A stretch of 32,000 nt of DNA from Cupriavidus necator (lineage in GTDB: Bacteria; Pseudomonadota; Gammaproteobacteria; Burkholderiales; Burkholderiaceae): NCBI RefSeq assembly GCF_016127575.1, contig NZ_CP066019.1:2580001-2612000 (forward strand), written 5' to 3'. Each line of letters starts with the position of its first letter. Position 1 is the first letter of the stretch. Under the pieces are notes generated by a model, which was not told where the DNA came from, made no database searches, and saw nothing but the letters and a program-made list of their open reading frames with translations. Positions 1-32,000 of the stretch are shown here, piece by piece. Made by a program: the position numbers and the translations under genes.

Positions 1-456
1 CCAAGGGTCATACCGATCCGCCTCCCAATAAGGCGAAATCCCGTAATACTGGTGAATGCTGGTCGCCCACTGCGAATCCGCCATGCTGGGCCAGTGGTCC
101 TTGTCAAACCCCGGCGCGGCCTTGAGCCGATCCCTTTCAACACCAAGCACAAAACACTTGCGCCGCGTATCGAGCGTGAGCGCCGACCACGGCAAGGCGA
201 AGAGTTTTTCACCAATGCCAAGGAAGCCGCCCATGGCCAGCACCGCGTAGGCCACGCGCCCACCCAGCACGTCGATCATGATGTGGTCGATGGTGCCGAT
301 ATCGTCGCCGGCGGGGTCAACCACCTTGTTGCCCTCGAGCGTGTCGGCTGCCATCACGAATGGGCCAGGGCCCGGGGAATCGCGGTCGATGCCGCCGACG
401 ATGGATGCGCCGTGCGGCGGCCGTTCTTCAGGGGGCTCAGGTTGGACTCGGGTCAT
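1..456 (-). CDS. PRC-barrel domain protein (3' end runs off the left window edge)
   Basis: My own minus-strand translation from ATG 456-454 reads MTRVQPEPPEERPPHGASIVGGIDRDSPGPGPFVMAADTLEGNKVVDPAGDDIGTIDHIMIDVLGGRVAYAVLAMGGFLGIGEKLFALPWSALTLDTRRKCFVLGVERDRLKAAPGFDKDHW... and stays open in frame to position 1. It is missing from the ORF track because it has no stop in the window. The VVD-x-G-x-x-IG-x-I...GRV-x-YAVL-x-x-GGFLGIG-x-K-x-F-x-x-PW pattern is typical of PRC-barrel proteins. An ACGGAGA Shine-Dalgarno lies 5 nt before the ATG. Confidence 0.75.
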   Translation of the reverse strand, partial: MTRVQPEPPEERPPHGASIVGGIDRDSPGPGPFVMAADTLEGNKVVDPAGDDIGTIDHIMIDVLGGRVAYAVLAMGGFLGIGEKLFALPWSALTLDTRRKCFVLGVERDRLKAAPGFDKDHWPSMADSQWATSIHQYYGISPYWEADRYDPW

Positions 457-542
457 GGCTATCTCCGTTTGGCGGGCCGCGGCGCGGGGCCCTGGGTAGA
501 ATCCCGCCGCGGCACCTGGACTCAGGGTTGCGGAAATGCGCT

Positions 543-1118
<576 letters not shown>

Positions 1119-1925
1119 TCAGGCGCTCATGTGGCGCGGGAACCTGACGGCGATGCAAACCCTGATCCGGTCGTTATCGCAGCCATCGCTTTCCGCGCTC
1201 AGCGCCGCCCCGTGCATTTCGACCATGCGGCGCGTCAGCAGCAGCGCGCTGCTCTGCCGGGCCGGGGTCGCGCCGTCCGGCGCCGCCCGGCGCCCGAAGA
1301 AATCGGTCAGCGCGGTCAGCCGGCTGGCGCTGCGCTGCTGGTCCAGCGGCGGGCTCTCGGTAATGCGCAGCTTCACGTGATCCGGCTCGCTCAACACCTG
1401 CACGCCGACCGAGCCGCCGGCCGGCGCGCGCCAGATGCAATGCACCAGCAGGTGCCGCAGCAGCGGGGCCAGCCGCTCGGCGTCGCCATCGATCAGATAG
1501 GCTGCTTCCGACGAATCCGCCGCACCGTCAGTGGCGACCGGCGACAGCAGCACGCCACGGGCTTCGGCGGTGGGACGCCGGTCGGCAATGGCCTGGGCCG
1601 TGAGCGCCAGCAGGTCCAGGCGCTGCCAGCGCGGTGCGCTCTCGTCGGCCAGCAGCCGCACGGCCTCTTCCATCTCCTCGATCAGCGCCAGCTGCTGCTG
1701 CATGCCGAAGCGAATCCCGTCCAGCGCGCGCTGCGCGGGCGCCGGCATGGTATCGAAGGCACGGTCCAGCACGTAGGCCCAGCTCTGGATGGCGTTCAGC
1801 GACGAACGCAGGTCATGCGCCGATTGCTCGATCAGCGCGCTCACCTCTTGCACGCTGCGCACGGCGCCGGCCGGCGAGGAAAGCGGAGCGTCCGGCATCG
1901 CGGATTGCGGGGGGTGCTGCGTCAT
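1119..1925 (-). CDS. soluble histidine-kinase-like protein with an intact H-box but degenerate ATP-binding boxes
   Basis: ORF 1119..2003(-). The H-box is SAHDLRSSLNAIQSWAYVL. The C-terminal region aligns to a HATPase fold, but the DxGxG and GxGLG positions read ITESPPL and SSALLL. Start chosen at ATG 1925 (MTQHPPQ) because third-position GC drops upstream of it; the start is uncertain. The gene lies directly downstream of the response-regulator gene on the same strand. Confidence 0.7.
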   Translation of the reverse strand: MTQHPPQSAMPDAPLSSPAGAVRSVQEVSALIEQSAHDLRSSLNAIQSWAYVLDRAFDTMPAPAQRALDGIRFGMQQQLALIEEMEEAVRLLADESAPRWQRLDLLALTAQAIADRRPTAEARGVLLSPVATDGAADSSEAAYLIDGDAERLAPLLRHLLVHCIWRAPAGGSVGVQVLSEPDHVKLRITESPPLDQQRSASRLTALTDFFGRRAAPDGATPARQSSALLLTRRMVEMHGAALSAESDGCDNDRIRVCIAVRFPRHMSA

Positions 1926-2065
1926 GTGCGGCTCGGCATTGGCACGTCCCCGGCCGGATTGGCCGGGTTGTATGCGTTGGAGGAAGCAAGAAACGTGCTG
2001 CACAGGGCGCTGCGGCTCACTGGCACGGGCCCGATCCCCGCTAACGCAGGCGCTGCCTCACGCCA

Positions 2066-3466
2066 TCAGCCGGTAGCCGACGAACCGGTGTCGTTGCGCG
2101 AGGCGCGCAGCCACTCTGGCAATTCGCCGCGGGCGGCATAATCTTCCAGCCGGTTGTACAAAGTCTTCAGGCTGATGCCGAGGATCTCGGCCGCGTGCTT
2201 CTTCACCCCCGCGCATTGCTCCAGCGTGGCGAAGATCAGCTGCCGGTCGGCATCGGCAAGGGACATGCCCACCGGCACCGACACCACCGCCGCGCCCGGC
2301 GCCTGCGTGGCCGCGACCTGCAGCGGCACCTGCACTTCGGTGATGAGGTCGTCGTCGGACATGATGAAGGCGCGCTGCACGAAGTTGCGCAGCTCGCGCA
2401 CATTGCCGGGCCAGGCGTGCAGGCGCAGGCTGTCCAGCACATTGGGCGCGAAGCGGCGCTGGGTGCCCTGCTCGGCATTGAGCTGGTCCAGCATCAGGTT
2501 GGCGATCTGGATCACGTCGTCGCCGCGCGCGCGCAGCGGCGGCAGTTCTACCGGGAACACGTTCAGCCTGTGGAACAGGTCCGCGCGCAGCTTGCCGTCG
2601 GCCACCGCATCTTCAGGGTTGCGGTTGGTGGCGGCCAGCACGCGCACATCGGCATGGCATTCGCGGTTGGTGCCCACGCGCATGAAGGTGCCGGTCTCCA
2701 GCACGCGCAGCAGCTTGACCTGCAGCTCGGCGGGCATCTCGGTGATCTCGTCCAGGAACAGAGTGCCGCCGTCGGCGCGCTCGAAATAGCCCTTGTGCTG
2801 GCGGTCCGCGCCGGTAAAGCTGCCGCGCTCGTGGCCGAACATCTCGCTTTCAATCAGCGTGGGCGAGATCGCGCCGCAGTTGACCGCCAGGAACGGCTGC
2901 CGCCGCCGCGACGAGAGCTCGTGCACGGTCTGCGCGGCCAGTTCCTTGCCGGTGCCGCTTTCGCCGATCAGCAGTACCGTGGCTTCAGTCGGGGCCACGC
3001 GGGCAAGCTGGTCGTAGACCACCTGCATCACTTCGGAACTGCCCATCAGCCGGCCGAAACGGCCGTAGCGGCGCAACTCGCCGCGCAGCGAATGGATCTC
3101 GGCGCGCAACTCGCCGGTGGTGGCCAGGCGCCTGAGCACGGTCTGCAGCCGCGCCACGTTGATGGGCTTGACCAGGTAATCGGTGGCACCGGCGCGCAGC
3201 GCTTCGACCGCGCTTTCCACACTGGCATAACCGGTCGTGAGGATCACTTCGACGCCCGAGGCGCCAACCTCGTCGAACAGCTCCATGCCGTTGCCGTCCG
3301 GCAGGCGCAGGTCCGCCACAATCGCCTCCGGCATGCGCCAGCCGATCTGCAGCCGTGCCTCGCGCAGGGTGCCCGCCGTGGCGGAGCTGAAGCCTTCCAT
3401 GGCCACGATCTCGGCTAGCGCGGCACATGCGTTTTCGTCGTCATCGACAATCAGGATGTGGGGCAT
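2066..3466 (-). CDS. sigma54-dependent response regulator (NtrC family: receiver + AAA+ + Fis-type HTH)
   Basis: The receiver is [11 protein letters not shown]...[13 protein letters not shown] with the acceptor Asp present. Walker A is GESGTGKE. The sigma54-contact loop is ERGSFTGA. The C-terminal HTH is [16 protein letters not shown]. Confidence 0.95.
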
Positions 3467-3681
3467 ACGATCCGTCAGTGAGACCTATTGGAAACTTGGG
3501 CGAAATCCGCTGGCGCCTCCGTTCGCGGGCCACGGCGGTCACGCTGCCGGGCTCGGGCACGCCCGCCGCCACGCTCCATGCAAGGCGTGGCGCGACAGGC
3601 ACAGGGGCGGCACGGGTCTCGACTGCGACATTGTCAGTCGGTTGCACAAGTCCACTGCGTAATGCCAGTCTAAGCGCGGGC

Positions 3682-3697
3682 AGGCACGGTCGTTGCC
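3682..3697 (+). promoter_or_regulatory. sigma54 (RpoN) -24/-12 promoter motif upstream of the receiver-less activator gene
   Basis: AGGCACGgtcgTTGCC has exact GG-N10-GC spacing. It lies in the divergent intergenic region, oriented toward the GTG start at 3823, with a predicted transcription start near 3708. Confidence 0.55.
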
Positions 3698-3822
3698 GGT
3701 GTCCGTCTGACACAGCTGTCGGATGTTTCCGCGCGGGCTCAGACACCTATGGCAAGCCCCTGCGCCAAAGGCTAGCATAGGAACTTCTCACGACAAGCCC
3801 GCCCCCGACCGAGGCCTTCATT

Positions 3823-4884
3823 GTGCCCGTGACCGCCAGCACATCGCGGCGCAGCAACGCCGCTCTCTCTGGGCAGCCCGCCAGCCACGCCGCCAGCACA
3901 TCCGAGCCGGCGCGCGAGCCCGCGCCGCGCCGTGCCATACCCTCGCAGGTGTCGCTGCTGTGGGAAAGCGCGTCGCCCGCCATGCAACGCCTGCTGGCCC
4001 AGATCGAGCGCGTGGCGCCCACCGATGTCACCATGCTTGCGGTAGGCGAAAGCGGCTCCGGCAAGGAAGTGGTGGCGCGCGCGGTACATGAGCGCAGCGC
4101 GCGCCGCAACGGCCCCTTCATTGCGGTCAACTGCGGGGCGATCCAACCCACACTGATCGAGTCGGAACTGTTCGGCCACGAGAAAGGCGGCTTTACCGGC
4201 GCGATCGAGCAGAAGGCAGGCTACTTCGAGCAGGCCCATGGGGGCACGCTGTTTCTCGACGAAGTCACTGAAATGCCGCTCGAGATGCAGATCAAGTTGT
4301 TGCGGGTGCTGGAAGGCCGCACCTTCCACCGCGTCGGCGGCGACACGCCCATCGCCACCGACGTGCGCATCCTGGCAGCCACCAACCGCGACCCGGTCGA
4401 GGCAGCGCGTGCCGGCCAGTTGCGTGAAGACCTGCTGTACCGGCTGGCCGTGTTCCCACTGCATATCCCGCCGCTGCGCGAGCGGCCCGACGATATCGTG
4501 CCGCTGGCACGCCACTTCCTGGCCGAGTACAACGCCATGGAGCGCACCGACAAGGCCTTCTCGGCCGCCTCGCTGGAGCGGCTGGTGCGCTATGACTGGC
4601 CGGGCAATGTGCGCGAGCTGAAGAACGCCGTCTACCGCGCCTTTATCCTGGCCGACAAGGTCGTGGAGATCGGCAACCCCAACCTGGCCACGCAGCCGCC
4701 GCGGCCCACCACGGTAGACGGCGTGGTCAGCGTGCGCGTCGGCACCACGCTGGCCGACACCCAGCGCGAAATCATCATGGCCACGCTGGCGCGCTTTGAC
4801 GGCGACAAGCGCCAGGCCGCGCGCGCGCTCGGCATCAGCCTGAAGACGCTGTACAACCGGCTGGACGCCTACCGCTCCTTGTAA
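3823..4884 (+). CDS. sigma54 enhancer-binding protein lacking any N-terminal sensory or receiver domain (AAA+ + HTH only)
   Basis: About 45 low-complexity residues are followed directly by the AAA+ core ([36 protein letters not shown]) and the C-terminal [19 protein letters not shown]. The GTG start is as given in the ORF track. Confidence 0.9.
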
Positions 4885-6881
4885 GGCAGCGGCGCGGCCA
4901 GCGCGCGCGACAGGGCCTCGATCGCCAGCGGCTTGGTCAGGTAGGCATGGAAGCCGGCCAGTTCGCTGCGCCGCTGGTCTTCGGCAGTGCAGCGCCCAGT
5001 CAGCGCCAGGAACTGCACCGCGCGCGGGGCGCACGCCTGGCGCAATGCCGGCAGGACTTCAAAGCCCGACATGTCGGGCATTTCCAGGTCGAGCAGCACG
5101 CAATCCGGGCGGAATTCGGCAACCAGGTCCAGTGCCTGCTGGCCGCCATGGGCGGCGCGCGCCTCATGGCCGAGCAGGCCCAGCAGCTCGGCCATGCTGT
5201 CAGCCGAATCGGCATTGTCGTCCACCACCAGCACGCGGCGCCGCGGCACCGGCCCTGGCGGCGGCGTGCCGGCCTCGCGGCGGCGGGCGCTGGCGCGCGG
5301 CAGGATCACGGTGAAGGTGCTGCCCTTGCCCGCGCCACCGCTGTCGGCCTGGATCGCGCCGCCGTGCGCTTCCACCACGGCCTTGGCCAGCGCCAGCCCG
5401 ATGCCCAGGCCGCCGCGGCTGCCGGCGCCGGCCTCCTGCGCGAACAGGTCGAAGATGCGGTCCAGCGCCGCCGGCGCGAGACCCCGGCCGGTATCCGACA
5501 CGGCGGTGATGACGCGCGCTGACTCCACGCTCACATGCACGCTGACGATACCGCCGCGCGGGGTGTACTTGACCGCATTGCTGAGCAGGTTCAGCAGCAC
5601 CTGCCCCAGCCGCGCGGCGTCGGCGCGCACATAGGGCGAGCTTGCCGGCAGCGCCAACACGAGCCGCTGGCCGGCGGCTTCCAGCACCGGGCGGATTGCC
5701 TCGATGCTGGTGGTTACCACGTCGTTGTACGAGGTGGGCGTCAGCTCCATCTTCAGCTTGCCGGCGGTCACGCGGCCTACGTCGAGCAGGTCGTTCACCA
5801 GCCGCTCCAGCTGGTGCAGCTGGCGGTCGATGATCCCGGCGCAGCGGCGCACGCGCGTGTCGGCATCCGGGGTCAGCTCGATCACTTCGACTGCGTTGCG
5901 CACCGCCGCCAGGGGATTGCGTAGTTCATGCGCCAGGATGGCCAGGAACGATTGCAGCCGGCGGCTGCCGGCCTCCAGCATTTCCAGCCGCAGCGCATCG
6001 CTCAGGTCGCGCACGGTCCACAGCAGGCTGGTCGGGCAGCCGGCGGCGTCGCGCACCAGCACCATGCGCGTATGGCAACGCACCACCGAGCCGTCCTTGC
6101 GTGCCACGCGCTCTTCGCCGGCCCACTGGCCGCACGCGCGCGCGGCTTCCAGCGCCGCGCGGTCGCGCCCCGCGGCGGCATCCTGGCGGGAATAGAGCAG
6201 TGCCAGCGGCTGGCCGACGGCTTCGGCCTCGACGTAGCCGGCCAGCGCCTGCGCGCCGACGTTCCAGCTGCGGATGGTGCCGTCCAGGTCAAGTTCGCAC
6301 ACCGCGGTGCCGGGCAGGTTTTCAGCCAGCAGCCGCATCCGGGTATCGGCGAGCCGGGCATGCTCGGATGCAGCCTGCTGCACGGTAATGTCGCGGCACG
6401 ACACGATAAAGCCGGCGGCCTGGCCTGCCGCGGACTCCACGGACGAGGCATCGCCATGCCTGGCCGCTACGTCCGGCCCGTCGGCAGCGCCAATGGCCCG
6501 CATGAGGCAGGACGCCTGCAACAGGCTGCCGTCGCGCCGCACGCGCCAGCCCTGGTCGCGCGCGCTGCCTCCGAGTGCGGCCGCCTGCAGCCATTGCTGC
6601 GGCAGGCCGGCAGCGACATCGTCAGGACGATGCAGGCAGGAAAAGTGACGGCCGGTGATTTCCTCGGCGCTGTAGCCGAACACGCGCCGCGCGGCATCCG
6701 GCCACATCGCAATACACCCGTGCGCATCAGTCTCGAACACGGCGCAGTCTTCCACCGCGTCGAGCAGGCGCCGGTACTGTGCCGCCAGCAGGAGGCCGGC
6801 ATCGTCCGCCAGGGTGCAGTCCGGCTCGCCGACGAGTGACGTACGGATGCCTTTTGCCGCATGCGGCTCGGACATGAGCAT
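4869..6881 (-). CDS. hybrid sensor histidine kinase (multiple PAS + HisKA + HATPase + C-terminal receiver)
   Basis: PAS-like repeats are present ([18 protein letters not shown]; [25 protein letters not shown]). The H-box is [16 protein letters not shown]-boxes are SDTGRGL and [11 protein letters not shown]. The receiver is [11 protein letters not shown]...[12 protein letters not shown]. Start set at ATG 6881 (MLMSEPH) or 6875, rather than the ORF maximum at 6965. The 3' end overlaps the convergent activator gene by 16 nt. Confidence 0.9.
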
Positions 6882-6952
6882 ACCTTCTGTGTGATGGGGA
6901 AGACAGCAGGCCCCGTGCGCGGGCGGCCTGGCGCCGCCGCCCGGCGGAGGCC

Positions 6953-6978
6953 CGAATGCCCGCAACTGCGGGCATTCG
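6953..6978 (-). terminator. 11-bp perfect hairpin downstream of the SDR gene (no U-tract)
   Basis: CGAATGCCCGC-aact-GCGGGCATTCG lies between the SDR stop (7034) and the kinase start (6881). No T-run follows on either strand, so it may be a processing or attenuation hairpin rather than a strong terminator. Confidence 0.4.
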
Positions 6979-7033
6979 AGTCAATGATAGGCGTTCGCGG
7001 CCCACGCGCCACCAATGTGCGCAGCACAGGACA

Positions 7034-8041
7034 CTAGCGCTTGTGCCGCAACTGGTACACCGCGGCAACCGCGGCGGAGGCGCCCACCACCAGCGCAGTG
7101 GCCAGCATCGGGTGCCGCGCGGTGGTGGTGTAGGGGCAGGAGTGCAGCGCGTTGTGGCTGCCGCTGCGTTCCTGCAGGCCGCTGCCGCTGCCATACAGCG
7201 CGTTGTCCTCGAGCGGACCCGCGGGGTGATGCGTCTGTTGCGCGCGGCCCATGAAGCGGCGCATGAAGCGGTCGAAGGTGTGCGGCGCGTGGTACGCCGC
7301 GGCCGAGAACGCCTTGGCGGCAGCACCGACGAAAAGCTCGCGGCGCGGGTTCGCGGCAGCAAACAGGATCGCGTCGGCCGCCAGCGCCGGGTCATACAGC
7401 GGCGGCGGCATGCGCGGCTCGACATCGAGGAAATTCTTGGCGTGCATCGCCAGCGGCGTTTCCAGTCCGGCAGGCTTGATCAGCGTCACGCTGACCGGCG
7501 CCTGCTCCTGCTCCAGTTCCAGCCGCAGCGAATCGGTAAAGCCCTTGATCGCGTGCTGCGAGGCCGCATAGGCGCTCTGCAGCGGCAGCGGGCCGTCCGC
7601 CGCCTCGCTGCCCATGTTGATGATGGCGCCGCCGTGCTCGCGCAGGTGCGCGGCCGCCGCCAGCGAGCCATGCACGGTGCCCCAGTAGTTGGTATCGAAC
7701 AGCCGCCGCTGGTCTTCCAGCGGCACGTCGCAATGGCGGCCGAAGATGGTCACGCCGGCGTTGTTGATCCAGGTATCGAAGCCACCGAAGCGCTCGATCG
7801 CAGCCTGCGCCACCTTGCCAACCTCTTCATGCTTGCCGACATCGGCCACCACGGTGATGACTTCATTGCCATGGTCGCGCAGCTCTTCGGCCAGCTGGTG
7901 CAGCGAGCCCTCGCTGCGCGCCACCAGCACCAGCCGCGCGCCCTGCTGCGCCGCCTTGCGCGCCGTCACCAGGCCCACGCCGCTGCTGGCACCGGTCAGG
8001 ACGATGACCTGCGAGCCAATGTTCTTCAGGGTTGGTTTCAT
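7034..8041 (-). CDS. short-chain dehydrogenase/reductase (SDR) with an extended C-terminus ending in a hydrophobic anchor
   Basis: Starts MKPTLKNIGSQVIVLTGASSGVGL (TGxxxGxG Rossmann motif) and carries NNAG and the YAASQHAIKG catalytic Tyr-x3-Lys. The C-terminus is MLATALVVGASAAVAAVYQL. A GAGGAG Shine-Dalgarno precedes ATG 8041; the ORF-track start at 8278 is an upstream extension. Confidence 0.9.
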   Translation of the reverse strand: MKPTLKNIGSQVIVLTGASSGVGLVTARKAAQQGARLVLVARSEGSLHQLAEELRDHGNEVITVVADVGKHEEVGKVAQAAIERFGGFDTWINNAGVTIFGRHCDVPLEDQRRLFDTNYWGTVHGSLAAAAHLREHGGAIINMGSEAADGPLPLQSAYAASQHAIKGFTDSLRLELEQEQAPVSVTLIKPAGLETPLAMHAKNFLDVEPRMPPPLYDPALAADAILFAAANPRRELFVGAAAKAFSAAAYHAPHTFDRFMRRFMGRAQQTHHPAGPLEDNALYGSGSGLQERSGSHNALHSCPYTTTARHPMLATALVVGASAAVAAVYQLRHKR

Positions 8042-8095
8042 CGCCGCTTCTCCTCGGGGAGGCCCGGCACGGTGCCGGGCATGCCGCTGGGGAGT

Positions 8096-8111
8096 CGCAA
8101 GGAGCGTTCCT
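8096..8111 (-). promoter_or_regulatory. weaker sigma54-like -24/-12 motif upstream of the SDR gene
   Basis: The minus strand reads AGGAACGctccTTGCG. GG-N10-GC spacing is exact and 9 of 12 fixed positions match. The predicted start near 8085 is 44 nt before ATG 8041. Confidence 0.35.
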
Positions 8112-8294
8112 GTCCGGGGCGGCCCTGGCTGGCGGCGCCACGGCAGGCGGGCTGCCGCAGATTTACAACACCCGGTAAGAACCACATGGCGCGACGCGCA
8201 TGGGGCTGCCGCCGGGCGCTGTAGGACGGGCGCCGATTTCAGCGGCGGCATGTGCTGCCTAAGCTGGATACATCCCACCTAACCGGCGACAGCA

Positions 8295-11027
8295 ATGGCC
8301 AAGACCACGCGACCGACAGCGCCAAAGGATCCCGGCAAACGCCGCGCCGCGGCAAAAGGCGCCGGCAAGCCCACCGGCAAGCGCGCCAGCACGGCCCGCC
8401 CGGCGGCACGCGGCGCGCCAGCCGCCAAGGCCGCTCCCGCCGCGCTCGACAAATACCGTCGCATGCGCGACTTCGGCGCCACGCCTGAGCCCAGCGGCGC
8501 CGCGCGCACCCGCGGCAAGGTGCACAAGCGCGCCGGCGAGCTTTCCTTCGTGATCCAGAAGCACGCGGCGCGTCGGCTGCACTATGACTTTCGCCTCGAA
8601 CTCGGCGGCGCGCTGAAAAGCTGGGCCGTGCCCAAGGGGCCGAGCCTGGACCCGGCCGACAAGCGCATGGCCATCCATGTCGAGGACCATCCGCTGGACT
8701 ATGCCGGCTTCGAGGGCGTAATCCCCGCCGGCCACTATGGCGCCGGCACGGTCATCGTCTGGGACCGCGGCACCTGGTTGCCGGTAGGCGATGCCGAGGC
8801 CGGCTACCGCGCCGGCAAGCTGAAGTTCGAGCTGCGCGGTGAAAAGCTGCACGGTCACTGGACCCTGGTGCGCATGCACGGCAGCCGGCAGAAGGAGCAG
8901 GACGCCTGGCTGCTGATCAAGGAGCGCGACGAGACCGCCGTGCCGGCATCGGAGTTCGATGTGGTCGAGGCCTTGCCGGACAGCGTGCTGGGCGGCACGC
9001 AGCGCAAACCCGCGGCAAAGCGCGCGAAGTCCGCGCAGCCGCCTGACGAAGCCGCACCAGATGCACACGGCACGGCGAAATCCCTGAAGCCGCCGCGCGG
9101 CGCGCCGCGCGCGGCCTTGCCGCTGGCGCTGGCGCCGCAGCTGGCCACGCTGGTGGAGCAGCCTCCGTCCGACGCGCAGGCGTGGCGCTACGAGATCAAG
9201 TTCGACGGCTACCGGCTGCTGGCCCGCATCGACGGCAAGGATGTGCGCCTGTTCACGCGCCAGGGCAACGACTGGACCAGCAAGCTGCGTGCGCTGGCGC
9301 GCGACGTCGGCACCCTGGGCCTGCCCGATGGCTGGCTCGATGGCGAGATCGTGGTGCTCGGCAAGCATGGCGCGACCGACTTCCAGGCGCTGCAGAATGC
9401 CTTCGATACCGCGCGCGTCGAGGGCATCCAGTATTTCGTGTTCGACCTGCCCTACTTTGCCGGCCATGACCTGCGCAAGGTACCGCTGGTGGAGCGGCGC
9501 GCCCTGCTGCGCCGGATCTTCGCGCACAACACCTCGCCGCGCCTGCAGTTCAGCGAGGACTTCGAGGCCGGCCCTGCCGACATGCTCGAGGCAGCCTGCC
9601 GCATGAAGCTTGAAGGCGTGATCGGCAAGCGCGCCGACGCCGCCTATGTCAGCGCGCGCACCAGTACGTGGATCAAGCTGAAATGCACCTTGCGCCAGGA
9701 GTTCGTGGTGGCGGGCTTCACCGACCCGAAGGGCAGCCGCGCCGGCATCGGCTCGTTGCTGCTTGGCGTGCACGACAGCGGCGGGCGGCTGCGCTACGCG
9801 GGCAATGTCGGCACCGGCTTCGACGCGCGCACGCTGGGCGCGCTGCGCACGCAGCTGGACGCGTTGCGCGCCGATTCCGCGCCCTTTGAGAACGTGCCTG
9901 CAGGCGTAAAGGGGCACTGGGTGCGGCCAAAGCTGGTGGCCGAGGTCTCGTTCGGCAGCTGGACCCGCGAAGGCCGCGTGCGCCATGCCGTGTTCCACGG
10001 CCTGCGCACCGACAAGCCCGCGCGCGCGGTGTCGGTGGAGCGGCCGGCAACGCCGGCGGCCAACGGCAAGCCCGCGGCAACCACGGCAAAGCATGCCGGC
10101 ACACGGCCGAAGGCGGCGGCAAAGCGCACCACCGCCGCCGGCGGCAAGGTCGCGATCAGCCATGCCGAGCGCGTCATCGACACAGCATCCGGCCTGACCA
10201 AGGGCGACCTGGTGCGCTACTACGAACGCGCCGCGCCGCTGATCCTGCCGCACCTGCGCGGGCGACCGATCGCGATGGTGCGCGCGCCATCGGGCGTGGG
10301 CGGCGAGCAGTTCTTCCAGCGGCATAGCGACACGCTGCGGGTGGACGGCCTCAACGTGCTCGATCCGGGCCTGTGGCCTGGGCATCCCGCGCTGCTGGAA
10401 ATCGCGTCGGCCGAAGCCCTGGTGGCCGCGGCACAGCTCAATGTGGTGGAGTTCCACACCTGGAACGCCGGCAAGCGCAGCATCGAGCGCCCCAACCGCA
10501 TCGTCTTCGACCTGGACCCGGGCGAAGGCGTGCCCTGGCCACAAATGCAGGAAGCCGCCGCGCTGATGAAGGCGCTGCTCGATGAACTCGGCCTCGCCAG
10601 CTTCCTGAAGACCAGTGGCGGCAAGGGGCTGCACGTGGTGGTGCCGATCACGCCGCGTGCCGGGTGGGACGAGGTGAAGGCGTTCGCGCATGACGCGGTG
10701 CGCCATGTCGCCGCCACCGTGCCGCAGCGCTTCGTGGCCAAGAGCGGTCCAAGCAACCGCGTTGGCAAGATTTTCATCGATTACCTGCGCAATGGCATAG
10801 GCGCCACCACGGTGGCGGCATTCTCGGCGCGGGCACGCCCGGGGCTGGGGGTATCGATGCCGGTGTGGTGGGAGGAACTCGATAGCCTGCAAGGCGCGGC
10901 GCAGTGGACCGTGGCCAATGCCGGCCCGAGGCTCGACGCCGTGGCGGCCGACGACCCATGGGCGGACTACGCCGAAACCCGGCAGGCGATCACGCGCGCC
11001 GCGGCGCGACTGGCACGCGCCCGATAG
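8295..11027 (+). CDS. ligD: multidomain ATP-dependent DNA ligase D (phosphoesterase - ligase - polymerase/primase)
   Basis: The N-terminal 3'-phosphoesterase block is FVIQKHAARRLHYDFRLELGGALKSWAVPKGPS. The ligase adenylation motif I is YEIKFDGYRLL. The C-terminal LigD polymerase block reads VEFHTWN...FDLDPGEG...LKTSGGKGLHVVVP. Confidence 0.95.
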   Translation: MAKTTRPTAPKDPGKRRAAAKGAGKPTGKRASTARPAARGAPAAKAAPAALDKYRRMRDFGATPEPSGAARTRGKVHKRAGELSFVIQKHAARRLHYDFRLELGGALKSWAVPKGPSLDPADKRMAIHVEDHPLDYAGFEGVIPAGHYGAGTVIVWDRGTWLPVGDAEAGYRAGKLKFELRGEKLHGHWTLVRMHGSRQKEQDAWLLIKERDETAVPASEFDVVEALPDSVLGGTQRKPAAKRAKSAQPPDEAAPDAHGTAKSLKPPRGAPRAALPLALAPQLATLVEQPPSDAQAWRYEIKFDGYRLLARIDGKDVRLFTRQGNDWTSKLRALARDVGTLGLPDGWLDGEIVVLGKHGATDFQALQNAFDTARVEGIQYFVFDLPYFAGHDLRKVPLVERRALLRRIFAHNTSPRLQFSEDFEAGPADMLEAACRMKLEGVIGKRADAAYVSARTSTWIKLKCTLRQEFVVAGFTDPKGSRAGIGSLLLGVHDSGGRLRYAGNVGTGFDARTLGALRTQLDALRADSAPFENVPAGVKGHWVRPKLVAEVSFGSWTREGRVRHAVFHGLRTDKPARAVSVERPATPAANGKPAATTAKHAGTRPKAAAKRTTAAGGKVAISHAERVIDTASGLTKGDLVRYYERAAPLILPHLRGRPIAMVRAPSGVGGEQFFQRHSDTLRVDGLNVLDPGLWPGHPALLEIASAEALVAAAQLNVVEFHTWNAGKRSIERPNRIVFDLDPGEGVPWPQMQEAAALMKALLDELGLASFLKTSGGKGLHVVVPITPRAGWDEVKAFAHDAVRHVAATVPQRFVAKSGPSNRVGKIFIDYLRNGIGATTVAAFSARARPGLGVSMPVWWEELDSLQGAAQWTVANAGPRLDAVAADDPWADYAETRQAITRAAARLARAR

Positions 11028-11065
11028 CCCCCCGTTCCCGCCGGAGATCCACAGCAGTCGCCAAG

Positions 11066-11081
11066 CGGCACATTTCTTGCC
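11066..11081 (+). promoter_or_regulatory. sigma54 (RpoN) -24/-12 promoter motif downstream of ligD
   Basis: CGGCACAtttcTTGCC has exact GG-N10-GC spacing. It lies 39 nt after the ligD stop and about 88 nt before the ATG at 11169. Confidence 0.5.
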
Positions 11082-11168
11082 GCATCCCGGTCATGGCACA
11101 CGGCCCGGCACCCCCGCCGCGTGCGCCACGTTGCACTGCTGCCAGTGCAGCGACGACATGGAGACGTG

Positions 11169-11564
11169 ATGATGAGCCAACTCAGGATCGCCGCGAAGAT
11201 TCGAGCCACCGCTGCCGCGCCACGCAACCGCCGCGCCTTGCGCCACCTGCTGGTTTCCTGCGCGATGCTGTCCTTCGCCGCCAGCCCGGTGCAGGCACGC
11301 CTGCCGGCACCGACGCCCGAGCAGCAGCTGGCCGCCGAAGCCAAGAAGTCCAAGGAAGCCGAAGCGGCCAAACAGCAGGCCGAGGCATTAAGCCGGGTCC
11401 AGGACCGGATCGCTGCGCGCTTTGGCAAGGGCGCCACCGGCGGCGGCACTACCGAGCCCGGCAAGATCCCGCAGAAAGCTGCCGAAGCGGCCGGCTCAGC
11501 CGGACCGCACGGCGGCACCTCCCCCAGCGCCGAAGCGCATGGCGGCGAGGCGGCCCGCCGCTGA
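11169..11564 (+). CDS. small secreted or periplasmic hypothetical protein (131 aa) with an Arg-rich signal peptide and a charged low-complexity mature part
   Basis: ORF 11121..11564. Start preferred at ATG 11169 (MMSQLRIAAK...) after GGAGA. The signal-like segment RNRRALRHLLVSCAMLSFAASPVQA is followed by the helical Lys/Glu/Ala-rich EQQLAAEAKKSKEAEAAKQQAEAL. No domain is recognised. Confidence 0.55.
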   Translation: MMSQLRIAAKIRATAAAPRNRRALRHLLVSCAMLSFAASPVQARLPAPTPEQQLAAEAKKSKEAEAAKQQAEALSRVQDRIAARFGKGATGGGTTEPGKIPQKAAEAAGSAGPHGGTSPSAEAHGGEAARR

Positions 11565-11867
11565 AGCGGGCCACGCATGCCACGCCGTTGCCGCGCTGCG
11601 TGCCGGGCGACGCCTGCCCGGCACGCCTCTTGCCACTCTGCCAGCGCAACAGCCTGGCAAAGCCGCAGGCGTGCTGATGCATAAGGGGAATGGCGATGGA
11701 CGACTTCTGTGCGCATGTAATACCTACAACCGGCGGCCGCGCCAGCGCGGCAAAGCTTGCAAGCGGGGCAGCGCGGCCGGCGCGGTTTTACACGGCGCCG
11801 CCGCGGACCATCCCGGGCCCTGAGCAAACCTCCGCGCGGGCGCGCAAGCGCCTGTCAGCGTGATGCC

Positions 11868-13877
11868 ATGACGCCGCATGCCGCCAACCCGGCCCCGCTG
11901 ATCCTGAATGTCGATGACCGCGAGGGGCCGCGCTACGTCAAGAGTCGCATCCTCCATCGCGGCGAGTATTCCGTGATCGAGGCCGCCACCGGCCATTCGG
12001 CGCTGTCGCTGGTGCGACAGCATGCGCCGGTGCTGGTGCTGCTGGCCGCACGCCTGCCCGATATCAGCGGGCTGGAAGTCTGCCGGCTGCTCAAGGCCGA
12101 TCCACAGACCGCGCACACGCTGGTGCTGCTGACCTCGCCAGGGCTGGCGCAATCGCGCCAGCGCGTAGAGGCGCTGAACTGCGGCGCCGACGGCTACCTG
12201 GTCGAGCCTGCCGAGCCGGAAGAGGTGTTGTCGAGCATCCAGGCGCTGCTGCGGCTGCGCGGGGCAGAGGACGCCTATCACCGCACCTCGCGGGCACTGC
12301 ATGAGCATGAAGACATGTTCCGCCAGGTGGCCGAATCGCTGGCCGACGTGGTGTGGATCCTCGACCCGGCCGAGCCCCGCCTGCTGTTCGCCAGCCCCTC
12401 GCTCGCCACGTTGTGCGGCCATAAGCCCGAGCAGCTGACGCAAGAGCCGCGCCGCTGCCTGGAGCGCGTGGCGCCGGCCGACCGTGCGCGCGTGGAAGCG
12501 GCGTTCGCCAGCATGCTGGGCGACGGCAGGCTGGACATCGAGTTCCGCCTTGCGCGCCCGGACGGCGAGCTGCGCGATATCCGCGCGCGCGCGTTCCCGG
12601 TACGCGGCGCGGAAGGCCAGCCGGGCGACGACCGCACGCCGCCGTTGCGCATTGCCGGCACCTGCCAGGACGTGACGCTGCAAAACCGTGCCGGCCGCGC
12701 GCTGCATGACGAGGAACGGCGCAAGGACCAGTTCCTGGCGATGCTGGCGCATGAACTGCGCAATCCGCTGGCGCCGCTGCGCAGCGCCGCGGACCTGTTG
12801 CAGCAGCTCTCGCCCTCGCGCGAGGACATGTTCCGCGCGCGCGACATCATCGGCCGGCAGCTGCACCACCTGACCCGGCTGGTGGACGAGCTGCTCGACA
12901 TCTCGCGCTTCAACCAGGGCCGCATCACGCTGCGCGAGGACCTGGTGGAACTGCGCACCGCGCTCAATACCGCGGTGGAAGCCGTGCGCCCCACGATGGA
13001 CGCCTGCGGCCATACGCTGCGCCTGTCGCTGCCCGAGCAGCCCCTGCCGGTACGTGGCGACCTGGTGCGCCTGGCGCAGATCTTCAGCAACCTGCTGCAG
13101 AACGCCGCGGCCTACACGCCCGCCGGCGGCCAGATCGTCGTCGATGCCAGTCTCGAGGACGGCGCGGCGAACACCGCGCCCGATGCCGCGTCCGGCGCCC
13201 GCGTCACCGTGCGCGTGCGCGACAACGGCGCCGGCCTGTCCGAGGCACTGCAGCGGCAGCTGTTCGATCCGCTGGCCGCGCGCGACGACGGCACCCAGCC
13301 CGAACCGCCGCGCAGCGCGATCCAGCAGGACGGTCCCGGCATCGGCCTGACGCTGGTGCAAAAGCTGGTGCGGCTACATGGCGGCACCATCCGCGCCGAC
13401 AGCCCCGGCCCCGGACAGGGCAGCACCTTCACCGTGACGCTGCCGGTAGAGCCGTGGCAGAAGTGGCACCCAGGCTCCGGCCGCACCGCGCCGCACCGCG
13501 GCGTGCCGCGCCGGATCATGGTGGTGGACGATAACCCTGACGCGCTCGAGGCCATGATGATGACGCTGCAGACACTTGGCCATACGGTGGTGACCGCCGC
13601 CGACGGCCCCAGCGCGCTGGCGCGCGCCACCGATGCCCGGCCGGAGGTGGTGCTGCTGGACCTGGGCATGCCCGCCATGGACGGCTTCGAGACCGCGCGC
13701 CGCCTGCGCGCGCTGCCCGAGATGCGCGGCGCCACGCTGGTGGCGCTGACCGGCTTCGGCCAGCCCGAGGACCGCCGCCGCGCGCTGGAAGCCGGCTTCG
13801 ACCAGCACCTGGTCAAGCCGGCCGACCTGGACGCGCTGACACGGCTGCTGGATGCACTCAGCGCGGACCATTCCTAG
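11868..13877 (+). CDS. hybrid histidine kinase: N-terminal pseudo-receiver + PAS + HisKA + HATPase + C-terminal receiver
   Basis: Start at ATG 11868 (MTPHAANPAPLILNVDDREG). The H-box is [16 protein letters not shown]-boxes are RDNGAGL and GPGIGLTLV. The C-terminal receiver is RIMVVDDNPDA...VLLDLGMPAMDG. The N-terminal receiver-like fold has Ala where the acceptor Asp should be (VLVLLAARLPDISG). Confidence 0.9.
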   Translation: MTPHAANPAPLILNVDDREGPRYVKSRILHRGEYSVIEAATGHSALSLVRQHAPVLVLLAARLPDISGLEVCRLLKADPQTAHTLVLLTSPGLAQSRQRVEALNCGADGYLVEPAEPEEVLSSIQALLRLRGAEDAYHRTSRALHEHEDMFRQVAESLADVVWILDPAEPRLLFASPSLATLCGHKPEQLTQEPRRCLERVAPADRARVEAAFASMLGDGRLDIEFRLARPDGELRDIRARAFPVRGAEGQPGDDRTPPLRIAGTCQDVTLQNRAGRALHDEERRKDQFLAMLAHELRNPLAPLRSAADLLQQLSPSREDMFRARDIIGRQLHHLTRLVDELLDISRFNQGRITLREDLVELRTALNTAVEAVRPTMDACGHTLRLSLPEQPLPVRGDLVRLAQIFSNLLQNAAAYTPAGGQIVVDASLEDGAANTAPDAASGARVTVRVRDNGAGLSEALQRQLFDPLAARDDGTQPEPPRSAIQQDGPGIGLTLVQKLVRLHGGTIRADSPGPGQGSTFTVTLPVEPWQKWHPGSGRTAPHRGVPRRIMVVDDNPDALEAMMMTLQTLGHTVVTAADGPSALARATDARPEVVLLDLGMPAMDGFETARRLRALPEMRGATLVALTGFGQPEDRRRALEAGFDQHLVKPADLDALTRLLDALSADHS

Positions 13878-14091
13878 CGCGATGCCGATGCCAGCCGCCG
13901 CTCCCATCCACCCTTGAACAAGGAAGCTCCGTGCATACCACGCCCGATCCCGACATCCCGCCGCGCAAGCCTGAAACCCCGCCGCCGGAACCTCCGCCGG
14001 GCCCGCCCGAACCAGTGGCAGACCCGCCTCCGGGCGATCTGCCGCCACCGCCGCCGCAACGTGCCCGTGCGGCTGGCAAAGGAGCCCTCAC

Positions 14092-15111
14092 GTGTCACGC
14101 ATCATCTGGAAAGGCGCCATAACCTTTGGCCTGGTCAATATCCCGGTAGTATTGCGGCCCGCGTCGCGCAGCCAGACGCTGGACCTTGACCTGCTGGACG
14201 TGCGCGACATGGCGCCGGTGGGCTACCAGCGCATCAACAAGAGCACCGGCAAGCCGGTCGACAAGGAGTATATCGTCAAGGGCTACCAGTACGCCAAGGA
14301 CGAATACGTGCTGCTGAACGAGGAAGACTTCCGCCAGGCCAATGTCGAGGCCACGCAGACGGTGGATATCGTCAGCTTTGTTGACGCGCAGAGCATCCCG
14401 CCGTACTACTTCGACACGCCCTACTACCTCGAGCCCGACAAGCGCGGCGAGCGCGGCTACGCGCTGCTGCACGAAACCATGCGCCGCACCGGGCGTGCCG
14501 CGCTGGCGCTGGTGGTGCTGCGCGCCCGCCAGCACCTGGCCGCGATGCTGGTGCACGGCGACGCGCTGGTGCTCAACACCATGCGCTTTGCCGACGAGGT
14601 GCTGCCCATCTCCGAACTGCGCCTGCCCAAGGCGACCACCGGCAAACCCACCGGCGCGCATGCGCGCGAGATCGAGATGGCCACCAAGCTGGTCGAAGAC
14701 ATGAGCGAAGACTGGGAGCCGGAACAGTACCGCGACAGCTATCGTGACGACCTGATGGCGCGCATCGAAGAAAAGATCGACTCCGGCAAGACCCACCAGC
14801 TGACCCCGCCTGCGGAAGAGGAAGAAGCGCCGCGCCAGGGCGCCAAGGTCATCGACATGGTGGCGCTGCTGCGCCAGAGCCTGGGCCAGCGCGGCAAGGA
14901 AGACAAGGAGGACGCCACGCCCGCGCGCCGCAAGGCCCCTGCGCGGCATGCCGCCGCCAGGAAGCAGCCCGCTGCCAAGCGGGCTGCGACCCCGCCTGCC
15001 AAGCGCGCCAGCACCGCCGCCAAGACCAAGCGTGCACCGGCCAAGCGCGAGTCGCACGCGCCGGCCGCGCGCAAGAGTTCAAGCACTACGCGCAGGAAGC
15101 ACGCGGCTTAG
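14092..15111 (+). CDS. ku: Ku DNA end-binding protein (NHEJ) with a long Lys/Arg/Ala-rich C-terminal tail
   Basis: Starts at a GTG preceded by AAGGAG. The N-terminus MSRIIWKGAITFGLVNIPVVL and PYYFDTPYYLEPDKRGERGYALL form the bacterial Ku core. The last roughly 80 residues are basic low complexity (ARRKAPARHAAARKQPAAKRAATPPAKRASTAAKTKRAPAKR). Confidence 0.95.
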   Translation: MSRIIWKGAITFGLVNIPVVLRPASRSQTLDLDLLDVRDMAPVGYQRINKSTGKPVDKEYIVKGYQYAKDEYVLLNEEDFRQANVEATQTVDIVSFVDAQSIPPYYFDTPYYLEPDKRGERGYALLHETMRRTGRAALALVVLRARQHLAAMLVHGDALVLNTMRFADEVLPISELRLPKATTGKPTGAHAREIEMATKLVEDMSEDWEPEQYRDSYRDDLMARIEEKIDSGKTHQLTPPAEEEEAPRQGAKVIDMVALLRQSLGQRGKEDKEDATPARRKAPARHAAARKQPAAKRAATPPAKRASTAAKTKRAPAKRESHAPAARKSSSTTRRKHAA

Positions 15112-15138
15112 GCAGGGGGGCCAAATTCCGATTGCGTT

Positions 15139-15166
15139 CTCCCTCTCCCGCGCGCGGGAGAGGGAG
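15139..15166. terminator. GC-rich perfect hairpin between convergent ku and the BON gene
   Basis: CTCCCTCTCCC-gcgcgc-GGGAGAGGGAG forms an 11-bp stem (extendable through the GC core). It sits between the ku stop (15111) and the BON-gene stop (15194). There is no clear U-tract on either strand. Confidence 0.5.
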
Positions 15167-15193
15167 CAAACCCTCAGCATCGGACAAACCCGC

Positions 15194-15634
15194 TTACCGC
15201 GATGACACCTTCAGGTTGTCATTGACCGACGTCACGCCCTCGACGCTGCGGATCGCGTCGAGCGCCAGGTCGTGCTGCTGCTGGCTCGGCACCGTGCCGC
15301 TCACGTCGACCGTGCCCTGCCTGGTTTTCACACGGATGCCGGTGGACTTGAGGTCCTTGGTCGTGAGCAGCTTGGTCTTGATCCTGGTGGTGATGGCACC
15401 GTCCTCGACGGCCCGCTTGGCCTTGTCGGCGCTCATGTCCGGGGCGGCGCCCCGGTCAGGGTCGGCACGGCCGGGCATGCCCGGCGCGGAATTGACGGGT
15501 GCCACAGGGGTATCGTCGGCCGCAACCAGGATCAGGCCGCTCTTGTCGAGCGCCAGCGCGCTACCGGCTACCGCCAGCGCGGCAGCAACACAGGCCATCC
15601 GCACGGTGCGCGCGGGAATTCGGGAAAAACGCAT
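15194..15634 (-). CDS. periplasmic BON-domain (OsmY-like) protein
   Basis: Start at ATG 15634 after a perfect AAGGAGG. The signal peptide is MRFSRIPARTVRMACVAAALAVAGSALA. The C-terminal BON pattern is ITTRIKTKLLTTKDLKSTGIRVKTRQGTVDVSGTVPSQQQHDLALDAIRSVEGVTSVNDNLKV. Confidence 0.85.
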   Translation of the reverse strand: MRFSRIPARTVRMACVAAALAVAGSALALDKSGLILVAADDTPVAPVNSAPGMPGRADPDRGAAPDMSADKAKRAVEDGAITTRIKTKLLTTKDLKSTGIRVKTRQGTVDVSGTVPSQQQHDLALDAIRSVEGVTSVNDNLKVSSR

Positions 15635-15870
15635 GGCTGCCTCCTTTTTCGGGTCACCAGCGCATCCGTTGCCGGACTTGCCTGGCACGCGGAACCACTG
15701 GTAAGGCATATTTCAGCAAGCTCCATACCTGCCGGGCAGGCCGCACCAGGCGTCCGCGGCGGGGCCCACGGCGTGTAAATCGGGCCACCCGTTGTAAAAG
15801 CGCCCGCCGCGTGATGTGCTGCATCCCCCGTTACAGGCCGTTGCTGGCGGCACCCCGGTCCTTCCATCCT

Positions 15871-15886
15871 TGGCATGGCGATTGCG
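15871..15886 (+). promoter_or_regulatory. sigma54 (RpoN) -24/-12 promoter motif upstream of the Gln/Gly-rich protein gene
   Basis: TGGCATGgcgaTTGCG has exact GG-N10-GC spacing. The predicted start near 15897 is about 31 nt before ATG 15928, which has its own AAGGAG. Confidence 0.6.
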
Positions 15887-15927
15887 AAACAGGGGATGCG
15901 GCAGTTCGCCGCGTCAAGGAGCTAGCA

Positions 15928-16203
15928 ATGGGACAGCAGCAACAGCCGGGTCAATCGCAGTCGGGCCAGAAGCCGCAGGAACAGAAGCAGCAGGAACAAT
16001 CTGGCCAACGCGGCAGCCAGCAGCAGCCGGGACAACAACAAGGCGGCGGTCAGATGGGTAACCAGGACCGCAAGCAGGACCAACAGCAGCAGCAGGATCG
16101 CGGCAGCTCGCAACCGGGCCAGCAAAGTGGCCAACGCAGCGGCCAGCAAAGCGGCCAGGGCGGGCAACAGGGTGGGCAACAAGGCGGACAACGCCAGCCG
16201 TAA
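15928..16203 (+). CDS. small Gln/Gly/Ser-rich intrinsically disordered protein (91 aa)
   Basis: The protein reads MGQQQQPGQSQSGQKPQEQKQQEQSGQRGSQQQPGQQQGGGQMGNQDRKQDQQQQQDRGSSQPGQQSGQRSGQQSGQGGQQGGQQGGQRQP. A strong Shine-Dalgarno AAGGAG lies 7 nt upstream, and two hairpins plus a T-run follow the gene. The ORF-track entry 15499..16203 is a long non-coding 5' extension of the same frame. Confidence 0.65.
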   Translation: MGQQQQPGQSQSGQKPQEQKQQEQSGQRGSQQQPGQQQGGGQMGNQDRKQDQQQQQDRGSSQPGQQSGQRSGQQSGQGGQQGGQQGGQRQP

Positions 16204-16297
16204 GTAAGCCGCGCCAGCCACGATAACAGGCAGCTTTCCGGGTATGTGCGGCCGCAACATGCGGTGCGGCCGCAGGGGCATACGCCGGAGATTGACA

Positions 16298-16334
16298 GGC
16301 CGGGACTCCCGCAAGGGGGCTCCGGCCCTTTTTG
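16298..16334 (+). terminator. rho-independent terminator after the Gln/Gly-rich gene
   Basis: GGCCGGGACTCCC-gcaa-GGGGGCTCCGGCC is an imperfect GC-rich stem, followed by CTTTTTG. Confidence 0.6.
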
Positions 16335-17375
16335 CGGCAACCGCCGCGGCATGACCCCGCGCACATCGCCCCGCATCCCGTGTATGCTGGCCCTGACTTC
16401 CCCATTCAGGCACCGGCCTTGTCCAGCTTTACCGACCCCGCCGCCGGCCGCTCTGCGCAGCCACGACGCGGCCCGCTGAACCATCTCTCCACCAGGCTGC
16501 GTGAGCGCGCCGGCGCGCACGTGCGCGCGCTGACCCGCAGCAATTCCGGCGTGACCCTCGACTACGACAACCCGCCGGGCGATCCCGGTCTGTTCGGGCC
16601 CGACGCGGTCTGCTGGCGCGTGCATGCCGACTTTCCGGCAATGCTCGCGGGCGGCGTCAGTGCGCTGCTGCTGCAGACACTGCATCCACTGGCACTGGCC
16701 GGGGTCTGGGACCACTCCAGCTTTCGCACCGACATGCAGGGGCGCCTGGGGCGCACCGCGCAGTTCATCGCCGGCACCACCTACGGCAGCCGTGCCGATG
16801 CCATGGCGCTGATCGGGCGCGTACGGCGCATCCATGCCGGCGTGGTCGGCGTGGCCCCGGACGGGCGGCACTATGCCGCCTCCGACCCGGCGTTGCTGAC
16901 GTGGGTGCACGTGGCCGAGGTCTCAAGCTTCCTGGCTGGCTACCTGCGCTATGTCGGACCACTGAGCGGCACCGAGCAGGATCGCTACTACGACGAGGTT
17001 GCGCGCATCGCCCAGATGCTGGGCGCGGCCGACGTGCCGCGCTCGCGCGCCGAAGTCACGGCCTACCTGGAGGCCATGCGGCCTGCGCTGCTGGCTAGCG
17101 AACGCACCAGCGAAGTGGTGCGGCTGGTGCGGAAGATGCCGGTGGCCAACCCGCTGCTGCAGCCGGCGGTGCGGATCATGGCCGACGCGGGCATCGCATT
17201 GCTGCCGCCGTGGGCACGGCAACAGCTCGATCTGGACGGCCCTTCGATACGGCGCCCGGCAGCACTCGCGGGCATGCATGTGCTGGCACCGACGCTGCGC
17301 TGGGTGCTGGGCGCCGGCCTGGCAGCGCGCGCACGGCGGCGCGTGGCCCGCGGCACCGCCACGACGGCAGGCTAA
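16332..17375 (+). CDS. MpaB/DUF2236-type oxygenase family protein (maximal ORF; the true start is probably internal)
   Basis: The block GLFGPDAVCWRVHADFPAMLAGGVSALLLQTLHPLALAGVWDHSSFRTDMQGRLGRTAQFIAGTTYGSRADAMALIGRVRRIHAGV is the pattern I associate with this family. The TTG at 16332 sits inside the T-run of the upstream terminator, so a downstream in-frame start (GTG 16380 or TTG 16419) is more plausible. Confidence 0.75.
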   Translation: MRQPPRHDPAHIAPHPVYAGPDFPIQAPALSSFTDPAAGRSAQPRRGPLNHLSTRLRERAGAHVRALTRSNSGVTLDYDNPPGDPGLFGPDAVCWRVHADFPAMLAGGVSALLLQTLHPLALAGVWDHSSFRTDMQGRLGRTAQFIAGTTYGSRADAMALIGRVRRIHAGVVGVAPDGRHYAASDPALLTWVHVAEVSSFLAGYLRYVGPLSGTEQDRYYDEVARIAQMLGAADVPRSRAEVTAYLEAMRPALLASERTSEVVRLVRKMPVANPLLQPAVRIMADAGIALLPPWARQQLDLDGPSIRRPAALAGMHVLAPTLRWVLGAGLAARARRRVARGTATTAG

Positions 17376-17435
17376 GGGCCGCGCCGGCTATCGGCGTTCA
17401 GCTGAACCTCTTGAACGGAAATGAGAATTGGCGGC

Positions 17436-17460
17436 AAAAATCCTCCCATTTCGGAGGATT
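17436..17460 (-). terminator. intrinsic terminator oriented for minus-strand transcription
   Basis: The minus strand reads AATCCTCC-gaaatg-GGAGGATT followed by TTTGCC. The T-run totals five when the stem end is included. No minus-strand CDS lies upstream of it. Confidence 0.5.
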
Positions 17461-17498
17461 GCGCGGCGCGAAAGTGGCGTTAAATCTGCTTGGGCAGT

Positions 17499-17519
17499 CC
17501 GAACGGCCGGTCGGTTTTT
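17499..17519 (+). terminator. weak plus-strand hairpin plus T5, possibly the terminator of the MpaB-family gene
   Basis: CCGAACGGCCGGTCGG is followed by TTTTTA, 124 nt after the stop at 17375. The stem is short and interrupted. Confidence 0.35.
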
Positions 17520-17570
17520 ACTAACCGCACCAGCCACAGCGCCACAGAGCGCGATTCAAACGACGCAGGC

Positions 17571-17607
17571 AAAAAAAGAAGCCTACGCGCGGGGTGCTCG
17601 TAGGCTT
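17571..17607 (-). terminator. strong intrinsic terminator oriented for minus-strand transcription (weaker on the plus strand)
   Basis: The minus strand reads AAGCCTACG-agcaccccgcg-CGTAGGCTT followed by CTTTTTTTG: a 9-bp stem and T7. On the plus strand only TTTTC follows the same stem. There is no annotated minus-strand gene between here and the Hfq-like gene. Confidence 0.6.
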
Positions 17608-18105
17608 TTCAGGACTGCTCGAGCTGAAAAGCTCTTGCCAAGAATATAAACGCGCTTACATGAGGTGTAAATCCCGTTTCTATCAGGGGATTCCCTTATG
17701 ACGATATGAGATTATTTGCGCACTTTTGATTGTTCTTAGCCCTGACGCTACATCAGGGCACTTTTCATATGGGCTGGCAATTTCATCGCGAGCCCGGTCC
17801 AACCGGCCTGTCGCCCCGCCGCCCTAGCCGCGGCATGCGGCAGCGCACAATGCTGTACAATATCACGGCCTCGAGAGCAACACATTTTATAGAGCGGCGA
17901 CTCTAGATCCGAATTGACACACGGTTCGTCAACGCTTGTAGAACTTTGTTACTCTCAGCCCTGAATTATTCCCCTTCTCTTCTGGCAGCGCCAACCGCCG
18001 GCACACGCGCCGTTACCGAGAGCGGATGTTTCTCGTGCCGCCCTGGCCGTGGCGCACCCCAAGCCATTAGCCGCCAGAACCCTTGCGGGCTCTTCCGGAG
18101 TCGTT

Positions 18106-18432
18106 GTGAAGAAGAAGGAAACCCGGCCCAAGTCACGCAGCCGGAGACAATTGCAACACCAGCAATTTGCGGCATACAGGACCAGCCAGGCCCCGGTGAT
18201 CGTCCACCTGGCCACCGGCGCCCGGCTGCAGGGCCTTGTCTTGGCGTCAGACGACTACGTGGTGCTGCTTGGCCGGCAGCCGGACGACATCCGGCCCACG
18301 GTGGTCTACAAGCGGGCGATCTGCCTGGTTACGCTGGCCAATGCGCCGGACGCGCCGGTGGTGGCGCCGGCTCCGGCGCCGGAGCCGGACTTCCTGCCGA
18401 TCTACATCCCCCGCACCAGCAAGCGCCGCTAG
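18106..18432 (+). CDS. Hfq-like (Sm-fold) protein with a basic N-terminus and a Pro/Ala-rich C-terminus
   Basis: ORF 18049..18432. Start preferred at GTG 18106 (GGAG 5 nt upstream), giving MKKKETRPKSRSRRQLQHQQFAAYRTSQAPVIVHLATGARLQGLVLASDDYVVLLGRQPDDIRPTVVYKRAICLVTL... This aligns by eye to E. coli Hfq [58 protein letters not shown]. The Sm1 (PV-x-I-x-L-x-x-G-x-x-LQG...D-x-x-V-x-LL) and Sm2 (VYK-x-AI) signatures are both kept. Third-position GC is high. Confidence 0.65.
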   Translation: MKKKETRPKSRSRRQLQHQQFAAYRTSQAPVIVHLATGARLQGLVLASDDYVVLLGRQPDDIRPTVVYKRAICLVTLANAPDAPVVAPAPAPEPDFLPIYIPRTSKRR

Positions 18433-18524
18433 GCCAACGCCCGCCCCACGCGCCTTCCTGCCCTGCCGCGCGGCGCCTCAGCCCGCCCTGCCGGTACCCC
18501 GCGAAACTATCGCGGAGATCACTC

Positions 18525-18551
18525 TAAACCTTTCTCTTGCCCGGTCGATAA
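18525..18551 (+). promoter_or_regulatory. sigma28 (FliA)-type promoter for fliC
   Basis: TAAA-cctttctcttgcccg-GTCGATAA matches TAAA-N15-GCCGATAA with exact 15-nt spacing. It lies about 97 nt upstream of the fliC ATG and downstream of the Hfq-like stop. Confidence 0.7.
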
Positions 18552-18647
18552 CCCAAGCAACGGAGGCACTCTACGCCCTGCAAAGCAGGCCGCCAACGTT
18601 ACGGCACTAGCCGGAATGCCCAAAACTTTGCATATAGGAGTCGTACC

Positions 18648-19955
18648 ATGGCGCAAGTCATTAACACCAATTCGTTGTCTCTGATGACTCAGAACAACAT
18701 GAACACGTCGCAATCGTCGCTGAACACGGCGATCCAGCGCCTGTCGTCGGGCCTGCGCATCAACAGCGCCAAGGACGACGCCGCCGGCCAGGCCATCGCC
18801 AACCGCTTTACCTCGAACATCCGCGGCCTGACGCAAGCCCAGCGCAACGCCAACGACGGCATCTCGCTGGCACAAACGACGGAAGGCGCGCTGACCGAAG
18901 TCAACAACAACCTGCAACGTATTCGTGAACTGTCGGTCCAGGCGGCCACGGGTTCGAACTCCTCGTCCGACCTGAAGTCGATTCAGGATGAAATCAACCA
19001 GCGCCTGTCTGAAATCGACCGTACGTCGCAACAGACCGACTTCAACGGCGTCAAGGTTCTGGCCGGCAGCAACAAGCTGTCCGTCCAGGTTGGCGCCAAC
19101 GACGGCGAGACCATCTCCATCGATCTGAAGCAGATCGACAGGACCACGCTGGGCCTGAGCGGCTTCTCGGTGGCCAAGAACTCGCTGGACGTCGGCCCGA
19201 AGATCACCACGATCAACGCTGCCGCTGGTACCGGTTCGTTCAACGTGAGCTTCGCTGCGGGCGACGTCACCAAGATCAACGCCGCAACCGGCAAGACCTT
19301 CGCCGCAGCGGACCTCGAACTGCACGAAGTCAAGACGGCTGCCGGCGCGAACTCTGGCCAGTTCGTCGTGAAGGCTGGTGACGACTACTTTGCTGCTTCG
19401 GTTGATCGTGCCACCGGCGCCGTGAAGCTCAACGAAGCTGATGTCGCATTCGACGACACCGCCAATGGCATCGCCGGCCCCGTCACTCTGCAAGACCAGG
19501 TAGTGCGTGTTGCCAACGATGCTGCAGGCGTAGCCACGGGCTACGTCACCGTCCAGGGCAAGAACTACGTCGCTGCCGGCACCCTGGCCGACGGCGGTGC
19601 CGCCGGCACCCTCAACGTGGCCGTTGGCACGATCTCCCTGAGCGGCGCCACCCCCACAGCCGAATTCACGGGCGTTCCCACCGGCAACGCACTGAAGAAG
19701 ATCGACGCCGCGCTGAAGCAAGTCGACGACCTGCGCAGCTCGCTGGGTGCCGTCCAGAACCGTTTTGACTCCGTCATCTCGAACCTGGGCACCACCGTGA
19801 CCAACCTGTCCTCGTCGCGCTCGCGCATCCAGGACGCCGACTACGCAACGGAAGTGTCGAACATGACCCGCGCGAACATCCTGCAACAGGCTGGTACGTC
19901 GGTCCTGGCGCAAGCCAACCAGACCACCCAAGGCGTGCTGTCGCTGCTGCGTTAA
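18648..19955 (+). CDS. fliC: flagellin
   Basis: The N-terminus is MAQVINTNSLSLMTQNNMNTSQSSLNTAIQRLSSGLRINSAKDDAAGQAIANRF and the C-terminus is LGAVQNRFDSVISNLGTTVTNLSSSRSRIQDADYATEVSNMTRANILQQAGTSVLAQANQTTQGVLSLLR. An AGGAG Shine-Dalgarno is present. Confidence 0.97.
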   Translation: MAQVINTNSLSLMTQNNMNTSQSSLNTAIQRLSSGLRINSAKDDAAGQAIANRFTSNIRGLTQAQRNANDGISLAQTTEGALTEVNNNLQRIRELSVQAATGSNSSSDLKSIQDEINQRLSEIDRTSQQTDFNGVKVLAGSNKLSVQVGANDGETISIDLKQIDRTTLGLSGFSVAKNSLDVGPKITTINAAAGTGSFNVSFAAGDVTKINAATGKTFAAADLELHEVKTAAGANSGQFVVKAGDDYFAASVDRATGAVKLNEADVAFDDTANGIAGPVTLQDQVVRVANDAAGVATGYVTVQGKNYVAAGTLADGGAAGTLNVAVGTISLSGATPTAEFTGVPTGNALKKIDAALKQVDDLRSSLGAVQNRFDSVISNLGTTVTNLSSSRSRIQDADYATEVSNMTRANILQQAGTSVLAQANQTTQGVLSLLR

Positions 19956-19977
19956 TCGCATCGGCGAATGGCGCAGG

Positions 19978-20006
19978 AAGGCTGGGCCGCAAGGCCCGGC
20001 CTTTTT
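19978..20006 (+). terminator. rho-independent terminator after fliC
   Basis: AAGGCTGGGCC-gcaa-GGCCCGGCCTT forms an 11-bp stem with one G-U pair, followed by a T-run (TTTTT including the stem end). Confidence 0.85.
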
Positions 20007-20092
20007 GCCCGAGGAGCATTTCGCAGGCAGCCCGACTGCCTGCAAAGCGTTTCTCCTGGAACTGAACCCTGCCAACCCGGACGGAGTATTCG

Positions 20093-20470
20093 ATGGCGCC
20101 TCCCCCGACAGTGAACCCCTTTACCGTGCGGATGCCAGCCGAAGGCTTAGCCGTTGCCATGCCATCTGGCGGCGCCACCACCATGGCCAGCCATGCTACG
20201 CAGCGACAGGATCGTGCCGTGGCCAGCGACCACACAGAAGCCGCACAGGGATTGGAAACCAGCGCCGCCATCGGCGAGCTGGTCGACGCGCTCAAGACCA
20301 CCACCATCGGCCTGCGCTTCGAGATCGACGATACCACGCACCGCGTCATCACCAAGGTGATCGACAAGGAAACCGGCGACCTGATCCGGCAGATGCCCAC
20401 CGAAGAGGTGCTGCGCATTGCCCGCGCCATCGACAAGCTGCAGGGGTTGTTCATCAACCACGCGGCCTGA
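20093..20470 (+). CDS. flaG: flagellar protein FlaG
   Basis: The C-terminal block LRFEIDDTTHRVITKVIDKETGDLIRQMPTEEVLRIARAIDKLQG is the FlaG family pattern. The gene sits between fliC and fliD. Confidence 0.85.
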   Translation: MAPPPTVNPFTVRMPAEGLAVAMPSGGATTMASHATQRQDRAVASDHTEAAQGLETSAAIGELVDALKTTTIGLRFEIDDTTHRVITKVIDKETGDLIRQMPTEEVLRIARAIDKLQGLFINHAA

Positions 20471-20503
20471 GCCCTGAATATCAGTTGAAGACGAGACAAT
20501 AAT

Positions 20504-21910
20504 ATGGCAACGATCTCCTCCATCGGCATCGGTTCCAACCTGCAACTGAGCGACCTGCTGGACCAGCTGCAGAAGGCCGAGCAGGCACCGCTTGACGCCA
20601 TCAATGCGCAGGCCAAGAGCTACCAGACCAAGTTGTCGGCCTACAGTCAGGTGCAGAGCGTGCTGGACGCCTACCAGGGCGCGGCGAAGAAGCTGTCCGA
20701 TGCTGCCACCTTCGGCGCAGTAAAGGCCAGCATCGGCACCACGGACGTGATGAACGTCACCACCGCTGCCAACGCCGTGCCTGGCAGCTACAGCATTACT
20801 GTCAACACGCTGGCCACCGCGCAGTCGCTGGTGAGCAGCAACGTTGCCGACCAGAAGGCCGCGATCGGTGGCGGCGAGCTCGTGTTCGACTTCGGCGAAG
20901 CGCTGGCCACCGGTGGCGCCGCCACTAGCACCAAGAAGGTCACCATCCCCGCGGATTCTTCGCTCGAAGGAATGCGCGATGCCATCAACAAGGCCAGCAT
21001 CGGCGTGACGGCCAGCATCGTCAATGACGGCAGCGCCAGCCCTTACCGCCTGGTATTGACGTCGGACAAGACCGGAACGCAAGCCACCATGCGGGTGTCG
21101 TCGACCGATGCGGCACTGAACAACGTGGTTGCGTTCGACCCGGCCGCGGCGCCCGCCGCCAACAAGATGGAACAGAAGGTGCCGCCTGCCAATGCGACGC
21201 TGACGATCAACGGCATCGACGTGGTCAGCCAGAGCAATTCAGTGGTGGACGCAGCGCAGGGCGTGACCATGAACCTTGTCAAGCCAGGCACGACATCGCT
21301 GGTGGTGACCCGCGACAACGTCGCAATCAAGGCCGCCGTCCAGGCTTTTGTCACCGCCTACAACAACATTCAGAGTTCCGCCAAGTCGCTGACGGCATTC
21401 GATACGAAGGCCGGTACGTCCGCGGCATTGACCGGCGACGGCACGCTGCGCTCGATCCAGTCCAGCCTGCGTTCAATGCTGGGCGGTGCCATGGATGACG
21501 GCAACGGCGGCACGATCACGCTGATCGACGTCGGCATCTCGTTCGACAAAGACGGCACGATGAAGCTGGACGACACCAAGCTGACCAAGGCGATAAACGA
21601 AGACCTGGGTGGCGTCACGTCCCTGTTTTCCAGCACCACCGGCGACGGAGGCATCGGCAAGCGCGCCAGCACCTATATCGAGGGCCTGAGCAAGACCGAT
21701 GGCGCGCTGAAGGTGGCTCAGGATGGCATCACCAAGACGCTGAAGGACCTGGAAGACGACTATGACCGCGTCCAGGACCGCGTTACTGCCACGGTGGCTC
21801 GATACAAGGCCCAGTTCACGCAACTGGACCTGGTGGTAGCGCAGATGAACCGTACCAGCAGCTACCTGACGCAACAGTTCAATGCGCTGAACAACAGCAC
21901 CAAGAAGTAA
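20504..21910 (+). CDS. fliD: flagellar filament capping protein FliD
   Basis: The N-terminus is MATISSIGIGSNLQLSDLLDQLQKAEQAPLDAINAQAKSYQTKLSAYSQV. The C-terminus is RYKAQFTQLDLVVAQMNRTSSYLTQQFNAL. Confidence 0.95.
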   Translation: MATISSIGIGSNLQLSDLLDQLQKAEQAPLDAINAQAKSYQTKLSAYSQVQSVLDAYQGAAKKLSDAATFGAVKASIGTTDVMNVTTAANAVPGSYSITVNTLATAQSLVSSNVADQKAAIGGGELVFDFGEALATGGAATSTKKVTIPADSSLEGMRDAINKASIGVTASIVNDGSASPYRLVLTSDKTGTQATMRVSSTDAALNNVVAFDPAAAPAANKMEQKVPPANATLTINGIDVVSQSNSVVDAAQGVTMNLVKPGTTSLVVTRDNVAIKAAVQAFVTAYNNIQSSAKSLTAFDTKAGTSAALTGDGTLRSIQSSLRSMLGGAMDDGNGGTITLIDVGISFDKDGTMKLDDTKLTKAINEDLGGVTSLFSSTTGDGGIGKRASTYIEGLSKTDGALKVAQDGITKTLKDLEDDYDRVQDRVTATVARYKAQFTQLDLVVAQMNRTSSYLTQQFNALNNSTKK

Positions 21911-21948
21911 CCGTCCCGCCGCACACCACAGCCTGAAGGAACCCAACC

Positions 21949-22368
21949 ATGTTCGCCCGCGCATCCGCCAACGCCTACGCCCAGGTCGGCGTCCAGACCG
22001 GCGCCATGAGCGCCAGCCCGCACAAGCTGATCGCCATGCTGTACGACGGCGCGCGCGCAGCCATTGCGCGGGCGAAGTTCCACCTGGAGGGCGGCAACGT
22101 CATCGAACGCGGCAACGCCATCTCCAAAGCCATCGACATCATCGATAACGGCCTGCGCGCCGTGCTTGACCATGAGGTTGGCGGCGAGATCTCCGCCAAC
22201 CTCGAATCCCTGTACGAATATATGGTGCGCCGGCTGATGCTGGCCAACCTGCGCAGCGACGCGGCCCTGCTGGCCGAAGTCGACACGCTGCTCGAAAGCC
22301 TGGCTTCGGCCTGGGCGCAGATCGACGACACGGCCGCGGATCGGCAACCCGCCTTACAGGACAACTGA
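21949..22368 (+). CDS. fliS: flagellin-specific chaperone FliS
   Basis: AYAQVGVQTGAMSASPHKLIAMLYDGARAAIARAKFHLEGGNVIERGNAISKAIDIIDNGLRAVLD is the typical FliS core. Confidence 0.95.
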   Translation: MFARASANAYAQVGVQTGAMSASPHKLIAMLYDGARAAIARAKFHLEGGNVIERGNAISKAIDIIDNGLRAVLDHEVGGEISANLESLYEYMVRRLMLANLRSDAALLAEVDTLLESLASAWAQIDDTAADRQPALQDN

Positions 22369-22369
22369 C

Positions 22370-22711
22370 ATGGCTTCCCTTCCCGAGTTTTTCCCGATCG
22401 TGGACTGCTACGAGGAAATCCTCGCGCTGTCCGCACGGATGCACGAGGCCGCCCAGGCGGCTGACTGGGACACCGTCACCGCGCTGCAGCAGGGCTACCT
22501 GGCCCTGGTGGACCGCCTGCGGCAGATGGACCACGAGGCACCGTTCTCCGATGCGGAACGCATGCGCCGCTACCAGTTGCTGGACCGCATCCTCACTTAC
22601 GATGCCCGCATCCGCGACCTGGCCATGCCGCAGCTGAAGAAGCTCGGCGACATGCTGACCAGCTCGCGCCGCCAGATCGAACTGTCCGCCGCCTACGGCG
22701 CCACCGCCTGA
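22370..22711 (+). CDS. fliT: flagellar chaperone FliT
   Basis: A small helical protein immediately after fliS (2-nt gap). The W-D-x-V-x-x-LQ-x-x-Y and RILTYDARIRDLAMPQL patterns and the gene position fit FliT. Confidence 0.8.
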   Translation: MASLPEFFPIVDCYEEILALSARMHEAAQAADWDTVTALQQGYLALVDRLRQMDHEAPFSDAERMRRYQLLDRILTYDARIRDLAMPQLKKLGDMLTSSRRQIELSAAYGATA

Positions 22712-22781
22712 CGCAGCCTGACCGCTGCGCTACTCCCCGCGGCGGGCCGGAAAGCCCGCCGTCTGCATTCACGCGACCCGT

Positions 22782-24107
22782 ATGACCGGCATCCATCTGC
22801 CTCCAGGCCTGGCACCCGGTCAGGCCCCGGACCCACAACCGCTGCGCACGGCGCTTGCCATCGACAAGCTGACGGCGCTGCAGCCCGTGCCCGAGGCCAC
22901 CGAGTCGAATGTCCAGAGCTCCACCGGCCAGGCGATCCGCCACAGCCAGCACGCCACCGGCCCCAACGCCTTGGCAGGCCAGGCTACCTTGCTGCCGGGC
23001 ACTTCGACGCAGGAATCGCTGAGCGCGGCGGCGCGGGCCATCCTGGCGGTGATGGACGGTACCGAGGCCCAGCCGGTGCGCAGCGCCGGCCCGCTGCTGG
23101 CCGCCGCGCCCACGCCAGCGTCGGCGCAGGCTGCGGCGTCGGCGCTTGCCAACACGGTCGGGCAGAGCGGCCTGTTCTACGAATCGCACCTTGCACAGTG
23201 GGTTGCCGGCGCACGCGCGTTGCCCGGCATCCGCCAGGAGCCGCAGGCGCAAGTACCGGTGCCGGCCCGGGCGGCTGCCCCAGGCGGCACTGCGCAGGCC
23301 GCCGCAACCACGCTGCCGTCTGCGCTGCTGACCTATACCGGCGGTGCCGCAGCGGCAGAGCCGGGGCGGCCCTCAGCGCCGCCGCTGATTCCGGCCTCGC
23401 AGGTGCTGGCTGAAGCGCTGGCCTCGGCCGGCAATCCGCGCGTGGCCCACAGCCATGCGGCGGCGGAACAGGCGCTGCGGCAAGGCGCCGCCACCACGGC
23501 GGCCTACAGCCGCGAAGCCGCTGCCGAACCGGGGGCCCAACGCCAGTCCGCCGCGGCGCTGGCCACGCAGGCCTACCAGAGCACCGCGGAGGCTGGCGCG
23601 CGCGCTGCAGCGCCGGACAGCCTCATCCCCCACGCGGCGCGCGCCGCCGCTGGCCTGCCGGACACCGCCTCGGCAGACGCCGGCAGGCAGGCCTCGGCAG
23701 CCGGCCCGGCCATCCATCCGGCAACCGAAGGCGTGGTCCGCCAGCAGCTGGAATTGCTCGCCACGCAGCAGTTCCGCTTTGCCGGCGAGGCGTGGCCCGG
23801 CGTGCCGATGGAGTGGGAGCTGCTGCGCCCCGATGCGGATGGCGCAGCGCAGGTCCATAACGACAACGCCCGGCCATGGTCCAGCCGCTTGCGGCTGGAA
23901 TTGCCGAGCCTCGGCATCGTCGAAGCGGTGCTGACACTGGGACCGGCGGGGCTCGACGCCCGCGTGGCAACGCCTGAGACCGATGTCGCGGCGCGTTTCA
24001 TCGCGGCACGGCCGCTGCTGCGCAACCAGCTCGAGGCGCAGGGCATCGTGCTGCAGCGCCTGAGCGTGCAGACCCAGGACAACATGACGGTAGGAGCGGC
24101 GCGATGA
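22782..24107 (+). CDS. FliK-like protein (Ala/Pro-rich N-terminal region + C-terminal Flg_hook-type domain), additional to the canonical fliK
   Basis: The C-terminus RLRLELPSLGIVEAVLTLGPAGLDARVATPETDVAARFIAARPLLRNQLEAQGIVLQRLSV parallels the canonical FliK block in this window (ELQLNPPDLGPLKVVLNVVNDQAQAQFVSPHQAVRAAVEAALPHLRTALSESGIQLGQTSV). It also carries an SGLFYESHLAQW motif. No convincing Shine-Dalgarno is visible, so the start is uncertain. Confidence 0.7.
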   Translation: MTGIHLPPGLAPGQAPDPQPLRTALAIDKLTALQPVPEATESNVQSSTGQAIRHSQHATGPNALAGQATLLPGTSTQESLSAAARAILAVMDGTEAQPVRSAGPLLAAAPTPASAQAAASALANTVGQSGLFYESHLAQWVAGARALPGIRQEPQAQVPVPARAAAPGGTAQAAATTLPSALLTYTGGAAAAEPGRPSAPPLIPASQVLAEALASAGNPRVAHSHAAAEQALRQGAATTAAYSREAAAEPGAQRQSAAALATQAYQSTAEAGARAAAPDSLIPHAARAAAGLPDTASADAGRQASAAGPAIHPATEGVVRQQLELLATQQFRFAGEAWPGVPMEWELLRPDADGAAQVHNDNARPWSSRLRLELPSLGIVEAVLTLGPAGLDARVATPETDVAARFIAARPLLRNQLEAQGIVLQRLSVQTQDNMTVGAAR

Positions 24108-24397
24108 GCGAAGCGGCGCAAGACCGCGGCGCGGCGATCGCGCTGTCCTACCAGCACAGGGACAGGGCCCCGCGCGTGGTCGCCAAGGGCTATGGCGTGG
24201 TGGCCGAAGCCATCATCGCCCGCGCGCGCGAAGCGGGCGTCTATATCCACGATTCGCCCACCCTGGTGAATCTGCTGATGCAGGTCGACCTGGACAGCCA
24301 CGTGCCGCCGCAGCTCTATGTGGCCGTGGCGGAACTGCTGGCGTGGATCTACCACCTTGAAGCGGGCAGGGCCGCAGGCGCTGAAGCGCAGGCCTGA
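24104..24397 (+). CDS. stand-alone FlhB C-terminal-fragment homologue (EscU/YscU/FlhB C-domain only)
   Basis: AIALSYQHRDRAPRVVAKGYGVVAEAIIARAREAGVYIHDSPTLVNLLMQVDLDSHVPPQLYVAVAELLAWIYHLE aligns to the part of FlhB that follows the NPTH autocleavage site. There are no transmembrane segments and no NPTH. The ATGA start/stop overlap with the preceding FliK-like gene suggests translational coupling. Confidence 0.85.
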   Translation: MSEAAQDRGAAIALSYQHRDRAPRVVAKGYGVVAEAIIARAREAGVYIHDSPTLVNLLMQVDLDSHVPPQLYVAVAELLAWIYHLEAGRAAGAEAQA

Positions 24398-24420
24398 ACC
24401 GGCAGGCCTTCCTGACGACA

Positions 24421-24458
24421 AGAGCCCCTGGCCGCTTGCGCGCGCCAGGGGCTCTTTG
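24421..24458. terminator. bidirectional hairpin terminator between the convergent FlhB-fragment gene and fliE
   Basis: AGAGCCCCTGGC-(11 nt)-GCCAGGGGCTCT forms a 12-bp stem followed by TTTGCG on the plus strand. Confidence 0.7.
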
Positions 24459-24481
24459 CGTTCAGGGCAGGCCGGTGGGCT

Positions 24482-24805
24482 TTACACCGCCATATTCATC
24501 ATTTCCTGGTAAGCCGCCACCAGCCGGTTCCGCACCTGCACCCCGGTCTGGAACGACACATTGGCCTTCTGCAGGTCGATCATCACGTCATTGAGCGCCA
24601 CGCCGGGCTTGCCCAGCTCGAACGCCTCGGCCTGGCCGTAGGCGCGTTCCTGCGCGGCGTTTATGCGGCCCAGCGAGCGCTGCAGCTCGCCGGCAAAGCC
24701 GCCGCCGACCGGCGCGGCGGACTGGCTGGCACTGTTGCCCGAGGCAACCTGGGACATCCCGCGCAGTTGCTGCAGCATGCCCTCGATGGAAGAGATAGTG
24801 GTCAT
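24482..24805 (-). CDS. fliE: flagellar hook-basal body protein FliE
   Basis: The C-terminus GVALNDVMIDLQKANVSFQTGVQVRNRLVAAYQEMMNMAV is typical FliE. Start chosen at ATG 24805 (MTTISSIEGM); the GTG at 24829 is an alternative. Confidence 0.9.
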   Translation of the reverse strand: MTTISSIEGMLQQLRGMSQVASGNSASQSAAPVGGGFAGELQRSLGRINAAQERAYGQAEAFELGKPGVALNDVMIDLQKANVSFQTGVQVRNRLVAAYQEMMNMAV

Positions 24806-24846
24806 TTGGCTCGTCGTATGCCGGTCCACCGGCAGAGTTCGTCTTG

Positions 24847-24862
24847 TGGCGCGCCCCTTGCA
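24847..24862 (+). promoter_or_regulatory. sigma54-like -24/-12 motif in the fliE-fliF divergent region, pointing toward fliF
   Basis: TGGCGCGccccTTGCA has exact GG-N10-GC spacing and 11 of 12 fixed positions. It lies about 350 nt upstream of the fliF ATG, and flagellar class II genes in this family are usually described as FlhDC/sigma70-dependent. Confidence 0.3.
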
Positions 24863-25212
24863 TCACAGTGCAGCCTGCCGGCAGGCGGGCTTCAGGCGGT
24901 TCGCACCCAGTTTCAGCCCCCGCAGAGTACCCGCCGTCTCCGCGCTCCCATGGGCCGAAATCGGACAAAAAACCGCGTCTATTCGCCGGATTGTCGCGCT
25001 CAAGTCTGGCCGATCATTGCCACCGTGCCGGAAGAGCGCGGGCTGTCGTCCCGTGCTGGCTCCGGAAATCACCAGACAATCATCGATTCGGGAGTACGCG
25101 TGTTTTCTCTGCAGCGTAATGTGAGCCGTGCCGTGAGCCGCGCCGACGACCAAGGCGGTCAGCATCGCCCGTGCCGTCGCCAGCATCGCGGCGCCGGATC
25201 CGGAGCACGCGC

Positions 25213-26943
25213 ATGACCGCGACCGTGGCACTGCCCGGGCGCCCGGCAGAAGTGATCGAGCGCCTGAAGGCCAACCCGAAGCTGCCGCTGATGCTGGCCG
25301 GCGCCGCCCTGGCCGCGGCCATCGCGGTGGGCGTGCTGTGGTCGCGCAGCCCGGACTACAAGGTGCTGTACAGCAACCTGTCCGAGCGCGATGGCGGCGC
25401 GGTGCTGCAGTCGCTGCAGCAGATGAACGTGCCGTACAAGTTCGCCGAAGGCGGCGGCGCGGTCATGGTGCCGGCCGAGAAGGTGCATGAGACGCGCCTG
25501 CGCCTGGCATCGCAGGGCCTGCCCAAGAGCGGCACGGCCGGCATGGAGCTGATGGACAACCAGAAATTCGGCATCAGCCAGTTTGCCGAGCAGGTCAACT
25601 ACCAGCGCGGGCTGGAAGGCGAGCTGGCGCGCTCGATCGAGTCCATCGCCGCGGTGCAGTCCGCCCGCGTGCACCTGGCCATCCCCAAGCCGACGCTGTT
25701 CGTGCGCGAGCGCCAGAAGCCGACCGCGTCGATCGTGCTGCAGCTTTACCCGGGCCGCGCCATCGATGAAGGCCAGGTCGCTGCGATCAGCCACCTGGTG
25801 TCGTCGAGCGTGCCGGAGCTGACGCCCAAGTCGATCTCGATCGTCGACCAGCACGGCAACCTGCTGTCGAACACCGGCAACGAGCGCATGCTCGACGCGA
25901 CCCAGCTCAAGTACGTCCAGGCGCTGGAGCAGAACTACCTGAAGCGCATCGAAGCGATCCTGACGCCGATCGTCGGCAAGGACAACGTGCGCGCACAGGT
26001 GACCGCCGACGTCGACTTCTCCATCGTCGAGCACACCGACGAGAGCTACAAGCCCAACCAGGACCCGACCCGCTCGGCGATCCGCAGCCAGCAGACCAGC
26101 GAGTCGACCCAGCAGGGTGTCACGCCGCCGGGCGGCGTGCCCGGGGCGCTGTCGAACCAGCCGCCGGCTGCCGCCGCCGCGCCCGTGACCACGCCGCAGA
26201 CGCCGCGTGCGGGCCAGGCGCCGGGACAGGCCGGTGCTCCGGCTGCCGGGCAACCGGGACAGCCGGGGCAAGCTGCCCAGCCAGGTCAGGGCGCCCAGGT
26301 CGCCAATGCCACCGCTTCCAGCGGCCCCAGCAGCAATCGCCGCGACTCCACCGTCAACTACGAACTGGACCGCTCCGTGCGCCACGTGCAGCAGGCACCG
26401 GGCGGCGTGCGCCGCCTGTCGGTGGCGGTGGTGGTCAACTACCGTCAGCAGGCCGATGCCAAGGGCAAGCTCGTGGCCGAACCGCTGCCGCCGGCACTGC
26501 TGGCGCAGATCCAGAACCTGACCAAGGAGGCGATGGGGTTCTCGGCCGACCGCGGCGACTCCATCAACGTGGTCAACAGCCCATTCACCGCCGAGCGCGA
26601 GAAGGCCGCGCCCGAGGTGCCGCTGTGGAAGCAGCCCGACATGATCGAGCTCGGCAAGACCCTTGCGGGCTACCTGCTGCTGGCACTGCTGGCGCTGTTC
26701 GTGTGGTTCAAGGTGGCGCGCCCGGTCCTGCGCCGCTACACCTCGCCGCCGCTGCCGGCGCCGGAACCCAGGGACGAGACCGAGGCAGTGCTGCTGCCGC
26801 CGGACGAGCCCGCCAACCCGGAAATCCTGCGGCTTGCCGCCAAGTATGAAAGCGACCTCGCGCTGGTGCGCGACGCCGCACAGCGCGACCCGCGCCTGGT
26901 CGCCAGCGTGATCAAGAACTGGATTGCCAATGACAACCGCTAA
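25213..26943 (+). CDS. fliF: flagellar M-ring protein FliF
   Basis: Starts [43 protein letters not shown] and continues [34 protein letters not shown] lies 7 nt before ATG 25213. The ORF-track start at 25171 is an upstream GTG. Confidence 0.95.
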
Positions 26944-27940
26944 GGGCATCTCCGAATCCGGCCTGCAAAAGAGCGCCGTCCTGATGATGGCGATCGGCGA
27001 GGATGCCGCGGCCGAGGTGTTCAGGCACCTGTCGCAGCGCGAAGTGCAGGAGCTGGGCTCGGCCATGGCCACGCTCAGCTCGGTCACCCGCGAGGAAATG
27101 GCCGAGGTGCTGGGCGAGTTCCGCACCGAGACCGAGCAGTACCTGGCCCTGAACGTCGATTCCAATGCCTTTATCCGCAGCGTGCTGAACAAGGCGCTGG
27201 GCGAGGAACGCGCCCAGTCGGTGATCGAAGACATCCTGGAGTCGCGCGATCCGGGCGGCGGCATCGATTCGCTGAACTGGATGGACGCCACGGCCATTGC
27301 CGAGCTGATCCGCGACGAGCATCCGCAGATCATCGCCACCATCCTGATCCACCTGGACCGCCAGAAGTCGTCCGAGGTGCTGGCGCTGTTCACCGACCGC
27401 CTGCGCAACGACGTGATCCTGCGTATCGCCACCTTCGGCGGCGTGCAGCCGGGCGCGCTGCAGGAACTGACCGACGTGCTGACCAAGCTGCTGGCGGGCC
27501 AGAGCCTGAAGCGCAGCCGCATGGGCGGCGTGCGCACCGCGGCCGAGATCATCAACCTGATGAGCACCGCGCACGAAGAGGCTGTGATCGACGGCGTGCG
27601 CCTGCACGACGGCGACCTGGCGCAGAAGATCATCGACGAGATGTTCCTGTTCGAGAACCTGCTCGAGGTCGACGACCGCGGCATCCAGCGCGTGCTCAAG
27701 GAAATCGCCACCGAGTCGCTCATCGTCGCGCTCAAGGGCGCGCCGCAGGAACTGCGCGACAAGTTCATTCGCAATATGTCCACCCGCGCCGGCGAGATGC
27801 TGCGCGAGGACCTGGACGCGCTGGGCCCGGTGCGCGTGTCGCAGGTCGAGGCCGAGCAGAAGGCCATCCTGCAGGTGGTAAGGCGCCTGGCGGATGCGGG
27901 CGAAGTGCAGATCGGCGGAGGCGACGATGCCTATGTCTGA
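26930..27940 (+). CDS. fliG: flagellar motor switch protein FliG
   Basis: Contains [33 protein letters not shown] and the C-terminal [41 protein letters not shown] 26930 overlaps the fliF stop. Confidence 0.95.
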
Positions 27941-28745
27941 GGCAAACCCTGAGCGCGGCCAGGCCGCACGCCGCGCGCCGCGCGGCGACCCGCTCTCTTC
28001 CCTTGCCGGCAACGGCGCGGCCGCCGATCCTGGCGGCTTTGCGCCGTTCGAGCCCCCGCGCCGCGCGCGTGGCGGCGCGGCCGGCTGGCAGCGCTGGCAG
28101 ATGGGCTCGCTCGATCCCCGGGAAAGCGAGCCGCCCGAAGCCCTGGCCGCCATGCCATCCGAGCCCGCACCGCCGCCGATCGATTTCGAGGCGCTCGACG
28201 CGATGCGCGAAGGCGCGCGCAAGGAAGGCTATGCCCAGGGCTACACCCAGGGGCAAACCCAGGGCTACGGCGACGGCCACCGCGAAGGCTACGCCCGCGG
28301 CCTTGAAGCCGCACGCAACGAGGCCACGCAGCTGCAGGCGCTGGCCACCAACTTCCGCAGCGCGCTCGGCGGCGTGGACGACCAGGTCGCGCGCGCGCTG
28401 GTGTCGCTGGCGCTCGACGTGGCGCGCCAGCTGGTGCGCACCGCCCTGGCAAACGACCCCGCGGTGCTGCTGCCGGCCGTGCGCGAGCTGCTGACCAGCG
28501 AACCCGCGCTGTGCGGATCGCCCAGCCTGCTGCTGCATCCCGACGACGTGGCGCTGGTGGAAACCCACCTGCATGGCGAACTGGCGGCCGCCGGCTGGAC
28601 CGTGCGCGCCGATCCGTCGGTGGCGCGCGGCGGCTGCATCGCCAGCGCCGCCAGCGGCGAGCGCGATGCCACGCTGCCTACGCGCTGGACCCGCGTGGTC
28701 AAGGCGCTGGGCCGCGACGATCCATGGGAGCCGCCACATGCCTGA
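27927..28745 (+). CDS. fliH: flagellar assembly protein FliH
   Basis: Contains [44 protein letters not shown] and the C-terminal [15 protein letters not shown]. It lies between fliG and fliI, and a GGAGG precedes ATG 27927. Confidence 0.85.
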
Positions 28746-30213
28746 CGCCGCCGAGCAGGCCACGCCAGCGCCGGATCCCGCGCTGGCCCATGCGCAACGC
28801 TGGATCGGCGCGCTGGATAGCGCCGCGGCCGGCATCGCCGGGCTCGACAGCAAGCGCAGCTGCGGCCGCCTGACGCGCGCCGCGGGCCTGGTGCTGGAAG
28901 CCGTGGGCCTGCGCCTGCCGGTGGGCAGCGACTGCCTGATCGAGCTGCCCGCCGGGCAGTTCACCACCGACAGCAATGCCCCGCGCACCGCGGAAGCGGA
29001 AGTGGTGGGCTTTGGCGCCGACCGGCTCTACCTGATGCCGCAATCCGATGTGGTGGGCTTGCTGCCGGGCGCGCGCGTCTACCCGCTGGAACCATCGCCG
29101 CAGCCGGCCGGCATCACCACGCCGCGCGAGCCGGGCTCCAAGCGCCTGCCGGTTGGCGCCGGCCTGCTGGGCCGCGTGCTGGATGCCGCGGGCCGCCCGC
29201 TCGACGGGCTGGGCCCGATCACCGCCGCCATGGAGGTGCCGCTGGCCGGCGAGCAGATCAACCCGCTGATGCGCGCGCCGATCGAGACTGTGCTCGATAC
29301 CGGCGTGCGCGCCATCAACGGCATGCTGACGGTAGGACGCGGCCAGCGCATGGGACTGTTCGCGGGCTCGGGCGTGGGCAAGAGCGTGCTGCTCGGCATG
29401 ATGGCGCGCTATACCAGCGCCGACGTGATCGTGGTCGGCCTGATCGGCGAACGCGGCCGCGAAGTGAAGGAGTTCATCGAGAACATCCTTGGCCCCGAAG
29501 GCCGCGCACGATCAGTCGTGGTGGCCGCGCCGGCCGATACCTCGCCGCTGCTGCGCATGCAGGGCGCCGCCTATGCGACGCGGCTGGCCGAGTATTTCCG
29601 CGACCAGGGCCAGCATGTGCTGCTGATCATGGACTCGCTGACGCGCTACGCCATGGCGCAGCGCGAGATCGCGCTGGCCATCGGCGAGCCGCCGGCCACC
29701 AAGGGCTATCCGCCCTCGGTCTTTGCCAAGCTGCCGACGCTGGTCGAGCGCACCGGCAACGGCCCCGAAGGCGGCGGCTCGATCACGGCGTTCTACACGG
29801 TGCTGACCGAAGGCGACGACCAGCAGGACCCGATCGCCGATTCCGCGCGCGCCATCCTGGACGGCCATATCGTACTGTCGCGCAGCCTGGCCGAATCCGG
29901 CCACTACCCGGCCATCGACGTGGAAGCATCAATCAGCCGCGCCATGACCGCGCTGATCCCGGATGAGCAGTTCGGCTCGGTGCGTCGCTTCAAGCAGCTG
30001 ATGTCGCGCTACCAGCGCAACCGCGACCTGATCAGCGTAGGCGCCTATGTGCCGGGCAACGACCCGGAGCTGGACCTGGCGATGCGCCTGCACCCGCGCA
30101 TGGAAGCCTTCCTGCAGCAAGACATCCACGAGCGCGCCGGCTACGACGACGCCATCGCCCAGCTTCACAGCCTCTTCGACAGGAGTGAACATGCTCAAGC
30201 ATTCACCGCTTAA
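28738..30213 (+). CDS. fliI: flagellum-specific ATPase FliI
   Basis: Walker A is [13 protein letters not shown], Walker B is [12 protein letters not shown], and [35 protein letters not shown] follows. ATG 28738 overlaps the fliH stop. Confidence 0.95.
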
Positions 30214-30649
30214 TACGCTGGCTGACCTCGCCCAGAACGATACCGATGCCGCCGCGCGCGAGCTGGGCAGGCTGCAGGGACTGCGCACGCAGGCTGAGCA
30301 GCAGCTCAACCAGCTCACCGAGTACCGCCATGAGTACCGCGCGCGCATGCAGGTGGTGGCCGCCGAAGGCATGACCTCCAGCCGCTGGCAGGACTTCTCG
30401 CGCTTTCTCGATTCGCTCGACCATGCCATCCGCCAGCAGGGCGCGGCGCTGGCCAAGGCCGAAGCCGACCTGCTGGCAGGGCGCAACCACTGGCAGCACC
30501 AGAAGCGCCGCCTGAACTCCTTCGACACGCTGATCGCGCGCGCCGAAGCGAAGGAAGACCAGGTTGCCGCGCGCCGCGAACAGCGCGCCAACGACGAATA
30601 CGCAGCCCGCCTGGTCCGCACCACGGCCAGCCGCCTGAGCGAAGCCTGA
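30191..30649 (+). CDS. fliJ: flagellar export protein FliJ
   Basis: [53 protein letters not shown] is a coiled-coil FliJ pattern. An AGGAG precedes ATG 30191, and the gene overlaps the fliI 3' end. Confidence 0.85.
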
Positions 30650-30674
30650 CCCGGGCCACACCCGTAGCCAACCC

Positions 30675-32000
30675 ATGATCGATATCAGCCAGATTGTCAG
30701 CAGCGCCGCCAATGCGGTCGAGGGCGCCAGGCGCGCCACCGCCGACGCAACCGCGAGCGGATTCGGCGACGCGCTGTCGCGCGCCCGCGAAAGCAGCAAG
30801 GCGCCCGCGCCGCCGGCCGGGGAAACCGCCGCGCGCGACCAGCCCGCATCGCGCCAGCCCGCGGCGCAGGCCGACGCCGGCAAGCCGCAGCCAGCCGCCG
30901 CGGCCGGCAAGAAGCCCGCGGCCGGCCACAAGGATGAAAACCAGGACCAGGATGACACCGCGGCGGCCACGCCGACGGATGCCGCAGCCGCTGCCGCAGC
31001 GGCCCTGGCACTGATGCTTCCCGCCGCAGCCCCGGCCAGCCCCGCTGCCGCGCCGGCCGGCGCGGCGGGTTCCGCCCTCGCCGGCGTTACCGACACCGGC
31101 GCCGCCGCACTGCAGGCGGCACTGGCAAATGCCGCGCAGCCGGCCACGGCAGATGCCCAGGCCGAGGCCATGCCGGCGGCCGCCACGCCGCTGCCGGACA
31201 CGCTGCAGGTCGTCACCACCGAAGCCCGGCCCGCACAGCCTTCGGTTGCCGAAACGCTGGCCACCATCGCATCCCAGCGCGCCGCGATGCAGGCCAGCGC
31301 CAGCGCAGGTACCGACGGCAAGGCCGGCACGGCGCAGGCCATCCCGGGCGACGTGCTGGCCGTCCAGCAGCAGGACGCCAGCGGCCAGTCTGCCGGCGGA
31401 TCGGGCAATCGCCCGGAAAGCGGCATCGCCCGGCACCGCGCCGATCCGCTCGCCGCCAACCCCGGCACGGCGGATGCCAGGCCCGTGGCAACGCCGTTCG
31501 CCGCCGCACAGGCTGCCGCCCGCACCGGCGAGGCTACCGCGGCCAGCCCCGACAACACACCAGCCGTGGCCGCCGCGCTGGCCGGCCAGGCTACCCCGTC
31601 GGCTACTGCAGCCGCTGCGGCCGCCCGTCCCGTGGTCACACCGCAGCTGTACGACAGCCAGTGGCCGCAGGCCCTCGGCCAGCAGATGATCCGCATGAGC
31701 ACGCAAGGCCAGCAAAGCGCCGAACTGCAGCTGAACCCGCCCGATCTCGGGCCGCTCAAGGTCGTGCTCAACGTGGTCAACGACCAGGCCCAGGCCCAGT
31801 TCGTCTCACCTCACCAGGCCGTGCGCGCCGCGGTGGAAGCGGCGCTGCCGCACCTGCGCACCGCGCTGTCCGAAAGCGGCATCCAGCTTGGACAGACTTC
31901 GGTGGGCGCAGACGGCTTTGCCAGCCAGACGGGCAATGGGAACGGGCAGCAACAGCAGGCACCGCGGAATGGGCGCGGGCAAACCAGCTTTGCTGCCGGC
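30675..32000 (+). CDS. fliK: flagellar hook-length control protein FliK (3' end runs off the right window edge)
   Basis: My own translation from ATG 30675 is MIDISQIVSSAANAVEGARRATADATASGFGDALSRARE..., followed by a long Ala/Pro-rich region. It then reaches QWPQALGQQMIRMSTQGQQSAELQLNPPDLGPLKVVLNVVNDQAQAQFVSPHQAVRAAVEAALPHLRTALSESGIQLGQTSV (Flg_hook-type domain). The frame is open to position 32000 and is absent from the ORF track because it has no stop. Confidence 0.85.
   Translation, partial: MIDISQIVSSAANAVEGARRATADATASGFGDALSRARESSKAPAPPAGETAARDQPASRQPAAQADAGKPQPAAAAGKKPAAGHKDENQDQDDTAAATPTDAAAAAAAALALMLPAAAPASPAAAPAGAAGSALAGVTDTGAAALQAALANAAQPATADAQAEAMPAAATPLPDTLQVVTTEARPAQPSVAETLATIASQRAAMQASASAGTDGKAGTAQAIPGDVLAVQQQDASGQSAGGSGNRPESGIARHRADPLAANPGTADARPVATPFAAAQAAARTGEATAASPDNTPAVAAALAGQATPSATAAAAAARPVVTPQLYDSQWPQALGQQMIRMSTQGQQSAELQLNPPDLGPLKVVLNVVNDQAQAQFVSPHQAVRAAVEAALPHLRTALSESGIQLGQTSVGADGFASQTGNGNGQQQQAPRNGRGQTSFAAG

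Follow-up and report, generated by a model that had tools for sequence, protein, structure and literature searches.

The DNA analyzed here, which we call the window, is a stretch of 32,000 nucleotides from Cupriavidus necator (contig NZ_CP066019.1, positions 2,580,001 to 2,612,000). On its plus strand, an open reading frame referred to below as hfq-like begins with a GTG at position 18106 and ends with its stop codon at 18432, encoding a protein of 108 amino acids. It is followed by fliC, the flagellin gene (18648–19955; Pfam Flagellin_N and Flagellin_C, NCBIfam FliC/FljB), and the 215 nt reported in the first-pass annotation for the spacer between hfq-like and the fliC ATG at 18648 were found to be correct. 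A longer open reading frame starting at 18049 also exists. Three observations favor the GTG at 18106 as the start: a Shine–Dalgarno GGAG, read directly from the sequence, lies 5 nt upstream (18097–18100), all homologues are called at about 105–109 amino acids, and the region further upstream is conserved as nucleotides, with indels that break the frame. The GGAG is unchanged in 14 of 14 aligned leaders. The encoded protein is composed of a basic N-terminal extension (residues 1–14), an Sm/Hfq core (residues ~13–77), a Pro/Ala linker and the C-terminal motif PDFLPIYIPRTSKRR; both the basic N-terminus and the Pro/Ala-rich tail described earlier are present. In the family alignments the C-terminal motif is conserved as PDFxPxYxPRTRKRR, and this tail belongs to the best-conserved parts of the family even though it is predicted to be disordered.

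Judged by sequence profiles and structure prediction, the hfq-like ORF encodes a genuine Hfq-fold protein. The Pfam Hfq model PF17209 matches it with an E-value of 7e-11 and 42 bits (gathering score 27), over 60 of the 64 profile positions. A sequence search of the PDB returned Hfq chains only (best E = 3e-5), the best match being a betaproteobacterial Hfq, and the alignments from this search reproduced the Sm1 and Sm2 correspondences to Hfq, as well as the four-residue insertion before Sm2, that had previously been aligned by eye. In sequence, the resemblance to Hfq is far beyond chance. The AlphaFold2 model predicts a helix followed by five strands (helix 13–27; strands 30–35, 40–48, 52–56, 65–68 and 72–77) with a core pLDDT of 81–92; a first run with 13 close sequences gave a pLDDT of 67, and the better model was obtained after divergent members had been added. 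When the model was used as a Foldseek query, the top 50 matches were all crystal structures of Hfq (TM 0.79–0.89, rmsd 1.3–2.1 Å). The claim of a divergent Hfq-fold protein was thus borne out by Pfam, the PDB search, AlphaFold2 and Foldseek alike.

Compared with canonical Hfq (E. coli, Herbaspirillum, Burkholderia), the protein shares the helix and five strands (TM 0.8–0.9), the Sm1 and Sm2 motifs, and a set of residues predicted to contact RNA. Within the family, the conserved residues of the RNA faces are Q17, Y/F51, Y68, K69, H34, G38 and R40. Q17, Y68 and K69 do not vary and position 51 is Y or F throughout, so that in Hfq numbering the proximal face keeps Q8, the aromatic residue 42, Y55 and K56. 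The equivalent of H57 is R in the clade of the window and H or Q in other members, and three of the four residues of the uridine pocket (Q8, F42, K56, H57) are accordingly kept in the window protein. On the distal face G29 and L32 of canonical Hfq are retained. Here H34 is nearly invariant, G38 invariant, position 39 variable and R40 nearly invariant, and the A-R-N site (Y25, G29, I30, K31), conserved among members of the family, departs from that of E. coli. The differences from canonical Hfq comprise Y25 to H, K31 to R and, in the window's clade, H57 to R, together with the four-residue insertion, the basic N-terminal extension, and a C-terminal tip that is basic and conserved where that of canonical Hfq is acidic. 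The arginine patch on the rim is lost as well. E. coli Hfq needs this patch (R16, R17, R19, K47) for RNA annealing, and its equivalents in the hfq-like proteins are R/S/H, T/I, Q/R and G, giving 0–2 basic residues depending on the species. The rim patch is a feature of annealing activity, not of membership in the Hfq family.

Hfq normally occurs as one global chaperone, and the hfq-like gene is a Cupriavidus-specific paralogue of it. The protein scores below all NCBIfam cut-offs for Hfq equivalogs (35.2 against 61.7 bits for TIGR02383 and 33.2 against 95 bits for NF001602) and is 39% identical to the Hfq of Burkholderiaceae. It is encoded on the second replicon, between an mpaB-like gene and fliC, and not in the conserved hfq neighborhood with miaA, hflX/hflKC and der. 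In C. necator H16 the canonical hfq lies within H16_A2359–A2369 on chromosome 1 (PMC3734047), and together with the equivalog scores and the low identity this separate gene confirms that hfq-like is an extra copy and not the housekeeping one. A protein search combined with a cluster look-up for the canonical Cupriavidus Hfq gave no Cupriavidus-named entry among the matches listed. The hfq-like family comprises about 73 protein clusters, every named one of them from Cupriavidus, and at 50% identity it accounts for only about 10 clusters among 1.84 billion representatives. Burkholderiaceae, the range named for a synteny survey in the first-pass annotation, is therefore too broad, as in the protein searches the family was found only in Cupriavidus; the plasmid collection, consulted for a Ralstonia outgroup, gave no flagellin record of that genus. 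Across the genus the ORFs are intact at 105–110 amino acids, a few variants being longer, at most about 235 amino acids, and dN/dS ranges from 0.13 to 0.54 in 15 pairs. The gene is under purifying selection.

Upstream of hfq-like, on the opposite strand, we identified a candidate small RNA gene of about 66 nt (17571–17636, minus strand). It is preceded by a sigma-70-type promoter (17643–17671, minus strand) made up of TTTACA (17671–17666), a spacer of 17 nt and TATATT (17648–17643), which matches the consensus at 10 of 12 positions and hardly varies across the window and the full set of 22 related loci. Directly upstream of this promoter there is a conserved CTGATAGAAAC element. The predicted transcript consists of a first hairpin (17634–17621), the invariant single-stranded stretch GAGCAGUCCUG(A/G)AAA (17620–17606), a terminator stem (17605–17581) and a U-tract (17580–17571). 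It thereby has the features of an Hfq-type base-pairing sRNA, namely an own promoter, a short structured transcript, a single-stranded seed and a U-tailed Rho-independent terminator. The fold has a z-score of −3.27, none of 200 shuffles being equally stable, and 99.5% of the cells in the alignment pair, as against 21–51% when the partners are slid. Covariation is sparse because the sRNA hardly varies, and it did not exceed the shuffle controls; in C. metallidurans CH34 the first hairpin has a different sequence and a 7-bp hairpin is retained. In CH34 (NC_007974.2) the sRNA is predicted at about 1951108–1951181 on the minus strand, with hfq-like at 1951767–1952087 on the plus strand and the fliC ATG at 1952310. 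An Rfam scan of positions 15000–21000 gave no match at E ≤ 1, and no sRNA gene is annotated at 17571–17636 in the gene calls examined. The divergent sRNA gene is new here. Of the terminator-ended candidate small RNAs that the first-pass annotation had placed in the AT-rich spacer, this one proved to be well supported.

The sRNA, its promoter and its terminator are present in the window and in 22 of 22 related loci. A search with the sRNA core alone retrieved 19 metagenome contigs, and hfq-like adjoins the sRNA in all 17 that could be assessed; counting these, the sRNA accompanies hfq-like in 40 of 40 assessable loci. The two form a strictly conserved two-gene module. When both strands of the window were scanned for duplexes with the sRNA seed, nothing above background was found in the leaders of hfq-like or fliC, where the best duplex reached −18.4 kcal/mol compared with −20 for the 1% quantile of the background. 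The top match on the plus strand, at the start of fliT (22386), was discarded as a target for want of conservation in other species.

Between the sRNA gene and hfq-like lies a region with several conserved elements. The motif TTGTA(G/A)AACTTTGTTAC, containing two TTGT(A/T)A half-sites 10 bp apart (17936–17952, plus strand), is unique in the window, with 0 occurrences expected by chance. Its exact form TTGTAAAANTTTGTTAC occurs once per locus in 14 of 22 loci, always upstream of hfq-like, while the remaining eight carry close variants or, in the locus L006, do not have the block. The motif is a candidate regulator or promoter site for hfq-like. No sigma-28-type promoter was found before hfq-like at up to two mismatches in a scan of the window, and inspection by eye revealed no convincing sigma-70 or sigma-54 site upstream of the gene, the TTGTAAAAnTTTGTTAC motif being the only one conserved there. 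Further downstream, a pyrimidine-rich block TATTCCCCTTCTCTTCTGGCAGCGCC (17967–17992, plus strand), conserved in most loci, is complementary to the purine-rich start of the coding sequence, GTGAAGAAGAAGGAAA, and the two pair in both the minimum free energy and the centroid fold of 17955–18135; the fold of this leader as a whole is no more stable than shuffled sequences (z = +0.19). The conserved motif CCGAGAGCG(G/A)ATGTTTC (18016–18032, plus strand) contains an ATG at 18026 that opens an upstream ORF. Among close relatives this ORF differs in length and frame: in the window it ends early, in L006 it is in frame, and in most species it runs into the GTG as GTGA. It was therefore dismissed as a conserved peptide. 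A terminator-like hairpin at 18010–18025 was also rejected as an attenuator, its stem being only 5 bp and weak in divergent loci. Immediately before the start codon, a consensus fold of 14 sequences (RNAalifold) predicts a hairpin at 18071–18098 (plus strand; CCG.CAGA.CCC-loop-GGG.UCU..CGG) with nine pairs, nearly all of them kept and one showing a compensatory change, which is weak evidence. The first two G of the Shine–Dalgarno sequence lie within its 3′ arm, and the hairpin is therefore a possible translational control element. Together with the pairing of the CU-rich block to the start of the coding sequence, it suggests that translation of hfq-like may itself be controlled.

fliC is the first gene of a fliC-flaG-fliD-fliS-fliT-fliK block. 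Its own sigma-28-type promoter, previously proposed downstream of the hfq-like stop, was confirmed at 18525–18551 (plus strand; TAAA-N15-GTCGATAA) with one mismatch to the consensus, and is conserved in all relatives; the window holds four sigma-28-type matches at up to two mismatches, compared with 0.23 expected from shuffles. The fliC 5′ leader (18552–18647, plus strand) is almost invariant across Cupriavidus, and when species whose hfq-like genes have a dS of about 0.6 are compared, 151 nt of the leader region are 98–99% identical. The leader contains two small hairpins (CCUGC-AAA-GCAGG; CGGC-ACUA-GCCG) as well as three GGA motifs, and its Shine–Dalgarno sequence is preceded by an A/U-rich stretch. 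The first hairpin shows one compensatory change, in the locus L007, and the fold is not unusually stable relative to shuffles (z = 0.05).

The hfq-like gene borders the fliC-fliD-fliS-fliT-fliK block in 35 of 35 loci and lies directly upstream of fliC in 33 of them. In the other two (L017 and L020) the block is inverted, which parts hfq-like from fliC, and the sRNA partner is retained. The neighbors on the left-hand side vary between loci (mpaB-like, MCP, MFS). The synteny survey suggested earlier gave a positive result, the filament block being bordered in every locus examined, although adjacency to fliC itself is lost in two. The strictly conserved unit is hfq-like with the sRNA, not hfq-like with fliC, and its position at the border of the filament genes (fliC to flhB′) is fixed.

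The occurrence of an Hfq paralogue and an sRNA gene at the flagellin end of a flagellar cluster suggests an unstudied RNA-based control of motility; we found no publication on this Cupriavidus paralogue in the literature. The best reading, which we hold with moderate confidence, is a specialized Hfq/sRNA pair, probably acting on motility mRNAs. The protein would assemble into an Sm ring, the proximal face of which (Q8, aromatic 42, Y55, K56) would bind the U-tailed terminator of the neighboring sRNA, and the basic N-terminal extension and basic C-terminal tip may replace the lost arginine patch on the rim. The pair would then adjust the translation or stability of motility mRNAs, the most attractive candidate target being the almost invariant fliC leader. 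Beyond the fold, the selection and the paralogue status of the protein, this reading is favored by the conserved residues of the RNA faces, the strictly conserved module, the constant position beside the filament block and the constraint on the fliC leader. Against it count the degenerate rim patch, the R in place of H57 in the window's clade, the failure to find a sigma-28-type promoter before hfq-like or conserved pairing of the sRNA seed with either leader, the inversions in L017 and L020, the ordinary stability of both leaders and the sparse covariation of the sRNA; the canonical Hfq might also serve this sRNA just as well. That the remodeled Hfq duplicate and its one dedicated sRNA form a private Cupriavidus riboregulatory device, gating flagellin synthesis through this leader, appears unlikely to us. 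The control of flagellin proposed in the first-pass annotation, with the fliC leader as prime target, is a hypothesis; no flagellar-class promoter was found for hfq-like, and no conserved complementarity was found between the sRNA and this leader. If such a device did exist, it would add an independent third answer to the problem that CsrA-FliW and FlbT-FlaF solve, and hfq-like would be the first Hfq paralogue specialized to one pathway and one sRNA.

A somewhat unlikely explanation, which several of the same observations favor, is that hfq-like encodes another Hfq, general-purpose or niche, which works with its own sRNA on a non-flagellar regulon, the module having been inserted at this site in the Cupriavidus ancestor and never moved. 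This would agree with the identity of the strictly conserved unit, with survival of the gene through the inversion that separates it from fliC, with the failure to find a flagellar-class promoter upstream of it, and with an sRNA for which no complementarity to local flagellar mRNAs was found; other paralogues such as Burkholderia Hfq2 are likewise not pathway-specific (PMC7074383). However, the gene borders the filament block in every locus, even at dS values above 1, while the other flank has changed repeatedly, both inversion breakpoints fall exactly between hfq-like and fliC and leave the gene at the cluster border, and the unusual constraint on the fliC leader is seen in precisely the genus carrying the paralogue.

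Quite improbable, in our view, is a re-use of the Sm ring mainly for binding protein or DNA, with PDFxPxYxPRTRKRR and the basic N-terminus docking a flagellar component (an export chaperone or ATPase) or DNA, much as cyanobacterial Hfq binds the pilus ATPase PilB1. The high conservation of a tail predicted to be disordered, the loss of the RNA-annealing patch on the rim and the proximity of fliC and of the chaperone genes fliS and fliT would all fit such a role, but the uridine pocket residues Q8, F/Y42, Y55 and K56 are invariant, and this is difficult to account for unless the protein binds RNA. Moreover, the U-tailed sRNA gene co-occurs in every locus, whereas no co-conserved gene for a partner protein was seen apart from the general flagellar genes. 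That hfq-like is a duplicate without function or in decay, or an ORF that arose by chance, would be in keeping with the many spurious ORFs of GC-rich DNA and with the much faster evolution of hfq-like than of the mpaB-like gene (58–93% against 82–97% protein identity). This explanation is effectively refuted by ORFs that stay intact at 105–110 amino acids throughout the genus, dN/dS below 0.55 in all pairs, an invariant Shine–Dalgarno sequence and start context, and the significant Pfam match combined with a confident fold prediction.

A specialized Hfq/sRNA pair acting on motility mRNAs would have partial counterparts among known systems. CsrA-FliW in Bacillus and Campylobacter and FlbT-FlaF in Caulobacter and Brucella are post-transcriptional checkpoints on flagellin mRNA. 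The Cupriavidus locus resembles them in having a gene for a regulator of RNA-binding type, as predicted for hfq-like, in the filament cluster, and in the strongly conserved flagellin leader with its GGA motifs and a site close to the Shine–Dalgarno sequence. There is no homology to CsrA (PF02599) or FlbT, as Pfam reports only Hfq models for hfq-like, and the flagellar cluster contains flaG, fliD, fliS, fliT and fliK but no FliW, FlaF or FlbT gene; the resemblance would be functional only. The arrangement of the module recalls oxyR-oxyS and gcvA-gcvB, divergent regulator–sRNA pairs in which the protein is a transcription factor activating the sRNA promoter. In these cases too an sRNA with its own promoter and intrinsic terminator diverges from the gene of its partner protein, whereas the partner in Cupriavidus is an RNA chaperone paralogue.

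To our knowledge, the question of why some bacteria retain a second Hfq is largely unanswered. The closest comparison is Hfq2 of B. cenocepacia, a protein of 175–216 amino acids with a long C-terminal domain and a cis-encoded sRNA, h2cR (PMC3474761, PMC7074383). Both are lineage-specific second copies in Burkholderiaceae that evolve faster than the canonical one, and both have a small RNA gene on the opposite strand in the upstream region. Hfq2 is a conserved protein of Burkholderia and Paraburkholderia that has no linkage to flagellar genes, whereas the hfq-like members are mostly 105–110 amino acids long and the named ones all come from Cupriavidus. Among the close matches of our protein searches, no Hfq2-like sequence was nearer to the hfq-like family than ordinary Hfq. 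The sRNA genes are arranged differently as well: h2cR overlaps the 5′ UTR of hfq2, and the Cupriavidus sRNA, with a predicted start some 470 nt before the hfq-like start codon, is transcribed in the direction leading away from the gene. With a narrow and datable origin in one genus, a fixed sRNA partner and a fixed neighborhood at the flagellin operon, chaperone specialization becomes directly testable in this system, for which C. necator H16 and C. metallidurans CH34 are tractable strains. The lost rim patch, the gained basic tails and the basic C-terminal tip also amount to a natural experiment on which Hfq surfaces are required for which activity.

A small protein called "Hfq" and encoded inside a flagellar gene cluster has a precedent in FlgV (BB0268) of Borrelia burgdorferi, which was once annotated as Hfq and turned out to be unrelated in sequence and structure and not to bind RNA (PMC11607428). 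In contrast to FlgV, the Cupriavidus protein passes the sequence and fold tests for Hfq, and the case is a reminder that the "Hfq" label needs testing. NCBI names the hfq-like proteins "RNA chaperone Hfq", and their status as a distinct paralogue is therefore masked by the automatic label.

We found that the product of the hfq-like gene at 18106-18432 (+) scores 42 bits against the Pfam Hfq family (PF17209; E=7e-11), for which the gathering score is 27, and that all 34 matches in a PDB sequence search are Hfq or Hfq-like, with Hfq from Herbaspirillum seropedicae at the top (E=3e-5). The PDB alignments reproduced the Sm1 and Sm2 motifs that the first-pass annotation had aligned by eye, and the short insertion described before Sm2 amounts to four residues. 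In the structure search proposed there as a check, AlphaFold2, supplied with 21 family members, produced a model with a core pLDDT of 81-92 and an Sm topology with a helix (13-27) and five strands, and the best 50 Foldseek matches in the PDB were all Hfq chains (target-normalised TM 0.79-0.89, rmsd 1.3-2.1 Å). Profile score, PDB matches and predicted fold thus bear out the proposal of a divergent Hfq-like Sm protein. The protein scores under all NCBIfam Hfq equivalog cut-offs (e.g., 35 vs. 61.7 bits) and shares 39% identity over 70 residues with the Hfq common to 41 Burkholderiaceae. The housekeeping hfq of C. necator H16 lies on chromosome 1 in the cluster H16_A2359-A2369, while fliC (H16_B2360) is on chromosome 2 (PMC3734047). 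Both sequence and fold place the protein in the Hfq family, yet it is not the housekeeping orthologue. It carries the NCBI pipeline label 'RNA chaperone Hfq', and the gene is therefore annotated already, but undistinguished from the canonical copy.

The ORF comprises 108 codons with a GTG start, and a longer ORF is possible from 18049. The start at 18106 was preferred because GGAG (18097-18100) is placed 5 nt ahead of it, because gene calls for all homologues give about 105-109 aa, and because the DNA 5' of 18106 is conserved at the nucleotide level with frame-breaking indels among close relatives; the window itself carries a 14-nt deletion in this region. Purifying selection on the gene is shown by dN/dS ratios of 0.13-0.54 (Nei-Gojobori, 15 pairs, dS up to about 1.5); its protein nevertheless changes faster than that of the mpaB-like neighbour (58-93% vs. 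82-97% identity). The product is almost certainly a genuine functional Hfq-fold paralogue.

When the family was aligned to E. coli Hfq, whose numbering is used here, the equivalents of Q8 (Q17 in the window protein), Y55 and K56 were invariant, position 42 was Y or F in every member, and H57 was represented by R in the window's clade and by H or Q in more divergent clades. The distal face retains G29 and L32 in all members; a nearly invariant H takes the place of Y25 and a nearly invariant R that of K31, and the position of I30 varies. The rim patch formed by R16, R17, R19, and K47 has degenerated to 0-2 basic residues. The very basic N-terminus noticed earlier turned out to be a family-wide extension, MKKKEIRPKxPSRR, directly ahead of the helix. 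At the other end, a variable Pro/Ala linker precedes a C-terminal motif absent from the first-pass annotation, (S)PDF(V/L)P(I/L)Y(I/T)PR(T)R(K)RR, which in the form PDF(V/L)P(I/L)Y(I/T)PRTRKRR (18394-18429, +; residues 94-108) is among the best-conserved parts of the family. Both tails are predicted by AlphaFold2 to be disordered (pLDDT 56-61). In E. coli and Caulobacter Hfq, an acidic C-terminal tip reportedly docks onto the basic rim; whereas canonical Hfq combines acidic tail ends with a basic rim, the Hfq-like protein has a basic tip, the charges being reversed.

Searched exhaustively with an HMMER profile, a set of 1.84 billion representatives yielded only about 10 clusters at 50% identity with a match over the full length, followed by ordinary and tandem Hfq proteins at E about 1e-10. 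In a 5.8-billion-protein set, about 73 clusters at 90% identity had E<=1e-27, with a gap thereafter to 1e-17. Every cluster with an organism name belongs to Cupriavidus, including C. taiwanensis, C. nantongensis, C. necator, C. oxalaticus, C. metallidurans, C. pinatubonensis, C. basilensis, C. plantarum, C. respiraculi, C. gilardii, and C. malaysiensis as well as many unnamed strains, and judged by these names the family therefore looks genus-wide and genus-specific.

The hfq-like gene adjoins fliC in C. necator strains. The order hfq-like, 180-320 nt, fliC-(flaG)-fliD-fliS-fliT-fliK-flhB' was observed in the window and 20 related genomic loci, is identical in 12 further metagenome contigs, and persists down to about 40% protein identity. 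In the window the spacer is 215 nt long, as claimed, and ends at the fliC ATG at 18648. The suggested synteny survey accordingly places the gene at the border of the filament block throughout, with two loci from uncultured relatives in which the block is inverted (L017, 6466-12333; L020, 5262-11154), so that hfq-like converges on flhB'. The breakpoint in both is exactly between hfq-like and fliC, and both are devoid of the CU-rich leader block described below. On the left side the neighbour varies: the window's clade has an mpaB-like oxygenase, other loci an MCP or an MFS transporter. Farther left, the window genes are non-flagellar (sigma-54 response regulator, hybrid kinase, SDR, LigD, kinase, Ku, and BON-domain protein), and hfq-like thus marks the block border. 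The NHEJ pair LigD (8295-11027) and Ku (14092-15111), located immediately to the left of the flagellar cluster, flanks a hybrid histidine kinase gene, and members of the window's clade share this arrangement.

Upstream of hfq-like there is in every case about 620-1160 nt of non-coding DNA, and alignment of eleven species revealed a near-invariant block in it at about 17530-17700. On the minus strand, this block contains, in order, a promoter (TTTACA, 17-nt spacer, TATATT; 17671-17643; 10/12 consensus positions), a hairpin of 5 bp (GAGCU-UUUC-AGCUC), the invariant sequence GAGCAGUCCUG(A/G)AAA, which is single-stranded, a GC-rich terminator hairpin, and a run of at least seven U that ends at 17571. 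Conservation drops immediately past the U-tract and, on the promoter side, beyond a CTGATAGAAAC element adjoining the -35. This candidate sRNA gene of ~66 nt (17571-17636, -) has the classical Hfq-dependent architecture and was found with promoter and terminator in the window and in 22 of 22 related loci; in C. metallidurans CH34 the first hairpin differs in sequence, yet a 7-bp hairpin remains. The predicted fold equals the proposed structure (z=-3.27, 0/200 shuffles equally stable), 99.5% of alignment cells pair compared with 21-51% when partners are slid, and two pairs occur in three types each (CG/UG/UA and UG/UA/CG). The RNA is too invariant for its pairing to exceed shuffle controls, and no Rfam family matched at E<=1. 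Scanning metagenome contigs with the sRNA core alone gave 19 contigs; hfq-like lies divergently about 500-650 nt away in all 17 with neighbouring DNA, and the other two end short of its position. The two genes co-occur in 40 of 40 assessable cases and hence constitute one module. What is conserved at the flagellin operon of this single genus is an Hfq paralogue together with a private candidate sRNA gene.

Downstream, fliC (18648-19955, +) is preceded by a sigma-28-type match, TAAA-N15-GTCGATAA (18525-18551), with one mismatch to the consensus; the window is enriched in matches of this kind at up to two mismatches (4 observed vs. 0.23 expected). No intrinsic terminator was detected between hfq-like and fliC and read-through is possible, but fliC clearly possesses a promoter of its own, in line with the earlier claim of separate transcription. 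Promoter and 5' leader (18500-18650) share 98-99% identity over 151 nt between Cupriavidus species that differ by about 0.6 at synonymous sites of hfq-like, and are still recognisable in the most divergent members; they are conserved beyond every nearby gene, and the leader is under strong constraint. Two small hairpins, with one compensatory change, lie in the leader together with an A/U-rich tract ahead of the SD and three GGA motifs, one in the SD, reminiscent of CsrA-type sites; the fold of the leader is not unusually stable (z=0.05). The N-terminal 151 flagellin residues (18648-19100) show 78-82% identity to Salmonella/E. coli FliC/FljB copies on plasmid records, and the 85% to other Cupriavidus flagellins is hardly higher. 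Two near-identical, inverted sigma-28-like matches about 1.3 kb apart, TAAAGC.GCC...CTCGTGGCCGAACA at 2815-2841 (+) and 4169-4195 (-), look like repeat arms rather than promoters; one of them falls within the gene for the sigma-54 response regulator (2069-3466, -).

We propose that the Hfq-like protein would form an Sm ring whose retained proximal pocket may bind the U-tailed terminator of the sRNA, that the basic tails would make up for the lost rim patch, and that the pair may regulate mRNAs post-transcriptionally, plausibly motility mRNAs. The protein probably binds RNA, and the chances that its partner is the neighbouring sRNA appear evenly balanced. Post-transcriptional control of flagellin, as suggested earlier, is a reasonable hypothesis; control of flagellin or motility is judged somewhat less likely than not. 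Against the flagellin-specific version count the two inversions parting hfq-like from fliC, and the failure to find a flagellar-class promoter for hfq-like or conserved sRNA complementarity to the fliC or hfq-like leaders. The best local sRNA match, at the fliT start, is unconserved and was rejected as a target.

These same observations leave some room for a second Hfq with an unrelated regulon and a merely historical location by fliC, an explanation we regard as rather unlikely; adjacency to the filament block is kept in every locus examined. The conserved C-terminal tail could also mean that the Sm ring is re-used for protein or DNA binding, which seems improbable beside the invariant Q8, Y55 and K56 equivalents and the constant sRNA neighbour. 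That hfq-like is a decaying duplicate, as its fast evolution might suggest, is effectively refuted by the dN/dS ratios, the AlphaFold2 model and the homologue survey. Among known systems, Burkholderia Hfq2 with the cis-encoded sRNA h2cR (PMC3474761, PMC7074383) is the closest precedent. Hfq2 is twice as long, is without flagellar linkage, and is no nearer in sequence to the Hfq-like protein than ordinary Hfq. CsrA-FliW and FlbT-FlaF are functional analogies only, without homology and with their partner genes absent here. The Borrelia 'Hfq' BB0268 is the flagellar protein FlgV, unrelated to Hfq (PMC11607428), a case showing that the label needs testing; the Cupriavidus protein passes. No publication on the Cupriavidus paralogue or its sRNA was found in the literature, and a 2021 review describes riboregulation in C. 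necator as undeciphered (PMC8401924). The private sRNA gene takes the finding beyond the first-pass annotation.

Further conserved elements were observed around hfq-like. One is a hairpin (GCCCTGA...TCAGGGC, 17739-17759, +) with a weak T-rich tail after it, located between the promoter of the sRNA and the leader of hfq-like; its stem varies among species with pairing kept, and the segment is wholly deleted in L006, the locus of Cupriavidus sp. UYPR2.512. The element TTGTA(G/A)AACTTTGTTAC (17936-17952) consists of two direct half-sites spaced by one helical turn. It occurs only once in the window, and nearly all loci have it upstream of hfq-like, either identical or as a close variant. A CU-rich block (17967-17992) is complementary to the purine-rich CDS start, and the MFE and centroid predictions for the leader both contain this pairing, but the leader is no more stable than shuffles (z=+0.19). 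The leader also contains the conserved element CCGAGAGCG(G/A)ATGTTTC (18016-18032) and a hairpin (18071-18098) with its 3' arm over half of the SD. An upstream ORF (18026-18069, ATG at 18026) is opened by the conserved SD-like GAGAG and ATGTTTC; most relatives have 33 codons in it, up to a GTGA that overlaps the start of hfq-like, the 14-nt deletion makes it stop early in the window, and in L006 it is in frame with hfq-like.
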